Part shown: one piece after another, positions 1 through 64,000 of the stretch | Position numbering within the stretch: position 1 is the first letter of the stretch | Layout: the number at the start of each line of letters is the position of its first letter | From: a phage | Direction: 5' to 3' (one strand) | NCBI GenBank assembly: GCA_014686985.1 | Contig: GCA_014686985.1_3627.1 | DNA length: 64,000 nt | Notes under the pieces: model-generated | What the model was told of the DNA's origin: nothing | Database searches by the model: none | What the model saw: the letters and a program-made list of their open reading frames with translations, nothing else | Position numbers and translations under genes: made by a program

Positions 1-15
1 AAAAAAAAAAAATTA

Positions 16-43
16 TTGACACGCTGCAAAATTCAAGTAAACT
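16..43 (+). promoter_or_regulatory. sigma70-like early promoter
   Basis: TTGACA at 16-21, 16-nt spacer, TAAACT at 38-43; followed by 5' UTR hairpin GGCGGGAATGTTTCCCGCC (54-72). Confidence 0.5.
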
Positions 44-91
44 AGACACAAAAGGCGGGAATGTTTCCCGCCAGCACAAAGGAAAAAGATC

Positions 92-496
92 ATGAATAAG
101 AACGTACGCCGCATCATGAACGAGCTGGCAAACGATGAAAAAATTATTGACATGCATTTGATCAACATTTGCCGCCGTTGTGTAACATATAACAACCGCG
201 CCGCAAAAGCGCGTGAGATGAACGCAAAAGGTACCTTAAAGCCATTCCAGGTGGTGGTAAAGGCCATTAAAGATGTAACTAATACGGCAAACCAGGTACA
301 GGGGAACACCAACGAGAGTACCAATATTGATCCGGCTTACATCATGAAACGGATCCGGACCTGCAAGAACAAAGAGCAAGTGTATAATATCATAGACTGG
401 TTGGATTCTATGGGCGATGTGGTTTACAATAGGTTTTCTGCAGCTATCGAGATCCAGCTTGACAGGTTGGACGGTAAAGTACTGAAAACTTACTAA
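92..496 (+). CDS. hypothetical protein (134 aa)
   Basis: ORF track; ATG preceded by purine-rich leader CACAAAGGAAAAAGATC; no recognisable motif. Confidence 0.6.
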   Translation: MNKNVRRIMNELANDEKIIDMHLINICRRCVTYNNRAAKAREMNAKGTLKPFQVVVKAIKDVTNTANQVQGNTNESTNIDPAYIMKRIRTCKNKEQVYNIIDWLDSMGDVVYNRFSAAIEIQLDRLDGKVLKTY

Positions 497-497
497 G

Positions 498-543
498 TTT
501 ATTTTTAGATGGCCTTGACTTCAGGGCCATCAATAAAGTAAAC
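498..543 (+). promoter_or_regulatory. conserved 45-bp intergenic element, copy 1 (promoter with embedded dyad)
   Basis: TTTATTTTTAGATGGCCTTGACTTCAGGGCCATCAATAAAGTAAAC; near-identical copies at 1121-1166 and 4857-4903; contains TTGACT and dyad ATGGCC-N10-GGCCAT. Confidence 0.55.
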
Positions 544-578
544 TAATCTCAACTAAGCGAAAAAAAGGGGGCTTTAAG

Positions 579-698
579 ATGAGCACTACACGCCAATACA
601 CAAAGGTAACTATTATCGTTTGCGTTGTCGGTTACATCCTGGCGCAAATGTTAATGAGTAGCGCTAACAGTTTTGCAAAATTTTTCTTAAATTTTTAA
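579..698 (+). CDS. small hydrophobic peptide (39 aa)
   Basis: ATG 579, stop TAA 696-698 traced by hand; upstream AAAGGGGG RBS; hydrophobic core IIVCVVGYILAQMLM; below ORF-track size cutoff. Confidence 0.4.
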   Translation: MSTTRQYTKVTIIVCVVGYILAQMLMSSANSFAKFFLNF

Positions 699-726
699 TT
701 GACAAACTAACTTAGATCGATATACT
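699..726 (+). promoter_or_regulatory. sigma70-like early promoter
   Basis: TTGACA 699-704, 16-nt spacer, TATACT 721-726; downstream hairpin CGGGAAAACTTCCCAG. Confidence 0.55.
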
Positions 727-777
727 TAAACACGTAAACGGGAAAACTTCCCAGAGCACACAAAAGGAGAAAACACC

Positions 778-1119
778 ATGACTACTATGACCGCCGCAGA
801 AAAAGCTATGCAGATCGCCGCGCTGAAAAAACAGATCGCAGACCTTGAGAACAAGATCGATAACTTTGAAATCGACGAGGACAAGTACGACGAAAACTAT
901 GATGAATGGTTAGACGAGATCTACGGCGAAATTATGATCGGAAACATTTCTTTTCTTCCGTCGCGTATCCTCAAGGAGCTAGATCCTATCGCTTACCGCT
1001 GCGGATTTAGCGACTACATCGACAGCCTGGATATTGAGGAAGATGAAGAATACCAGGAACTACAGACAGAGTTAGAAGAAGCAAAAGAAGAGCTTGCGGA
1101 GCTGGAAGAAAACGAGTAA
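778..1119 (+). CDS. hypothetical acidic protein, coiled-coil-like (113 aa)
   Basis: ORF track; RBS AAGGAGAAAACACC before ATG; Glu/Asp-rich with heptad-like repeats. Confidence 0.6.
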   Translation: MTTMTAAEKAMQIAALKKQIADLENKIDNFEIDEDKYDENYDEWLDEIYGEIMIGNISFLPSRILKELDPIAYRCGFSDYIDSLDIEEDEEYQELQTELEEAKEELAELEENE

Positions 1120-1120
1120 G

Positions 1121-1166
1121 ATTATTTTTAGATGGCCTTGACTCCAGGGCCATCAATAAAGTAAAC
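1121..1166 (+). promoter_or_regulatory. conserved 45-bp intergenic element, copy 2
   Basis: ATTATTTTTAGATGGCCTTGACTCCAGGGCCATCAATAAAGTAAAC, starts 1 nt after the upstream stop codon. Confidence 0.55.
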
Positions 1167-1208
1167 TTTATACTGTTAACACTGAACTAATTCAGAGGAG
1201 TTAAAACC

Positions 1209-1454
1209 ATGGCAGCACTAATCACCAAATATTATGCCCCTACCAACACCAAAAGCGCCCGTGTCATGGTAAAAGGCTTCGGACGTAAAAAGGTTTACAC
1301 CTGGGATTATGCCTTAGACACGGAAGACAACTACACCAACGCGATGACCGATTTTATTAATGATCTGAACACGCGGATCTTGACAAATTATAAAATTACC
1401 GACATTGCCTATATAGGGGAAGGCGGGATCTGTTTTGTCGGTATCGTCAAATAA
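1209..1454 (+). CDS. hypothetical protein (81 aa)
   Basis: ORF track; RBS GAGGAG 7 nt upstream of ATG. Confidence 0.55.
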   Translation: MAALITKYYAPTNTKSARVMVKGFGRKKVYTWDYALDTEDNYTNAMTDFINDLNTRILTNYKITDIAYIGEGGICFVGIVK

Positions 1455-1529
1455 GCTGTTTTTTCGGTGGTCCTGGTAGCAGGGCCATCTATAAAGACAG
1501 TTTATCAACACAATGAAAGGAGAAAGTAC

Positions 1530-1883
1530 ATGATCAGCGGGGCAAGTTTTATTATTGGCGCTATTGCTACGGCTTTAATTGTAAACAAGATCCAATCTAA
1601 AAACGAAAAAGAGAGCAACGCGCTCACAGAATACCCATTTTGGGTATTCAACGACAATGAAGACTACATTATCAAGTACAAGAATGAGAAGGGCGACCAG
1701 GTAACACCGCGACCGATCCCAGCTTACAAGATGCAAGAAACACTATACCGCCTAAAGGCTGGAGGCGCAAAAATCGTAGACTTTTGGGGATATGATTGCA
1801 AGGATCAGGAGGTTATAAAGCGCCGTATCCGGGCTATTCAGGCCAATATTGAAGTTAGCGAGGGGGGAATATATGAAGATTAA
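1530..1883 (+). CDS. hypothetical membrane-anchored protein (117 aa)
   Basis: ATG 1530 preceded by AAAGGAGAAAG; N-terminal hydrophobic helix ISGASFIIGAIATALIV; track start 1467 judged too far upstream. Confidence 0.55.
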   Translation: MISGASFIIGAIATALIVNKIQSKNEKESNALTEYPFWVFNDNEDYIIKYKNEKGDQVTPRPIPAYKMQETLYRLKAGGAKIVDFWGYDCKDQEVIKRRIRAIQANIEVSEGGIYED

Positions 1884-2070
1884 TTTTGAGAAGATTGTAA
1901 AGCGATCTCATGATTCCAAAGAGCTGCCGGAACGACGCCAGCGTAACAATAAACTGAATAAGCCGAAAAGATTTGGGAAGATCTGGCGAAATCACTATGA
2001 TCGCAAATTACCCAGCCTGCTTTTGGAACGTGAACGACAAGCGGAACGATACCGCCACAAAGACAAATAG
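1873..2070 (+). CDS. small basic protein (65 aa)
   Basis: ATG 1873 after GAGGGGGG RBS, overlaps upstream stop; Arg/Lys-rich. Confidence 0.45.
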   Translation: MKINFEKIVKRSHDSKELPERRQRNNKLNKPKRFGKIWRNHYDRKLPSLLLERERQAERYRHKDK

Positions 2071-2077
2071 CAACCAA

Positions 2078-2106
2078 CGCCCCGCCATTGTGCGGGGTTT
2101 TTATTT
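2078..2106 (+). terminator. rho-independent terminator
   Basis: GC hairpin CCCCGCCATTGTGCGGGG followed by TTTTTATTT. Confidence 0.6.
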
Positions 2107-2250
2107 CTATCCTACGAATAGCGCCCATGGTTGGCCCCACAAACGCCATAAAAGCCCCTACCTATGCAATCCCCTTTCTTAACCTGAAAACAGCGTCTAG
2201 GGCCGTTTTATGGCGTTAAAAATGTTATTGACAGTAATTTTATTTAAAGC

Positions 2251-2279
2251 TTGACACCTTGGAATAGTCCGGATATACT
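2251..2279 (+). promoter_or_regulatory. sigma70-like promoter
   Basis: TTGACA 2251-2256, 17-nt spacer, TATACT 2274-2279. Confidence 0.6.
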
Positions 2280-2307
2280 GACCACATCAAAGCAAGGAGG
2301 AAACGCC

Positions 2308-2568
2308 ATGCGTAAATTGAAAAATTTTGATAAGGTAGATGTAGTACTGAATAATTTTTACTACTGCAATAATAAAGCCGTTTGGTGGCGTGATAGTTCC
2401 ACCGATAAAGTTAAGGCGCGCTTTCTCCAAGGGCACTGGCAAGGCCGTCCAGTGATTAAAATCATGGGGCAATTGGTAGCGTTTAAAAATTGCCGCCGTG
2501 TTGATGACGTTGAAGAGATTTTAAGCATTTTGCGCCACAATAATTTAAAAAATAGTGTTGACAAGTAA
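2308..2568 (+). CDS. hypothetical protein (86 aa)
   Basis: ATG 2308 preceded by CAAGGAGGAAACGCC; track start 2251 lies inside the promoter. Confidence 0.6.
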   Translation: MRKLKNFDKVDVVLNNFYYCNNKAVWWRDSSTDKVKARFLQGHWQGRPVIKIMGQLVAFKNCRRVDDVEEILSILRHNNLKNSVDK

Positions 2569-2585
2569 ATCTCGATAAGTATACT
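2558..2585 (+). promoter_or_regulatory. sigma70-like promoter
   Basis: TTGACA 2558-2563 overlapping the upstream stop, 16-nt spacer, TATACT 2580-2585; followed by hairpin GGCGGGAAAACTTCCCGCC 2596-2614. Confidence 0.6.
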
Positions 2586-2642
2586 TAAACACACAGGCGG
2601 GAAAACTTCCCGCCACTAACAAAGAAAATAGGAGAAAATATC

Positions 2643-3266
2643 ATGACCACCGTTAACATTACCACAGGTTACAATTTATCTTTCGACGTGCTGACCGATG
2701 AACAAAAAGAAAAAGCTATTGAAATGGTCCGCGAAAGAGAAGAACACAGCGGGGATAACTTTTTTGCAGAAAGTGTAATTGAAGACTATAAAGAACATAT
2801 CTTTCCAGAGTATGGCCTTGAAGATACCAAGGTACATTGGTCCGGCTTTTGGTGCCAGGGCGACGGCGCGTCAATCAGTGCGGAAAACGTGGATTTAGAA
2901 AAATTCTTGCGTAAAGTCAAGTCTCTGACTAAATTCCGCTCAATTCGTCACTTGTTCGGCACAATGCACGATGGCGAGCTATCCGCAAGTGTTGAGCGTG
3001 ATCCATATAGCCGCTATAGTCACGAAAACACTGTAAGCGGGTACATCGATACTACATGGCTAGACCTGACAGCCAAGCAAGAAAGTAAGGTTGAAGAGCT
3101 GGAAGAGCTGATCACCGAGACGGTACGGGAGCTATCCCGCAAGGTTTATGTAGACCTGGAGGAGGCCTATCTTGAACAGTTTACTACCGAAAACCTGATC
3201 GGCCTTATTGAAGCCAATGATTGGCGGTTTAATGTGGATGAATATGGGGAGATGAGTTTTTCATAA
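2643..3266 (+). CDS. hypothetical protein (207 aa)
   Basis: ORF track; RBS AGGAGAAAATATC before ATG; acidic. Confidence 0.65.
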   Translation: MTTVNITTGYNLSFDVLTDEQKEKAIEMVREREEHSGDNFFAESVIEDYKEHIFPEYGLEDTKVHWSGFWCQGDGASISAENVDLEKFLRKVKSLTKFRSIRHLFGTMHDGELSASVERDPYSRYSHENTVSGYIDTTWLDLTAKQESKVEELEELITETVRELSRKVYVDLEEAYLEQFTTENLIGLIEANDWRFNVDEYGEMSFS

Positions 3267-3355
3267 ATAAAGTGTTGCAATAATCTAAAAACCTGCTATA
3301 TTAAAACTCAAGGGGCGAGATGACTTGCCCCACACAAAACAAAGAGGAAAACATC

Positions 3356-3736
3356 ATGAAAAACACCACCAAGGCTATTGACACCGTTATGTTTAACCTG
3401 GTTACATTCCGTGAAGATATGAAAGATCTTCCACGTGAAACTGTGTGCGACCATATCGAAAACTATCGCAAACTAATCAAAGAGTTGCCTTTAAAACGTG
3501 ACCAATATGCGGCTAACGCTATGCTTAACGCCATGATCAAAAAGATGATTCAGTGTGATTTAACTCTGGCCTATGATTATGCAGGTGGTCGTTTTGCAGT
3601 ATACAATCAGCCCGTGCCTGGTATGAGCACCACCGAAGAATTGCACGCGCTCAATCTAAAACAAGATGTGTGGGATAGTATGCCCCGCGTGGTGGTATGG
3701 GTAGAAAGCGGAAAGATTTACGGCGATAATTTTTAA
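3356..3736 (+). CDS. hypothetical protein (126 aa)
   Basis: ATG 3356 after AAAGAGGAAAACATC; upstream 5' UTR hairpin GGGGCGAGATGACTTGCCCC. Confidence 0.6.
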   Translation: MKNTTKAIDTVMFNLVTFREDMKDLPRETVCDHIENYRKLIKELPLKRDQYAANAMLNAMIKKMIQCDLTLAYDYAGGRFAVYNQPVPGMSTTEELHALNLKQDVWDSMPRVVVWVESGKIYGDNF

Positions 3737-3746
3737 TCAGGTAACA

Positions 3747-3776
3747 GGCGGCGGCATATTTGCCGCCTTATTGTTA
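3747..3776 (+). terminator. rho-independent terminator
   Basis: hairpin GGCGGCGGCATATTTGCCGCC followed by TTATTGTT. Confidence 0.55.
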
Positions 3777-3803
3777 ATCAGAACTGTAAAAGAGGTACAT
3801 AGA

Positions 3804-4175
3804 ATGGAATTTATTATTTTGGCTATATTAGTTGCCTTGTTTAACGCCTGGATCGCTGGCAAGATGGGCAGATCCGCCTTTTTATGGTTTATTATATCTA
3901 TTTTCCTGGGAGTGGTTGCAACTATTGTATTGGTTATCCTTGCAATTGTTGACAAGGGGAATAATAGAAAGGGTAAAGTATTTTCAGACCTGTACGACGC
4001 TCAAACATTTGTCAACGCCTACTACAGCGATCTTCCAGTCTCCCTACGTTGCAGCCTTGCACAACAGGTTTTCGATGAAGCTAAAACCAGAGATCACGCC
4101 CATGAGATTTGTTTAACTGAGGCGGATCGCCTATTTGAGAGGAATAGAAAATATGTGGACCAGCCGTTTAAATAA
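3804..4175 (+). CDS. hypothetical membrane protein (123 aa)
   Basis: ATG 3804 after AAAGAGG; two hydrophobic helices in the N-terminal half. Confidence 0.55.
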   Translation: MEFIILAILVALFNAWIAGKMGRSAFLWFIISIFLGVVATIVLVILAIVDKGNNRKGKVFSDLYDAQTFVNAYYSDLPVSLRCSLAQQVFDEAKTRDHAHEICLTEADRLFERNRKYVDQPFK

Positions 4176-4285
4176 TGCCACGTTAATTAATCCCTTTAGT
4201 GAAGATTTGAAGCCAGCCGCCTGGCGCGATGGATTCAATAACGAAAGCTTTATTTTCAGGCCTGATCTTAAGGAATTTTATAACA

Positions 4286-4411
4286 ATGGATCGAACAACG
4301 ACAGAGATAATTTTTCTTGTAATGTGCGTGGTGATAATACTCCTGGGGGCCATTGCAAACCACGTCACTGCTAACAGGAGGGGAGGGGGAGACGATGACA
4401 ACCAAGGATAA
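4286..4411 (+). CDS. small transmembrane peptide (41 aa)
   Basis: ATG 4286; single hydrophobic helix IIFLVMCVVIILLGAIA; an alternative overlapping frame (4153-4374) exists, so the call is uncertain. Confidence 0.35.
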   Translation: MDRTTTEIIFLVMCVVIILLGAIANHVTANRRGGGDDDNQG

Positions 4412-4514
4412 GCCCCGCACCGATAAGGTGCGCCGTGTTATGGTATGGCTTGAGATCATCGCCCTTGAAATATTGTTAGGCGTAGGGATGTACTTTATCG
4501 CTGTAAGTAACTGA
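4395..4514 (+). CDS. small transmembrane peptide (39 aa)
   Basis: ATG 4395 after GGAGGGGGAG RBS, stop TGA 4512-4514 traced by hand; hydrophobic VWLEIIALEILLGVGMYFIAV. Confidence 0.4.
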   Translation: MTTKDKPRTDKVRRVMVWLEIIALEILLGVGMYFIAVSN

Positions 4515-4519
4515 TAACG

Positions 4520-4550
4520 GCCCCCAATCCCTGGGGGCTTAACTTTTTCA
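4520..4550 (+). terminator. rho-independent terminator
   Basis: hairpin GCCCCCAATCCCTGGGGGC followed by TTAACTTTTT. Confidence 0.55.
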
Positions 4551-4570
4551 AAAATTTTTCTTCCCGGGTG

Positions 4571-4600
4571 TTGCAATCCGGTCCGGAATATGGATAATAA
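4571..4600 (+). promoter_or_regulatory. sigma70-like promoter (TTGCAA / ATAATA class)
   Basis: TTGCAA 4571-4576, 17-nt spacer ending AATATGG, ATAATA 4594-4599; same architecture at 5730-5758. Confidence 0.5.
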
Positions 4601-4654
4601 CAATCAACGGGGAAACATCCCCACCAACACAAAAACCAGAAAGGAGAAACAAAA

Positions 4655-4855
4655 ATGAGCAACAATATCCGCGTTATTAACTTCAAAAAAGAAGAAAAAA
4701 TTGCCGTGCTGATTGACGGTCAAGAAATCTTCAAGGGCGACTATGAAGATCATCAAACGGCGATTAGTATCACTCGCGTGATTGGTTACCATAATTTTTA
4801 CCCCCAAGGCGCTGAGGCGGCGGTTAAACGAATCAAAGAGATTGTAGGCCTGTAA
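4655..4855 (+). CDS. hypothetical protein (66 aa)
   Basis: ORF track; RBS AAAGGAGAAAC before ATG. Confidence 0.6.
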   Translation: MSNNIRVINFKKEEKIAVLIDGQEIFKGDYEDHQTAISITRVIGYHNFYPQGAEAAVKRIKEIVGL

Positions 4856-4856
4856 A

Positions 4857-4903
4857 ATTTATTTTTAGATGGCCTTGACTCTAGGGCCATCAATAAAGTA
4901 AAT
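4857..4903 (+). promoter_or_regulatory. conserved 45-bp intergenic element, copy 3
   Basis: AATTTATTTTTAGATGGCCTTGACTCTAGGGCCATCAATAAAGTAAAT. Confidence 0.55.
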
Positions 4904-4946
4904 TTAAACCCTGTTAAAATAATCAGTGCAAAAAGGAGTAATGATC

Positions 4947-5246
4947 ATGTTTATCCAGGCTAATAATCTTTATTTCTTTGATGGTCAGATCGTAGACGGC
5001 GTGGAGGTGGAAATCACCGGGTGCCCTGGCGGTCAGGTTATGACTTTTCGGAATAATGCCTTTGATGATTCTCATATCGTTATGAGAATGGAAGTTAGTA
5101 AGCTGGATGACAAGAAAACACTTATCGACTATTCTGTGAAAGATCATCCAGACTACCACATGATCTATGGTGATTTGTGCGTTGTTGACCGTGACAAGGT
5201 GGGCGGCATTGTGATCGCTATTGTGAACGATGTTTTCTCAAACTAA
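4947..5246 (+). CDS. hypothetical protein (99 aa)
   Basis: ATG 4947, 8 nt after AAAGGAG; alternative ATG 4941 / GTG 4926 less well spaced. Confidence 0.55.
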   Translation: MFIQANNLYFFDGQIVDGVEVEITGCPGGQVMTFRNNAFDDSHIVMRMEVSKLDDKKTLIDYSVKDHPDYHMIYGDLCVVDRDKVGGIVIAIVNDVFSN

Positions 5247-5263
5247 TTTCAGCAGGTGATTTT

Positions 5264-5614
5264 ATGAAAGTAAAACTATATTACCTTAATGAGCTTAACC
5301 CCCTTGCCCAGGTCCGCGCCATAGCTAATACCTTGATTTGTGAGAAATCTGTATATTGTGTTGAGCTTAACGCCATGCGTGAACGTCTCAAAGGTGGTTA
5401 CTTTGACATCCATACTGCAATCAACGGCCTGAATATGGAATTTATACGCTTACGTAACAGCCGCTGGAATCTGGCAAGAATGGAACAAGATCCGGCCTAC
5501 CTTCGTAAGCTGGTTATTGAAAATCATCTGATGTTTAATGCCGAGGGTGATTATTACCATTTTCACCGCAGACGCTGGTACCGTGGCGGCAATACAGGCA
5601 AGAATGCAAAATAA
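5264..5614 (+). CDS. hypothetical protein (116 aa)
   Basis: ORF track; followed by GC hairpins 5615-5690. Confidence 0.55.
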   Translation: MKVKLYYLNELNPLAQVRAIANTLICEKSVYCVELNAMRERLKGGYFDIHTAINGLNMEFIRLRNSRWNLARMEQDPAYLRKLVIENHLMFNAEGDYYHFHRRRWYRGGNTGKNAK

Positions 5615-5729
5615 GGCCCCTAGCAGGGCCTGCAGCAATATAATCACATAAAGGCTATGCGGTTGCATGGCCTTTATTATTTTGGCGTTACAACGGCATA
5701 CGGGGCGCTTAAAAATTTTTAAAAAGTAC

Positions 5730-5758
5730 TTGCATCATTCCCAACAATATGGATAATA
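5730..5758 (+). promoter_or_regulatory. sigma70-like promoter (TTGCAT / ATAATA class)
   Basis: TTGCAT 5730-5735, 17-nt spacer ending AATATGG, ATAATA 5753-5758; downstream hairpin GGGGGGCGGCCCCCC. Confidence 0.5.
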
Positions 5759-5814
5759 GGACGCATCAGGGGGGCGGCCCCCAATCATTAACCGGATAGA
5801 TAGGAGTTAAAACC

Positions 5815-6099
5815 ATGGCTATTGTTACCGTTGGCGATGTAGTGGAAATGGAAGCAAAATACTTAAAAGCGGGTATGCATATCCTTCGGAACGATCAAGA
5901 AATGTTGCTGACTATGGTTGACTATAATCCTGGGCAGGATTATCCTAGCGTTGACTACTTTTTCCAGTATGTTGATGAAGAATTAAAAGAGGATGAGGCT
6001 TATTGCGGTGAGTTCTGCAACTTCTTTTGCCCGGATGAAGTTGTAAAAGTTATCTATCAACCTGGCGTACCTTTCCCGCTACACGCTATCAATAAATAA
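5815..6099 (+). CDS. hypothetical protein (94 aa)
   Basis: ORF track; RBS TAGGAG before ATG. Confidence 0.6.
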   Translation: MAIVTVGDVVEMEAKYLKAGMHILRNDQEMLLTMVDYNPGQDYPSVDYFFQYVDEELKEDEAYCGEFCNFFCPDEVVKVIYQPGVPFPLHAINK

Positions 6100-6155
6100 A
6101 CCTGGCGGGGCCGAAAAGGCCCCCCAATTATGAAAATAAAGAGAGGCAAATCATC

Positions 6156-6386
6156 ATGATGGAACAAATTAAACGCGCCGAGGCTATTAATGGCAACGTG
6201 ATCTATTTTGTCAGCAATAACGAAAAAGGCGTACCATATGCGGCGGTAATAGTACAGCCTGACGGCGATTATTGGTTTACTGTGTACGGCGCTTACTCTT
6301 TTGGGCGTCCAGTGCATGATAAAATTTTGAAAGTAGCGAACCCTACCGGGAAGAATATCACAGCAGAAAAATTTTTTGAAAAATAG
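6156..6386 (+). CDS. hypothetical protein (76 aa)
   Basis: ORF track; RBS AGAGAGG; upstream hairpin GGCGGGGCCGAAAAGGCCCCCC. Confidence 0.55.
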   Translation: MMEQIKRAEAINGNVIYFVSNNEKGVPYAAVIVQPDGDYWFTVYGAYSFGRPVHDKILKVANPTGKNITAEKFFEK

Positions 6387-6414
6387 TTGACATGGCCTTA
6401 TAAGACTGTAGAAT
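6387..6414 (+). promoter_or_regulatory. sigma70-like promoter
   Basis: TTGACA 6387-6392, 16-nt spacer, TAGAAT 6409-6414. Confidence 0.45.
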
Positions 6415-6466
6415 ATAAATCAAAGGGGGCAACAAGCCCCACCAACCACAAAGAGGATAAAAAATC

Positions 6467-6646
6467 ATGGCTATTATTGCAAAGACTGAGATCGTAGGCT
6501 TAGATTCTATTCTCCTCGCATATGAGGAAGCTATAGAAATGTATGTGGTTTCCTATGGTGAATATATCCGTGAATATAAATCTATTGATCTGGCTTTTGA
6601 ATGTTATATTCGCCAGGTTAATAAAGCGTACGATGATTATCGTTAA
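6467..6646 (+). CDS. hypothetical protein (59 aa)
   Basis: ATG 6467 after AAAGAGGATAAAAAATC, stop TAA 6644-6646 traced by hand; below ORF-track cutoff. Confidence 0.5.
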   Translation: MAIIAKTEIVGLDSILLAYEEAIEMYVVSYGEYIREYKSIDLAFECYIRQVNKAYDDYR

Positions 6647-6736
6647 AATAGCTTGACAACAAACAACCATCTAACAAAGCATAATACATAAGGCGGTGGA
6701 ATGGTCCGCCACCTGGAACAAGAAGAGGAAAACAAG

Positions 6737-6838
6737 ATGAAACAGAAATTAATTGATGCGGTGATCCTGGTTATTGCCCTGGGTATTGGCCTGATTGCAA
6801 CCATGTCTAATATGATCTTGTCTTCCAACGGTATCGGG
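6737..6838 (+). CDS. small transmembrane peptide (33 aa)
   Basis: ATG 6737 after AAGAAGAGGAAAAC; hydrophobic AVILVIALGIGLIATM; stop overlaps the RBS of the next gene. Confidence 0.45.
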
Positions 6839-6850
6839 TGAGGTTGGCAA

Positions 6851-7066
6851 ATGATCACTAACAAAACAGGCAAAACAGAATTTTTACGCAACTTACAGAT
6901 CGGCAAGCCTGAGATCTGGTATTGCACTAAAACACCACGTGACGAAATGAAAGACTTCACCGCCACGCTGCAACGGGTAAAGATATCCATCACGCAGAAA
7001 AAGGCCTTATTAGTGGTGGAAGGTGAGATCCCCCAAACCGTTGTTATAGTTGAGCGTACAGCATAG
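6851..7066 (+). CDS. hypothetical protein (71 aa)
   Basis: ORF track; RBS GGTGAGG. Confidence 0.55.
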   Translation: MITNKTGKTEFLRNLQIGKPEIWYCTKTPRDEMKDFTATLQRVKISITQKKALLVVEGEIPQTVVIVERTA

Positions 7067-7157
7067 TTTAATTTATACCGATACCCGAAAATTAACCAAC
7101 AAAGCATAAACAGGCGGTTACCGCCGCCTTAAACGTAGCAGAAAGAGGATAGACACA

Positions 7158-7442
7158 ATGAAAAAGATGATCGCAGTGGTTGCCCTGGTTGTTGGACTTA
7201 ATGCGCCTGTAATGGCTAAAGAGCTGGCAAAAGAGGTTAATCTAACGGATATTCATGCCGTCAATCAAATCGGGGTTACTTATCGCTTATGCCTTGCCGC
7301 TAAAACTTTCCAGGACGGCACGACAGAGTACTACGGATTCGAGGGTATCCGGTGCGGTGAGCTTGCTCGCGACCTTAAGGAAGATCCAGATCTGGAAGAT
7401 CTACCCATCACCGTAAACGGTAAAGCTTACGTAAACCGTTAA
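7158..7442 (+). CDS. hypothetical secreted/periplasmic protein (94 aa)
   Basis: N-terminal signal-peptide-like MKKMIAVVALVVGLNAPVMA; RBS AAAGAGGATAG. Confidence 0.6.
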   Translation: MKKMIAVVALVVGLNAPVMAKELAKEVNLTDIHAVNQIGVTYRLCLAAKTFQDGTTEYYGFEGIRCGELARDLKEDPDLEDLPITVNGKAYVNR

Positions 7443-7444
7443 CC

Positions 7445-7579
7445 ATGAGAAAGATAACCATCACCTTGGGGATTGTGGTAGCAATACTGGCGCTCTTTCC
7501 CCTTATGGTTAGGTATGTGCTGATCAGTGTTGTCCTGATAGTCAGTGATCTATTGGAAACGGTTGGCACCTTGTTTTAA
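7445..7579 (+). CDS. small membrane protein (44 aa)
   Basis: ATG 7445, 2 nt after upstream stop; two hydrophobic stretches; stop TAA 7577-7579. Confidence 0.4.
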   Translation: MRKITITLGIVVAILALFPLMVRYVLISVVLIVSDLLETVGTLF

Positions 7580-7592
7580 AGAGCGATAAAAA

Positions 7593-7784
7593 ATGAATAT
7601 CGAACAAGTTAGAAAGGTATTAGCGGTACTGCGTTATCATAATCATAGAAAGGTCATAGACGATCCTGATTATGTTGATTCAAGCCTGGAAGAGGATACA
7701 CTACAAGCCATAAGTAACATGCAAGAATTGCTAAAGCGCATGACAGAGAAAAACCGACCGGACTACATAGGCGAAAAAATATAA
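7593..7784 (+). CDS. hypothetical protein (63 aa)
   Basis: ORF track. Confidence 0.5.
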   Translation: MNIEQVRKVLAVLRYHNHRKVIDDPDYVDSSLEEDTLQAISNMQELLKRMTEKNRPDYIGEKI

Positions 7785-7801
7785 TATTTATAAACTACAA
7801 A

Positions 7802-7830
7802 ACAGGGCTTGCAATGGTCCTGTTTTTTGT
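7802..7830 (+). terminator. rho-independent terminator
   Basis: stem ACAGG/CCTGT with loop, followed by TTTTTTGTT. Confidence 0.55.
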
Positions 7831-7913
7831 TATACTTATTCCACGGCAGGCACCTGGCGACGGGGGGGAGACAATCACCGGGCCTGCCTGTCATATAAGA
7901 ACTATAAAAACCG

Positions 7914-7942
7914 TTGACATCTGCCATGGGGTGAGGTAACAT
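7914..7942 (+). promoter_or_regulatory. sigma70-like promoter
   Basis: TTGACA 7914-7919, 17-nt spacer, TAACAT 7937-7942; downstream hairpin GGGGCAAAAGTGCCC. Confidence 0.5.
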
Positions 7943-7996
7943 TTATCTTGAAGGGGCAAAAGTGCCCACACAACAACCAGGAGAGAGGAAAACACT

Positions 7997-8269
7997 ATGT
8001 CAAGCTGGATTAATCAAGAAGTCGAATCACGTTTTAATGCTATATGGGATCTCATCGAAAAAGAGGACGGAACATCAAGCCCCTACCTCAACAATTTGGA
8101 ATTCCATTTTGTGGAAGCGATGAACGCAGAACATGATCACGAAGGTGGCGCGGATGAGTTCGCTAAAGGTTATGGCTTTAACAATGCCAACGAAATGATC
8201 GAGGCGGTCGTACTCCAGGCTGAGGAAGATTATCAATTAAAAACGCTTGAATTCTGCCGCCATAAGTAA
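7997..8269 (+). CDS. hypothetical protein (90 aa)
   Basis: ORF track; RBS AGGAGAGAGGAAAAC. Confidence 0.6.
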   Translation: MSSWINQEVESRFNAIWDLIEKEDGTSSPYLNNLEFHFVEAMNAEHDHEGGADEFAKGYGFNNANEMIEAVVLQAEEDYQLKTLEFCRHK

Positions 8270-8329
8270 TAAGATAATGACACGGGCCAAAAGGCCCACT
8301 AATCAGAACCGCACAAAGAGGTAAACATC

Positions 8330-8593
8330 ATGAAACGTCTTGACCAGCTCAAACTAGTTCAGTACATGGCTTACAGAATTCTTGAAGTCCAAAAAGGTAG
8401 CAAAAAAGAAGTTTGCGAGAAAGCGTACAAGATCTTTACTCGCAAAAAAGACGATTGGATGCTACGCCAGACTAAAAAGGCTGACATCTTGGGGTACCTG
8501 GAAGAAGAGATCCGGCTTGAAGAACAAGAAGAGATCCGCCGTAGTGAGGCAGATTATCAGGCAGTTTGGGAAAACTGGATGAGCAACAAATAA
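8330..8593 (+). CDS. hypothetical protein (87 aa)
   Basis: ORF track; RBS AAAGAGG; upstream hairpin GGGCCAAAAGGCCC. Confidence 0.6.
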   Translation: MKRLDQLKLVQYMAYRILEVQKGSKKEVCEKAYKIFTRKKDDWMLRQTKKADILGYLEEEIRLEEQEEIRRSEADYQAVWENWMSNK

Positions 8594-8659
8594 TACAACA
8601 AGTTACATGGTCAGGGGCAATAAAGCCCCTTGATCACATAAAAATTATGCTATCCCTTG

Positions 8660-8688
8660 TTGACAGGGATCGGCAGTTTTGCTATATT
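8660..8688 (+). promoter_or_regulatory. sigma70-like promoter
   Basis: TTGACA 8660-8665, 17-nt spacer, TATATT 8683-8688. Confidence 0.55.
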
Positions 8689-8737
8689 CTTTTTTGAAGG
8701 GAAGTTGTAAGAAAATTAACTAAGAGGTAAAAACACC

Positions 8738-9157
8738 ATGAACATTAAATCTGATAATCCGGCATATAGCTTTGATAACGCTTTTTGTCACGGTCCGGCG
8801 GCGAAAGGATTCGAAATCGATGGTAAACTAGTTATTGTTAATGTTGACGGGGAAGAGGTTGCAGTATATCCGGTGGCAGACGTTAAAAGCCGTCTACAAT
8901 GCCGCATGGATGTTACCGCCTATCAGCTTGATCCGGTCCGGGTAGTTGCCCTGGTCCTGGAAGAAGAAATTAAAGCAATGCACCACAGCAACAAGTTTAT
9001 TGGTGACGCTCAAGATAATATGCAGGTATGCCGCTATAAAGTTAATGAAGTGCTTAAAGAGTACGGCTATAAGGATTTAATGATCAAGCGTGATGAAAAA
9101 TTCCGCTACCGTAACGACCTGGCAAATCGGATTTTTGAAATATACGAATCATTATAA
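8738..9157 (+). CDS. hypothetical protein (139 aa)
   Basis: ORF track; RBS TAAGAGG. Confidence 0.6.
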   Translation: MNIKSDNPAYSFDNAFCHGPAAKGFEIDGKLVIVNVDGEEVAVYPVADVKSRLQCRMDVTAYQLDPVRVVALVLEEEIKAMHHSNKFIGDAQDNMQVCRYKVNEVLKEYGYKDLMIKRDEKFRYRNDLANRIFEIYESL

Positions 9158-9177
9158 TTTCTTAACTGAATTATCAA

Positions 9178-9202
9178 GGGGCTTAAAGGCCCCTTTCTTT
9201 TT
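9178..9202 (+). terminator. rho-independent terminator at the end of the plus-strand early block
   Basis: hairpin GGGGCTTAAAGGCCCC followed by TTTCTTTTT. Confidence 0.6.
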
Positions 9203-11760
9203 GTCTGCTCTTCTCCTACCATAAACGGCCCTACCCGGCAAGTGGAATAATTGACTAGCCATTAATCCCACACACTGTACAAATATACATATAAAATAAC
9301 TATTGCATAATCTTTCACTGTGTGGTAGCAGGGCCATTTTTACCCGTTTTCTCTCCCAAAAGTGCACGTAATGCCGCTATTGCACAAATTTTAACCTGAT
9401 GCACATCTCCAATATCTTGTCAACAACTAAAAATCTTTATAAGTCATACACTTACACAACATAGAAAGCGTGTCCTACGCGAAAAATCGAGTATAACTAT
9501 GGCCGCCAGATCTCAGAATTCACGTACGCACGCCATTCTATAGCCTGCAAAGTATTTATTCCAACCACAGAATAACGGAATAGTCAATACCTGCATAAAA
9601 TAATTATTCGTGTAAACTGCATAACATAAATCAGCTCAGGTGTCAACATTTTTCGTAAACAGTCCGAAATTATCACGATGAGTTATCATAAACAGAGAAA
9701 TCTTTAGTCGTCTAATGTTTACTGTACATTACTATACTGACTGGAATCATTAGATGACTAAGAGAAAGATAAGAAATAATTAATAATGTGATTATTTTAC
9801 CTGTAACAATAAGGCAACTATGCAAACGAATGGCATGGCGCGACGGAGTCGCGACATAATATAAAAGCAGTAACCATCACCCCCGTGATAGTTTGTCTGC
9901 AAACTATTAATCAGATCATAGTTGCCTTGTATTTAGTTAATCATGACATAACAAGCAAGGCAACTATAGATCTTCTAATAGTTGCCCTGCTTTTATATTA
10001 TGTCATAGAAACACCCGAAGGGGTGACCAAAGGCCACCTGGCATAGCCAGCGAAAGATTATTAACTTGCTAATAGTTATCATGCAAACGAATGGCATGGC
10101 TTATCATTTCCATGTAAATAGTTAGCTATGTAAACTATTGGTCATGTAAACCATTAAGCATGTAAACAGTAAGAGCGTGAACAGTAAAGGGAGTGAATAG
10201 TAATAGCGTGAATAGTGACAGCGTAAACAGTCAGGCATGTCAATTATGTCATATTGTGTCACCATTATGTCTAAAGTGTCATATTGTGTCAGACAAGTTT
10301 TTCTCCTCTTTGTCAAGTGCTGCATGAAAAATTTACAAGCTGGTATGGTAGCATTTTTGCGGCCCTGTTTACATTCAGTGATGTATGTATAATCCTTGTT
10401 GTGTGGGCGTTTAGACGTCTAGACGGTTGGAAGTCCACAGGTCAATATCTAATCTATCGGCTGCTAACTATATCCCACACAAATAGTAAGAAATATGATT
10501 GTTATATGCGTAAACAGTAACTCATGTTATCAATCCCTGTATGTATCGCCAGTGGTGCGCATAATGGGTATTATGTTAAATTGCCCGTAATGATAATGGT
10601 TCTCACAATGATAGGTATTCTCATTCCCCCACACAAAATAGATTGCAAATGTTGTGCCACTATGTGAACGGCCTCACCTATTAATTTGCCTCACTGCCTC
10701 GATATTTGAGAATTGTTATAAGAATGAGAATGATTCCCATTTCGTCCGCCTGGCAGCACTCCTGTAGGTCCTGCAAGGACTCTAGCTGAAAGCTAGACCC
10801 TTCGGGCCTCCCTGTAGGTCAGGTCAAAATCGTGGTAGAATTGGGCCTGTTCAGATATTTCTGGCTGACTCTTCAGGTCTGTGTGGGAAAAGCCAACCTC
10901 TCCGGCGGCGGGGAGGGGGTCAATTAAAAAAAAAATTACGTGGTGTATGAAGCGCTCTTCAGGTAAGGCATATATTATGAGATGAAACCCTCTTCAGGTA
11001 ATGATATTTGTGGGTGTGATATTTGCTGGAAAGCCAGATATGACGGGACTCCCGGCGGGGCAGGGGTAGTACAGACAGGGAAAATATGAGAATGTAGTTG
11101 GGGAAATTGATCAGACAGGTAGAGTATGGAATATGTTACAAGTATGTTAAATATGGAGGTTGAATATCTGTAGGGTTTGTGTGTAAAATCAAAGACTTAA
11201 GGGGTGTTGTGGTATTTTCTATAAATAATTCAAGTTTAATAGGCAATATTTGTCTCTATCCGCTTTGTGTGGTAAACAGATTCAGATTAGATTGGTTTAC
11301 AAGTGTATACATAATATACAAATTAAAGATACAAGAAACCCCCCTCCCCCTTCGGCTACCATTCACCTTTTCCTCTGACTGGTACTTAAACACTTATTCA
11401 GACTCTTCAGGTTATCACCCATATATCATATGGCAGTGACTGGTGTCCTCCGGCCCCTCTTTCGTCACCCGTCCGCTTCGCCATGCTAATGCCATAGCCA
11501 ATGGTTCGGTTGTTCACCCTGTTCACTCAGGTGTATCTCCATACCCCTTCAAACCGAAGAGAACAGAAAACCCGAATTACTCGGTAAAAGAAAAGAGAAG
11601 AACTTAATTTTATCAGGATAGGCAAGAATGTCAAGGCATGACTGCTCACTAAACAAGCAAACAGTCATGTGTGGGAGGTAAGTGATTGTGGTGGTAGGAA
11701 ATTTAGTTGAAAGATGTGTTATAGGTGCTTCCAGCACTTTAGCCTGGCAGCTAATTGTGT
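9203..11760. repeat. non-coding repeat-dense region (several families of short direct and inverted repeats)
   Basis: no convincing ORF on either strand; recurring motifs AGGCAACTAT / ATAGTTGCC, CAAACGAATGGCATGGC (x2), TGTCATATTGTGTCA (x2), CATGTAAA and GTGAATAGT series, CTCTTCAGGT (x4), CCTGTAGGTC (x2). Confidence 0.6.
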
Positions 11761-11761
11761 G

Positions 11762-12043
11762 TCAGTCCAGCGGTTCATCCTCTACTTCACTGAAATCAAT
11801 GTTCATGGTCTCTTCCCAACCATCGATCTCAGCACAAGAGTAGAGATCTTTAGGACTTACTCCCAAAGCCTCAGCAACAGAGTCTATATTTAACACCTCT
11901 GGCAGGTATGATTCATCGAATTCAAGGTAAATCAGGCCACGAGTGTTGTCAGCTCCACCAAATATTTCTATCTTCATGAAATCTCCTCTGGAAATGAGAA
12001 TGTGAACAGGGTTTATATGTTCCAATGCACTGGAATTATGCAC
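11762..12043 (-). CDS. hypothetical acidic protein (93 aa)
   Basis: ORF track; last gene of the minus-strand block. Confidence 0.5.
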   Translation of the reverse strand: MHNSSALEHINPVHILISRGDFMKIEIFGGADNTRGLIYLEFDESYLPEVLNIDSVAEALGVSPKDLYSCAEIDGWEETMNIDFSEVEDEPLD

Positions 12044-12097
12044 GTTTGCCTCTTCAGGCCATGCTTTAGCATGAGGAACCTGTGTGGGCTCGGTGCT

Positions 12098-12511
12098 TCA
12101 TAGTCTACCACCTCTGAACTCTTCGTGCTCAGGCATAATAGAGAACCAGATATCTACGATGTCTTCCCACGTTAGGTCATCAGCCTCAGGATCTACCTGG
12201 AGCGAAGATGGAGAATCTTCAGAATCGAAGTTTTCCTCTTGCACTGGCTCAGTCAAGGGACATATAGTCACTCCTTTGGATGTCTCTTCAGATGCATGTG
12301 TGTTTATCATGTTCCACCCGTGAGTATTCCGGCAACAGCCACTATGGACGTAATGATCATCAGGATCACCACCAAAACCTCTGACAATGTTTTCATTGTG
12401 TATCCCATATTCTCCAAACGATGTGTGGATACTATCACTGGAGCGGCAATGTGTCAACAGAAACGCCGCGAGGGTTTGGTTAAAATCCGAGCGTATGGTG
12501 ATTTGGGTCAA
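12098..12511 (-). CDS. hypothetical protein (137 aa)
   Basis: ORF track; acidic C-terminus; preferred over overlapping plus-strand ORFs because of block orientation. Confidence 0.45.
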   Translation of the reverse strand: MTQITIRSDFNQTLAAFLLTHCRSSDSIHTSFGEYGIHNENIVRGFGGDPDDHYVHSGCCRNTHGWNMINTHASEETSKGVTICPLTEPVQEENFDSEDSPSSLQVDPEADDLTWEDIVDIWFSIMPEHEEFRGGRL

Positions 12512-12610
12512 AACGGACGTGCGTTCTCGCTACGCTCGAAAAAGAGAGTTGTTTGTAGGAAGCTCTTAAACGCTCTGTAAGGAGATTATCTGTCCAAGGT
12601 ATGCAATCGT

Positions 12611-12646
12611 GCACCAGATAAAGAAAAGGACGCCACAGAGCGTCCT
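12611..12646 (-). terminator. rho-independent terminator (minus strand)
   Basis: on the minus-strand RNA: hairpin AGGACGC...GCGTCCT followed by UUUCUUUAUC. Confidence 0.5.
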
Positions 12647-12670
12647 AGGTGTCTTAAATTTGATATTTTG

Positions 12671-12982
12671 CTATACCCATGATGGCTTATCAAGGTTGGA
12701 GTAGCTGAAAGGTGTCAAAAGGTGACTGTCAAAATCTCTCAAACTATCCAGATCTTTTTCCTCGTCCTGACACCATCTGTGCCTGCATTTATTGTTGTAG
12801 TGCATAGAATGCATGGCGTTCTGCAACTTAACAGGCACAAGTGATTCCGGAGTAGATAGTATTGTTGGGTATGCTAGAACCACCTCAAACAGTGGAAACA
12901 CATCGAAACTAAAATCTACCTCTGCAGAGGTTGATGGCATGTAGGAGTATTTAGCCGTCTTTGTAGACATAATCCACCTCAC
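12671..12982 (-). CDS. hypothetical protein (103 aa)
   Basis: ORF track. Confidence 0.55.
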   Translation of the reverse strand: MRWIMSTKTAKYSYMPSTSAEVDFSFDVFPLFEVVLAYPTILSTPESLVPVKLQNAMHSMHYNNKCRHRWCQDEEKDLDSLRDFDSHLLTPFSYSNLDKPSWV

Positions 12983-13305
12983 ACAGGTTTGATAATACCT
13001 TCACCGAATAACTCTTCATATCTAATCTTATCCGGATCCCACTCCTGGATAATTTCGAAGACAATATCCAACCCTGGGATAATCACTTCTCCAGTGTCAA
13101 GTTTGGCAAGAACAAAACCAGAAGGCTGAATGGTTTCCCAGTTGCGACGATTGGAATAGAAGACCTCGAAAATATCACCGACCTTGATCTGTTGATCAAG
13201 ATGTTCAAGGTTCTCTTTCATGTAGACGCAGCGTATTTTTCGTGCAGGCCATAGACCACCTGCATCACGTTCATTCAATTCTTTTACAGTGATCGGTATA
13301 CCCAT
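12979..13305 (-). CDS. hypothetical protein (108 aa)
   Basis: ORF track; 4-nt overlap with downstream gene. Confidence 0.55.
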   Translation of the reverse strand: MGIPITVKELNERDAGGLWPARKIRCVYMKENLEHLDQQIKVGDIFEVFYSNRRNWETIQPSGFVLAKLDTGEVIIPGLDIVFEIIQEWDPDKIRYEELFGEGIIKPV

Positions 13306-13358
13306 CTCAAATCTCCCTCATAGATAGTAAAAAGAGGGGCTTTGGCCCCTCTTTGTCA

Positions 13359-13664
13359 TTATTCTACAGAACGTTTGAACAGAATGTCTGCCTCGGACAT
13401 GTGTTCAACCTCTTCTTCGATTTTAGCTCGACGTTTTTCAGCCTCATAGCGAATATCGAACTCGGTAGCCACCAGAGATTTGATGAATTTAGGAGAATAC
13501 AGGTGATCCTGCTTCTCAACGAGAATGATATCCTTAATGGCATCTTTCAGATCTTTAATCTGAAGTTGGAGTTCTACCAGTTCTTCGATTGTTTTGCGAA
13601 GGCGATCACGCTCTGCAGTGTCAGAAGGAAGAGAGGTGAACAGTTCAACTTTAGATTTAGCCAT
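13359..13664 (-). CDS. hypothetical coiled-coil protein (101 aa)
   Basis: ORF track; charged, heptad-rich. Confidence 0.55.
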   Translation of the reverse strand: MAKSKVELFTSLPSDTAERDRLRKTIEELVELQLQIKDLKDAIKDIILVEKQDHLYSPKFIKSLVATEFDIRYEAEKRRAKIEEEVEHMSEADILFKRSVE

Positions 13665-13692
13665 AGTAAGAGTCTCCTTATGTTGTTTTAAA

Positions 13693-13944
13693 TTAACGTT
13701 CTACAAAAATACCGTTCAGTTCAATAACCAGGAATTTCTGGTCTTCACTATCGTCTCGTGCCAGCACCTCACAGACGTATCGGTCATCCCCATCATCATC
13801 GCAGTCAAATACAAGACTGAGGACTTTATCATGGTAAACCTTCGCCACTACCGCCTCGTAAGTATTGCCGATTGTGAATCCAAGATAATCTCCGATGCAT
13901 TTGACAACAACATGGTCTCCAGCATTTAAGTCAATCTTCGTCAT
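13693..13944 (-). CDS. hypothetical protein (83 aa)
   Basis: start placed at ATG 13944 (MTKIDLNAGD...) after AAGGAG RBS; track start 14010 judged spurious. Confidence 0.5.
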   Translation of the reverse strand: MTKIDLNAGDHVVVKCIGDYLGFTIGNTYEAVVAKVYHDKVLSLVFDCDDDGDDRYVCEVLARDDSEDQKFLVIELNGIFVER

Positions 13945-14071
13945 TACTGCGCTCCTTGGGTAATAATACTGTATGTAAAACTTTAACCAGAGATGTGAAT
14001 AACGCCCCAAAACACACCGATAGCGCTAAAACAGACAAGGCCATCATTAAAGCTTCAGTAAAATCAGTCAT
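13931..14071 (-). CDS. small transmembrane peptide (46 aa)
   Basis: ATG 14071 after GAGGTGAGGA RBS, translated by hand: MTDFTEALMMALSVLALSVCFGALFTSLVKVLHTVLLPKERSNDED; stop overlaps the next start. Confidence 0.45.
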   Translation of the reverse strand: MTDFTEALMMALSVLALSVCFGALFTSLVKVLHTVLLPKERSNDED

Positions 14072-14099
14072 TCCTCACCTCTTGTTAGTCACTATACTA

Positions 14100-14363
14100 T
14101 CATTTATCCTTGTCGTCAAGAACTTTTTTAAATCTTTCAGGGATATCTCCCGTTCTTAGATAGTTCATGACCTCGCAAGGTTCCCACTTGAATTTCTTAC
14201 AGAGCAGGGCGGCTGAGATTGTTTCATTGCGAAAAGAAAGGATATTAATATCCCACTCTGAGAACCCCAACTTCCGAAGGGTAGCTACAGAAATCCTCAC
14301 CGCAACCCAGCAGCAAAAACATGCAACAAACGCCACTGCTACAACCCACATCAGGATGTTCAT
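14100..14363 (-). CDS. hypothetical membrane protein (87 aa)
   Basis: ORF track; N-terminal hydrophobic helix WVVAVAFVACFCCWVAV. Confidence 0.55.
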   Translation of the reverse strand: MNILMWVVAVAFVACFCCWVAVRISVATLRKLGFSEWDINILSFRNETISAALLCKKFKWEPCEVMNYLRTGDIPERFKKVLDDKDK

Positions 14364-14452
14364 ATAAGCACCTTACTGAAATACAAGACACAGTGTTAAG
14401 GTTACTGACCAGCAAATAATTAACAGTGCCGTTGCAACCTTGGCAAGATTTA

Positions 14453-14746
14453 TCATAGTGCCTCTAAGATTTCATATCCTTCGGGTCGGAATACAAGCCA
14501 CTCCGTGGCTCCGTTTGGTCGATACGCTTTATACAGAACAACCTGGTCTCGGCACATGCACATGGCTACATAGTTTTCATCCACACCTGCAGCCTGCATT
14601 GCATCTTCTTCTCCGGCAACTGCTTTGCTTACAACTTCCTTGGTAGGCAGGTGTGCGATCAGCTCGTCACCATCATTAATTCCAAAATGGCTGAGTTCGC
14701 CGTTGGTATCTTTAATCTTAATCTTAATCTTAACCAGATCTTTCAT
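14453..14746 (-). CDS. hypothetical acidic protein (97 aa)
   Basis: ORF track. Confidence 0.55.
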   Translation of the reverse strand: MKDLVKIKIKIKDTNGELSHFGINDGDELIAHLPTKEVVSKAVAGEEDAMQAAGVDENYVAMCMCRDQVVLYKAYRPNGATEWLVFRPEGYEILEAL

Positions 14747-15075
14747 TAGTCTTCCCCCAGGTTCAAAGGTCCTAAGATTTCATATGCCAGATTAGAAGTT
14801 ACAAGAGGGTCTTCTGCGTCTTTAGTATTATACCACCCGTGAATAACCAGAGTCCCACTTTGTTTCATGTCCAACTGGAACTCTTCTGCCGTTTCCTCAT
14901 CCAGCTCCAAGATTTCCATAAGGTATTTGATGTTAGGGAGGTATGCAGCTGTTACAGTCCCCTCTACCAGACCTTCAGGCCAACCTACATCTGGATGACA
15001 AGTAGGAACCAGGTTGGTCAGTTTAATGGTGTACGCTTTTTCTGCACGAGCCTTCAGTAACGGGTCAATCTTCAT
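14746..15075 (-). CDS. hypothetical protein (109 aa)
   Basis: ORF track; start/stop overlap with neighbours. Confidence 0.55.
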   Translation of the reverse strand: MKIDPLLKARAEKAYTIKLTNLVPTCHPDVGWPEGLVEGTVTAAYLPNIKYLMEILELDEETAEEFQLDMKQSGTLVIHGWYNTKDAEDPLVTSNLAYEILGPLNLGED

Positions 15076-15425
15076 TATTCGTCCTCCTCTTCGGTACCTG
15101 CTTCCAGTAATAAGTTAAGAATATCTTCTGCACAAGGTTCATAGAACTCTTGGCCTTCATTATCGATGATTTTGTAGTCATCTCCACGAATAATCAGGGG
15201 ATCACTCTCAAAATTATCGAGACCTTTAACAACGACAACACGATCGATTGCCATCATTGTAAGAACTTTATCGACATCTTCCTCTGCTACACCATACTGC
15301 AGCAGAATGTCTTTGGTAGGAGGAACAGCATCCACCACAACGCCGTTACCAAAACCTTCTGGAAGTTTAGCTAAAATATCTTCCGGAACCACATTCACAT
15401 CAAAACCGGTAATTTCTACTTTCAT
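15075..15425 (-). CDS. hypothetical acidic protein (116 aa)
   Basis: ORF track; MKVEITG N-terminus. Confidence 0.55.
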   Translation of the reverse strand: MKVEITGFDVNVVPEDILAKLPEGFGNGVVVDAVPPTKDILLQYGVAEEDVDKVLTMMAIDRVVVVKGLDNFESDPLIIRGDDYKIIDNEGQEFYEPCAEDILNLLLEAGTEEEDE

Positions 15426-15686
15426 TTACAGCACCTCTTCGTCAACTACTTCATAAAAATGGCCTGGGATTGCAATAGCGTTCTCACCTTCACCTACAAA
15501 CACAGTTCCGTCAAGAATCAACATCATAAGAATTTCTGTAATATCCTCTTCCGGAACGTTGCCAAAACCTTTAATCAGCTCGTAGGTTGGAATATTTACC
15601 TCTAAGATGTCACCATCTTTAGAACGGAAATCAACACCGTCCTGAATCTCTGCCGTTTCAAGGTTTTTCAATTTAATCTTCATCAA
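15426..15686 (-). CDS. hypothetical acidic protein (86 aa)
   Basis: ORF track; MMKIKLKNL N-terminus. Confidence 0.55.
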   Translation of the reverse strand: MMKIKLKNLETAEIQDGVDFRSKDGDILEVNIPTYELIKGFGNVPEEDITEILMMLILDGTVFVGEGENAIAIPGHFYEVVDEEVL

Positions 15687-15762
15687 TCGGTCCCCTGTCT
15701 TGTTAAGATGAAGGTATTATTTCACACAGGGTTGGCGTTGTCAACACCTGTGTGCAAGAAAA

Positions 15763-16158
15763 TTACTGAAACAGTGCGGATAAATTACCTTCTGGTGGGA
15801 ACTTATCTGCCAAAAACGGTGTTAGCACAGTAGCCTTCTGAAGATCTGGGGTCCACTCGTTGTTCAGAACATCCCAGTAGTACGCAATGTTGCTGTGTGG
15901 GTGCCGCATTACGAACTTTTTCCCTTCGTAGTCATCTGAAACCTCTACAGAAGAAATAACAACAGAATCTTCAAGGGTTTCTTCATAGAAAGATCCACCT
16001 TCAAATTTCCAACGAGATGCAAGAGCCCCTGCCTTGAACGCTGCAGATAACGGACTGTCGGCAAGAACATACATTTCTTGCACTCTGTCGCTGCGATCTT
16101 TGCTTCTTACGTTGTATACAGTATCTGAGCTATACTCAACACGGTATAGGCTTACCAT
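15763..16158 (-). CDS. hypothetical protein, paralog of 17970-18368 (131 aa)
   Basis: shared C-terminal motif H-P-x-S-x-(I/V)-x-(Y/H)-Y-W-(D/N)...W-T-P...A-T-(V/P)-L. Confidence 0.6.
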   Translation of the reverse strand: MVSLYRVEYSSDTVYNVRSKDRSDRVQEMYVLADSPLSAAFKAGALASRWKFEGGSFYEETLEDSVVISSVEVSDDYEGKKFVMRHPHSNIAYYWDVLNNEWTPDLQKATVLTPFLADKFPPEGNLSALFQ

Positions 16159-16490
16159 TACCGCACCTCCTCAATAACTTCCACATCTGAACCTACCACA
16201 AATGCAAAAGGACAGGTTTCATGAAAGATATCCGGATCGCCGCCAAGCTTGCTAACAATTTCTCCACCACTAATAAACACAAGCTCACCGATATTCATCA
16301 GATTGCTGAAATAGTACCCATAATGATTAAAGAATGCAGCAGGGTCAGGTAGACTAGTAGCCTCAAGCACTACATCGGTTGAGGTTACTTTCTTATCATA
16401 ACCTCTCGCCTTTTGAGATGCAAGATCTGCAGAATCCTCAGGCGACCGGAGATGCACAGGAATTGTTTCACCAATAAAGCGTACTTTCAT
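16158..16490 (-). CDS. hypothetical protein (110 aa)
   Basis: start placed at internal ATG (MKVRFIG...) after GGTGA RBS to avoid overlap with the upstream gene. Confidence 0.5.
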   Translation of the reverse strand: MKVRFIGETIPVHLRSPEDSADLASQKARGYDKKVTSTDVVLEATSLPDPAAFFNHYGYYFSNLMNIGELVFISGGEIVSKLGGDPDIFHETCPFAFVVGSDVEVIEEVR

Positions 16491-16494
16491 ATTA

Positions 16495-16758
16495 TCACCC
16501 AACAACCATAGCTTCAAAAGGAGTCATGAACGAATAAACGGCATCATCATCTGCTTCAGGGAATGCTCCCAAAGACTTCATATCTGAGCCCTTGACAAAT
16601 ACAAGGTTTTGATCAAAGGCTTCTTGGGGGTCAATCCGATACATATTTCGTAAAATATCGCTTACCTCCTCATCAAGAGGTGAGTATGCTGTGCACGTTT
16701 TTCCGATCAAGCTTTGAGAATCAGGGTATCCACCTGAAGTTTTAAAATAAACAATCAT
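16495..16758 (-). CDS. hypothetical protein (87 aa)
   Basis: ORF track. Confidence 0.5.
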   Translation of the reverse strand: MIVYFKTSGGYPDSQSLIGKTCTAYSPLDEEVSDILRNMYRIDPQEAFDQNLVFVKGSDMKSLGAFPEADDDAVYSFMTPFEAMVVG

Positions 16759-16849
16759 ATAGTATCACCTCTGGTAAGAGATTGGGACTCCTTTCCCACA
16801 AATAATTACAAATCTTCCTTAGCGAGGAAGTATGCTAATCCAAGCAGGA

Positions 16850-17119
16850 TTATACCTCTACAATCTCATACACATCAGGAGTTACAATCAACTCCTCTCC
16901 GTTACCCGGTGCAACAAACACCACCAAACCTTCAGGTGTGTGCTTTTTAGCCATCTCGATAACATCCTCTCGCAGAGCTGGCCCCATCAGATCAAAACCT
17001 TCACCCAGGGCATCACGAACCACCTTCATATAGTCAACTGGTTGTGCTTCGACAATCATGCCTTCAACCAGTCCACAGTTTTTGTCTGCCAGCTCAGTTT
17101 TGAATAATTTAATTTTCAT
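16850..17119 (-). CDS. hypothetical acidic protein (89 aa)
   Basis: ORF track; MKIKLFK N-terminus. Confidence 0.55.
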   Translation of the reverse strand: MKIKLFKTELADKNCGLVEGMIVEAQPVDYMKVVRDALGEGFDLMGPALREDVIEMAKKHTPEGLVVFVAPGNGEELIVTPDVYEIVEV

Positions 17120-17145
17120 TTAGAGGTCTCCTCAATTATTTGATA

Positions 17146-17247
17146 TTAATAGCCGTAACCTAACACATTAACTACAACTGCGATTGCAAACATACTTTCA
17201 AAGCATGCAATCTCTACATTTGGGACTAATTTCTTAATCACACCCAT
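17146..17247 (-). CDS. small hydrophobic peptide (33 aa)
   Basis: ATG 17247 after GAGGTG RBS; MGVIKKLVPNVEIACFESMFAIAVVVNVLGYGY; short, so uncertain. Confidence 0.3.
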   Translation of the reverse strand: MGVIKKLVPNVEIACFESMFAIAVVVNVLGYGY

Positions 17248-17256
17248 TGTAGCACC

Positions 17257-17577
17257 TCATTCTCCAAAGTCAATCTTTACTTTGCCTTTCCCCTTACCTT
17301 TCTTTCCACCGCATTTAGCCAGCTGACGTGCTGCAACATCTACCATACGGTCAGTTGCCTCGTAAGCATCACTGCCTTTAGCCTTGGCAATAACTTCTTT
17401 TCCAGAATTGTCAAAAATGAACGCCATAACTTCCTGGTGATCATTTTCAACTTTTACACTCACACGTGCATAGTTAACAGAGGGATGTAAACGCTCCAGC
17501 TTGGACATTTTGCGGGAAATAAAAGATACCATACCTTCTGTGATTTCTACATTGTTGCCAGTGATTTCAATTTGCAT
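17257..17577 (-). CDS. hpf: ribosome hibernation factor-like protein (HPF/RaiA family, 106 aa)
   Basis: N-terminus MQIEITGNNVEITEGM and ...ARQLAK... closely parallel E. coli HPF/YfiA (MQLNITGNNVEITEAL ... LARQLTK); Gly/Lys-rich tail. Confidence 0.7.
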   Translation of the reverse strand: MQIEITGNNVEITEGMVSFISRKMSKLERLHPSVNYARVSVKVENDHQEVMAFIFDNSGKEVIAKAKGSDAYEATDRMVDVAARQLAKCGGKKGKGKGKVKIDFGE

Positions 17578-17661
17578 AACGTGTTCCTTTTAAGGAAGAG
17601 GGAATAACTATCTCTCTTTGAAAACAATGATACTAAATCTGAAGCGTTGTGTCAACAGTTT

Positions 17662-17952
17662 TTACAGCTTGTTGTCGATAGTTTTTAAAATATCCACAGC
17701 AAGATCTGCCATTTTTCGAACATACTCTGCAAACTCAACAGGATCCTTGATCAAAGAATTCACAGGGTCGTACCCTAGAGCGTTTAAAATGGCTGCAGCA
17801 TCTACAACCTTCTCATCATTTGCGAAGATCTCTCCGTCAAACTTGTAGGTCCATTTTGAGTCAACCTTAGCAGAGCAGGGTTTGTCCATGCTTGTTACAC
17901 CATCGTCTTTAAACTCTCCTGCGTTATCAATATTTAGAATTAAATCCATCAT
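17662..17952 (-). CDS. hypothetical protein (96 aa)
   Basis: ORF track. Confidence 0.55.
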   Translation of the reverse strand: MMDLILNIDNAGEFKDDGVTSMDKPCSAKVDSKWTYKFDGEIFANDEKVVDAAAILNALGYDPVNSLIKDPVEFAEYVRKMADLAVDILKTIDNKL

Positions 17953-17969
17953 GGTGACACCTCACTGTT

Positions 17970-18368
17970 TCAGTTTAGCTTTTCTTCAACAACCCCATAA
18001 CTTGGGGCAGAGTCAAGAGCTTTCTGGTTTAAAAGTGGCGTAGCAGAATCTGCAAACGGTGTCCAAGTTTTTGTTCTGGCATTCCAGTAATGCTTCACTC
18101 TGGAATCTGGATGCACTATAACAAAAACTTTTTCACTTGTCAACACATTAATTTCTTCTACACCCTTGCTGATAATTTCTCCGTCATAGCCCCCAGTCTG
18201 GTATCCTTCGTACCAGGTTCTTGCATAGGCATAGCCAGCCTGCCAGCATGCAGCCTCCTCCGAGGTGGAGACTACGTAGAAGTCTTTCTCAAATTCTGGA
18301 ATACGCCCTTGCTTTACGCTCCAAGCCCCGCGAATTTTCATTGTAACTTTAAACAGTTTATTTTTCAC
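17970..18368 (-). CDS. hypothetical protein, paralog of 15763-16158 (132 aa)
   Basis: shared HYW / WTP / ATPLL motifs with 15763-16158. Confidence 0.6.
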   Translation of the reverse strand: MKNKLFKVTMKIRGAWSVKQGRIPEFEKDFYVVSTSEEAACWQAGYAYARTWYEGYQTGGYDGEIISKGVEEINVLTSEKVFVIVHPDSRVKHYWNARTKTWTPFADSATPLLNQKALDSAPSYGVVEEKLN

Positions 18369-18380
18369 AACGGTTACCCA

Positions 18381-18635
18381 TCACAGCTCTACAATATCTG
18401 CATCTGACCCTACCCCAAAGGCATAATAGGACTCTTCCCCGAAATAATATTCAGGTGCACCAGCGGTGATCAGGTCTGATCCCAAGATAAACACCACGTT
18501 GTGGCCTACATAACTGTGATGTTGCCGCACAGGATCATCCCACGGCAACCCTTCAAAGTATACCGCAGGAACGACCTTTCCATTCAGGAAGGATTGTCCC
18601 AAGTAGACGTTAGAATCAAGAATTTTAACCTTCAT
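18381..18635 (-). CDS. hypothetical protein, MKVK-family paralog (84 aa)
   Basis: MKVKILDS...G(S/A)DLI(T/A)AGA shared with 18625-18852 and 22178-22411. Confidence 0.6.
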   Translation of the reverse strand: MKVKILDSNVYLGQSFLNGKVVPAVYFEGLPWDDPVRQHHSYVGHNVVFILGSDLITAGAPEYYFGEESYYAFGVGSDADIVEL

Positions 18636-18852
18636 GATCGTCCTCCACTACCTCTACATCCTCACCTAGGGCAAAGTTATAGGTCCACTGACTGTCAAAG
18701 CATTCCTGAGATGCACCAGCGGCAATAAGATCTGCTCCTTTTATTTTTAAAAGGTCAGGGTAATCTTCGTTAGGGACAGCAGTAAACACTTTTCCTACTA
18801 AAGGCTCCTGACCAATATAGAAGCTTGAATCTAAAACTTTAACTTTCATCAA
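18625..18852 (-). CDS. hypothetical protein, MKVK-family paralog (75 aa)
   Basis: MMKVKVLDS...GADLIAAGAS. Confidence 0.6.
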   Translation of the reverse strand: MMKVKVLDSSFYIGQEPLVGKVFTAVPNEDYPDLLKIKGADLIAAGASQECFDSQWTYNFALGEDVEVVEDDHEG

Positions 18853-19136
18853 CGGTCTCCATCAGGTGGTTGTGGGACGTAAACACTGTTACGAATATCG
18901 TCAGCAGTGTAGTAATAAGTGGTTCCAACCCTGTCTCGGGCTGCAACGTACTCTGCTATACCAATAAGTGCCATTGATTTGGTGGCGTATCTTCCCAACT
19001 CGTTAGCTCCCCAGTAGAATTTAGACCAGTAGGGAATAAGACCGAACAAATATACCTTTTGACGAACTTCCCAGTAAGTGCCTTTTCCGACAAGTTTAAA
19101 CTCTACTTCACTACTGTTAATCTTTTTCATTATCAA
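18849..19136 (-). CDS. hypothetical protein (95 aa)
   Basis: ORF track. Confidence 0.55.
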   Translation of the reverse strand: MIMKKINSSEVEFKLVGKGTYWEVRQKVYLFGLIPYWSKFYWGANELGRYATKSMALIGIAEYVAARDRVGTTYYYTADDIRNSVYVPQPPDGDR

Positions 19137-19429
19137 TCTCCCTCTACCGTGGTCGGATTGTCAGTAAGAAATTGAGCATTGGCTGGAGGCACGCCTGACA
19201 TTTTCCACACAACCATAAGTTTGTAACCAGGCACTCTATTAAGTGCAGATCGAGTAGAGTTTGTGCACGTATACTTTCGCTTTCCAAACCCGTTCTCCAT
19301 CATAATCCAGTACCCAGTATCTTTGTCACCAGGTATCGGTAGACCACCTTCATCAACCCACTGAATGGACCACGGCACGATGGCTACAGCTTTATATTTA
19401 AACTTTTTAAACCACTCAAAAAGTTTCAT
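19133..19429 (-). CDS. hypothetical protein (98 aa)
   Basis: ORF track. Confidence 0.55.
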   Translation of the reverse strand: MKLFEWFKKFKYKAVAIVPWSIQWVDEGGLPIPGDKDTGYWIMMENGFGKRKYTCTNSTRSALNRVPGYKLMVVWKMSGVPPANAQFLTDNPTTVEGD

Positions 19430-19614
19430 AATTCAGCCTCGCTTGGCAACTCTTCTACCTTAACATGCCGAAAAGTGTTACCGTAATGGTTGATCCATGA
19501 CATCAGCTCGCTTTCTTGCTCTTCCTCTGGGATGAACTCTCGAATGCTGACAAGTTTTAAGAAAACCCAATCACAATCTGCACCCATTCTACCAGACAGG
19601 CAATAGTGCTTCAT
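19426..19614 (-). CDS. hypothetical protein (62 aa)
   Basis: ORF track; 4-nt overlaps both sides. Confidence 0.5.
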   Translation of the reverse strand: MKHYCLSGRMGADCDWVFLKLVSIREFIPEEEQESELMSWINHYGNTFRHVKVEELPSEAEL

Positions 19615-19632
19615 AAAACCCTCCTGCCCGGT

Positions 19633-19827
19633 TTAGAATATTGCTTCTTCCATTGCGCCTGAGAGCAACAAAGAGGTGATCTGGCTAACATTCATCTCAG
19701 ACTCTACTTCCTCCCCTTTGAAAGGTTCGCGGCAGAATAGGACTGTTTCAGGACTTTTACTTCGAACAATATAATACAAATCATTCAATGTGTTGTAGTA
19801 ATAAGTGTTAAAACGTAAGTTTTTCAT
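19633..19827 (-). CDS. hypothetical protein (64 aa)
   Basis: ORF track. Confidence 0.5.
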   Translation of the reverse strand: MKNLRFNTYYYNTLNDLYYIVRSKSPETVLFCREPFKGEEVESEMNVSQITSLLLSGAMEEAIF

Positions 19828-20111
19828 TTTCTAGTCCTCTTCTTAGATTTTTGGGGAGAAACGCTTTCTGCAATACGAGACAGACGTTCTTCTGAAGCCT
19901 TACCTACTCCAGGTTTTTTGAGTGGATTATCTTTATGACTACAATCCAACCGGATATTGGATACCTCTCCAACTTTGTAAGTCAATTCTAGCAAAAGGTT
20001 GTCGTCCTTGTCAAATGTTTTTACGATAAATTTTTTATCGTTCTCCTGAACTTCATATCTGGTACCTGCAGTATACAGCATGGTGCCATCAGCATAGGAT
20101 ATCCAGATCAT
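19824..20111 (-). CDS. hypothetical protein (95 aa)
   Basis: ORF track; basic C-terminus. Confidence 0.55.
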   Translation of the reverse strand: MIWISYADGTMLYTAGTRYEVQENDKKFIVKTFDKDDNLLLELTYKVGEVSNIRLDCSHKDNPLKKPGVGKASEERLSRIAESVSPQKSKKRTRK

Positions 20112-20455
20112 TGAGCCTCCTTTTGCTGCAACAGCATTAACTCTTTGTTAGAGATCTTTACTGCTGTTTTTATTGTTCCATCTTCACGAAACCACGACCA
20201 GAACTCTACAGTGTCACCACTATCAAGTAAAGCATGCCCATGGTAAAAATCTTTGTCCTTAGACAGTTTCTCATCTATATCTGCATCAACACATTCGTGA
20301 TCCATAGCATTTTGCCTGAACGCATCGGTTATGCCAATGCACGCCTTGCTCTCAAGACTGGTATATCCGATATCTTTTAATTCAGTTTCCCAAGTCCAGT
20401 ACCCTATAAAAGCTAAAACAGCTACCCACAGTAATAACGTTTTAATCTTTGGCAT
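20108..20455 (-). CDS. hypothetical exported/membrane-anchored protein (115 aa)
   Basis: N-terminal hydrophobic LLLWVAVLAFIGYW. Confidence 0.55.
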   Translation of the reverse strand: MPKIKTLLLWVAVLAFIGYWTWETELKDIGYTSLESKACIGITDAFRQNAMDHECVDADIDEKLSKDKDFYHGHALLDSGDTVEFWSWFREDGTIKTAVKISNKELMLLQQKEAQ

Positions 20456-20517
20456 TCTCTCTACCTCTTTCTTAGTTTATTTCACTATGGCACATCCTTT
20501 GTGCCATATCTCAACTA

Positions 20518-20988
20518 CTACTTAAATAGTAGTTCAAAATAGTGCAAAATTAACAGAAGTTGAACTACACCTAGTGCAACGGCGAGTATGTTAATCTTAG
20601 AATCGAAAAACTTCTTAACTTTTACTCTAAAAGGTTCCTTAATGTCCTTTACGATCCTATCTATAGATGACCTCATATCTCTGATTACCATCCTGAACAT
20701 TAAAGACGGATGCTCCCCCATCTCTGTAACGGAATCGAAAACATACTCTCTTCGGTCATAAGGGCCGCCAGCTCTGCGTATTAACCTCTCCACAGAGACC
20801 TCGAACGTCACACCTGTAACGTAATCATCTATAACAAGTCGTGACGGGTCTTTACCTTTACTATCAAGAGGTATCAAAGTTATCTTTCCAGATTTTGTTA
20901 AAATTTCCCCTTTTTCAAGCAAGGTGTACCAATGCTCTCTGCCAAGACTGTTGAGGCACGTTTTTACATATTTAACAAACATCGTCAC
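20518..20988 (-). CDS. hypothetical protein with C-terminal TM helix (156 aa)
   Basis: ORF track; C-terminal ILAVALGVVQLLLILHYF. Confidence 0.55.
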   Translation of the reverse strand: MTMFVKYVKTCLNSLGREHWYTLLEKGEILTKSGKITLIPLDSKGKDPSRLVIDDYVTGVTFEVSVERLIRRAGGPYDRREYVFDSVTEMGEHPSLMFRMVIRDMRSSIDRIVKDIKEPFRVKVKKFFDSKINILAVALGVVQLLLILHYFELLFK

Positions 20989-21170
20989 CCCTCATCGCAC
21001 GTCTGATATAACCACTCTATAAAATCTTGATACCATTCGCCCTCTGAGCGCTCCGTAGGCCAATAATCTTCACCCTCTCGTGCATTAAAATCTGAGTATT
21101 CAACTTTCCACTCCTTTACCAGCTCGTGGAGAAGGTTTTCAGCCTGCTCTAAAGATTTATTTTTTACCAT
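20985..21170 (-). CDS. hypothetical acidic protein (61 aa)
   Basis: start placed at ATG (MVKNKSLEQ...) after AAAAAGGAGACAGCA RBS. Confidence 0.5.
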   Translation of the reverse strand: MVKNKSLEQAENLLHELVKEWKVEYSDFNAREGEDYWPTERSEGEWYQDFIEWLYQTCDEG

Positions 21171-21264
21171 TGCTGTCTCCTTTTTCAAGATAGTTATACA
21201 TCAGAACTGCACTACCTAAGATGGCTACCAGTAACAATATCCCAGATAGCATCTCAATAAACAT
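21157..21264 (-). CDS. small transmembrane peptide (35 aa)
   Basis: hand-traced MFIEMLSGILLLVAILGSAVLMYNYLEKGDSNGKK; no clear RBS, so weak. Confidence 0.3.
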   Translation of the reverse strand: MFIEMLSGILLLVAILGSAVLMYNYLEKGDSNGKK

Positions 21265-21389
21265 GGCTTGAAACACTGGAAGGTCTCCCTAAATTAACGC
21301 ACCATTTTAAATACATGCTCTTTTCCCATAAAGGTGCCTGGCTAAGATCTGCGTAGAACGCAATCTCTTTAAGAACAGTATAGATAGTT

Positions 21390-21617
21390 TTAGGTGCGGT
21401 CTCCATCCCTACTCTCCTTCCTGATATTCTTGTAGTAATCAACTAGGCACATTATTACGATGAAGATAACAACAGGCCAAAAAGGTGCAGCAGTGATGAT
21501 GGTGATAAAATCATCAAACTTCACCCTTCGTCTGGACACGATGCATACACCTGTCAAGAATACCGCTGTTATAACGGACATTACCAGGTAACCTATTAGC
21601 ACAACATTTATACTCAT
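21390..21617 (-). CDS. hypothetical two-TM membrane protein (75 aa)
   Basis: two hydrophobic helices and charged C-terminus (holin-like topology, not adjacent to the endolysin). Confidence 0.5.
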   Translation of the reverse strand: MSINVVLIGYLVMSVITAVFLTGVCIVSRRRVKFDDFITIITAAPFWPVVIFIVIMCLVDYYKNIRKESRDGDRT

Positions 21618-21647
21618 TGGTCCTCCCTTTGTAGGTTAAATTGTATA

Positions 21648-22181
21648 CTACAAATGGTCGCTGAGGGTGTCAAGAAAATTATCCCGTTCTTTCTCAGAGT
21701 TTTCATGTGTGTAGCTGAAAAACATATCGAGAATAACCTTATTGATATATTCCAGCTCCTCTGTGTTCAGATGCTTAGCAGGATCTACAATGACATCCCA
21801 AATATCATACAGACCACACTCATGATACCCATAACGCCACTCAATTGTCAAGCTGAGCGGCAAATCTTTACCTTCACAAACAACCTTCCATCTACATATG
21901 TTGGTATCTGGTCGTACCTGTGCACGGTACACCTGCACAAAATCCAATTTGAATTTGAGGTACTCGTCATACAATTTAAGCACAAAGCTCTCGATTTGTG
22001 GAGACACTTTTGCAGCAAACTGTGCGTATTTGTACTTGCACTGGATGATCTTTCTGCGTTTTGCAGTTAAATTTTTTGCCGCCAGTTGTTCTTCAGTGTA
22101 TCTCCACCTACGATCAACAAACGCAACAGGGTCTTTGTCCCCATAGAGGTCTTCCCAGTTAATCAGAAGCATACCTGTCAC
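21648..22181 (-). CDS. hypothetical protein (177 aa)
   Basis: ORF track. Confidence 0.6.
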   Translation of the reverse strand: MTGMLLINWEDLYGDKDPVAFVDRRWRYTEEQLAAKNLTAKRRKIIQCKYKYAQFAAKVSPQIESFVLKLYDEYLKFKLDFVQVYRAQVRPDTNICRWKVVCEGKDLPLSLTIEWRYGYHECGLYDIWDVIVDPAKHLNTEELEYINKVILDMFFSYTHENSEKERDNFLDTLSDHL

Positions 22182-22411
22182 TCCTCCACAACTTCAAGGC
22201 CTTTACCGCCTCGCTCTGGCAGATTACTTAAAGATAGGTAATACATATAATCAGGAGAGATCCTGCCAGACTCTGCACCTGCAGCTAGTAAATCCTTCCC
22301 TTTAACCAGGACAACATTCTCGTTTGCAGATAGCCGTTTTGCTTCCACAATTTTACCAACACAGTCAACCAAGGAAGGGTACCCTAAATCTGTAAGAAAT
22401 TTAACTTTCAT
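22178..22411 (-). CDS. hypothetical protein, MKVK-family paralog (77 aa)
   Basis: MKVKFLTDL...GKDLLAAGAESG. Confidence 0.6.
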   Translation of the reverse strand: MKVKFLTDLGYPSLVDCVGKIVEAKRLSANENVVLVKGKDLLAAGAESGRISPDYMYYLSLSNLPERGGKGLEVVEE

Positions 22412-22448
22412 GCTACCTCCTACCTACCGTCCCTGGTAAGATAAATTA

Positions 22449-22847
22449 TTACTGAACAGAGCGCGGTGCTGGGAAGGATAACTCTTCTAAAGAGAAGATT
22501 TCATTTCCTACCACCCAAGTTGCTGGGTCATCTGGATCAACAGGTTGGATAATCATTACCTCATCCGCCTCGCACACACGTTTCCCACCCATAGTAGCGT
22601 CAGCCACTAACATACGCGGCTCTTCAGAAATGCACAGGTAGCCACCTCGGCCCACTGTTCCTTCCACGGGATCCTGCCCTTTGACCACAATGAATACCTT
22701 CTCTCCTGTGGAGATATTACTTTTCACACTAACAGTTTGACCAACTTTAGATGTACCGATCTTGGTGGCTTCAAACATTAAATCCCGAATTACTGTTGCA
22801 TAGTTGCCGGACACTTTCTTACCTTCTTTAGTAATCTCAATCTTCAT
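22449..22847 (-). CDS. hypothetical protein (132 aa)
   Basis: ORF track; MKIEITKEG N-terminus. Confidence 0.55.
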   Translation of the reverse strand: MKIEITKEGKKVSGNYATVIRDLMFEATKIGTSKVGQTVSVKSNISTGEKVFIVVKGQDPVEGTVGRGGYLCISEEPRMLVADATMGGKRVCEADEVMIIQPVDPDDPATWVVGNEIFSLEELSFPAPRSVQ

Positions 22848-23116
22848 AATCTAGGCTCCTTAAATGAATCTATGTAATCAATTAAATCCCAAGCATCGCG
22901 ATGGGCTGTCAGAGGGTATACTTCTCCGAGAGGGATCATAGCAATAAGTCTATCAAAAACCCAGTCTGGACGCAACATTTTATGGTGATATTCCCACTCA
23001 CCTTCCACAGATTTTTTCTGAGTGATCAGGATCTCTGTGTAGTGTTTCGCCTGTCTTGAGTAGATTGAAAATGACTTGTACATAAATGACCCCTCTTGTT
23101 GAAAACAACAATACAC
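22844..23116 (-). CDS. hypothetical protein (90 aa)
   Basis: ORF track. Confidence 0.55.
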   Translation of the reverse strand: MYCCFQQEGSFMYKSFSIYSRQAKHYTEILITQKKSVEGEWEYHHKMLRPDWVFDRLIAMIPLGEVYPLTAHRDAWDLIDYIDSFKEPRL

Positions 23117-23118
23117 AA

Positions 23119-23403
23119 CTACCAGGTTACTGTCAAGTAGGCAACCGTATTATTTTTCTCTGGGGAGATGCCAACAACATCTACCTGCAGACCTCCTGCC
23201 CTTAAATCTCCAACAATGTGCGGGAAGTAATCTGAGAGATGCGAGGGTAGATTTATCGAAAATCCGCACCCCAGAAAGCCTGCTAACGCTTTATTTTGTA
23301 TCTCCCCTACAATCGCATCATAAATGGAGTTAAGCTCGTCAGGGAGCGTTACAGGGCGTTTTAGCGCTAGCTGGTGTAATTTGTCCTTAGCACTCATTTT
23401 CAT
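23119..23403 (-). CDS. hypothetical protein (94 aa)
   Basis: start placed at ATG overlapping the methyltransferase stop (ATGA overlap). Confidence 0.5.
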   Translation of the reverse strand: MKMSAKDKLHQLALKRPVTLPDELNSIYDAIVGEIQNKALAGFLGCGFSINLPSHLSDYFPHIVGDLRAGGLQVDVVGISPEKNNTVAYLTVTW

Positions 23404-23933
23404 TTCAGGTCTACCTCTGGGGGTGCCAACCACATAAACGGCGGCAAGTCTAAACGGTTTTTCTTATCCCACACAAAATATGCATATGCTTGCCCGTCAG
23501 TTCTGCCGTTTGATTGAAATGATGGACGCTTAGATATTGTGATCACAGTAGTAGGTGCATTATCAAGCCACCATTCAAATCTGGCTTTGCTTTCCAGAAA
23601 ATTAAGACGCAAAAGCATAATAACTACGTCAGCATCTTTCAACGCCTTGTCTACAAACTCACGAGCCAGGCTGTATGGTGGGTTGGTGATAATACAGTCA
23701 ACATGGTTGTATTCTGTATTCAGATAGTCAACACCTTCTTGTATTTCTCCCCATGCAGATCCTAACGGCATACGGGAGTAGAACACACCTGAGGCACTAT
23801 TCCTGCAAGGCTCTAAGTAGGTCCAGTCTTCTGGGAACGGAATAAGGTCATACAGCCCTTCTGCACACCACTCCGGTGTCACATACTCATCGTAGGCGTT
23901 ACGTTGTTCATCAGGTTTTCTAGCACAAGTCAT
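23400..23933 (-). CDS. DNA N6-adenine methyltransferase (177 aa)
   Basis: catalytic motif IV NPPY in DCIITNPPYSLA. Confidence 0.65.
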   Translation of the reverse strand: MTCARKPDEQRNAYDEYVTPEWCAEGLYDLIPFPEDWTYLEPCRNSASGVFYSRMPLGSAWGEIQEGVDYLNTEYNHVDCIITNPPYSLAREFVDKALKDADVVIMLLRLNFLESKARFEWWLDNAPTTVITISKRPSFQSNGRTDGQAYAYFVWDKKNRLDLPPFMWLAPPEVDLK

Positions 23934-23984
23934 GCAAATCTCCAGATCATAAAAGCCCTCCGAAGAGGGCTTTAGAATTGATGT

Positions 23985-25034
23985 TTAAGCTTCTTCGACA
24001 ATTCCTGCACCCAGGATTTTTTCATTGAGCTCTTTTGCTGTTTTAATAATATTGTCCACCAGACGCTTGCGAGTCTTATCTTTCACCTTAACCTCTTCAC
24101 CGCCGTTCAGAGTAGTCTTCAATTGAGACAGAATATCCTGAAGTTCAACGACAGAGAATCTCTGCAGATCTTCTGAAGTAATCTCACCCAGGGCAATTCT
24201 GACGGTCTCGCCACTCTCCATCTGCAGATTCAGGAACACAGTGTGAACATCACCTTTCGAACCACCCGCTTTTGCAGATTCAACAGCATGAACTAACTCA
24301 TCTAAAGATGTGCACTGGTGAATCTCCGGAAGACCTGCTTCACCTAACACGCCTTCTTCATCACCTTTTGCCAGAAGCTTTTTCGGTTTTTGTCCGTTCT
24401 GGATGCGTTGTATGTTGCCTTCATCCAGAATAATAGCTCCAGTGCGTGCTGCCAGCTCTTCTCCGTCCAACCACACTTCGCCACCAGCTGTGATGGATGC
24501 GATCTCATCTTCTGTCAGCACCCCACCGTAGTATTTTTCGATCAGGCGTTCAAAACGTTTTTTCCAGTAGCTGACCTGAGTATTCATGTTCACACCGTTA
24601 CCATAAGTGCCACCTTGATAGTAGTGGAACATAAACTCTGTGTCCGGAGCCACAGTACGTTCTTTACAACCAAGCCATAAGATTGTTCCAGCAGAGCAGC
24701 ACATCCCTTCAGCATGTGCAACAACGCTTGCCTGAGACTCTCGGAATGCCTGCAGATAAGCCATTGCAATGTGCACGCAACCCCCAGGGCTATTGATGAT
24801 CACCCGAATGCTTTCTTCCGGCTGAGCCATACGGATCGTCTGCAGACGAGACATATGATCTTGTAAGTCTTCCAAATCGTCGATATAAAGAACGTGGTCA
24901 ACAACAGGTGTTGGGTAGCTGTATGTTTCCATGATACCGCCCGGCATACCAAACATTTTATTACTCATAGGTTCGAAACCGTTCTGTTTTTCTTTCATGC
25001 CGTGTACCATGGTTCTGCGAGGTGTTAAATTCAT
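23985..25034 (-). CDS. ClpP-like serine protease (S14 family; candidate prohead protease) with C-terminal extension
   Basis: INSPGGCVH...AEGMCCSAGTILW resembles the ClpP core around the active-site Ser. Confidence 0.6.
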   Translation of the reverse strand: MNLTPRRTMVHGMKEKQNGFEPMSNKMFGMPGGIMETYSYPTPVVDHVLYIDDLEDLQDHMSRLQTIRMAQPEESIRVIINSPGGCVHIAMAYLQAFRESQASVVAHAEGMCCSAGTILWLGCKERTVAPDTEFMFHYYQGGTYGNGVNMNTQVSYWKKRFERLIEKYYGGVLTEDEIASITAGGEVWLDGEELAARTGAIILDEGNIQRIQNGQKPKKLLAKGDEEGVLGEAGLPEIHQCTSLDELVHAVESAKAGGSKGDVHTVFLNLQMESGETVRIALGEITSEDLQRFSVVELQDILSQLKTTLNGGEEVKVKDKTRKRLVDNIIKTAKELNEKILGAGIVEEA

Positions 25035-25094
25035 GAGAAATCCTTAATATTTGAAGTTGAAAGCTATTTATTTAAACCTGATTCACATTTACCT

Positions 25095-25406
25095 TTATTT
25101 AGCAATCACTATGGAATACTTACGATTGTCAGAAGCATCACAACTCAATGATTGCCAGTCTACCACATACCACGTATCATTGTCAACAATTACTTTATCG
25201 CCTGTTCTGTAGCAAGTGCTGCTTTCAATAATTCGAGACTCGATAAAGAATCTGTGTCGGCGCTCACGTAGCAACGCTAAGTTAATTATATTACCACCGC
25301 TGTCCTTGGTCCACACATTCTTGGATCCCTTATTTGCCAAAATTGTCTCACCGTTATAGACAAACAGGCAGTATATTTTATTCAGTTTCTCTTGTATTGT
25401 AGCCAT
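25095..25406 (-). CDS. hypothetical protein (103 aa)
   Basis: ORF track. Confidence 0.55.
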   Translation of the reverse strand: MATIQEKLNKIYCLFVYNGETILANKGSKNVWTKDSGGNIINLALLRERRHRFFIESRIIESSTCYRTGDKVIVDNDTWYVVDWQSLSCDASDNRKYSIVIAK

Positions 25407-25509
25407 ACTGTCCTTCTCTCTGTTTTGTCCGATAATAATATATCTAAAGCTTACCTATTTGTCAACAACTGTTTTAGATATTTAAGGGTGGAATAACCAC
25501 CCTTCTGTA

Positions 25510-26298
25510 TTACTCGGAAACAGGGGTCCAAATATGATTTGCACGATCCTCAATAAGATTGAGTGCGATCTGACGACCCAACCCAGAACGAACGACATCG
25601 TCTGGACTATCAAAGCTGATCATTCCAACCTCAGGATCTGGATGACGAGTAAAGAAATCCGTCACCCATGCAAGGCCAGATTTACCAGGGATGTCACGTT
25701 GGCTATTATCACCCATAATTACAAGGGTGGCTTGATCAGAGATCCTTGTGATAATTGACAACATTTCTTCAGGGTTAGTTTGCTGTGCCTCGTCAATCAG
25801 GACAAAGCATCGCTCATCGAAACTACGACCACGAATGCTTTCAACTTCACAAATCTCGATACGGCTGTTCTGACCGTCTCCCAGCATTGCGGCAAAAGCA
25901 CCTTTGCCAACACGACGACAAATCGTGTCCATCATGCTTCGAAGATAGGGCCACAGTTTCTGCGTTGCATTTCCAGGTTTAAATCCTGAAGTCTTTCCTG
26001 TCTGAACGTAAGGACGTGCAACAATAATCTTATCAATCTCGTTCTTACGCAGAAGATCACCTGCATATGCAGATGCCATGAATGTCTTACCGGATCCAAA
26101 CACACCGTTTACAATAATAATCTTACGTGACCCTAGATAATCAAGATACTTTTGCTGCTTCTTATTCATTGGTCGGAGAGCTGGAGCGGTGTGCTCTCTT
26201 TCGTCAGCAAATTTCTCAGCAGCCTTACGCAGGCGATCAGATTTGCGAGCCTCTCTAGCTTCATCACGCATGCGTTTTGTTTCTTTAGCTCGACCCAT
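25510..26298 (-). CDS. phoH: PhoH-like ATPase
   Basis: Walker A GVFGSGKTF and Walker B-like VLIDEAQ. Confidence 0.8.
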   Translation of the reverse strand: MGRAKETKRMRDEAREARKSDRLRKAAEKFADEREHTAPALRPMNKKQQKYLDYLGSRKIIIVNGVFGSGKTFMASAYAGDLLRKNEIDKIIVARPYVQTGKTSGFKPGNATQKLWPYLRSMMDTICRRVGKGAFAAMLGDGQNSRIEICEVESIRGRSFDERCFVLIDEAQQTNPEEMLSIITRISDQATLVIMGDNSQRDIPGKSGLAWVTDFFTRHPDPEVGMISFDSPDDVVRSGLGRQIALNLIEDRANHIWTPVSE

Positions 26299-26336
26299 GT
26301 TGGGACTCCTTTCAGATTGAGATGTGCCAAGTACTT

Positions 26337-26687
26337 TTACTGCAACAGTTTTTCAATAGCCGCTTCCATGCTGCTTGCAACAGCCTGAACTCGGATATTC
26401 ATCTCTTCTTGGTGGATCAGCTCCTTAAGCTCTTTAATGGTAAATTCTTTAGAGAAACCTTCCACCATAATCTTGTGTAAGGCTTCTTGCGTATCTACTT
26501 GCAAGAACTTTTCCAGTTTGTTGGCAGAGGCTTCTAAATCAGCCCGAATGCGAGGGTCATCTGTGCGATTCAGCATTAGGCGTAAGCCATCAAGATTAGT
26601 AGAAATAGCGTCTGCATGTTGAGTAACTAACCGTGGCAAAATGAGATCTACAAACTTATTAGCCAAATCGATACGTTCTTGTGTCAC
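26337..26687 (-). CDS. hypothetical protein (116 aa)
   Basis: ORF track; GTG start at 26687, alternative internal ATG possible. Confidence 0.5.
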   Translation of the reverse strand: MTQERIDLANKFVDLILPRLVTQHADAISTNLDGLRLMLNRTDDPRIRADLEASANKLEKFLQVDTQEALHKIMVEGFSKEFTIKELKELIHQEEMNIRVQAVASSMEAAIEKLLQ

Positions 26688-26797
26688 TGTTGCACCCCCT
26701 CTTCATCCTCATGATGTTTCTTTTCACGCTTGTGTTTTTTCTTGAGCTCAAGCGCAATTTCTTTTTTGTACGCCTTCTTCAAGGCTTTTTTAGCCAT
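26684..26797 (-). CDS. small lysine-rich basic protein (37 aa)
   Basis: hand-traced MAKKALKKAYKKEIALELKKKHKREKKHHEDEEGVQQ; RBS GAGGAGGTG upstream. Confidence 0.4.
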   Translation of the reverse strand: MAKKALKKAYKKEIALELKKKHKREKKHHEDEEGVQQ

Positions 26798-26861
26798 TTG
26801 GCACCTCCTCTGCTTTCATTTTACGATAATTATACCTATCTAAACAAAGCTTTGTCAACAG

Positions 26862-27335
26862 CTAGTCTACCTGGACCCAACCGCCTGATACTTTTTTAAA
26901 CATTCTTTGGTTATCACTGCCTCGGAACGGTTTCTTGGTTGGTAAATCTTTTACATACTTACCGTCAATGATGATATCAGCCAGTTTAAGAACATCACTA
27001 GAGATATGGTCAAATGTGAACCCAGTATATACAAGAATAGTTTTCTTGTCACCAAATTTTTCCTTAATTTTCTCCATCAGGCTAATAATATCTGGCTCAT
27101 TATAGTATGCTAAGGGTTCTCCACCCAGTAGAGAGATACCGCACACAGACGGGTTATCTAAATCTGACAAGATTTTTTGCAAGTCTTCTTCAGTGAACTT
27201 CCTCCCCTTATCTTTTGACCAAAATGCCTGATTAAAGCAACCAGGGCAAGCGTGTGGGCACCCAGATACCCACAAGGCAGTTCTAATACCTGGTCCTTCG
27301 GTGTAAGATATTTCTGTGTATCCAGCAATGTTCAT
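26862..27335 (-). CDS. nrdG: anaerobic ribonucleotide reductase activating protein
   Basis: radical-SAM-type cysteine cluster CPHACPGC; immediately downstream of nrdD. Confidence 0.8.
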   Translation of the reverse strand: MNIAGYTEISYTEGPGIRTALWVSGCPHACPGCFNQAFWSKDKGRKFTEEDLQKILSDLDNPSVCGISLLGGEPLAYYNEPDIISLMEKIKEKFGDKKTILVYTGFTFDHISSDVLKLADIIIDGKYVKDLPTKKPFRGSDNQRMFKKVSGGWVQVD

Positions 27336-27448
27336 AGATACTCCGCATCACATTTAGGGCAATGCCAAATAAAATCGTCTAGTGCCTTGCACCAACGAAG
27401 ATTACAACTACAGCCGCACTTGCAAATTTTATAAATACCTGATGACAT
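27332..27448 (-). CDS. small cysteine-rich protein (36 aa, zinc-ribbon-like)
   Basis: hand-traced MSSGIYKICKCGCSCNLRWCKALDDFIWHCPKCDAEYL; GGAGG RBS; stop overlaps nrdG start. Confidence 0.5.
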   Translation of the reverse strand: MSSGIYKICKCGCSCNLRWCKALDDFIWHCPKCDAEYL

Positions 27449-27511
27449 ACTGCACCTCCTAGCTCACTGTGTGTCAATAATATGCCACATCCTTGTGGCT
27501 TTTGTCAAGAA

Positions 27512-29635
27512 TCAGCAACCACAACTTCCGTAGTGCTTAACTCGCTCGATAACTTCCGCTTGCTTACCTTTATTGTAAGGACGGGAGTTAGGACTGGAAA
27601 GGTATCCAGACACACGTCGAATTACACTGATCGTTCCCTCTTCATGGTTTCCACACTCTGGGCATACAAAGCCTTTAGCTGTTGCACTGAACTCACCAGA
27701 GAAACCACACTTGAGACATTTATCCACAGGTTGGTTAATACCAAAATACATAATGTGTTTATACCCGAAGTCAACAAGAGCCTCTAAAGCATCCAGGTTG
27801 TTTTTCAGGTTAGGTGTTTCTACGTATCCGATGTTGCCACCAGAGGAGATCATAGCAAAACCTTCCTCATACTCCCACTTATCAAAAGGAGAGCTATTTA
27901 TCCATACTGGCTGATGGAAACTGTTGGTGAGATATTCATGCTCGTGCTTCAACACTTCCGGATATTCACGATCCAGACAGGTTGCAGCTTTATAGCATAG
28001 ACTCTCAGAAGGAGTGCCGTACAAGCTAAATGCTAGTCTACTTTCCTTCTTGTATCGCTCACAAGCATCTCTCATGTGCTGAAGGATTCCAAGAGCTAAA
28101 GCCTTGTCACCCTCTCTGCCCAAAATCTGACAGGTTTCATACACACCGATATACCCAATACTGATGGAAGCGTACCCGTCATAGAAGAGTTTATCAATAC
28201 TCTCTTCAGGATCCAGGCGAGCAAGAGCGCCTTCACACCACATGATGGGGTTCCGCCCTGCCTTTGTTCCTTTTAGACGATTAACCCTTACAAGGTGAGC
28301 CTCGTATGCAAGATCCAAGTATTCGTCAAGAACTGCAAAGAAATCAACACCTTCCGTCTTGGCTTTTGCCGCAATCATTGGCAGGTTAAGGCTAACAACG
28401 CCTAAGTTAAATCTGCCAAGGTATTTCTCCTCGCCTGTTTCCAAGTCATTGTATTTGCTAAGAAAACTCCTGCAACCCATGCTAGTTACTTTGCCATCTG
28501 TCGAGCCTGTCACTTTTCTATTTAGTGGTACAGATACGAAGTCAGGATAGATACGTTCTGCACAGCATTCCAGAGCTAATCGTTTCAAATCATAGTTAGG
28601 ATCCCCAGGGTTCATGTTGACACCCTCTTCAAGGAAGAACAGCACTTTAGGGAACACAGGTGTGATACGTTCTTCACCAAGACCCATTTTGTGGACTTTC
28701 AAGTAATTTTTGGTAATCATTCTACCAAAGACCGAGGTATCCAGTCCTAAACTTAATGTGATGAATGGAGTTTGCCCGTTGACAGAAGTTAACGTATTGA
28801 TTTGATAGAGCAAAGTCTGCATGCTGTCAAATACGTCTTTATCTGTCATTTGCATTGCAACAGTCTCAGCATCCGGCAACCAATGTTCCTGGCAAAATTT
28901 AAGGTTCTTCTCATAGGTTGCTTCAGCATACTGTGCCAGATAATGATCAATATGGCTCATAGTCTGACCACCATATTGAGCACTAGCTACCGCACTAGAG
29001 ATTTGGCTAAGGATTGTTGTTGCAACCCCTATTGACTTCGGCTTACTGACATGGGCGTTACCAATGTTGAATCCGTTTTCCAACATATCTGGATAATTTA
29101 CCAAACAACAGTTTGTTAACGGACTGATCAAGTAGTCAAGATCATGCACATGGATGAAGCCTCTATTGTGCTCTTCTGAGACACGGTCTGGCAGGATCTG
29201 TGTTGATGCAAGGTGTTTGCTAAGGATGCCTGCAAGCAGGTCACGATGAGTGTGTACATGATTGGTAGGCTTATTTGCGTTTTCTTTTGTAAATTCATCA
29301 CAAGTGCGATCCAAGAAGCCACTAATATCTGCAAGCAGTTTTCCACCTGCCTCTCTATTATTATCTCTTGTCTGCCTATACTGGATGTATTCTCTGGCTG
29401 CACATTTTAAACCCATATCCATAAGAGCGTCTTCAACAAGGATATGGATATTTTTTACAGAGATCGTGCACTGGTCGGTTGGTAGAGTGTTAGCAACAAC
29501 TTCATTAACCGCGCAGGCGATCCGGTAAGCTTCTTCTTCAGTATGTCCAGACTCAAGTAAGGCGGACTCTGCCGCCTTGATCACCTTAATTCCGTTATAG
29601 ACCTCTTCTCTACCGTCCCGTTTTACAACTTTCAC
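27512..29635 (-). CDS. nrdD: anaerobic ribonucleoside-triphosphate reductase (class III)
   Basis: N-terminal ATP-cone (MKVVKRDGREEVYNGIKVIKA), C-terminal glycyl-radical motif RRVSGYL, 707 aa. Confidence 0.85.
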   Translation of the reverse strand: MKVVKRDGREEVYNGIKVIKAAESALLESGHTEEEAYRIACAVNEVVANTLPTDQCTISVKNIHILVEDALMDMGLKCAAREYIQYRQTRDNNREAGGKLLADISGFLDRTCDEFTKENANKPTNHVHTHRDLLAGILSKHLASTQILPDRVSEEHNRGFIHVHDLDYLISPLTNCCLVNYPDMLENGFNIGNAHVSKPKSIGVATTILSQISSAVASAQYGGQTMSHIDHYLAQYAEATYEKNLKFCQEHWLPDAETVAMQMTDKDVFDSMQTLLYQINTLTSVNGQTPFITLSLGLDTSVFGRMITKNYLKVHKMGLGEERITPVFPKVLFFLEEGVNMNPGDPNYDLKRLALECCAERIYPDFVSVPLNRKVTGSTDGKVTSMGCRSFLSKYNDLETGEEKYLGRFNLGVVSLNLPMIAAKAKTEGVDFFAVLDEYLDLAYEAHLVRVNRLKGTKAGRNPIMWCEGALARLDPEESIDKLFYDGYASISIGYIGVYETCQILGREGDKALALGILQHMRDACERYKKESRLAFSLYGTPSESLCYKAATCLDREYPEVLKHEHEYLTNSFHQPVWINSSPFDKWEYEEGFAMISSGGNIGYVETPNLKNNLDALEALVDFGYKHIMYFGINQPVDKCLKCGFSGEFSATAKGFVCPECGNHEEGTISVIRRVSGYLSSPNSRPYNKGKQAEVIERVKHYGSCGC

Positions 29636-29910
29636 TTTTTCTCTCCAAAACCATTCTTAACAAAAGAGATGAAATCGTCGGCACCGCCTATATGGACACT
29701 TTCAAGATTACTTTCTAAGAAGATCTGCGGCAACGTTCTGGGTACGATTGGACTGCACTTCTCAATAAGCTCTTCTTTTGTGTAACCCTCGCCAAGTGTC
29801 TTATATACAAAAGGCAGACCCTTACTGACTGCAAATTCTTTTGCTCTTACACAATGTGGGCAGTTATCTTTACCGTAAATAATAAAGAAAAAAGATTTTT
29901 CACAGCTCAT
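29632..29910 (-). CDS. glutaredoxin/thioredoxin-like protein
   Basis: CPHC active site in a 92-aa protein between nrdB and nrdD. Confidence 0.75.
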   Translation of the reverse strand: MSCEKSFFFIIYGKDNCPHCVRAKEFAVSKGLPFVYKTLGEGYTKEELIEKCSPIVPRTLPQIFLESNLESVHIGGADDFISFVKNGFGEKK

Positions 29911-29913
29911 GTA

Positions 29914-31002
29914 TTAAAACTCCCAAATTTCTTCTTCAGCGTCGTTAACAGTTGTGTTGACGCGGTAGTCAGTGTTCGACATTTCTTGGTTCGCCGTCTG
30001 TTGCAATGAAGGTTTCATCCACACCTGCATAAACGGTAGAGGGTCCTTTGTTGGCGGCACAAAGTCTTTGTCGATGTCGTAGTAATCATAAATCGGTGAG
30101 CAGTTATAGTCAACCCATTCTTTAAGCAACGGTGAGTTAAGACCTATAATCGCTCTTCCTTCGCTGAAAATATAGTCACTCCAACCGTACTCTTTGGTTC
30201 GTACTTCATCAAGAATCTCTTTTAACTCCCCTTTTATCTCAAGGAAGCTTTTCTCCCATGCGGGATCATTAAGCAGGATATCAATGATGGCAAAATCACC
30301 TTTCGAATGTAGCATTTCGTCAAGCATGATTTTTTGAACAAGCTGCGCCACCTGAACAAAGATACCCTGTTCAGCTACTGCGAAAGTGCATGCAAAACTT
30401 GCAATAAACTCAATACTTTCCAGAGCTAAAAGTGCAAAAAGCGCTCTAAGAATGCATTTCCGCACAACATCTTCTTCAACACTAGAAGGATCCAGTCGGT
30501 ATTTTGCACCAATAACCTCAAGCTCTTGCATGTATTTGACAATAACGCCGGATCTGCTCAGAACGTTTTGGTTTTCCTGAATCTCTTCTATAATCTCACG
30601 GGCATTGGGGAGGCATTGTCTAACAATCTCTGAGTAAGTTAGTGCGTGAAGAACTTCAATCTCTGACTGTTTCATCAATAGAGTGAAAAGCTCACTATTG
30701 GTGATAAATGGTGAAAACAGACAAATGATAGATCTTGCCGCAACGCTATCAGCCTCCCATTGCCACATCAAGGTCTGCACCATCACGTCATAAGTTGACT
30801 TTGAGCATGTTACAAAATCTGAAATAGATTGCGACAAATCCACTTCATCCTCTGCCCAGTCTTGTTCTTTTTGTTTTTTGTATAGTTCAAACAGTTGTGG
30901 ATATTTTTTGTTGATAGAGTCGTACATACCCATTTGCTGTCCTAGAAACAGCGGATAGTCACCAGTTTTATGAGCGGTGTTCTCAGCATTAAATACAGCC
31001 AT
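29914..31002 (-). CDS. nrdB: ribonucleotide reductase small subunit (class Ia, beta)
   Basis: 362 aa directly downstream of nrdA; size and position typical of the R2 subunit. Confidence 0.8.
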   Translation of the reverse strand: MAVFNAENTAHKTGDYPLFLGQQMGMYDSINKKYPQLFELYKKQKEQDWAEDEVDLSQSISDFVTCSKSTYDVMVQTLMWQWEADSVAARSIICLFSPFITNSELFTLLMKQSEIEVLHALTYSEIVRQCLPNAREIIEEIQENQNVLSRSGVIVKYMQELEVIGAKYRLDPSSVEEDVVRKCILRALFALLALESIEFIASFACTFAVAEQGIFVQVAQLVQKIMLDEMLHSKGDFAIIDILLNDPAWEKSFLEIKGELKEILDEVRTKEYGWSDYIFSEGRAIIGLNSPLLKEWVDYNCSPIYDYYDIDKDFVPPTKDPLPFMQVWMKPSLQQTANQEMSNTDYRVNTTVNDAEEEIWEF

Positions 31003-31041
31003 TATTCTAACCTCTAAAATGGGGCCGAAGCCCCTTTAAAA

Positions 31042-33357
31042 TTATAGTGCACAACTTTCGCAATACTGATCTTCAACTGAACTATCTGCATTCAAAGGAT
31101 AGTCCTTTCTGGTTTCATCTTCAGCCTGTTTCTTGGCATGAAGTTCCTCTGCCAAGGAGTCGCCAGCACCAACCCTAGAGTTTAAATAATACCATGTCTT
31201 CATTCCGAATTTAGTGGCACGGATAAGGTACCCTAGCTGCTCCTTCATTGAAATTTTACCATCTTTCAACTTGGTGTAGTCTATGTACAAATCCGCGCTG
31301 ATTGCCTGACCTGTGAATTTTTGAATCACAGCATACATATCGATCATGTCGTTAGTATCAACGTCCCAAGCCGAAGTGTAATACTCTTTCAACTCATCAT
31401 AGTCAGGAACGATAAACAGCACCTGCCCTTGTGGCGACTTTTTAAAGATAATGTGCTCACGGACAGGATAGACCCCGTTAGTGGTGTTTGTTGCCAGCGA
31501 AGAGCTTTCATTAGGCATATATGCTTCAAGAACGCTATTACGTAGCCCACCATTTTCAATGATTTCTTTACGTAACCCTTCCCAATCCTGTTTAAGAGAA
31601 GGATCTTTCACCACGCTATCGACCTCTTTGTTATAGGTGTCGATTGGTAACCAACCTTCTGGATATTTTGTTTTATGCATCCACTCGCAGACACCACGCT
31701 CTTTTGCCAACCGTAAACTTGCCTTATGCAAGCTGTAGCTGTGAAGTTCTGCAAGATCGTGAACGAGCTGTTTACTTTCAGGAGATCCGTAAGTAACCTT
31801 GTGGCTGGCAATAAAATGTGCAACATTGGTAAGGCCAACCCCGATGGATCTGCGTTTTTTAACTGTGCTTTCCATATTTTCATACGGATATGTCATGATT
31901 TCCATAACATTGTCAATCATAAGCACCGTATAGTATGCAACATCCTCATACTCCTCTGGAGTAACCCTCCCAGCTACAAGAGATGACAGGAAGCACAATG
32001 CAACCTCTCCATCATCAGCATCGTACTTGAAGATATTACGCATATCTGAATAGCCTTTTGTCGGGAGGGCTATTTCTGCACACAGGTTACTTGAATAGAT
32101 CACATCTTTAAAAGGTGTATGTCTATTCATCTCATCTGTCCAGTATACATACAGCCTTCCCACCTCAGTACGCTGCGTGATCAGTTCAACAGCAAGATCT
32201 CTGGCCCGGATCCATGTTTTAGGAATACTGTCATCTTTAGCAATACGATCAACCTCTGCATCAAACTCCTCCATAGACATGGTGAAGATACCCTCATGCA
32301 GTTGAGGCGCGTGCTTATAAGAAACAAGCATCCAATCCAAATTCTTAGCCACACGGTTGATAAACGACCTATTAATACCGATGGAGTAGTCCATGGTGTT
32401 GATTCTTTTTGAAGCAACAGTCATAGGGTTTCTCAAACGGATTAGCTCATCAATCTGCGGGTCTAGTGCAAGAAATGATACTGTTGCAGAACCGCCACGT
32501 GATTGTTGTCTGTTCTCCTTAACCCCAGCATCAATACCTCTATAATATGGAATCTTACCCATATGTTTAATAGTGTTACCACGAACACCATCGCCTGCAG
32601 ATCTTGATGATAAATAGTAGCCGATACCTGCTTGGTTAACCGTCATTGTGTACGCAACTTCACGTGCCACACCAATAGATTTTGCTGTATCGTCAGCTTT
32701 TATTACACAACAAGATGCATACCCTGTCTTACCTGTGCGCAGCCCGTTTAAGTACGGTGTCGGGGCATTGATCTTTAAGTCGGACAGATAAGTGTATAAT
32801 TTTACAACATCGTTGATACGACGTTCTTTCGGCATATTCTTCATGACAGCCATTGCTATCCCCATAAACATCATCTGGGGAGATTCAAACAAGGTGTCTT
32901 TAAGAGTATCCTTGATCCCGTATTTGTCGCGAAACTGTTTAAGGACTGCATAGCCATAACCGAGATCTTTACTGTGGTCAATAACAGCGTCTAAAGTGTT
33001 TAGCTCGGTAAAGCTATAGCCCATATCCTCCCAATACCCTTTCTCAACCATGGTATTGTAAAATGATGGTAAGGAAGGGATCTTTGTAAACCCTCCAAAA
33101 GCCTCTTTATAAATCTGACCAATAAGAACACGACCAGCCATACGGGAATGTGCTTCGTCTTTACGGCTAACACAGGAGTCTATGATAGCTTGGTTAACTT
33201 CTTTGGTTGTACATCCATCATACAGTCGTTTGTATGCATCCAGTGCAATGTGTGACCAATTGCCGTTACCGTCGTCACCGAAAATAGCTGCCTTATTTAA
33301 ACGTTCTGGATCGAATGCCACTTCACATCCGTTGCTTTTAATTACCTTGGTGATCAA
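31042..33357 (-). CDS. nrdA: ribonucleotide reductase large subunit (class Ia, alpha)
   Basis: N-terminal ATP-cone (VIKSNGCEVAFDPERL), 771 aa, C-terminal CESC pair. Confidence 0.85.
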   Translation of the reverse strand: MITKVIKSNGCEVAFDPERLNKAAIFGDDGNGNWSHIALDAYKRLYDGCTTKEVNQAIIDSCVSRKDEAHSRMAGRVLIGQIYKEAFGGFTKIPSLPSFYNTMVEKGYWEDMGYSFTELNTLDAVIDHSKDLGYGYAVLKQFRDKYGIKDTLKDTLFESPQMMFMGIAMAVMKNMPKERRINDVVKLYTYLSDLKINAPTPYLNGLRTGKTGYASCCVIKADDTAKSIGVAREVAYTMTVNQAGIGYYLSSRSAGDGVRGNTIKHMGKIPYYRGIDAGVKENRQQSRGGSATVSFLALDPQIDELIRLRNPMTVASKRINTMDYSIGINRSFINRVAKNLDWMLVSYKHAPQLHEGIFTMSMEEFDAEVDRIAKDDSIPKTWIRARDLAVELITQRTEVGRLYVYWTDEMNRHTPFKDVIYSSNLCAEIALPTKGYSDMRNIFKYDADDGEVALCFLSSLVAGRVTPEEYEDVAYYTVLMIDNVMEIMTYPYENMESTVKKRRSIGVGLTNVAHFIASHKVTYGSPESKQLVHDLAELHSYSLHKASLRLAKERGVCEWMHKTKYPEGWLPIDTYNKEVDSVVKDPSLKQDWEGLRKEIIENGGLRNSVLEAYMPNESSSLATNTTNGVYPVREHIIFKKSPQGQVLFIVPDYDELKEYYTSAWDVDTNDMIDMYAVIQKFTGQAISADLYIDYTKLKDGKISMKEQLGYLIRATKFGMKTWYYLNSRVGAGDSLAEELHAKKQAEDETRKDYPLNADSSVEDQYCESCAL

Positions 33358-33584
33358 TTTGCTTCCTCCACTTCACTAACGTATTTATCAAGGCAGGTAT
33401 CAGTATCTTGCTGGATAAAAGTATCCTCTTCTACAGAGATATTTATAATTTTACCTGTATACTCGTCATAATAGACATCATCATACATTTTAATATCGTT
33501 TGTCAGGCCATTGAACCAAAGCCAACCAACATACTCTGCCCGACTTGCAAAACCAAGATCCTTCCACTTGGAGTTATGACTCAT
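33354..33584 (-). CDS. hypothetical protein (76 aa)
   Basis: start placed at ATG (MSHNSKWKDLGF...) after AAGGTGGTG RBS. Confidence 0.5.
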   Translation of the reverse strand: MSHNSKWKDLGFASRAEYVGWLWFNGLTNDIKMYDDVYYDEYTGKIINISVEEDTFIQQDTDTCLDKYVSEVEEAN

Positions 33585-33594
33585 CTTCACCACC

Positions 33595-34095
33595 TTAGCT
33601 TTCAATACCGAATAATTTTTCCAGGCGATGCAGATCTTCAAAATTGAAAGGTTCATCAACAATATGAATATCTTCAGCCTTTTCAGATTGTTTTGTATAC
33701 TTTCTTACATTAACACGATCCTCTACAGGGATATCATACGGAAGATCTTGAACAAGCATTGCCTCACCGGGTGCTTTATCTACATCTAAAATATCTACAC
33801 CGTTATACATTTGCGGGTATCTAAAGTCTGCACGCATAACACCAGCAAATACATCTGCCTTTCGATAATGTGTTGGCTTATTTCTGCATCGAACGTTTTT
33901 TCCACGAAGAACATCAATACTTTTTAAATCAAACCCTACGGCAAAGAGTGCAGCTCGGAGACCGTTTCGTGTGCGAACGTTAAACCCGGGAACAGTAGAT
34001 AGGAAATCCAAAGTAACTGAAATAAATGTCTTTTTAGGAATCATAACATTACTCATATCTGTCTCCATTTCTGGCTCACTAACAAAGTGAGCCAT
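33595..34095 (-). CDS. hypothetical protein (166 aa), nucleotide-metabolism context
   Basis: ORF track; sits between nrdA and thyX-like gene; no motif recognised with confidence. Confidence 0.5.
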   Translation of the reverse strand: MAHFVSEPEMETDMSNVMIPKKTFISVTLDFLSTVPGFNVRTRNGLRAALFAVGFDLKSIDVLRGKNVRCRNKPTHYRKADVFAGVMRADFRYPQMYNGVDILDVDKAPGEAMLVQDLPYDIPVEDRVNVRKYTKQSEKAEDIHIVDEPFNFEDLHRLEKLFGIES

Positions 34096-34154
34096 TATTA
34101 TAGATTATCTAATACTATTAGTCAACACAAAAATTACCTATCGCTGTGATAGGA

Positions 34155-35138
34155 TTAACCTTTCACGAAGTGGTTATTAAGCAGTTGTCTGTGCTGAACC
34201 CACCCACAAAAGTTGGCAGACCAGAATTTACCATCACGATCTTGATGGGTTACACCTTCCTGCCAAGTACTGATGTCTTGTGTGATTTCACATGAAGACA
34301 GGTAGTAGTTTAAACGTTCCATTGCGTTATCGTGATCCATAGGTGTTGCCTGGTGCTCGTAAGGGCTTGCATGAATACGATCCCCACCAATCAATTTTTT
34401 AGCCACACTGTCTGCCTTTTCAAACGTGCTGTCAATATTTCGATAAGATACTTGTGCACAGCAACTAGCACTGATAGACAGAGCTTCTTTAGTATCGAGG
34501 ATGCAGAGCTTTCCTTCTGTGTCACGTACAGCGTAGTTAAACTCTCCGTCCAAATAAACGTGCTCTACATATGGGGTGTGCCATTGACCCGGTTTAAGGA
34601 TCTCAGGGGTGCTATTCACAAGAGCTTCCCACATGCAATTAGCCAACATCTGAATCGTAGGATCCGCATCGTGCCAGCAACGGAGGTGGAAAAAATTATT
34701 CCACTCGGTGCTTGTTACAACTGTTTTCATGCGTTGAAAAGGCTCCACTAAGCGGTTACATACTTGCTTATGGTAACCAGCAAGGGCGAACTTCTCTGCA
34801 TGCCAAGCGGCGTTTTTTGCAGCTTCTTTCCAAAATTCTTCAGGAGTTAACTCCATGTCAGTGTACTCTACACGGATCTTTTGATCGTGTTCTCCACCAT
34901 CTTCCATCCCTCGCTTATTTACACCGAAGCGAACTGGCATTGCCGGATTCTCCACAATCTGTTGCAGCATCTTGCCGACAGGCACTGCACGGGAAGACAT
35001 GGCGTTTCGGCTGAACACTCGATGTGTCATAAGCTCTGAGTGAATAATTCGAGGATACTCTAGCTCAAAAGTGGTGATACGCTTACCTTTCTCGGAAATG
35101 CTGTCAGCAATAATCTTTGCAGTGCACAGTTTTAGCAT
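34155..35138 (-). CDS. thyX: ThyX-like flavin-dependent thymidylate synthase
   Basis: THRVFSRNAMSSRAV matches the ThyX signature RHRxxSxNExSxRY in most positions; 327 aa with C-terminal extension. Confidence 0.6.
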   Translation of the reverse strand: MLKLCTAKIIADSISEKGKRITTFELEYPRIIHSELMTHRVFSRNAMSSRAVPVGKMLQQIVENPAMPVRFGVNKRGMEDGGEHDQKIRVEYTDMELTPEEFWKEAAKNAAWHAEKFALAGYHKQVCNRLVEPFQRMKTVVTSTEWNNFFHLRCWHDADPTIQMLANCMWEALVNSTPEILKPGQWHTPYVEHVYLDGEFNYAVRDTEGKLCILDTKEALSISASCCAQVSYRNIDSTFEKADSVAKKLIGGDRIHASPYEHQATPMDHDNAMERLNYYLSSCEITQDISTWQEGVTHQDRDGKFWSANFCGWVQHRQLLNNHFVKG

Positions 35139-35338
35139 TATTTAGCTCTCCTTGTTTTAATTTTGGAAATTTCGTCTGGGTTTATGTTAGCCTTAAATGC
35201 AAGGTATCTGTTGAACATATCGGAGCACATGTCTTGGGTGATCCTGGAGGCATACACCAGCTTGCCACCCAGATCATATACCTCCAGCCAGTCACCGTAT
35301 CTGACTACAGGATCGCCACCTTTAGAACATCTGCCCAT
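35138..35338 (-). CDS. hypothetical protein (66 aa)
   Basis: ORF track. Confidence 0.5.
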   Translation of the reverse strand: MGRCSKGGDPVVRYGDWLEVYDLGGKLVYASRITQDMCSDMFNRYLAFKANINPDEISKIKTRRAK

Positions 35339-35339
35339 T

Positions 35340-35933
35340 TCAAATACCTTCTAAAAACTTTCCTATTTTATACCAGCTATTAGTGGTATAGTCAACACTG
35401 ACCTTTAACTCCTCGAATTGCTCATAAGGTGTGTCTTTTAGGATTTTAATAACTTCAGGTCGTGAAGCGAATTGGTTCAGGTATTCATGCCTGTCGTCAA
35501 TTATAACATCTACAGCCACATTACCTTTGAAATGTGTGGCGTAGAAGCCGTGACCCTGGGTGTGATCATCCAGATCCATAAAATCACTGGTCCAACGCTT
35601 TAAGAACCTTGATTTAGATGCAAGGTGACCTTTCTTGCATACCGAGATAAATGCGAGCTTGTGACCGCGAGCCACCAAATCTTTCATAACCTCAATAGCC
35701 CCCTCTTCAGGCTTAAGGAAGTCGTAGAGGAACGGATCACTCCAGAAATCAAAAGGTCCTATGATGTTTTCTTTGGGGCGATCAGGCCAATACTTTGACA
35801 GATCGTAATACATCAGCCCATTAGAAGGTTTAACGACTGTCTTACTGGCTGGACCATACAAACGCTCCAACCACTCCCACCATGCTGTTCCTGAATCTAC
35901 CAGTGTCAAATCTACATCAATTCCGATTAACAT
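35340..35933 (-). CDS. HAD-superfamily phosphatase, 5'(3')-deoxyribonucleotidase-like
   Basis: N-terminal HAD motif I IGIDVDLTLVD (DxDxT). Confidence 0.55.
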   Translation of the reverse strand: MLIGIDVDLTLVDSGTAWWEWLERLYGPASKTVVKPSNGLMYYDLSKYWPDRPKENIIGPFDFWSDPFLYDFLKPEEGAIEVMKDLVARGHKLAFISVCKKGHLASKSRFLKRWTSDFMDLDDHTQGHGFYATHFKGNVAVDVIIDDRHEYLNQFASRPEVIKILKDTPYEQFEELKVSVDYTTNSWYKIGKFLEGI

Positions 35934-36544
35934 TCTTCTTGGGCCTCTTTAGCATCAATATACTTGCACACAATCTCCGATGCACATTCCCAAGGTGCAC
36001 CTTCAGGATTTACAACATCGAACTCAATCCCTTTTATTCCGTTCTTTTCCAGACTTAGATAGGTTCTGGAATCATTTCCCCAGTCATATCCGACACGGTG
36101 AATACGGAACAACAACAGATCTCCACCTGTGCTGTATGCGTACTCACTAAGGCATGCCAGCTCCTCTTTGAATCCACCATCGGAGTAAACAACAACCCCT
36201 TTACCTTTAGGGAAATCTTTCTTCAAGGATGTGACTGCGGCCTTACCGAAAGCATCTTCACCAAAGATAGGTTTAATCAGATTTTCACTACAATGGATCA
36301 TCCACTCTCGCGGAGAAACATGCTTACCGTCTATCATTAAGAAAGGGCAAGGCTCTTCTTTGTAGTGGCGGTCATAAAGTGCATTCCAGAGTTGAGGAGT
36401 TACACCAGCTGCCTTAATTGCCACGCTGAAGAGCATCTCCTTAACCTCACGATGGTGTGAGTTAGGAATAGCTTCCAACAAGAGATCTGCAATGTGATCC
36501 TTACCACTACTAGGTGGGGCGTTAAGAACAATAATATCCATCAA
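35927..36544 (-). CDS. deoxynucleoside monophosphate kinase-like P-loop protein
   Basis: IVLNAPPSSGKDHIADLL parallels the T4 gp1 N-terminus (LSGVKRSGKDTTADFI). Confidence 0.6.
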   Translation of the reverse strand: MMDIIVLNAPPSSGKDHIADLLLEAIPNSHHREVKEMLFSVAIKAAGVTPQLWNALYDRHYKEEPCPFLMIDGKHVSPREWMIHCSENLIKPIFGEDAFGKAAVTSLKKDFPKGKGVVVYSDGGFKEELACLSEYAYSTGGDLLLFRIHRVGYDWGNDSRTYLSLEKNGIKGIEFDVVNPEGAPWECASEIVCKYIDAKEAQEEC

Positions 36545-36744
36545 AAACCTCCGTGGTATTCTTCAACTGCATCAATAATACTTTTACACTTATCTACCAG
36601 CTCGTTAGCCACTACAGCATCGTCTTCCCAAACAGCCTCTTCAATCTGATCAAGCAATGATCGCATCTTATCCATCATTTCTGGGATAAAGTTTTCTGAA
36701 AAGCTGTCTGGAACTGTTAACTTTAGTGTCATTGCGGTCTCCAA
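36541..36744 (-). CDS. hypothetical acidic protein (67 aa)
   Basis: ORF track. Confidence 0.5.
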   Translation of the reverse strand: METAMTLKLTVPDSFSENFIPEMMDKMRSLLDQIEEAVWEDDAVVANELVDKCKSIIDAVEEYHGGF

Positions 36745-36759
36745 TCATACTATGCGTTA

Positions 36760-37218
36760 TTAGAAGTTTGTTTTTACACGTCCCTTTTCATCTACCTCAT
36801 TGTTAGCTAAAAGCGTTACAAAGTCTGTGAAACGGACATGAAGAACTCTTTTCTTGTCAAGGTATCCTAAAGCCACCCCTGAAAAATTTAGCATCAAGGG
36901 GGCTAAAGAAGCTCTAGCACTGAAATGCTGTTGTTCTACTCTTCCTACACCCTTAGTGTAGGATGGGTTAAGATTGTAAGTTCTGAATCCCAGTTTTGTT
37001 GGAGCTTTAGAATTAAAAACAACTTTATAGCGTTTCTTACTCAACTTATGCTCCAGGATAAGAATTCCCTTATCACCCTTGATAAGTTGAAAATCTGTAA
37101 AGTGCTCTTTTAAGACGAAAGGTAGTGCCAGTCCCATAGCCTGGCCTCTTTGTACCGCTGTCTCACCAAAAGCTTTTGCATCAGTAAGTTCTTTGGTCAA
37201 GTCTATGCTTTTGATCAT
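36760..37218 (-). CDS. hypothetical protein (152 aa)
   Basis: ORF track. Confidence 0.55.
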   Translation of the reverse strand: MIKSIDLTKELTDAKAFGETAVQRGQAMGLALPFVLKEHFTDFQLIKGDKGILILEHKLSKKRYKVVFNSKAPTKLGFRTYNLNPSYTKGVGRVEQQHFSARASLAPLMLNFSGVALGYLDKKRVLHVRFTDFVTLLANNEVDEKGRVKTNF

Positions 37219-47246: not shown

Positions 47247-47597
47247 TCAGTAGATGTTTTGTTTAATCTCTATTCCAAACTTTTTAAACGAGTCAGCTGC
47301 AAGCATGAATTTACGAGCCGCTGATGGGTTAGAAGTATGCACGAAAATCTTCACGTTGTCAACTACAGGAGGCTTACCAAATACAAATTTTTCCTCCAAC
47401 ATAGATAGGCAATCGTACCCTTCGAATACCTCTCCAAGGTCGTTGTCCATATGCCACTCAGAAACGCGTCTGTAGAGCTTTCTATTATCGTTAATAAAAT
47501 CTATAAACTCGGAGGAATTCTTTAGCCAAACAGCGTCTTGGAGCCCGTACTTTGACGGATCTCTCAAGTCATCTAGCCACACAATCAACTTCTTCAT
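47247..47597 (-). CDS. hypothetical protein (116 aa), weak receiver-domain-like pattern
   Basis: acidic pair LDDLRD, later MDNDLG, VHTSNP and a distal Lys in CheY-like order; speculative. Confidence 0.45.
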   Translation of the reverse strand: MKKLIVWLDDLRDPSKYGLQDAVWLKNSSEFIDFINDNRKLYRRVSEWHMDNDLGEVFEGYDCLSMLEEKFVFGKPPVVDNVKIFVHTSNPSAARKFMLAADSFKKFGIEIKQNIY

Positions 47598-48529
47598 TGC
47601 ATATAGTTCTCGTTGTGGAAATAGTAATCGAGTATCTCACGGCGTTCCTGCTCCAGGAGGCAGTTCCACACATCCTCTGTGTAATTGCTACGAATGAAGT
47701 TTACCATGCCGTAAAACTCTTCGTCAACACGTTTAAAGATATCATCATCCCAAATCTTCCAAGCTTTACCCCTCATTACGGCCTTCCGTGCCAGATAGTA
47801 TGGAGACTTGATCTTCAGCTGCAGATCATAAGGGTAGTAAGGCTTACGAATCATATACCCTTCGCCCCTTGTTTCTGCAGCTAATTCTTTTGCATAGCTG
47901 AACGGGATTTCACGCACAGTGTGAGGACGTTTTGCACCAAGGTATTTGGCAATCCCATCTAAAGCTGCTTCTGGTAGCATTATTCCAGAATCATTATATC
48001 TGCAACCTATCAAATATGCGCCATGGTCTTCTTGAACAATATGCGGATCTGAAGGGTGACAAATTTCAAACATGAATGTCATGTTTTCATTGCCCATAAC
48101 CTTCTTGATAAGATCTAAATTACCACATTGCTCTTGGATGGTTTCCTTTGCAAGGTTACAATATGGAGAATCAAGAGACCCGGTTGTTGAGAACAATAGT
48201 TCACCTTTATGAGATGATACCACACCGAGGAATCCGTTCTTTTTCTCTACCGCAGTAACAAGTTTACTGTCCGGTAGGTTGGTGGAGTTTTCTCCCAAGT
48301 TAAACACTTTTGTGAAGGGCCATGCCACAACATTCCCTTCATTACCGACAACAATGCCTCGGCACTCCAGCAAACGAGGAGACAAATGCCATAAATTGTT
48401 GTAAAATACTTTTCTGGCATATTTATAGATCTTTAATCCAAGATCTGGGTAATATCTGCTGGTTACAAGACCTTTGTCAACTAGGTCGTCTGCATTAAAA
48501 TACTTCATCATGCGTTCCTCATTTGTCAT
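47594..48529 (-). CDS. RNA ligase-like nucleotidyltransferase
   Basis: motif I EKKNGFLG (Lys nucleophile), motif IV EGYMIRK, motif V LKIKSP; a separate DNA ligase exists at 43839-45122. Confidence 0.55.
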   Translation of the reverse strand: MTNEERMMKYFNADDLVDKGLVTSRYYPDLGLKIYKYARKVFYNNLWHLSPRLLECRGIVVGNEGNVVAWPFTKVFNLGENSTNLPDSKLVTAVEKKNGFLGVVSSHKGELLFSTTGSLDSPYCNLAKETIQEQCGNLDLIKKVMGNENMTFMFEICHPSDPHIVQEDHGAYLIGCRYNDSGIMLPEAALDGIAKYLGAKRPHTVREIPFSYAKELAAETRGEGYMIRKPYYPYDLQLKIKSPYYLARKAVMRGKAWKIWDDDIFKRVDEEFYGMVNFIRSNYTEDVWNCLLEQERREILDYYFHNENYMQ

Positions 48530-48573
48530 TTTGTCAGTCTATCCTGCCACACAAATAACCTGGTGTCAACACT

Positions 48574-48601
48574 TGAAATTAACAAAACAGTTGGGTATAC
48601 T
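48574..48601 (+). promoter_or_regulatory. sigma70-like promoter
   Basis: TTGAAA 48574-48579, 16-nt spacer, TATACT 48596-48601. Confidence 0.5.
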
Positions 48602-48629
48602 ATCGTTGAAATTAAAACGGAGGATTACT

Positions 48630-49040
48630 ATGTCTAAAATGCTATATATCGTGCGTGGTCTACCAGGGTCTGGCAAATCAACACTGGCAAATGCGCTATC
48701 TTTAGAAGGTCTGTATCCACATTTTGAGAACGACATGTTCTGGTACGACGATGATGGAAATTATAACTGGGATGCAAGTAAAGTAACACTTGCAGCAAAA
48801 TGGTGCAAAGATAACGTAGAAGATATGATGCGTATGGGATACGACCGTATCGTGGTAAGTAATACGTTTACAAAAGAAAAATATGTGCAAGAATATATTG
48901 ACATGGCGATCAGTCATGGGTATAGTTATACCGTGATCGTGGTTGAAAACCGCCATGGTAATAAAAGCATTCATGATGTTCCAGACAGGGTTGTGGATCG
49001 TATGGAACGCCAGCTTAAAAACTGCATTAAACTTAAATGA
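48630..49040 (+). CDS. P-loop kinase (polynucleotide kinase-like)
   Basis: ATG 48630 after GGAGG RBS; Walker A GLPGSGKST; 136 aa. Confidence 0.6.
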   Translation: MSKMLYIVRGLPGSGKSTLANALSLEGLYPHFENDMFWYDDDGNYNWDASKVTLAAKWCKDNVEDMMRMGYDRIVVSNTFTKEKYVQEYIDMAISHGYSYTVIVVENRHGNKSIHDVPDRVVDRMERQLKNCIKLK

Positions 49041-49047
49041 GGAATGT

Positions 49048-49602
49048 ATGAAATACTTTGTAACAAGCGACACACACTTTCTCCACCAGCGGGTCATGGA
49101 GTTCGATTCCTGTCAAAAACACAGATCTCAGTATGATCACAATCTTGACAGTATGAATGCGGGAATCATCACCAAGTGGAACTCTGTTGTGTCACCTGCA
49201 GACACTGTGTTTCACTTGGGAGATATTGCGTGCACTAATGATAAGAATATCAACAAATTGCTCCCAGATGTTCTAAATATGTTGAACGGACATATTATTC
49301 TTGTTCGTGGTAACCATGACACAAGGACGACTGTCAGAATTATGAAAGAGTTCGGTCATGAGGTTGTAGATTATTACGAGCTTCGCCACAACAAGAATTT
49401 GATCTGTATGAGCCATTACCAGTTTGCAAAGTGGAACAGAAAGCCTCACGGATCAGTCCAACTGTTCGGTCATGCTCACGGAACCACACAGCAGTTGTTT
49501 GGCAGGCAGTTTGATGTCGGTTGGGATGTGTGGGTGAGACTCTTACCATTAGAAGAGGCATACCGTATTGCAATGAGTCTTGCTATTGACAGCGGGGAGT
49601 AA
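49048..49602 (+). CDS. calcineurin-like metallophosphoesterase
   Basis: ATG 49048 after GAGG; motifs SDTHF (DxH), GDIACT (GDxx), GNHD. Confidence 0.7.
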   Translation: MKYFVTSDTHFLHQRVMEFDSCQKHRSQYDHNLDSMNAGIITKWNSVVSPADTVFHLGDIACTNDKNINKLLPDVLNMLNGHIILVRGNHDTRTTVRIMKEFGHEVVDYYELRHNKNLICMSHYQFAKWNRKPHGSVQLFGHAHGTTQQLFGRQFDVGWDVWVRLLPLEEAYRIAMSLAIDSGE

Positions 49603-49649
49603 TCCCTGCTATTTTAAAGAAAATTGCCACACAAGGAGAATCAGGAGAT

Positions 49650-50000
49650 ATGAAAGATGGGGATAAGCTGCTATATCTTAAAGTCCCCCTTGAAATACTG
49701 TCTATGTCAAAAGTTTTGAATGACACAACTGGGGAGGTTGTTGTTCTTGACTTATATGACAAGATCGTATACTGCTACCTGCACAACTGGTATAAGCTTG
49801 GAGGAAATTCACGCTTCACACCCAGCACAAGGAAAATTGCAGCAGATGTTGGGATAAAGAAAACAAAAGCAGCAGCGTGCGTTAAAACTTTAGAATGTGC
49901 AGGAGTGGTTGAAATATCCACACAAGGGAGAGGTAAAAGATGTACATTTTCCAAAGTTTTGCCACCAGAAGAGGTTATTCGAATGTCAACAACTGGTTAG
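49650..50000 (+). CDS. hypothetical DNA-binding protein (winged-helix-like), candidate iteron-binding initiator/regulator
   Basis: helix-turn-helix-like TPSTRKIAADVGIKKTKAAACVKTLECAGVV; immediately upstream of four tandem dyad repeats. Confidence 0.5.
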   Translation: MKDGDKLLYLKVPLEILSMSKVLNDTTGEVVVLDLYDKIVYCYLHNWYKLGGNSRFTPSTRKIAADVGIKKTKAAACVKTLECAGVVEISTQGRGKRCTFSKVLPPEEVIRMSTTG

Positions 50001-50072
50001 ACCAGTAAAAACTTAAATATCTGTACTATAAGGATTCGTATGTTTTATGTTCGCTCTGGAACAGAGGTCAGT

Positions 50073-50158
50073 AACTGTCCGTGATACGGACACTACTGTC
50101 CGTCACGCGGACACATCTGCCCGTAATACGGACACTAACTGTCCGTGATACGGACACA
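50073..50158. repeat. four tandem 21-22-bp iterons, each containing dyad GTCCGT-N3-ACGGAC
   Basis: AACTGTCCGTGATACGGACACT (50073), ACTGTCCGTCACGCGGACACAT (50095), ATCTGCCCGTAATACGGACACT (50117), AACTGTCCGTGATACGGACACA (50137). Confidence 0.8.
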
Positions 50159-50280
50159 TAAAGAATATAACTAAAATAACTAAATAATAAAAATAAAAGA
50201 TCTAGTACTTATGGTACTAAGTACATATACTTAACTTATGTAGAATATACTAGATCCTAAGTACCATGTTTTAAAATTAT
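50159..50280. other. AT-rich region with nested palindromes (candidate DNA unwinding element)
   Basis: very AT-rich tract; inverted repeats GATCTAGTA...TACTAGATC and GTACTTATGGTAC. Confidence 0.5.
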
Positions 50281-50640
50281 TACTTACTATAGGTAGTGTC
50301 GGCCCTTCATTGGCACTCGCCTACGAGGGGCGAGATGCCGGGCCTCCTTGGTGCACACAATAACAGAAGTGCATACATGCAGGTCTGTTAACATGTGTGG
50401 GAGCGAAGCGATAGCGCAGGCCAAAGGCCGAGCACTGATGTGGACCACCGACGAAAGCTTGCCAGCGCCGTAAGGAGTCGGTTGAGAGTCTCCCGCGCGA
50501 GCTTGGATGAAGTTTATGTGTGGAAACTGACAAGAAGGCCCCTAAATCGCTCCACAGCTATATAAACTATACCAGGTAATGCAATCGCACCAGTTTGATA
50601 GAAAAGCTCGTTACAAAGTGATACAGTGAGTTTTTCTATA
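50281..50640 (+). ncRNA. GC-rich structured non-coding island A (candidate ncRNA/structured leader)
   Basis: locally GC-rich versus AT-rich surroundings, many short complementary segments, no plus-strand ORF of 60 aa or more; strand assignment by context only. Confidence 0.3.
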
Positions 50641-50659
50641 ACTTGAAGAGGAGGCAGCT

Positions 50660-51238
50660 ATGGGTTCACGCAAAGATGACCGTGAAAAGATTGCAAAACG
50701 TTATCAGAATGAAGAACAGATGGAGAAAACTTTCAAGTGGAAGCCTGGTTTCCAGCGTAATCATTCTAACGCTCGTGATCGTAAGCATCCGGATAAGTGG
50801 CTAACACCGCCAAATGATGGCATGCAGGTTGGTGATGAGAAGGAGATGTCACCTGGAAAAGATGGCAACTACATTCGCACTAAGGAAGCTGGTCCAAAGG
50901 ATGACAGCTATCTTGTAGATAAGGTTCTTAATGGTATTGATGTAGATGTTGACACTGCACGAAACCTTTTTCTTGGTTGGTATCGTACAGGGTTTTTCGA
51001 CATCAAGGCTATTCGTCGTGTTTGCGATATTAAAAAGTCTGCCTATGATGATGACTCCCTACATCGCACTCTGAGACAATACTCAGAGAGATACGGTCAT
51101 CCAGTTATCACTCTTGACGATATTAACGAAGTGATGTATCATGCAGAGGTTGTTGCAGGTAGATTCGGTGATGCATATCTAGATATCCTTTCTGCAAAGG
51201 ATGAGGTAATGTTAAATAAGATTTACTATGAACGCTGA
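50660..51238 (+). CDS. hypothetical protein (192 aa)
   Basis: ORF track; strong RBS GAAGAGGAGG. Confidence 0.65.
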   Translation: MGSRKDDREKIAKRYQNEEQMEKTFKWKPGFQRNHSNARDRKHPDKWLTPPNDGMQVGDEKEMSPGKDGNYIRTKEAGPKDDSYLVDKVLNGIDVDVDTARNLFLGWYRTGFFDIKAIRRVCDIKKSAYDDDSLHRTLRQYSERYGHPVITLDDINEVMYHAEVVAGRFGDAYLDILSAKDEVMLNKIYYER

Positions 51239-51248
51239 GGGGTGCTTA

Positions 51249-51437
51249 ATGAACAATCCGGTAGCAAAGAACTGTACTAAGTTTAACAAGTCTGCGATTC
51301 ACACTGACAGGAAAAAGGGCTGGTCTCCTGACATTGACGAGGAGCTTGAGAGTTACTTTGAAGACCTGGTCACTAATGCAGATGAGGTTGCGATTAAAGA
51401 ATACGCAGACAGGAAGGATAAGGCCGGAATCTGTTGA
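51249..51437 (+). CDS. hypothetical protein (62 aa)
   Basis: ATG 51249 after GAGGGG RBS. Confidence 0.5.
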   Translation: MNNPVAKNCTKFNKSAIHTDRKKGWSPDIDEELESYFEDLVTNADEVAIKEYADRKDKAGIC

Positions 51438-51513
51438 CAAAAATAGTGTTACCTGATAAGATCTGCAATATGATGTGATGCAATTTTAACTTACGAGGTC
51501 TACAGGTAATGCT

Positions 51514-51756
51514 ATGTTTAAGGTTAAGCTCGTTTTTCGTTCCATGAATGAGGATTATTTAGAAGATGAAGGTGAATTTCGTGCACTGGATGATGCAATA
51601 GATTTTGCCAACGACTTAGCTTGTATGAATACAGGTTATGGGCTATGTTGTTGGGATGGTGGTGTTCAGATCGGTGATAGCAAGATCTTCTACTTCTACC
51701 CTGAGCCTGATAACAAACAAATTAAGTATGTTTTATTTATTTGTGCTTTACAATGA
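51514..51756 (+). CDS. hypothetical protein (80 aa)
   Basis: ORF track. Confidence 0.55.
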   Translation: MFKVKLVFRSMNEDYLEDEGEFRALDDAIDFANDLACMNTGYGLCCWDGGVQIGDSKIFYFYPEPDNKQIKYVLFICALQ

Positions 51757-51789
51757 GGTTGTTTTCGTGTATCATGATGAATATCCAAT

Positions 51790-52075
51790 TTAAAGATGAA
51801 TTTGATGGCTTTATCTCTGGATGCTTTGAAACAGGGTTCGGAGAAGGCTGAGTTCCCCTTAGAGGGCTTGATAGTGCACCACACTTAAAATGGTAGGGGC
51901 AGCCAGCACATGACGATGTGACCCCAGCCAACCTGTAACAAGGTCGAGCCGAAGCGCGGGTAATAGGCCTCTGGTAGCCCACTTGTTGGGTCTTGCTGGT
52001 CCAGGACGCTGGACAAGTCGCAGGGAATACCACCCTGCGGCGAACTTGACAATCAGTATTTGCTATGATAAAATC
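51790..52075 (+). ncRNA. GC-rich structured non-coding island B (candidate ncRNA/structured leader)
   Basis: GC-rich, no plus-strand ORF, abundant local complementarity; precedes the AT-hook protein gene and the tRNA array. Confidence 0.3.
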
Positions 52076-52102
52076 CACCTATCACGTGATAATGGAGGAA
52101 AC

Positions 52103-52441
52103 ATGGCGGATACAACTAAAAAGCGTCGCCGTAGAGGCAGACCTCTGAAAGAGGAGTCCAACGCCATTCAGCTAGAGAAGAACATCCTCGATATGAAGGA
52201 ATCTTTTATAGCGATGGTTCCAGAAGCTCACAAAGTTTTAAGAGAGCTGATGTTGGACCCGAAAACCAAACAAAATATTCGTCAAAGCATTGCAGAGTAT
52301 GTTCTTGATAAGGCAGACCGAATGCAGGAAGAATATGATGAGATGTTTGGTGAAGAGGAAGAGGTGGTAGTGGAAGAGGCTGAAAAACCAGCACCTTTTA
52401 TGCCATTTACTACAGAAATACAGCCTGTTAGCAATAGCTAA
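52103..52441 (+). CDS. AT-hook-containing DNA-binding protein (112 aa)
   Basis: ATG 52103 after GGAGG; N-terminal KKRRRRGRPLK (RGRP AT-hook core); acidic C-terminus. Confidence 0.6.
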   Translation: MADTTKKRRRRGRPLKEESNAIQLEKNILDMKESFIAMVPEAHKVLRELMLDPKTKQNIRQSIAEYVLDKADRMQEEYDEMFGEEEEVVVEEAEKPAPFMPFTTEIQPVSNS

Positions 52442-52450
52442 AATATTTTC

Positions 52451-52479
52451 TTGACAAACTTTGCTTAACAGTGTAATAT
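52451..52479 (+). promoter_or_regulatory. sigma70-like promoter of the tRNA array
   Basis: TTGACA 52451-52456, 17-nt spacer, TAATAT 52474-52479. Confidence 0.6.
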
Positions 52480-52537
52480 TGTAAACATGGTCTCCCACCT
52501 TTTCTGGCGGCTAAGGTGTAAAAGAAAGCCACCCAGT

Positions 52538-52612
52538 GCCCTGTTAGCTTAGTGGATAAAGCAGCGGCCTTCTAAGCCGTTGACACTGGTTCGAGTCCAG
52601 TACGGGGTGCCA
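52538..52612 (+). tRNA. tRNA-Arg(UCU): tRNA-Arg (anticodon UCU)
   Basis: hand-folded cloverleaf: acceptor GCCCTGT/ACGGGGT, D-arm GCTT...AAGC, anticodon loop CTTCTAA, T-arm ACTGG-TTCGAGT-CCAGT, CCA encoded. Confidence 0.8.
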
Positions 52613-52616
52613 AATT

Positions 52617-52703
52617 GGGGAGTTATCCCGTAGAGGTAGCGGTGTAGACTGTAAATCTATTGTCATTGCGACTCGGGTGGTTCGACTCCACCACTCCCCA
52701 CCA
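52617..52703 (+). tRNA. tRNA-Tyr(GUA): tRNA-Tyr (anticodon GUA), class II
   Basis: acceptor GGGGAGT/ACTCCCC, anticodon loop CTGTAAA, long variable arm, T-arm GGTGG-TTCGACT-CCACC, CCA encoded. Confidence 0.75.
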
Positions 52704-52817
52704 AATTTATATTTTTAGATGCATAAATAATACAGATAATGGCATTGATATTTATCGTCGTTTATACTAGTCACTAACTGCTCGAAAATCAGTGTCATTA
52801 TCAGTATAATTTATAAA

Positions 52818-52908
52818 GGAGGGTAGGGAGCAATGGTGCTCAAGCGGTCTTGAAAACCGTCCCGTTGAGGATGACTCGATGATGGTTCGATTCCATTACT
52901 CTCCGCCA
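52818..52908 (+). tRNA. tRNA-Ser(UGA): tRNA-Ser (anticodon UGA), class II
   Basis: acceptor GGAGGGT/ACTCTCC, anticodon stem GCGGT/ACCGT with loop CTTGAAA, long variable arm, T-loop TTCGATT, CCA encoded. Confidence 0.7.
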
Positions 52909-53006
52909 CATTGTTGACCTTGTAATTAAGCGAAAGCCGGAAGCAGAACCGGATTATCAAATGTTACAGTCGTCATCGCCGACTAGCAACATGGTCAACA
53001 TACTGA

Positions 53007-53105
53007 GCTAGGTAAGCCCTTTGGCAAGGGCGAGGATTTTTAATCCTGAAAATAGACGAGGTAGTCGTTGAATACATAGGTGGTTCGATTCCATCGCCTA
53101 GCACC
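53007..53105 (+). tRNA. atypical tRNA-like element (99 nt; anticodon arm irregular, about 30-nt variable region)
   Basis: intact acceptor GCTAGGT/GCCTAGC, D-arm GCCC...GGGC and T-arm GGTGG-TTCGATT-CCATC; AGGA-TTTTTAA-TCCT arm would give anticodon UUU (Lys) but with a mismatch and an over-long variable region. Confidence 0.45.
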
Positions 53106-53110
53106 TTTTT

Positions 53111-53186
53111 GCTGATGTAGCACAATCGGTAGTGCAATTGATTTGTAATCAATAGGTTGTAGGTTCAAGTCCTGCCATCAGCACCA
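53111..53186 (+). tRNA. tRNA-Thr(UGU): tRNA-Thr (anticodon UGU)
   Basis: acceptor GCTGATG/CATCAGC, D-arm GCAC...GTGC, anticodon stem ATTGA/TCAAT with loop TTTGTAA, T-loop TTCAAGT, CCA encoded. Confidence 0.8.
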
Positions 53187-53187
53187 A

Positions 53188-53263
53188 GGCCCTGTAGCTG
53201 GAAGGTTCAAGCAAGCGACTCATAATCGCCAGACGGTGGTTCAATTCCACCCAGGGCCACCAA
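53188..53263 (+). tRNA. tRNA-Met/Ile2(CAU): tRNA with anticodon CAU (Met or lysidine-modified Ile2)
   Basis: acceptor GGCCCTG/CAGGGCC, anticodon loop CTCATAA, T-arm GGTGG-TTCAATT-CCACC, CCA encoded. Confidence 0.75.
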
Positions 53264-53273
53264 ATAGTAAATA

Positions 53274-53350
53274 CTCCGCGTAGCTCAGCTTGGTAGAGCG
53301 CCTGATTTGGGATCAGGAGGTCGAGTGTTCGAATCACTCCGTGGAGACCA
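53274..53350 (+). tRNA. tRNA-Pro(UGG): tRNA-Pro (anticodon UGG)
   Basis: acceptor CTCCGCG/CGTGGAG, D-arm GCTC...GAGC, anticodon stem CCTGA/TCAGG with loop TTTGGGA, T-arm GAGTG-TTCGAAT-CACTC, CCA encoded. Confidence 0.8.
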
Positions 53351-53396
53351 CTTTCAGTTATACTTTAAACATATATAGACAAAAGGAACCTTTAAA

Positions 53397-53666
53397 ATGT
53401 ATACACTTAAAATTGTAGAGCGTGTAAATCCAACCCATACCGTAGATTTTCGTGACGATTTCAATCCTCTGGCTGTAAATCTTCGAGAGTCATATCATGA
53501 ACTCAGCTGCGATGCAGTGGTGGTCTTTTTTGAAGACAACTCTGAAGGGGCGGTAGCTTGTGTTGTTGATAGTGAGCAGAAGTTTTATATTTACAGAGAT
53601 GTAGATGCATACTTGATGAATGAAAACGCAGTTACTGTTAGAATCATCCACCGAGTGCCTCGATAA
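53397..53666 (+). CDS. hypothetical protein (89 aa)
   Basis: ORF track; RBS AAAGGAAC. Confidence 0.55.
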   Translation: MYTLKIVERVNPTHTVDFRDDFNPLAVNLRESYHELSCDAVVVFFEDNSEGAVACVVDSEQKFYIYRDVDAYLMNENAVTVRIIHRVPR

Positions 53667-53720
53667 GTATTAGTCTCCTTTTAGTTAGTTTCAATCTATT
53701 TAGGTTACTCAATTTTAACC

Positions 53721-53755
53721 CGCCCCGTTAGCTGTATAGCTGCGGGGTTTTTTCG
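53721..53755 (+). terminator. rho-independent terminator
   Basis: long hairpin CCCCGTTAGCTGTATAGCTGCGGGG followed by TTTTTTCG. Confidence 0.65.
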
Positions 53756-53771
53756 TTTCTGGAGCCTTAAA

Positions 53772-54170
53772 ATGATTTCAGGTTTAACATGGCTGAGTAG
53801 GTATAGAGGGATCATAAAAGGTTTAGTTTTTGCAGCGGCTATAGGTACAGCTTATCTTGGGGCCGTGTATTGGTTTAACTCTAAGCTTAATGAAGCCTAC
53901 CAAGAAGGTGTGTTAGCAACAGAGTTGAAGTGGGAACGGATCCTTGATCAGCAACAAAAGCAGGCCGACAAAATTAAAATGGGCCACGCAGAGGAGGTTA
54001 AAAACCTTGAAAAATCCCTTTCTGATCTACAGGATAAATTAAATATAGCTGAGAGGGCAGGTAGAGAAAAGCAGATTATCTACCTCCAATCACCTGAAGG
54101 TAAGAAGTCAACACTTCCTGATCAGCTTATAGATATTTATAATGAGAGTATCAATCAGGAGGATCGATGA
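53772..54170 (+). CDS. i-spanin-like protein (Rz-type: N-terminal TM helix plus coiled-coil periplasmic domain)
   Basis: GLVFAAAIGTAYLGAVYWF TM segment then charged helical region; stop overlaps start of a lipoprotein gene. Confidence 0.55.
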   Translation: MISGLTWLSRYRGIIKGLVFAAAIGTAYLGAVYWFNSKLNEAYQEGVLATELKWERILDQQQKQADKIKMGHAEEVKNLEKSLSDLQDKLNIAERAGREKQIIYLQSPEGKKSTLPDQLIDIYNESINQEDR

Positions 54171-54454
54171 GAGTTGCCACACTGTTTATTGCGTGCTTGT
54201 TATTATGTGGGTGTGCAACCAGCGTTGAGAGAGAATACAATATTGACCCTCCGGATGTAGGAAGGTTGATTGTTAAACCCCCAGAAGGTGCCATGAAACC
54301 ACCTGCTAAAGCTATGCCTTTGAAGAAAGGTGCGCCAGATGCAGTGAATTCTGGCATTATGAGGGATAATAATCTGTCTTGTAGCAATGATAGAGCTAAA
54401 TTGATCATTTTGCAAGACTATATTAGAACACTGTTTCCAAAGGAGAGAGGTTAA
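54167..54454 (+). CDS. o-spanin-like outer-membrane lipoprotein (Rz1-type)
   Basis: signal peptide with lipobox LLLCGCA, Pro-rich mature region, 95 aa. Confidence 0.55.
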   Translation: MRVATLFIACLLLCGCATSVEREYNIDPPDVGRLIVKPPEGAMKPPAKAMPLKKGAPDAVNSGIMRDNNLSCSNDRAKLIILQDYIRTLFPKERG

Positions 54455-54879
54455 TGTCTAAGATTTACGGACCGTGTTCTGAAAAGCAGAAGATGATCCT
54501 CGAAAACGATGCAGATATCTTGGTAATCGGCGGTGCAGCAGGGTCTGGCAAGTCGTTCCTCTTGCAGTTGATGCCACTTAAAATTATTGATGACCCCCAC
54601 AGCTCTGTGGTTATGTTCCGAAGAACAACCCCACAGTTGGAAGGTGAGGGTGGACTATGGCCTAAAGCAGTAGCTATTTATAGTGATCTGCCTGAAAACA
54701 TTAAGCCAAAGTTCAGAGAGAAGGATCATAAGTTCATTTTTCCACGGTTTGATCCGAACACTGGTAAGTGGGATAGAAGCAAAAAGGGAGCTGTTGTAAA
54801 ATACTGCCATATGGAGTATGTACAAGATAAGCTTAACCATCAGGGGCTTGAGTACACCATGGTTTGCTTCGACGAGGGT
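54454..54879 (+). CDS. terL: terminase large subunit, exon 1 (ATPase N-terminus)
   Basis: Walker A GGAAGSGKS, Walker B MVCFDE; reading frame ends at ...FDEG immediately before the proposed 5' splice site. Confidence 0.7.
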
Positions 54880-55762
54880 TAATTTGTAGCTCTCGTAAAA
54901 CCTCCCTAATTGCGGGGAAATCTTTATTATTGACACCACCAACCTGTTATGGTAACATAATAGAGGCTTCGAAGAGAGATCGAAGGTATGGTAACAGTGT
55001 GTTAATTTAGATAATCCGCAGCGAAGCATCCGAGAGGATGAACGTTCAACGACTAGTCGAAAGACGTAGAATCAAGCGATTCGAAACGGGAGGGTGAATG
55101 TGTAATACTAAAAAATGTATGGATTGCCAAAGAGTTCTGCCCATTGATGATTTCTTTTTATCATCTAAGAGCAAGGATGGATACTCAGGTACATGCAAGG
55201 AATGCTATATGTACTACAGGAAGGGTGGATCTCGTAAAAACAAAAATATGGTTAAGAGAGATGACGCAGCATTGTTTATTCAAGACTTGCTGAAGAAAGG
55301 TGAACTTTTTGAATGCAAATCTTGTCATGAAAGTATGCTCGCTGATAGTTTTTACACAAAACGTGACTATGGTAAAGTATATCTGGTTACGAACAGGTGT
55401 AAGATGTGTGAAAAGTTTTATCAGATTGAGAAGAAATTTCACATAACAAAAGATGAATACTATCGTCTACTCTCAGATCAAGATCATAAGTGTGCCATTT
55501 GTAGAATATCTCTTAATGAGTATAGGACGCAAGGGTACAGAGATTTCTTTTGTGTTGATCATGACCATAAAACTGGTGCTGTAAGAGGGTTGCTTTGTGA
55601 TAAATGCAACAGAGCTTTAGGTTTCTTCCAAGAAGATGAGGAAACTATTCTTAGAGCGGCAGAGTATTTACACATTCATAAGATATAGTCTGGTCTGCAT
55701 GGAGACATGCAGCTGCCTGAAAATGGCGGGGCAAGACTAGCGACCTTGCCCGAACATAAACG
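54880..55762 (+). mobile_element. candidate group I intron interrupting terL (carries an HNH homing endonuclease ORF)
   Basis: exon end CGAGGGU can pair with intron GCUCUCG (54889-54895) giving a P1 helix with U-G at the splice site; intron ends in G at 55762; 3' part contains AGACUA and the 5' part contains the complementary UAGUC (P7-like). Confidence 0.6.
55098..55688 (+). CDS. HNH homing endonuclease (Endo VII-type fold)
   Basis: CAICRISL...FCVDHDHKTGAVRGLLCDKCNRALG; RBS GGGAGGG; located inside the terL intron. Confidence 0.75.
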   Translation: MCNTKKCMDCQRVLPIDDFFLSSKSKDGYSGTCKECYMYYRKGGSRKNKNMVKRDDAALFIQDLLKKGELFECKSCHESMLADSFYTKRDYGKVYLVTNRCKMCEKFYQIEKKFHITKDEYYRLLSDQDHKCAICRISLNEYRTQGYRDFFCVDHDHKTGAVRGLLCDKCNRALGFFQEDEETILRAAEYLHIHKI

Positions 55763-56884
55763 ACACAATTCGAATGGGAGCAGATAGACTATCTGATGTC
55801 TCGTCTGCGATCTCAGTCAAAGTATCCATCAAGAATGGTTATCAGCTGTAACCCCGATTCAGAACACATGCTTGCCAAACTGGTTAGATGGTGGTTGGAC
55901 GATGAAGGGTATCCAGATCCGGAGAAATGCGGTAAGAAAAGATATTTTATCCGACGCGACGGTGAATTTATATGGGGAGACTCTAAAGAAGAGTTGATAG
56001 AGAAATACACCACGGTTAACGGACTGGGTGTGGAGATCAAGCCAAGACCGTTGTCATTCTCGTTTATAGGCGCAACAATATTCGATAATCCTGTCTGCTT
56101 AAGAGACAACCCAGAATACCTTGCTTTCCTTGAAGGTCTGCCGGAACTGGAAAAAGCTCAGCTTCTTCATGGTAACTGGTTTGCAAAGCCTGAGGGTGCA
56201 AACTATTTTCAAAGATCTTTCCTTCGTGATGCCGATAGAGTACCTCTTGGATCAGTATCTTGCAGGGCATGGGATAAGGCAGGAACCGAGAGAACTTCCG
56301 GTAATAAATTTCCTGACTTTACCGCCAGTATTAAGGTAAGTAAAGATAGCGACGGCTTTTATTACCTGTCCGGTGATTATTGTCCTGAGAACGTGGATGA
56401 AGGGAGGTATTCCACAGGTCTGGAAGGCAAGTTCTGTAAAAAGGCTGGTGAACGAGATGTGATCATCAGGAAACAGGCGCAGTTTGATGGTGATGATTGC
56501 ATAATCGTCTTCTCTGTGGACCCAGGGCAGGCAGGTAAGAGTGAGTTCTTAACCTCCTCCAGATCCTTGCTTGCCGAAGGGTTCAGGGTTGAAGAAGACC
56601 CAATGCCTTCCAACAAGTCTAAACTGACAAGGTTCTCACCTTTTGCCAATCTTGCCCAACAAGGAATGGTGAGGATTGTAAAATCCAGTTTCCATCCTGA
56701 TACTCTGGAAGCATTTCTGACTGAACTTGAAAAATTCAACGGGGAAAGATCAACATTTAACAGAAAAGACGACTGGGCCGACTGCGTAGCTTCTGCGATT
56801 AATTTCCTAGAGAAAGAGGAGGTAGCACTTCCTTGTGTGATTCCATCAATCTCATCACCTTCTATGTTCAAGCGTTTTATCTAA
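55763..56884 (+). CDS. terL: terminase large subunit, exon 2 (coupling motif and nuclease domain)
   Basis: in-frame continuation TQFEWEQIDYLMSRLRSQSK...MVISCNP aligns with T4 gp17 region following Walker B; LLHGNW later. Confidence 0.65.
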   Translation, partial: TQFEWEQIDYLMSRLRSQSKYPSRMVISCNPDSEHMLAKLVRWWLDDEGYPDPEKCGKKRYFIRRDGEFIWGDSKEELIEKYTTVNGLGVEIKPRPLSFSFIGATIFDNPVCLRDNPEYLAFLEGLPELEKAQLLHGNWFAKPEGANYFQRSFLRDADRVPLGSVSCRAWDKAGTERTSGNKFPDFTASIKVSKDSDGFYYLSGDYCPENVDEGRYSTGLEGKFCKKAGERDVIIRKQAQFDGDDCIIVFSVDPGQAGKSEFLTSSRSLLAEGFRVEEDPMPSNKSKLTRFSPFANLAQQGMVRIVKSSFHPDTLEAFLTELEKFNGERSTFNRKDDWADCVASAINFLEKEEVALPCVIPSISSPSMFKRFI

Positions 56885-56984
56885 GTGTTGCCAATCTTAA
56901 CTAGATGTGGTACAATAAAGTAATTGGAGATACTAGCCCTCTGACGAGGGCTATTTTGTTATACTGTTTTGAGGGGTAAAGCTT

Positions 56985-58541
56985 GTGTCCAAAAAGAACC
57001 GCAGGAAACACAACGCCACAGCCAAAACTGTGAATAAATCTGGGAACGCAGGCGCACCAACTCATAATGTTCGTATGAGTGAGATCGGTTCTGGCGCACT
57101 TTCCCAAATTATGGCAGAATCGCAATCTATGATGGTTGAGGAATTGCGTTGGCCTCAGCTGATTGCCACAGTGGAGACTATGAAATGTGATTCCACAGTT
57201 GCTACTGCCTTAGATACAAAATATGTTTTCATCACGAAAGCATTCAATGATTTTAAGATCCTTTATAATGTTAAAAGTGAAGACTCTAAGAAAGCTGCCG
57301 AGCTTATAGAGTATTCTTTGCGTAATTTGGCAAACCAACAAACTCTTCGAGATATTGCAAGAAGCGCAGCTACCTTTAACGAGTATGGTTTTTCACTGTT
57401 TGAGAAAGTATACCGCAGAGAGAAAGAAGGTAAATATGCCGGGATGCTTCTTATTGATAAAATTGCATTCCGACCTCAGGCCAGTCTGTCCAGATCAGAG
57501 CCGTTTGTTTTTGACAAGAATAGTAGAACACTGACAGGTATTTATCAGTCACCTAATGCATTTCTAAACACTCAGAATGCACGCTGGGCTGGACCTCTTG
57601 CTGCAATGCCTTCAAAAGGCTTTAATGAGCCTGAAATTTTCATCCCTGCTAAAAAGCTTATGCTCATGACCCTGTCAGGAACAGAATCTAACCCTGCAGG
57701 TGTGTCACCGATGATAGGTTGCTACAGATCTTTCCGTGAGAAAGTTCTGATTGAAAACCTTGAGGTTGTTGGCTGTTCCAAAGACCTTGGTGGTGTGCTT
57801 GAGCTGAAAATTCCTTCCAATATTTTGAACAAGGCCAGCATTGACCCGAATTCAATGGAAGGGAGAATGGTTGCAGATCTTATGCTTGACGCAGCAAACG
57901 CCCATAGTGGTGAGCAAAGTTTCTTTATACTTCCGTCTGATAGAGATAAGTCTGGTAAAGAGCTTTACTCCATGACCCTGAAGGGGGTTGACGGTATGGG
58001 TAAGCAATATTCCACTAAAGATTTGATTGATGCCCGTAAGAAGGCGATTCTTGACCGTTTCGGTGCTGGCTTTATTAACCTCGGTAACGATAACGTTGGA
58101 TCCTTCTCTCTGTCTGAATCAAAACAGTCTATCCATGGTCATTTTGTTCAGCGTGATATAGATATTATCACTGAAGCCTTCAATAAAGATCTTATTCCAC
58201 AGCTTCTGGCATTGAATGGTATCATCCTTGAAGATGATGATATGCCTAAACTGAAACCTGGTCTGATTGAAGAGGTGGACATGGAGAGCTTCTCCAAGTT
58301 TGTCCAGAGGATCGGTGCTGTAGGTTACTTGCCAAAAACTCCTGCAGTAATTAATAAGATTCTTGAAGTAGGTGGGTTTGATGAAAGATTTGACGAGGAC
58401 ATGGATCAGGAAGAGCTGATGAAGCTCTTGGGCCAGGACATCAGTAGAGCTGGTGATGGAATGGCTGCAGGATCCACTGGTAACGGCACTTCTAAGATGT
58501 CATCAACCAGAGATAATTCCATATCCAACATGGAAAATTAA
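56985..58541 (+). CDS. putative portal protein (518 aa)
   Basis: GTG start 56985 after GAGGGG RBS; size and position immediately after terL; no motif-level confirmation. Confidence 0.5.
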   Translation: MSKKNRRKHNATAKTVNKSGNAGAPTHNVRMSEIGSGALSQIMAESQSMMVEELRWPQLIATVETMKCDSTVATALDTKYVFITKAFNDFKILYNVKSEDSKKAAELIEYSLRNLANQQTLRDIARSAATFNEYGFSLFEKVYRREKEGKYAGMLLIDKIAFRPQASLSRSEPFVFDKNSRTLTGIYQSPNAFLNTQNARWAGPLAAMPSKGFNEPEIFIPAKKLMLMTLSGTESNPAGVSPMIGCYRSFREKVLIENLEVVGCSKDLGGVLELKIPSNILNKASIDPNSMEGRMVADLMLDAANAHSGEQSFFILPSDRDKSGKELYSMTLKGVDGMGKQYSTKDLIDARKKAILDRFGAGFINLGNDNVGSFSLSESKQSIHGHFVQRDIDIITEAFNKDLIPQLLALNGIILEDDDMPKLKPGLIEEVDMESFSKFVQRIGAVGYLPKTPAVINKILEVGGFDERFDEDMDQEELMKLLGQDISRAGDGMAAGSTGNGTSKMSSTRDNSISNMEN

Positions 58542-58608
58542 AAATTATCAACACAGGGGGTTGCAAAACCTCCTTTGGCGTGATAAAATAATCCACATGG
58601 GGAATAAG

Positions 58609-59028
58609 ATGCCACAGGAAGAAATGATTTCCTACGAAATCATCTACGAGCCTGACACTAAAGATGCTCACGGTGAGTGGATGAGTAAAGACACCATCAA
58701 AAAGGCTAAAGATAACTGGGACGCAGCATACGCCGCAGGCCTAGTTTCTGAAAACCTTTTCCACTTGACCTCTACAGATGCTTTCACTATTGAAAAGACG
58801 TGGATTCAAGAAGAGTTTGATGTTGTAGTAATTGGCACTGAGCAGGTCATCAAGGCTGGCTCTTGGGTTGCTAAAGTTAAATACAATAATCCTGAATTAT
58901 GGGAAGCTAAGAAGGCTGGCATTGTTGGTGGCCTAAGCATTCAGGCAACAGGCAATGTTGATGAAGAAACTGGTGAAATTACCAACGTAAACTTCGGGAT
59001 CAGTGTTGTAGAAGAGGGCAATGAATAA
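58609..59028 (+). CDS. hypothetical head-module protein (139 aa)
   Basis: ATG 58609; lies between portal and scaffold genes. Confidence 0.5.
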   Translation: MPQEEMISYEIIYEPDTKDAHGEWMSKDTIKKAKDNWDAAYAAGLVSENLFHLTSTDAFTIEKTWIQEEFDVVVIGTEQVIKAGSWVAKVKYNNPELWEAKKAGIVGGLSIQATGNVDEETGEITNVNFGISVVEEGNE

Positions 59029-60005
59029 TGTCTGAAAAAACGATTACTATTAAAGAGAAGGGGATCGCCCTGTGCCATAAGGCGCAAGGCTATAGCGCTA
59101 ACAACAGACCTGTATCTCTTTTGATGAAGAGTGATCTTAAGCCGGAGCAGTTAACAGACGATATTGTTAAGGCACTTCGCCAAGTTACTGTGGAGCTTAG
59201 TTTTGAAGAATACCTGCGTCGTTTCTTCGATATGTGGTATGATGATGCTAAAGCACTTGCACACATGCTTGGTTTTGAGATTGAAGAAGAGGCTTGGGCT
59301 AAAGAGCACCCCGATTGGGAATGGGCGCAAGCTGACGCAGAGTCTTGTATTGCATGGCTGGAAGAGCGTTGTGATAACGTGACCATTCATAAAGCTGCAA
59401 AAGAAGGCAAGCAGCTTAGTGTGGTAGATCAGTACAGTCTGTTAAAAACACAACAGATTTTTGAACAAGTAACCGCTGATCTCTTCGATAAAGAAGGGAA
59501 CCTGATCAAGGCGGTACAGGAACCTGCTGAGGTGGATAAAACTACCGAGGTGGATGATGTTGCAAAATCCGCAAATACCGAGGAGAATCCGGTGGACGTA
59601 ACCAAAACTAAAGAGTATCTGGATCTGCTGAAGCAAGTAGAAGAGCTGAAAGCAACCCAGAGTAAAGCTGAAGAAATCATCAAGGCCCAGGTTGAAGTTG
59701 AAAAAGCTAAAATGCTGACTAAGGCTCAAGCTTTAAGCTTTGTTGGTGAAGAAGATCACGCAACCCTAGTTGACTTCATGCTGGAAAAAGCTAACGAACC
59801 TATCGTAGCTATGCTGGAGAAAGCTCAAGCAAAAATTGAAGAGCTGGAAGCAGAGGTGCATAAAACTAAAGAAGAGTTTGCCACCACTGAACATGGTAAT
59901 GATGGCGAACCTGTTGTGGATGATATTGCAAAATCCGCAGAAGAAATTCTTGCTGAAAACGTTGCAAAAGCACTTGCTCGTGCACGTGCAGAATCTAACA
60001 AATAA
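59028..60005 (+). CDS. putative scaffolding protein (325 aa)
   Basis: highly charged Glu/Lys/Ala-rich helical sequence (LEKAQAKIEELEAEVHKTKEE) immediately upstream of capsid genes. Confidence 0.55.
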   Translation: MSEKTITIKEKGIALCHKAQGYSANNRPVSLLMKSDLKPEQLTDDIVKALRQVTVELSFEEYLRRFFDMWYDDAKALAHMLGFEIEEEAWAKEHPDWEWAQADAESCIAWLEERCDNVTIHKAAKEGKQLSVVDQYSLLKTQQIFEQVTADLFDKEGNLIKAVQEPAEVDKTTEVDDVAKSANTEENPVDVTKTKEYLDLLKQVEELKATQSKAEEIIKAQVEVEKAKMLTKAQALSFVGEEDHATLVDFMLEKANEPIVAMLEKAQAKIEELEAEVHKTKEEFATTEHGNDGEPVVDDIAKSAEEILAENVAKALARARAESNK

Positions 60006-60025
60006 GACATTAACGGGGGAAATAA

Positions 60026-60415
60026 ATGATTACCGCTCAATATTCTGATATCGTGCTCGGCAAAGTTGATTCTAGCGATGCTGGCTACAATTTTAAAGAG
60101 ATGGAAATTACACTGACAGAGCACCATCATGCTGGTACTGTTGTAACAAAAACTGGCACTATCGCTAACGATGATGGCTCAGACGTTTATGGTGTTCTTG
60201 TAGACCGAGCTTTGGTAAAAGATGCAGGAAAAGTTCATCTTGCTGAGCCTCTGAAAACAGGTCAGAAATATAAACTGGTTGTTGCAGTTCATGGTGTTAC
60301 CTTTGCAAAAGATAAGCTGCTGGGGTCTAACGGTGAAGCAGCTAAGCAGGCTGTTCTTGAAAAGCTGGAAGCTCTGGGTAACAAAGTTCACGTCCAGACT
60401 CTTGGTGAAGAGTAA
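60026..60415 (+). CDS. hypothetical head protein (129 aa; possible decoration protein)
   Basis: position between scaffold and major capsid genes; RBS GGGGGAAATAA. Confidence 0.45.
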   Translation: MITAQYSDIVLGKVDSSDAGYNFKEMEITLTEHHHAGTVVTKTGTIANDDGSDVYGVLVDRALVKDAGKVHLAEPLKTGQKYKLVVAVHGVTFAKDKLLGSNGEAAKQAVLEKLEALGNKVHVQTLGEE

Positions 60416-60463
60416 GTCCTAAATTGTTCGGGAAAATATTTAAGTTTTACTTTGGAGAAATAA

Positions 60464-61474
60464 ATGATTACTCGTAAAGATGAATTTGGCATTGTTGATT
60501 TAGGTGCTACTCTGGACCTTGTTCCACGTCAATTCCGCCTGATTACTGGTATGGATCTGTTCGAAACCCGTCTCGGCACCTCAACAATTGCTCAGATTGA
60601 GCGTGTTGATGAAGTTGTAACCGACATTCCGGCACGCCGTCGTGGTGGTGAGCGTAACTACGTTGGTAGTGAACGTGCTCAGGTTAAAAACCTGAACATC
60701 CCGTTCTTCCCTCTGGACAAAGGCATCACCGCAGCAGATGTTCAGAACTTCCGTCGTTACTTCACTCCGGATGCTCCGAAAACTGTTCAGGATGTAGTAA
60801 CCCGCGTTGTTCGCCGTATCCGTGTTTCTCATGAAGCATTGCGTGAGAAAGCACTGTTCCAGGCTATTCTGGGTAAATCCTATGCACCTGGTGACACAAC
60901 CTGTCAGTATGACTACTACACTCTGTGGGGTGTGTCTCAGAAGTCTGTTGAGATTGACCCTGCAAAAGCAGATCAGGATCCGATGGAGGTTCTGGAAGAA
61001 GCTCGTCTGCACATCGCGCTGCAAGCTGGCGATAACGCAGCTGGCTATCGTATTGTAGCCCTGTGCTCACCAGAGTTCTTCAGTGCTATTACCCATCACC
61101 CGCTGGTAGAACTGGCATACACCTATTACGGCTCTGCTCAGGAACCTCTGCGTCGCCGTCTGGGTGCTGGCGGTCAAGACAGCGTATACCGTGTGTTTGA
61201 GCATAAAGGTATCACCTTTATCGAAGATATCTCTGGCAATATTCCTAAGAAAGAAGCTCGCATTCTGCCGATGGGTATTGATCAGATGTTCCAGCTGCAC
61301 TTTGCTCCGGCAGACGATGTTAACGAAGCAAACACTCCAGCACAGGAACTGTATATGTGGTATAAACACTCTGCATACCTGCGTGAAGAGAAGATTGAAT
61401 CTGAAACTTCCATGCTGGCAGTTAACACCCGTCCAGAGCTGGTTGTTAAAGCAACTCTGAAAGGTGGTGAATAA
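60464..61474 (+). CDS. putative major capsid protein (336 aa)
   Basis: strong RBS GGAGAAATAA, codon usage visibly shifted toward CTG/CGT/GGT, followed by a very strong terminator; position in head module. Confidence 0.55.
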   Translation: MITRKDEFGIVDLGATLDLVPRQFRLITGMDLFETRLGTSTIAQIERVDEVVTDIPARRRGGERNYVGSERAQVKNLNIPFFPLDKGITAADVQNFRRYFTPDAPKTVQDVVTRVVRRIRVSHEALREKALFQAILGKSYAPGDTTCQYDYYTLWGVSQKSVEIDPAKADQDPMEVLEEARLHIALQAGDNAAGYRIVALCSPEFFSAITHHPLVELAYTYYGSAQEPLRRRLGAGGQDSVYRVFEHKGITFIEDISGNIPKKEARILPMGIDQMFQLHFAPADDVNEANTPAQELYMWYKHSAYLREEKIESETSMLAVNTRPELVVKATLKGGE

Positions 61475-61498
61475 TCACTGAGGTGATTCATCCCATAT

Positions 61499-61536
61499 GG
61501 GGAGGGGGTTCTCCCCCTCCCCCTTTTTTTTTTTAT
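61499..61536 (+). terminator. strong rho-independent terminator
   Basis: 10-bp stem GGGGAGGGGG/CCCCCTCCCC with 4-nt loop followed by a 12-nt T tract. Confidence 0.8.
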
Positions 61537-61562
61537 TTATTAGGGTTTAACAGGAGTGTCCC

Positions 61563-62390
61563 GTGAAGCGAACCGTCTACCCAGTCGAGTATGATCCTCT
61601 ATTAAGAGTTTTCAACAATCAGTTAAGTTTTTATCAATTTTTAGCACAATATAACCCAGAAATCAATGTTGGTTTATCAGCCCTGCTGCCACCAACAGAA
61701 TTCGTTATTGGCAGTGTTCACTATCCGTGCAGAACGATTGTAGACTTCTTCGAGAAGATTGCAAAACATACAGGCCTGCCAATTGATACTGGTATTTCAA
61801 CTATCCGTATGGGTGTTATTCTTCTGTTCTTCACAGAGAACCTTGATGAAAGCACTTTAACACTGCAAAGCGGGGATGTCAATATCACACTCACCCCGTC
61901 AGTGTTTAAAGAGGTAGATGCTGCTTTCCAAGTTTCCGTGGCAGAGGGCCATTTATGGGACCCTGCAGGGATGCCTAAAAAAGTGACCATAAACGATGAG
62001 CAATGCAACATTGTTTATGAAGAAGATACCCAAACTTTCACCATTGAGTGGCCTAAGAAACGTTCTCAGGTTGTAAATCTTGGGCTGGTCTCTACGATAG
62101 CTCCACCGCCTGAACCAGAGCCGGAGCCGCCTGTAGGTCCTACTGAACCTGGTGGTGACGGTGAAGTTACTGTATCAGATCCGCAAGATGTGACTGTATC
62201 ATCTTCCTCATTTGTAGCCATTGAGGATAAGGATGAAATCCTTAAACAGGCCGCAGCTCTTAACAACGAAGATGACAAAAGTGGTTCAAAAGATGCACTC
62301 CAAACCTTCGCTAAAGAGTACGGTGTTACCTTAAGTAAGGCAAAAACTTTCCAAAATATGATGAAAGATTTTGAGGCTGCACTGGCATAA
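61563..62390 (+). CDS. hypothetical structural protein with Pro/Glu-rich linker (275 aa)
   Basis: GTG start after AGGAG; PPPEPEPEPPVGPTEPGG linker between two domains. Confidence 0.5.
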   Translation: MKRTVYPVEYDPLLRVFNNQLSFYQFLAQYNPEINVGLSALLPPTEFVIGSVHYPCRTIVDFFEKIAKHTGLPIDTGISTIRMGVILLFFTENLDESTLTLQSGDVNITLTPSVFKEVDAAFQVSVAEGHLWDPAGMPKKVTINDEQCNIVYEEDTQTFTIEWPKKRSQVVNLGLVSTIAPPPEPEPEPPVGPTEPGGDGEVTVSDPQDVTVSSSSFVAIEDKDEILKQAAALNNEDDKSGSKDALQTFAKEYGVTLSKAKTFQNMMKDFEAALA

Positions 62391-62399
62391 TTTTGTTAA

Positions 62400-62434
62400 G
62401 GCCCCTTCCAAACCAGGAATGGGGCTTTATTTTT
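62400..62434 (+). terminator. rho-independent terminator
   Basis: hairpin GGCCCC...GGGGC followed by TTTATTTTT. Confidence 0.55.
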
Positions 62435-62449
62435 ACGAGGTATTTTCAA

Positions 62450-63070
62450 ATGGCATGGTATGAAGATGAAGAGATTATCCCGTCACCGCCTAACCATGAT
62501 GGTGTAGTCGATACCCCAGAAGAACCACCAAAAGAAGATCCTGTGCCTCCGGAACCTGATCCAGACCAACCTCTTATTGATATTATGAGGTTATTGCTTG
62601 GCAATGTTGATGAGGAAACACTCCCTGATGAGGTAATTAAAACATTCCTTGACATGGAGAAGCTGAAACTAAATTATCCGGCAGATCCTGATAAGCTGCC
62701 CTTGCTTAAGTACAATGTGCTTGTGCAGCTTGTGCGGTGGCTGATGATGCAGGAAGTGTCCAGTGGTAATGCAAGTATAACTTCCCGTCTGGAAAAAATA
62801 GGTGATGAGACCATAGAGATTCGTGGTGGATCTTCCTACGCCCAATGGAAGGATTTCCTTGATTGGCTGCTGGCACACCCAGACTATGTAGATTCTGAGC
62901 TAGATGCTTACAGCAGAATGATTATCATTGGCGGTGTTCGTGTAGACGAAGGAATTCGGGTTAAATTTAATGAAAACAGCAACGGACCGTTCGATGTCCA
63001 GGGGATTACACCTATCAGTGGTCTAAATAACCAACCTCCTCGCCACCCAAGACGCAAACGCAGTTTTTAA
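62450..63070 (+). CDS. hypothetical structural protein (206 aa)
   Basis: ATG 62450 after GAGG; track start 62393 lies inside the terminator hairpin. Confidence 0.5.
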   Translation: MAWYEDEEIIPSPPNHDGVVDTPEEPPKEDPVPPEPDPDQPLIDIMRLLLGNVDEETLPDEVIKTFLDMEKLKLNYPADPDKLPLLKYNVLVQLVRWLMMQEVSSGNASITSRLEKIGDETIEIRGGSSYAQWKDFLDWLLAHPDYVDSELDAYSRMIIIGGVRVDEGIRVKFNENSNGPFDVQGITPISGLNNQPPRHPRRKRSF

Positions 63071-63076
63071 AAATTG

Positions 63077-63105
63077 TTGCTTTTGATGTATCTTTGTGGT
63101 AAAAT
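63077..63105 (+). promoter_or_regulatory. sigma70-like promoter
   Basis: TTGCTT 63077-63082, 17-nt spacer, TAAAAT 63100-63105. Confidence 0.45.
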
Positions 63106-63123
63106 ACATTAGTGAGGGATATA

Positions 63124-63582
63124 ATGCTAAAGGTTAAATGTCAAACAAGGTTCAACCTAAAGCGTTTAGATCGCTTCTACAAAGAACTTGTGAGACTTGA
63201 AAGTAAAACAATAACCTACGGCTTTTATGACGAACCTCACCCGTCAGGCTTAAATATGGCAACATTGGCAGCCATTCACAACTTCGGTTGGAACGGGCTG
63301 CCTGTTCGCAATTTCATGGAGACAGCTTTTGCATTTCACAGCACTCAACTACAGACCTTGACAGAAAAATTGTTGAGAGCTATGGCTAGGGGATCAAGTG
63401 CAGAGGCTATTCTTAAGCAGATGGGGGACACAGGGGCCAAAGCTATCCAGTTTGTTATTGAGGCTGGGCAGTTTAGTAATCCTACTGTTAGCGAGCAGTG
63501 GGCACAAGAGAAAGGCTTCAACGAGGCTATGCGGCATTACGATGTGCTGCTTGAATCTGCAACCTTTAAAATCGGACAGTAA
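63124..63582 (+). CDS. hypothetical protein (152 aa)
   Basis: ATG 63124 after GTGAGGG. Confidence 0.55.
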   Translation: MLKVKCQTRFNLKRLDRFYKELVRLESKTITYGFYDEPHPSGLNMATLAAIHNFGWNGLPVRNFMETAFAFHSTQLQTLTEKLLRAMARGSSAEAILKQMGDTGAKAIQFVIEAGQFSNPTVSEQWAQEKGFNEAMRHYDVLLESATFKIGQ

Positions 63583-63597
63583 AAATAAGGGGGTTGA

Positions 63598-64000
63598 GTG
63601 GCAGCAGGTTATAAGCTGATAGGAAAGAACAGACTAATACCTCGTAAAACATTCAAAGGTCGCCACAGAGTGTATAACAAAACAGTTGGTGGCCCTTTTG
63701 CCAACGAGGGGTTAGAACTTGAGTATGAAGAGTTTGATGTCTTAGAGTGTGTTGTGCAGCCGTTGACAGGAAGGGCAGCTAAAGATTACTCCTCTCAAAT
63801 AAACCCTGAAGGTGACAGACAGTACGAGGCTTTTACAGTTTACTCCTCAACCAAGTTGTATAGTCCGGACGAAGGAACATATGCAATGGCTGACCAAATT
63901 CAGCTGCCTGACATCCGTGGTGACTTGAAATGGTTTACTGTTTTAAAATGCGATGCATATGTTACCTCTGGTGGTGGGAGATATAGATTTTTTGTGGTAG
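63598..64000 (+). CDS. hypothetical protein, 3'-truncated by window end
   Basis: GTG 63598 after AAGGGGG; frame open with no stop to position 64000 (checked codon by codon). Confidence 0.45.
   Translation, partial: MAAGYKLIGKNRLIPRKTFKGRHRVYNKTVGGPFANEGLELEYEEFDVLECVVQPLTGRAAKDYSSQINPEGDRQYEAFTVYSSTKLYSPDEGTYAMADQIQLPDIRGDLKWFTVLKCDAYVTSGGGRYRFFVV

Follow-up and report, generated by a model that had tools for sequence, protein, structure and literature searches.

Small stable RNAs of unknown function, rnaC and rnaD (species 1 and species 2 RNA), are encoded in the tRNA operon of phage T4. Class II tRNAs, tRNASec, selC* tRNA-Cys and allo-tRNAs carry an extended extra arm that separates the anticodon arm from the T arm (PMC7609411, PMC5389517), and YrlA is a non-decoding copy of the acceptor/T/D architecture that is handled by tRNA enzymes (PMC4201824). 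The tRNA-cleaving defences (PrrC, PARIS, retron effectors, Schlafen, OLD and Cas12a3) are widespread. Neutralisation of such defences by phage tRNAs has been described (PMC11464382, PMC10264068), and competitive inhibition by viral tRNAs was raised as a possibility in a study of AriB (PMC12409363). The tRNA-Lys(UUU) of T5, a canonical 76-nt decoder, was shown to be cleavage-resistant and to rescue infection against PARIS AriB (PMC11464382, PMC12409363).

The rV5-like phages are among the commonest therapeutic and biocontrol isolates for E. coli, Salmonella, Klebsiella, Cronobacter and Erwinia. A further tRNA-shaped element of the array is left out of the rV5 genome paper, which names six tRNAs, and no paper describing this element was found in the literature. 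Database labels for it vary in at least seven ways (tRNA-Lys, tRNA-OTHER, tRNA-TERM, tRNA-???(atcc), tRNA-sup(tca), hypothetical protein and nothing). Here, the element is described as the rV5-type member of a conserved, hitherto undescribed family of tRNA-shaped RNAs that occur once per genome. Defining the family through a covariance model would end the disagreement over how to annotate a strongly constrained RNA gene. The element also bears on the purpose of phage tRNA genes and shows, as a natural experiment, how much alteration the tRNA scaffold tolerates under selection.

The element and its operon

The window, that is, the whole 64,000-nt stretch of DNA analysed (contig GCA_014686985.1_3627.1), comes from an rV5-like coliphage (Vequintavirus). 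The element is encoded in a tRNA operon (Table 1), with a sigma-70-like site at 52451-52479, P(tRNA) in the rV5 RefSeq record. Between the tRNA-Ser gene and the element sits the 98-nt spacer (52909-53006) that had been pointed out in the preliminary description; it is present as described and unrelated to the element. As a candidate part of the element it was rejected, being absent in other genera and corresponding to the trailer of a tRNA-Ser(UGA) cassette, which is horizontally shared and common to P7 and, as a relic, lambda. The neighbouring ORFs gave no hint of a protein partner, all of them belonging to PHROGs/Pfam families of unknown function.

The call made by ARAGORN covers exactly 53007-53105, as "tRNA-???", and gives it an anticodon of four bases. 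ARAGORN reported no tmRNA, and the 3:70 pair of the element is U-A and not the G3.U70 of a tRNA-Ala-like tmRNA end. In a 1.2-kb search, the Rfam tRNA model (RF00005) aligned to 53007-53103 with 29.4 bits against a gathering score of 29, having a 26-nt insertion in the variable region, and the element was absent from the listing of a gathering-threshold scan of the 64 kb; beyond this borderline tRNA hit, neither the scan nor the search gave any Rfam match to the element. The sequence folds with RNAfold into a cloverleaf plus an extra hairpin, with a minimum free energy of -34.4 kcal/mol (z = -3.36 against dinucleotide shuffles). With the family covariance model the element scores 102 bits, far beyond chance; the ordinary tRNAs in the roughly 1 Mb covered by the search reach at most 28 bits.

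The anatomy read earlier from the sequence held throughout: the acceptor stem was recovered base for base, with a T7.G66 wobble, and the D arm, the T arm and the AGGA-TTTTTAA-TCCT hairpin, which has a G.G flank, were found as claimed. The proposed insertion of about 30 nt is the 31 nt separating the hairpin from the T arm (53048-53078), and the 3' end indeed reads ACC and then T. The description as a tRNA with an unusual insertion was thus right in its anatomy, although the insertion is a conserved family signature and not an accident of one genome.

Table 1. Features of the tRNA operon and of the element; positions are those of the window.
Feature	Position	Strand	Remarks
tRNA operon	52538-53350	+	Arg(tct), Tyr(gta), Ser(tga), element, Thr(tgt), Met(cat), Pro(tgg); ARAGORN, Rfam
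Acceptor stem, 5' strand GCTAGGT	53007-53013	+	Partner 53096-53102; double-sided changes in 5/7 pairs, 100% of cells paired (29 homologues)
Positions 8-9 (A8, A9)	53014-53015	+	A8 in place of the near-universal U8; numbering read from the sequence
D arm, stem GCCC/GGGC, loop TTTGGCAA	53016-53031	+	3/4 stem pairs covary, 100% of cells paired; G18 = 53023, G19 = 53024
G19, elbow tertiary partner of C56 (53086)	53024	+	Covariation
Anticodon-like hairpin	53032-53048	+	G.G flank 53032/53048; stem AGGAT/ATCCT 53033-37/53043-47; inner loop TTTTA 53038-42
5' linker AAAATA	53049-53054	+	Makes GAAAA with G53048; invariant in 31/31
Variable-arm hairpin, stem ACGA/TCGT, loop GGTAG, G.T closing pair	53055-53069	+	Compensatory change; folds in relatives
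3' linker GAATACATA	53070-53078	+	ATACATA in all Vequintavirinae members
T arm GGTGG/TTCGATT/CCATC	53079-53095	+	C56 = 53086; 100% of cells paired; pair 51:63 U-A to C-G
Acceptor stem, 3' strand GCCTAGC	53096-53102	+	Partner of 53007-53013
Discriminator A73, then C, C, T	53103-53106	+	CCA only partly encoded; sequence

Conservation and covariation in the family

Thirty-one distinct homologues, one per genome, were found in five genera of Vequintavirinae and in Stephanstirmvirinae, so that the family spans two phage subfamilies with hosts from at least seven genera. GenBank contains about 220 copies of the element. With the covariance model (R1) the members score 80-115 bits, each as a single copy in its genome, and ordinary tRNAs score at most 28 bits. 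The acceptor, D, anticodon-like and T stems are paired in 99.8% of cells, with double-sided changes in 12 of the 21 pairs; none of 500 shuffles matched the observed values and slid controls were paired in 34-46% of cells. RNAalifold independently yields a cloverleaf for the family. Even where the flanks of two phages diverge by 5-45%, their bodies differ at 0-2 of 109 nt, and the closest relatives differ mainly at two loop positions. ARAGORN does not call the element in any of the relatives. In V18, a viable relative, the 5' half of the element is lost, which indicates that the element is dispensable, at least in the laboratory; phi92 seems to have a partial copy. A loose pattern of the 5' half was run on 185,579 bacterial and archaeal genomes. 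Among the first 100 loci listed, with all but the last 20 loci screened, the matches were those of chance and none exceeded 28 bits with R1, which argues weakly against a host origin.

The acceptor/T branch is that of a tRNA, with a 7-bp acceptor on a 5-bp T stem and a TTCRANY-type loop, its 12 pairs being paired in 100% of 29 sequences with double-sided changes in six. The elbow pair switches in concert and is never broken: 18 sequences have G19:C56 and the other 11 have U19:A56. The T loop is TTCGATT, or TTAGATT where the D loop is TTTGTCAA. The core departs from the canonical pattern. A8 and U14 are both invariant in the alignment, with A or G at position 9, and the bases of the 8:14 pair are thus exchanged compared with the canonical U8:A14. 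As U15 and A48 are also invariant, neither U8:A14 nor R15:Y48 is found, the purines and pyrimidines having changed places. The U14-A21 and U15-A20 pairs could lengthen the D stem to 6 bp with a 4-nt loop, as drawn by RNAfold and RNAalifold; both are invariant and therefore offer no covariation either way. The discriminator is A in the rV5 type only and U (once C) elsewhere in the family. Members from Seuna-, Mydo- and Henunavirus encode the CCA end, and those of the E. coli phage lineages do not.

The anticodon-like arm was counted layer by layer on the 31 distinct sequences. The G.G flank is present in all 31 and layers 1-4 are paired in every sequence, with two G.U in layer 1 and four Watson-Crick pair types in layer 4. 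The fifth layer is U-A in nine, C-G in 15, C.A in six and G.A in one, that is, Watson-Crick in 24 of 31, and this comparison favours a fifth closing pair, which would be U-A in the window. The inner loop then has 4-6 nt of free sequence, or 6-8 nt with the last pair open. A canonical 5-bp stem and 7-nt loop with U33 and purine 37 is not found across the family, and U33 is missing from most members. In the window, the 7-nt UUUUUAA loop requires the U-A pair to be opened, leaving the G.G and 4 bp. The register given in the preliminary description, also that of the Rfam tRNA alignment, is upheld by comparison over that of ARAGORN, and its UUU anticodon is doubtful because the closed fifth pair leaves a 5-nt loop. 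ARAGORN's alternative (stem ATTTT/AAAAT, 8-nt loop, "atcc") was rejected, pairing in only 39% of cells across the family with no covariation.

Elements of E. coli phages have a tRNA-Lys-like anticodon arm, and on nearly identical bodies the loop variants CATCCA, CAGCCA, CCACCA, CCGCCA, CTTCCA and CCTCCA were found. Neutral drift at positions free of constraint, and not diversifying selection, could account for such loop variation. Additionally, the loops of Seuna- and Mydovirus members combine NCC with U73, G1:C72 and C2:G71, which is suggestive of Gly identity; against this, they have no G3:C70, their loop is of 6 or 8 nt and a tRNA-Gly(tcc) is already present, so the Gly reading is a lead and not a claim.

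The variable region measures 31 nt in the window, and in the family its length runs from 31 to 41 nt. Its linkers are of 5-9 nt and its order is constant: the GAAAA linker comes first, then a hairpin whose sequence is free, and last a linker that contains (A)AUAC. Neither a canonical 4-5-nt variable region nor a class II arm with short linkers (PMC7609411) is found in the family. In Av-05 the variable-arm hairpin carries a compensatory A-T to G-C change, and in other genera the sequence at this site is unrelated and still forms a hairpin. The ATACATA motif of the 3' linker is also found in members recovered by BLAST or by the 5'-half pattern, neither of which requires it, and Stephanstirmvirinae have AAAUACGAAA in its place. 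Pairing between the linkers, or between a linker and the loop of the first hairpin, was rejected as a trait of the family, since ATGT/ACAT occurs only in Henunavirus-type sequences. A hammerhead-like core (CUGA...GAAA) was likewise discarded by eye, the spacing being wrong and G12 absent in many members.

Candidate functions of the element

The element is a conserved tRNA-shaped RNA, and here it is tentatively proposed to act as a tRNA mimic, with a decoy or competitor mode rather than that of a ribosomal adaptor; this is the best explanation at hand, though its chances may fall a little below even. A mimic is likelier than an ordinary decoder because the element keeps the tRNA body while its anticodon arm is non-standard and its middle oversized. 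The earlier suggestion of a tRNA-like regulatory RNA is compatible with these data. In the proposed sequence of events, the element would be co-transcribed with the neighbouring tRNAs, excised by RNase P and the 3' trimming or CCA-repair pathway, and would build up as a stable RNA, L-shaped and about 100 nt long. The body and enlarged core would occupy a tRNA-binding protein while the fast-changing anticodon-like loop tuned the specificity. The likeliest class of target would be a host factor recognising the tRNA anticodon arm, such as the tRNA-cleaving defence nucleases, towards which the RNA would be a decoy or competitor, a role suggested by analogy alone. A bolder version, rather doubtful, would make the family a class of anti-defence RNAs in which the constant body and A-rich core dock on a host tRNA-targeting effector and the loop diversifies to track its specificity; if a decoy role were true, this would be the first RNA-only inhibitor of a tRNA-cleaving defence. 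The window hairpin U36-A-A-U-C|C41 is close to the AriB site U36AAUC|A41 and carries the cleavage-reducing C41. The rV5 tRNA-Thr(UGU) adjoining the element keeps a host-like AriB site, and the array is thus not obviously tuned against PARIS.

The main rival in the window is that the element of the rV5 lineage is a bizarre but working tRNA-Lys(UUU), charged by LysRS and reading AAA/AAG, which might replace the host tRNA and be poorly cut by PARIS AriB and PrrC, as the T5 tRNA-Lys. This appears unlikely and, if true, would extend the known structural limits of decoding. The Rfam tRNA alignment runs end to end through a UUUUUAA loop (U33, UUU, A37, A38) at its borderline score, some tRNAscan-based GenBank annotations name the element tRNA-Lys, and A73, found in the rV5 lineage only, completes with UUU the bacterial Lys identity set (PMC9976931). 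The element has GAUUUUUAAUC at positions 30-40, where E. coli tRNA-Lys has GACUUUUAAUC (sequence from PMC11464382), and C41 is the T5 "Mut2" change that lowers AriB cleavage. In the rV5 and Av-05 lineages, opening of the loop can give a 7-nt anticodon loop of textbook form (U33, A37, A38), and their small arrays have no canonical tRNA-Lys or tRNA-Ile, which favours decoding; rV5 has no other tRNA-Lys, and the relatives with a different element loop do have one. Against this, the 7-nt loop leaves the arm one stacking layer short, and comparison favours the closed U-A and 5-nt loop. Position 8 is A instead of U, CCA is not encoded (ACCU; ACAU in L008), and in the sister lineage Av-05 the triplet is UAU, combined with U73 or C73, outside the Ile identity set. 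A variable region of 31 nt with long single-stranded linkers is not known from any working tRNA, class II tRNAs included (PMC7609411). The relatives with 15-24 tRNA genes have a canonical tRNA-Lys(ttt) and tRNA-Gly(tcc) beside the element, so the family is not needed for decoding, and a decoder role is impossible for the family as a whole.

The remaining readings were weighed against the same alignment. A selenocysteine-like or suppressor tRNA (tRNASec, selC* or allo-tRNA) whose anticodon had drifted in the rV5 lineage would account for the long variable arm and the possible 6-bp D stem with its 4-nt loop, and Hena1 is annotated as tRNA-sup(tca). The anticodon loop of tRNASec is CUUCAAA, compared with CAUCAAA in Henunavirus and Stephanstirmvirinae. 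Also, most members have U73, as does selC* tRNA-Cys (PMC5389517). It is nonetheless very unlikely, given that the acceptor/T branch is 7/5 with covariation and not 8/5, 9/4, 8/4 or 9/3 (no pair is possible between A8 and C65), and the Rfam tRNA-Sec model does not score above the tRNA model on the element. The UCA-type loops, which have A33 and not U33, occur only in the CAUCAAA-type relatives, the window having UUUUUAA with A73. Decay is still less probable: a functionless tRNA pseudogene that remained after the array was rearranged and that bears a chance insertion, akin to the degenerate pseudo-tRNA considered earlier, would fit the irregular anticodon arm, the missing CCA and U8, the disagreement of annotators over identity and the partial deletion in V18, but every stem and one tertiary pair show compensatory changes across the two subfamilies, identity is 98-100% even where flank divergence reaches 45%, and a single copy is kept in two subfamilies and at least seven host genera. 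Scarcely credible is a selected feature other than an RNA gene, either a short coding frame on the minus strand or a terminator or processing signal acting in cis on the operon. A 59-aa minus-strand frame (52973-53152) overlaps the element, with hypothetical proteins annotated there in some records, and the T arm and acceptor followed by TTTTT were flagged as terminator-like; the substitutions are base-pair compensation in five helices and not codon-wise conservation, the T run is missing in other genera, and the flanking tRNA genes already supply processing sites.

Comparison with described tRNA-like RNAs

Like T4 rnaC and rnaD, the element lies in a phage tRNA operon, and the 3' end of rnaC is a tRNA-type T arm (CCGGGTTCGAATCCCGG). 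The predicted folds of rnaC and rnaD have no recognisable D or anticodon arm, whereas the family has a whole cloverleaf, and in the T4 cluster R1 finds only ordinary tRNAs (L052:1409-1672 unmatched). YrlA resembles the element in its acceptor/T/D architecture, but has a Ro-binding helix in place of the anticodon arm. Bacillus cereus tRNA-Other (cited in PMC5389517) is likewise a non-decoding, tRNA-like small RNA with this architecture and is handled by tRNA enzymes. Neither shares homology with the element, and the sole Rfam match to YrlA in the region lies over the tRNA-Met/Pro genes with 25 bits against a gathering score of 69.

With class II tRNAs, tRNASec, selC* tRNA-Cys and allo-tRNAs (PMC7609411, PMC5389517), the element shares the site of its long extra arm. 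Similarly to tRNASec, which has no canonical 8:14 and 15:48 pairs, its core is non-canonical, and its D stem could likewise be a long one closed by a tetraloop; U73 is found in selC*. The element differs from these in its canonical 7/5 branch, in conserved single-stranded linkers of 5-9 nt against 1-2 nt, and in having no constant 7-nt loop. The T5 tRNA-Lys(UUU) and the element both have a Lys-like arm with a change at position 41 beside the AriB site, and both are encoded with tRNA-Thr(UGU), the other prime AriB target (PMC11464382, PMC12409363). The element keeps U39, the sensitive state at the position of the decisive T5 change, together with the partly protective C41 (PMC12409363), and, in contrast to the canonical T5 decoder, is non-canonical.

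The locus and its neighbours

In the tRNA operon stands a conserved tRNA-shaped RNA gene, the element, whose anticodon arm is non-canonical and whose conserved core is enlarged. It belongs to a single array of seven genes, in a region that matches Escherichia phage V5/rV5 and many further Vequintavirus genomes at 99-100% identity. Six tRNAs are named in the rV5 genome paper, which leaves the element unmentioned (PMC3606486); its interval is unannotated in the rV5 RefSeq record, and other submitters have labelled it tRNA-Lys, tRNA-OTHER, tRNA-TERM, tRNA-???(atcc) or hypothetical protein. Some 19 GenBank 'Campylobacter phage' records (host C. jejuni; MG065646, MG065647, MG065654 and others) are 99.5-100% identical to rV5-like coliphages here, which points to mislabelling or contamination among those submissions.

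Coordinates of the features discussed (L-numbers are compared loci with local coordinates)
Feature	Sequence	Coordinates	Strand	Source
Sigma-70-like site, corresponding to promoter P(tRNA)	window	52451-52479		rV5 RefSeq
tRNA-Arg(tct)	window	52538-52612	+	ARAGORN
tRNA-Tyr(gta)	window	52617-52703	+	ARAGORN
Second sigma-70-like site (TCGAAA-17-TATAAT)	window	52782-52810		
tRNA-Ser(tga)	window	52818-52908	+	ARAGORN
tRNA-Ser(tga) plus trailer	window	52818-53006		
Element, 'tRNA-???'	window	53007-53105	+	ARAGORN
tRNA-Thr(tgt)	window	53111-53186	+	ARAGORN
tRNA-Met(cat)	window	53188-53262	+	ARAGORN
tRNA-Pro(tgg)	window	53274-53350	+	ARAGORN
Segment matching tRNA-Ser plus trailer	L051 (P7, NC_050152)	1091-1266		
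tRNA-Ser(tga), unannotated in RefSeq	P7, NC_050152	72257-72343		ARAGORN
Trailer core	L005 (lambda)	801-887		
tRNA genes with 2-base 'anticodons'	L022, L029, L044, L033	2598-2672, 5383-5457, 3313-3387, 4166-4240		ARAGORN
tRNA genes with 2-base 'anticodons'	L022, L034, L028	928-997, 1035-1104, 192-261		ARAGORN
tRNA with anticodon CTA ('Pyl')	L038, L048	7862-7934, 2791-2865		ARAGORN
Unannotated tRNA-like stretch	L002 (Av-05)	999-1083		
tRNA-Tyr/element chimera	L004 (V18, NC_041937)	724-843		

The 98-nt spacer upstream, for which hairpins had been described, does fold (z = -2.85) and lies outside the element family. Together with tRNA-Ser(tga), its ~70-nt structured trailer is near-identical to a segment of P7; the trailer common to rV5-like phages and P7 reads TAATTAAGCGAA..CCGGAAGCAGAACCGGAT...CGTCATCGCCG, and lambda has the trailer core only, between orf-64 and S. 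The spacer is absent from the other genera compared, and the trailer has no Rfam match. The spacer is the trailer of a tRNA-Ser cassette that has been exchanged horizontally, and tRNA-Ser plus trailer looks like a mobile cassette. The second sigma-70-like site, inside the 114-nt Tyr-Ser spacer and just 5' of tRNA-Ser, may be the acquired cassette's own promoter.

The Mydovirus and Seunavirus arrays have more tRNA genes with 2-base 'anticodons' (ga, gt), that is, shortened anticodon loops; one stands directly 5' of the element, where other phages have Ile(gat), Arg(gcg) or nothing, and is named tRNA-Ser, tRNA-Ile or tRNA-Arg in GenBank. The CTA tRNA of Henunavirus-like metagenomic relatives could be an amber suppressor. 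Av-05 also has a tRNA-like stretch, GGCGGTG...GAGAGGTTCGATTCCTCCACCGTCTACCA, in which a T arm and CCA are encoded; it is uncalled by ARAGORN and matches the covariance model R1, built from the element family, at only 14 bits.

Family and conserved fold

Homologues of the element, 31 distinct sequences by BLAST and pattern scans, were found in Avunavirus (Av-05), Seunavirus (KE22, GAP31, SalP219, FENT2 and others), Mydovirus (Mydo, DP, NDO71, P8734), Henunavirus (Hena1, pEa_SNUABM_56), metagenomic contigs and, with a pattern restricted to the 5' half, Stephanstirmvirinae (Escherichia phages muut, inny, EC.P2). The Vequintavirinae-type copy is present in ~190 GenBank phage records, and ~30 further records cover most of a 261-nt query (muut-type copy and adjacent tRNA-Leu). 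R1, trained on 29 family sequences, detects a single copy in each genome, scoring 80-115 bits; ordinary tRNAs, class II included, reach 28 bits at most, and the stable RNAs rnaC and rnaD of T4 give no R1 match. How invariant the 3' linker appears is biased by the metagenome scan and one IMG/VR scan, both of which demanded ATACATAGG...GATTCC; this was partly corrected by BLAST-derived and 5'-half-pattern sequences that exposed the AAAUACGAAA variant. In phi92-type Justusliebigvirus (phi92 FR775895, VivaForever, alia), the muut-type element region is matched over ~52% only, in two pieces, which may mean that part of the element has been deleted or replaced there; VivaForever has a 'tRNA-OTHER' annotated at this site.

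All the stems and loops of the preliminary description are in place, and the element folds as a cloverleaf with one extra hairpin (-34.4 kcal/mol, z = -3.36; RNAfold). The Rfam tRNA model spans it end to end (29.4 bits, gathering score 29) in the register first described, with UUUUUAA as the loop and 26 nt inserted in the variable region; matches to other Rfam families are absent. The register chosen by ARAGORN differs (stem ATTTT/AAAAT, 8-nt loop, 4-base anticodon ATCC) and was rejected, having only 39% of cells paired across the family and no covariation; in the relatives, ARAGORN calls the element in none.

In the MAFFT alignment, 99.8% of 595 cells conform to the pairing of the named structure, and 12 of 21 pairs change on both sides, values reached by none of 500 shuffles. 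Shuffling ignores phylogeny, which was addressed by sliding partners by 1-3 columns (pairing 34-46%) and by the number of independent pair types, which reaches four at one position. RNAalifold independently agreed on the acceptor, D and T helices and, for the anticodon-like helix, on its first three pairs. The D loop TTTGGCAA accompanies the T loop TTCGATT, and TTTGTCAA accompanies TTAGATT; the elbow pair is G19:C56 in 18 sequences, U19:A56 in 11 and mixed in none, this concerted switch indicating that the L-shaped elbow itself is maintained. Between phage pairs with 400-nt flanks 5-45% different, the element differs at 0-2 of 109 nt, so that the decaying pseudo-tRNA considered initially is ruled out. 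These structural and family statements are made with high confidence.

Departures from tRNA and the decoding question

The canonical tRNA core has U8:A14 and R15:Y48, and in the family alignment A8, U14, U15 and A48 are invariant. U14-A21 and U15-A20, which never vary, could instead form two further D-stem pairs, giving a 6-bp stem with a tetraloop. An invariant G.G flanks the anticodon-like hairpin (hairpin-1), whose stem layers 1-4 are paired in all sequences (layer 4 with four Watson-Crick pair types) and whose fifth layer is U-A in 9, C-G in 15, C.A in 6 and G.A in 1. The inner loop has 4-6 nt (TTTTA, TTATA, ATCAA, CNNCCA or TGAT) and, with the fifth pair opened, 6, 7 or 8 nt by lineage; the family has no constant 7-nt loop, and U33 is usually absent. 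The variable region (31-41 nt) runs from an invariant G-AAAA(+1-3 nt) through a hairpin, unrelated in sequence between lineages and folding in every one, to (R)AAUACAUA, replaced by AAAUACGAAA in Stephanstirmvirinae. Members from Seuna-, Mydo- and Henunavirus encode CCA following U73; those of the E. coli phage lineages do not, and end in A-CCU or A-CAU (rV5), U/C-ACA (Av-05) and U-UCA or U-CCC (muut type).

In relatives with 15-24 tRNA genes, the element shares its array with canonical tRNA-Lys(ttt), tRNA-Lys(ctt) and tRNA-Gly(tcc), so that anticodon supply is not what the family as a whole is there for. In the viable Vequintavirus V18, a ~400-bp deletion joins the tRNA-Tyr 5' half to the element 3' half, leaving a tRNA-like chimera (R1 34 bits, uncalled by ARAGORN) and no Tyr, Ser, spacer or intact element; at least one isolate can therefore dispense with the element. 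In Klebsiella, Enterobacter and related phages, otherwise (nearly) identical 109-nt sequences have hairpin-1 loops CATCCA, CAGCCA, CCACCA, CCGCCA, CTTCCA or CCTCCA. Among closest relatives, most change is confined to two adjacent loop positions, which are either unconstrained or under diversifying selection.

On the main rival reading, the rV5 lineage may have recruited the element as a genuine tRNA-Lys(UUU), and Av-05 as an AUA reader via UAU. An opened loop would give a textbook U33-NNN-A37-A38, A73 suits LysRS, and the small rV5 and Av-05 arrays are without canonical Lys or Ile tRNA; against this, the anticodon stem is short or mismatched, A8 is present, CCA is missing and the variable region exceeds anything known to function. 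The discriminator tracks the loop, A73 occurring only with UUUUUAA (rV5 type); a UUU loop with A73 is the bacterial Lys identity set, and the Seuna/Mydo type (U73, G1:C72, C2:G71, NCC) approaches the Gly set minus G3:C70 (PMC9976931). Such associations are single evolutionary events and serve as leads, not tests.

Possible role and known tRNA-like RNAs

Following general tRNA biology, the element would be co-transcribed with its neighbours, cut at its 5' end by RNase P, which needs the acceptor/T stack alone, and trimmed at its 3' end, with CCA repaired where the gene lacks it, as for several T4 tRNAs. It would then act as a tRNA mimic bound to a tRNA-recognising protein. That it is a mimic or decoy and not a decoder in the window is proposed tentatively, as a possibility somewhat short of even. 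By analogy, host tRNA-targeting defences would be the most plausible target class. PARIS is neutralised by T5 tRNA-Lys, tRNA-Thr and tRNA-Asn (PMC11464382, PMC12409363), phage tRNAs evade nucleases via anticodon-loop changes (PMC10264068), and competitive inhibition by viral tRNAs was raised explicitly in the study of AriB, the PARIS nuclease that cleaves the tRNA anticodon arm (PMC12409363). Hairpin-1 of the window, GAUUUUUAAUC followed by C, is one base from E. coli tRNA-Lys positions 30-40 and has C41, which lowers AriB cleavage (PMC12409363); the adjoining tRNA-Thr(UGU) is the other prime AriB target. Against an anti-PARIS role specifically, however, the phage tRNA-Thr retains a host-like AriB site and U39 is unaltered in the element.

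The family has no entry in Rfam 15, and no paper describing the element was found in the literature. Ever since T4 species 1 and 2, phage tRNA clusters have been known to encode stable tRNA-like RNAs, and tRNA mimics (YrlA, tRNA-Other) and irregular-cloverleaf tRNAs (tRNASec, allo-tRNAs) are already established. The element family has no homology to any of these and lacks defining features of each; tRNASec has a 6-bp D stem with a tetraloop, which the element may resemble via U14-A21 and U15-A20.

Follow-up and report, generated by a model that had tools for sequence, protein, structure and literature searches.

The large terminase gene (terL) in the analysed stretch of phage DNA (64,000 nt, hereafter the window) is almost certainly interrupted by a self-splicing group I intron that contains a homing endonuclease gene, so read from sequence comparison and RNA modelling. 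The source is an rV5-like Escherichia coli myophage (Vequintavirus), with 98-99% identity to phages inoa, rV5_ev168 and WalterGehring, and the terL intron and endonuclease of these phages are not new. The terL introns of rV5 were reported in 2013 (Kropinski et al. 2013, PMC3606486), the endonuclease of JES2013 has been tabulated as intron-encoded with an Endo VII motif (Fang et al. 2018, PMC6083498), and there are GenBank records in which these same terL exons are joined and the open reading frame (ORF) is labelled a putative homing endonuclease. The exact endonuclease protein sequence is likewise already at NCBI. The positions of the exons, the predicted RNA helices and the endonuclease gene are collected in Table 1.

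Table 1. Features of the interrupted terL gene, in window coordinates (RNA helices, intron and splice junction are predictions)
Feature	Position	Strand	Remarks
terL exon 1	54454-54879	+	142 codons, the last being GGU (phase 0, exon end after its U); Walker motifs GGAAGSGKS (A) and MVCFDEG (B)
Group I intron	54880-55762	+	883 nt (ORF-less alleles: 319 nt)
P1	54873-54895	+	exon CGAGGGU (54873-54879) pairs with internal guide GCUCUCG (54889-54895)
P3, 5' strand	54901-54906	+	CCUCCC; pairs with 55088-55093
P4 and P5	54910-55021 (region)	+	P4 54912-54916/55015-55019; P5 54920-54923/55009-55012
P6a hairpin	55027-55040	+	CAUCC-GAGA-GGAUG
P7, 5' strand	55051-55055	+	GACUA, preceded by C; pairs with UAGUC 55686-55690
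P7.1 and P7.2	55056-65; 55069-82	+	GUC-GAAA-GAC; GAAUC-AAGC-GAUUC; between P7 and P3'
P3, 3' strand	55088-55093	+	GGGAGG
P8, 5' strand	55094-55105	+	GUGAAUGUGUAA; contains endonuclease start codon (55098-55100)
Homing endonuclease gene (putative)	55098-55688	+	196 aa; PF02945
P8, 3' strand	55668-55679	+	UUACACAUUCAU
P7, 3' strand	55686-55690	+	UAGUC, inside conserved AAGAUAUAGUCU; UAG is the endonuclease stop
P9 and 3' hairpins	55695-55751 (region)	+	P9 55695-55712; two further hairpins at about 55713-55729 and 55729-55751
Omega G	55762	+	last intron base
terL exon 2	55763-56884	+	373 codons plus stop; starts TQFEWEQIDYL
Predicted junction			GACGAGGGT/ACACAATTC; ligated form also given as GACGAGGGU-ACACAAUUC

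Restoration of the terminase reading frame by conceptual splicing

The frame of exon 1 runs into a TAA codon at 54880-54882, directly after the Walker B codons (FDEG/TQF, the slash marking the insertion site), while the frame of exon 2 is open from 55760 and reads TQFEWEQIDYLMSRLRSQSK...VISCNP from 55763 onwards. The boundaries of the intron were set by the intron-less terL genes of FV3 and nimi. Conceptual splicing at GGT/ACA yields 1548 nt and 515 aa, which is the length of the uninterrupted gene of both phages, with which the spliced product is collinear codon for codon (513/515 and 514/515 residues identical to the FV3 and nimi proteins, respectively). A 125-aa peptide spanning the junction is matched at 100%, unbroken, in both genomes. 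The initial annotation, made from the letters alone, had proposed a terL frame with GGAAGSGKS and MVCFDE that stops at 54879, an HNH ORF at 55098-55688, a second terL frame from around 55763, and removal of the intervening sequence to give a protein of about 515 aa. All of these coordinates were confirmed, and the junction it predicted turned out to be exact when the conceptual protein was aligned to the intact terminases.

The spliced protein also has the domain organisation of a T4-type large terminase subunit (PF03237/PF17289). Terminase_6N covers residues 25-294 (E 6e-20) without a break at the junction, and Terminase_6C, the RNase H-like nuclease domain, covers residues 394-489 (E 5e-6), so that the Walker A and B ATPase and the C-terminal nuclease domain are found in one (spliced) polypeptide. 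A phmmer comparison with solved structures returned no terminase and only chance matches (E > 0.4), so that it lent no support to the residue-level alignment with T4 gp17 proposed in the initial annotation; the assignment is based on the unbroken Pfam profile match described above. The exact sequence of the spliced TerL was not found in a look-up at NCBI, which is uninformative since the sister TerL proteins differ from it by one or two residues. WalterGehring, rV5 and like carriers are plaque-forming isolates, and terL is essential.

An intein is ruled out by stop codons in all frames of the insert, and a sequencing artefact by the presence of the same arrangement in more than 30 independent genomes. 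A scan of the whole window with Rfam models at a permissive threshold gave no second intron.

The ribozyme core and its alleles

The Rfam group I model RF00028 matches 54870-55712 over its full length (model positions 1-253) with 48.1 bits and an E-value of 1.6e-10, i.e. far above chance, although 2 bits under the curated cut-off of 50 bits, a shortfall due to the 582 nt that the ORF adds to P8. Sister phages with the ORF-less 319-nt allele share this core, and their copy reaches 84-85 bits at an E-value of about 1e-20, well over the cut-off. Taking the window copy and this allele together, the core helices that define the RF00028 family, P3 to P9, were recovered by the model. In naam, the ORF-less allele has a core identical to that of the window except for one base in the 3' tail.

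Most of the splicing signals named in the initial annotation hold up in this model. The P1 helix it had drawn, with a U-G pair at the 5' splice site, has a predicted duplex energy of -11.5 kcal/mol, its guide begins at the 10th intron base, and the U at position -1 is found in 6/6 intron-bearing alleles, compared to a C in intron-less alleles. The terminal G was likewise correctly placed. For P7, the predicted guanosine-binding helix that would form a pseudoknot with P3, the proposed UAGUC strand stands and aligns with the P7 of the model, flanked by AAGAUAUAGUCU, but the proposed 5' strand AGACUA was the wrong copy of the motif: this hexamer has just two occurrences, one at 55734, within the loop of a peripheral hairpin on the 3' side, and one at 55786, within exon 2. 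Altogether, the Rfam match, the ORF-less allele and the restored terL support the reading, already put forward in that annotation, of a group I intron with an embedded Endo VII-type endonuclease.

The predicted intron lacks P2 and has a long and branched P5 extension (including a hairpin at 54944-54951/54956-54963), extra 3' hairpins and a weak P10 of about 3 bp. Between P7 and P3' it is 29 nt longer than the Rfam consensus, and these extra bases contain the stem-loop sequences of the putative P7.1 and P7.2. Extra hairpins at this place are the criterion for subgroup IA in the classification of Michel and Westhof, and the combination of an absent P2, P7.1/P7.2 and additional 3' hairpins is a type common in phages. 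In an unconstrained fold only P7.2 forms, while 55042-55067 pairs otherwise.

Three states of the site exist in genomes of 97-99% identity, namely intron-less, with an ORF-less intron, and with an intron carrying the Endo VII-type endonuclease. About 53 intron-bearing records match over 80% of the intron or more. Positions 55096-55677 (582 nt) are present only in endonuclease-carrying alleles, in place of which naam, rV5 and RudolfGeigy have 18 nt that would form a replacement P8 hairpin (UAAGCG-GUUGUUGU-CGCUUA). The P8 sequences of the two kinds of allele are unrelated, yet both pair as a helix, that of the window being a 12-bp stem of -14.4 kcal/mol. Across six alleles, 8/8 substitutions in the ribozyme parts agree with the predicted structure: a compensatory exchange of U-A for C-G (54948/54959, in the P5-extension hairpin), three switches between Watson-Crick and wobble pairs, one loop change that preserves a GNRA tetraloop (GAAA to GAGA at 55061, in P7.1) and two at unpaired positions. 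Covariation of the helices is thus present in the compensatory pair, the three switches and the P8 swap, but as the six alleles are 97-99% identical, its support for the model is thin, consisting in essence of one compensatory pair plus the P8 swap.

Under the alternative named in the initial annotation, a free-standing endonuclease that splits terL, the insertion would simply stay in the RNA and TerL would be made in two pieces, i.e. residues 1-142 and a second polypeptide starting from the methionine at 55796, which assemble after translation, in parallel to the NrdA of phage Aeh1 that is split by mobE. The stop codon immediately after exon 1 and the ATG-initiated ORF at 55796-56884 would fit such an arrangement, many public GenBank records annotate two terminase fragments, and non-spliced split genes are known in phages (cited in PMC7344957). 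A start at 55796, however, would drop the 11 residues TQFEWEQIDYL, a stretch that intron-less phages share without change and that is also conserved in KpS8 and CB7, and the ATG is poorly spaced, the GGGAG upstream of it ending about 15 nt away. Furthermore, a complete group I core flanks the endonuclease ORF, relatives have an ORF-less intron at the same site, and the substitutions described above keep the RNA helices. Two separately translated halves are therefore disfavoured by the sequence comparisons and seem very improbable, and the correct product of terL is predicted to be a single 515-aa TerL translated after RNA splicing.

The embedded endonuclease gene

The ORF in the P8 loop matches PF02945 with 76.7 bits (E 1.3e-21) as well as PHROG endonuclease VII families, and among solved structures it matches Hpy99I (3fc3, E 1e-5) and T4 Endo VII (1e7d, E 1e-4, over residues 8-68 of the latter). 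It contains three CxxC...CxxC zinc modules (7/10+33/36, 73/76+101/104 and 132/135+167/170), the last of which frames the catalytic motifs of the Endo VII type: C132/C135, D154-H155-D156-H157, C167/C170 and N171, with DHDHKTGAVRGLLCDKCN at residues 154-171. Judged by these matches and motifs, the encoded protein belongs to the Endo VII family of His-Me finger nucleases. Most of the substitutions in its gene are synonymous (6:1 and 5:3), which suggests that the endonuclease is under selection. A tblastn search of the window gave no close paralogue.

Membership of the Endo VII family would also be in line with a role other than homing, since the ORF could code for a Holliday-junction resolvase like T4 gp49 or for an accessory HNH protein that stimulates the terminase as in HK97-like phages, and HNH proteins adjoining terminase genes can aid packaging (Kala et al. 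2014, cited in PMC7344957). Against either role, the ORF is optional, as it is absent where there is no intron and also from the ORF-less form of the intron, in sequences otherwise 98-99% identical, and it is located within a ribozyme loop. In addition, Hpy99I, the solved protein nearest to it along most of its length, is a nuclease with sequence specificity, the extra zinc modules of the ORF product are of the kind found in site-specific relatives, and the JES2013 copy has been classed with the intron-encoded homing endonucleases (Fang et al., PMC6083498). A packaging or resolvase function is accordingly most improbable, if anything more so than a split terminase, and a homing endonuclease is the preferred reading. 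The distribution is that of a mobile, optional element, with the ORF at 95% identity or more in 30 records alongside the other two states of the site.

The gene is tightly interwoven with the ribozyme. The P3 3' strand is the only Shine-Dalgarno-like sequence before the endonuclease ATG, and the last 8 codons overlap P8 3', J8/7 and P7 3'. The ribosome binding site of the gene is thus part of P3', and its start and stop codons fall in P8 and P7, respectively. Ribosomes on the ORF would therefore have to unfold the ribozyme core, and a given transcript can probably either be translated into the endonuclease or fold as the ribozyme, but not both. A promoter-like sequence (TTGACA-17-TAACAT) lies at 54930-54958, within the intron and upstream of the ORF, and is also found in ORF-less alleles; such sites are not enriched in the region (11 versus 8.3 ± 2.8 in shuffled sequences) and no promoter is claimed.

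Related introns and the proposed biology of the element

The first terL intron of rV5 (PMC3606486; DQ832317, in which the coding sequence 'ORF64ABC' is joined from three pieces) has the same gene, site and core as that of the window (the 216 nt at its 5' end are the same, and the 85 nt at its 3' end differ at two positions), but is the 319-nt ORF-less form, whereas the window copy carries the endonuclease. rV5 has a second terL intron with a different HNH gene, at the equivalent of 56079/56080, where the site is empty in the window; terL thus offers a second optional intron site, 1.2 kb downstream of the first. The architecture of the window is identical to that of WalterGehring (BASEL collection, MZ501111), where terL is annotated as two joined pieces with a 'putative homing endonuclease' between them, and inoa, nomo, rV5_ev168, JES2013 and APECc02 are arranged in the same way. 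WalterGehring has the same 883-nt intron and 196-aa ORF, its terL region is 98.4% identical (2431 nt aligned), and its intron differs from that of the window at ten points, including the compensatory 54948/54959 pair.

Splicing of a terL intron has been shown by RT-PCR for Pectobacterium phage CB7 (PMC7344957), the only terL intron in the subfamily proven in this way, and the papers covered report no splicing assay for a Vequintavirus terL. Like the window, CB7 and Lactobacillus phage LL-H have a group I intron with an HNH gene in terL. The CB7 intron interrupts the same Walker B segment, but 6 nt upstream (D/E, compared to G/T in the window), its core differs from that of the window (35 bits) and its HNH protein is unrelated to the ORF there, by which it is to be regarded as an independent insertion. 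Its RT-PCR result consequently supports the present case by analogy only. A match of the intron core in phiTE was considered as a terL intron of a Certrevirus and rejected, being an nrdA intron.

The core has blastn similarity to introns of T4-type, Twort-type and phiKZ-type phages. The DNA polymerase introns of SPO1 and SP82 belong to subgroup IA and carry the HNH endonucleases I-HmuI and I-HmuII in P8. These introns and T4 td, nrdB and nrdD share with the window the AAGAUAUAGUCU block of J8/7-P7 and a peripheral loop that holds an ORF, and they have P7.1/P7.2, which are putative in the window, but they occupy other host genes and their nucleases come from a different branch of the His-Me finger group. 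The nuclease of the window has the catalytic motif (CxxC, DHxH, CxxC-N) in common with F-CphI and other Endo VII-motif homing endonucleases (PMC6083498), and the JES2013 protein is a member of its 90%-identity cluster. F-CphI, however, is free-standing and lies next to an intron, while the ORF of the window occupies the P8 loop and encodes two additional zinc modules at the N-terminus.

Following these comparisons, the pre-mRNA would fold into a P1-P9 ribozyme, in which free guanosine would attack after U54879 and the 3'-OH of exon 1 would then attack after G55762, leaving a ligated mRNA for the 515-aa TerL. The 196-aa nuclease from the P8 loop, apparently related to Hpy99I and F-CphI, most likely cuts the intron-less terL of co-infecting relatives near the insertion site, upon which recombinational repair would transfer the intron, together with flanking exon bases, to the cut alleles (i.e. 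homing). The exon flanks read GGT/ACA in 6/6 intron-bearing alleles and GGC/ACG in the 2/2 intron-less alleles examined, each sampled intron-less record differs from the intron-type flanks at 4/84 nt at least, and synonymous differences between intron-plus and intron-minus alleles are concentrated at the insertion site, an indirect sign of cleavage nearby.

The intron may be more than a passive parasite. Splicing (and thus TerL) and endonuclease could be alternative fates of each transcript, the balance of which might determine when TerL is made or how much of it. As a second idea, the synonymous GGC/ACGCAG of all sampled intron-less alleles could be cleavage-resistant and selected in an arms race with the Endo VII-type enzyme. 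Taken jointly, these two ideas are conceivable but rather unlikely.

The current understanding of group I introns and terminases is unchanged by these results. Their value is mainly one of annotation, as automatic gene callers break terL, in many public records too, into two "terminase" fragments and a "recombination endonuclease VII", and the vequintaviruses form a tidy natural series for homing studies.

The interrupted terminase gene

The terL (large terminase) reading frame opens at 54454, encodes Walker A (GGAAGSGKS) and Walker B (MVCFDEG), and meets a TAA directly after 54879, while a downstream frame, open from 55760, reads TQFEWEQIDYLMSRLRSQSK…VISCNP… from 55763 onwards and runs on to 56884. 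Re-checking bore out all coordinates of the initial annotation, i.e. those of both exons and of the endonuclease ORF between them. With 54879 joined to 55763, the gene is 1548 nt long, as is the annotated terL in both FV3 and nimi, and the conceptual product is identical to theirs at 513 and 514 of 515 residues, respectively; the junction and the TerL of ~ 515 aa proposed at the outset are therefore collinear with intact genes. Some vequintaviruses indeed have no intron at this position, as a 125-aa peptide spanning the junction matches FV3, nimi (both 100% identity) and ECP32 (99.2%) in one uninterrupted piece. In the spliced protein, Pfam Terminase_6N matches residues 25-294 without a break at the junction, and Terminase_6C matches the C-terminal nuclease domain. 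When solved structures were searched directly with the spliced TerL, no terminase was returned, and the alignment to T4 gp17 suggested initially is backed by the profile match only. An intein is ruled out by stop codons within the insert, and an assembly artefact by the presence of the insert in over 30 independent genomes.

The window belongs to the genome of an rV5-like E. coli myophage (genus Vequintavirus), its positions 54300-57000 being 98-99% identical over the whole length to inoa, rV5_ev168, nomo, WalterGehring and about 25 other phages (97.9% to JES2013 across the terL region). Eighteen records within MG065635-MG065690 ('Campylobacter phage C15, A12a, A116…') share about 98% identity with E. 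coli vequintaviruses in the terL region, and judging from this their Campylobacter jejuni host labels look doubtful. Just upstream of the lysis and terminase genes lies a tRNA cluster (52538-53350; Arg-TCT, Tyr-GTA, Ser-TGA, Thr-TGT, Met-CAT, Pro-TGG), and an odd ARAGORN tRNA call with a four-base anticodon (53007-53105) is absent from the Rfam results. The terL start is overlapped by the o-spanin stop codon (TAATG, 54452-54456), which suggests translational coupling. Between terL and the portal gene at 56985 lie a promoter-like site (TTGCCA-17-TACAAT, 56888-56916) and then a strong terminator hairpin (56934-56953), which carries a terminator annotation in rV5.

The group I intron and its alleles

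The covariance-model scan of the intervening sequence gave a full-length match to the Rfam group I model RF00028 (54870-55712, all 253 model positions, 48.1 bits, E 1.6e-10), which is 2 bits under the curated threshold of 50 bits because the P8 loop holds an insertion of 582 nt. The same intron occurs without the ORF in naam, rV5 and RudolfGeigy, where 18 nt stand in place of 55096-55677; this 319-nt copy reaches 84-85 bits (E about 1e-20) and differs from the window at 1-3 positions in the rest of the intron. By blastn, the core resembles many known introns of T4-type, Twort-type and phiKZ-type phages, and hairpins such as the candidate P7.1/P7.2 are a feature of phage IA-type group I introns. 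The P1 pairing and the terminal G had been recognised correctly. For P7, however, AGACUA was the wrong copy of the motif: this hexamer occurs in the loop of a 3' hairpin (55734) and once more within exon 2 (55786), and the actual 5' strand is CGACUA (55050-55).

Coordinates of terL, its intron and related introns (window positions; L002, L004 and L005 are relatives' sequences with their own coordinates)
Feature	Position	Remark
Exon 1	54454-54879	
Intron	54880-55762	883 nt; terminal G at 55762
Endonuclease ORF	55098-55688	196 aa
Exon 2	55763-56884	
P1	54873-79 / 54889-95	U-G pair at splice site
P3	54901-06 / 55088-93	
P4	54912-16 / 55015-19	
P5	54920-23 / 55009-12	long extension
P6a	55027-40	
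P7	55051-55 / 55686-90	
P7.1 + P7.2	two hairpins between P7 and P3'	assigned from sequence; unconstrained fold gives P7.2 only
P8	55094-105 / 55668-79	
P9	55695-712	followed by two more 3' hairpins
Second terL intron, L005	1517-1784	
Second terL intron, L002	1517-2498	
Second terL intron, L004	about 2078-3059	

That the terminase is instead left unspliced and made as two polypeptides is unlikely, given that a ribozyme core flanks the ORF and that relatives keep the intron without any ORF. Moreover, a start at the first ATG of the second half (55796), which is without a well-placed ribosome-binding site, would drop 11 residues conserved in relatives.

Selection appears to act on the intron RNA structure. 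The P8 sequences of the two kinds of allele are wholly different (GUGAAUGUGUAA/UUACACAUUCAU with the endonuclease, UAAGCG/CGCUUA without it), yet form a helix in the same place. Across six alleles, which diverge little in sequence, the ribozyme parts hold eight substitutions: two make up a compensatory pair (54948 U / 54959 A to C / G), three (54961, 55670, 55751) switch between Watson-Crick and wobble pairs, one (55061) retains a GNRA tetraloop, and two (55721, 55758) are at unpaired positions. Small as this divergence is, it is informative.

The P5 extension contains a near-consensus sigma-70-like site (TTGACA-17-TAACAT, with TG, 54930-54958), which precedes the endonuclease ATG by 140 nt. 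ORF-less alleles have this site too, and sites of this kind are not enriched over shuffles.

The endonuclease and signs of homing

The ORF was correctly read as an Endo VII-type HNH endonuclease, matching Pfam Endonuclease_7 (E 1.3e-21) and several PHROG "endonuclease VII" families. Its best solved relative is Hpy99I, a sequence-specific restriction enzyme (ORF residues 57-192, E 1e-5), followed by T4 endonuclease VII (E 1e-4); it has a DHDH cluster (154-157), a distal Asn and three CxxC…CxxC modules. Substitutions between alleles are mainly synonymous, and NCBI lists the identical 196-aa protein under various names. Near-identical genomes either carry or lack the ORF, as expected of a putative homing endonuclease gene, and because a function dispensable in such close relatives is at odds with an essential packaging factor or with a resolvase, either of these roles is unlikely.

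The P3' strand doubles as the Shine-Dalgarno-like GGGAGG of the ORF, the P8 5' strand contains the AUG, and the last eight codons of the ORF span P8 3', J8/7 and P7, the stop codon being the UAG of UAGUC. Because of these overlaps, translation and ribozyme folding would compete on any single transcript.

At the insertion site (window 54873-54879 and 55763-55768), all six intron-bearing alleles read …GAGGGT|ACACA(A/G)…, versus …GAGGGC|ACGCAG… in both intron-less alleles examined (L006, L007), a synonymous variant (GGC|ACGCAG vs GGT|ACACAA); the T at -1 is required for the U-G pair of P1. Nimi differs from the window at 19 positions of the 1548-nt gene, four of which, all synonymous, lie no more than 13 nt from the junction. 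Among 60 sampled records out of the 105 that match, intron-bearing alleles depart from the intron-type flanks at 0-2 of 84 nt and all intron-less alleles at 4 or more. This pattern would fit co-conversion of adjoining exon sequence, cleavage-resistant intron-less sites, or both.

Elsewhere in the window, a 201-aa ORF (39201-39806, minus strand) has an Endo VII-like CLDHDHLTGRCRGVL motif without the subsequent CxxC and a weak tblastn match to the intron endonuclease (E 0.012). A neighbouring ORF (39758-40387, minus strand), whose end overlaps with the 201-aa ORF, may encode a RuvC-like resolvase, judging by its sequence.

Terminase introns in related phages

In Kropinski et al. (2013; PMC3606486), a section on rV5 is headed "Introns in terminase", and D. 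Shub is acknowledged for having defined where the intron lies; the rV5 record joins terL from three pieces. In records of the BASEL collection (e.g. WalterGehring), terL is a join of precisely these two exons, with a "putative homing endonuclease" between them; according to the accompanying paper, comparative genomics was used to set intron boundaries. A terL intron is also predicted in the genome announcement of LL12. Fang et al. (2018; PMC6083498) defined the Endo VII-motif homing endonuclease family and list the protein of Escherichia phage JES2013 as intron-encoded. The papers cited here describe no splicing assay for a Vequintavirus terL intron. The initial observation of a group I intron with a homing endonuclease in terL, and its interpretation, thus stand apart from the small error in P7, and the intron is an ordinary feature of rV5-like phages, already annotated and published, with predicted splicing and a putative endonuclease.

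In rV5, HdK5 and RudolfGeigy, terL has a second group I intron, either ORF-less (268 nt, 95.6 bits on RF00028) or with a bIL170-like HNH gene (982 nt) different from the endonuclease of the first. The corresponding window site, 56079/56080 (ACA AT|A TTC, peptide GATIFDNP), is empty, which makes the window phage a potential recipient. In the Certrevirus CB7 (Pectobacterium phage), splicing of a terL intron was proven by RT-PCR (PMC7344957). That intron (L010 382-1350) separates the D codon of Walker B from the E codon, which puts it 6 nt upstream of the site used in the window; its core differs from that of the window intron, and its HNH protein is unrelated. Within the Vequintavirinae, introns have therefore entered the Walker B segment of terL independently on at least two occasions.
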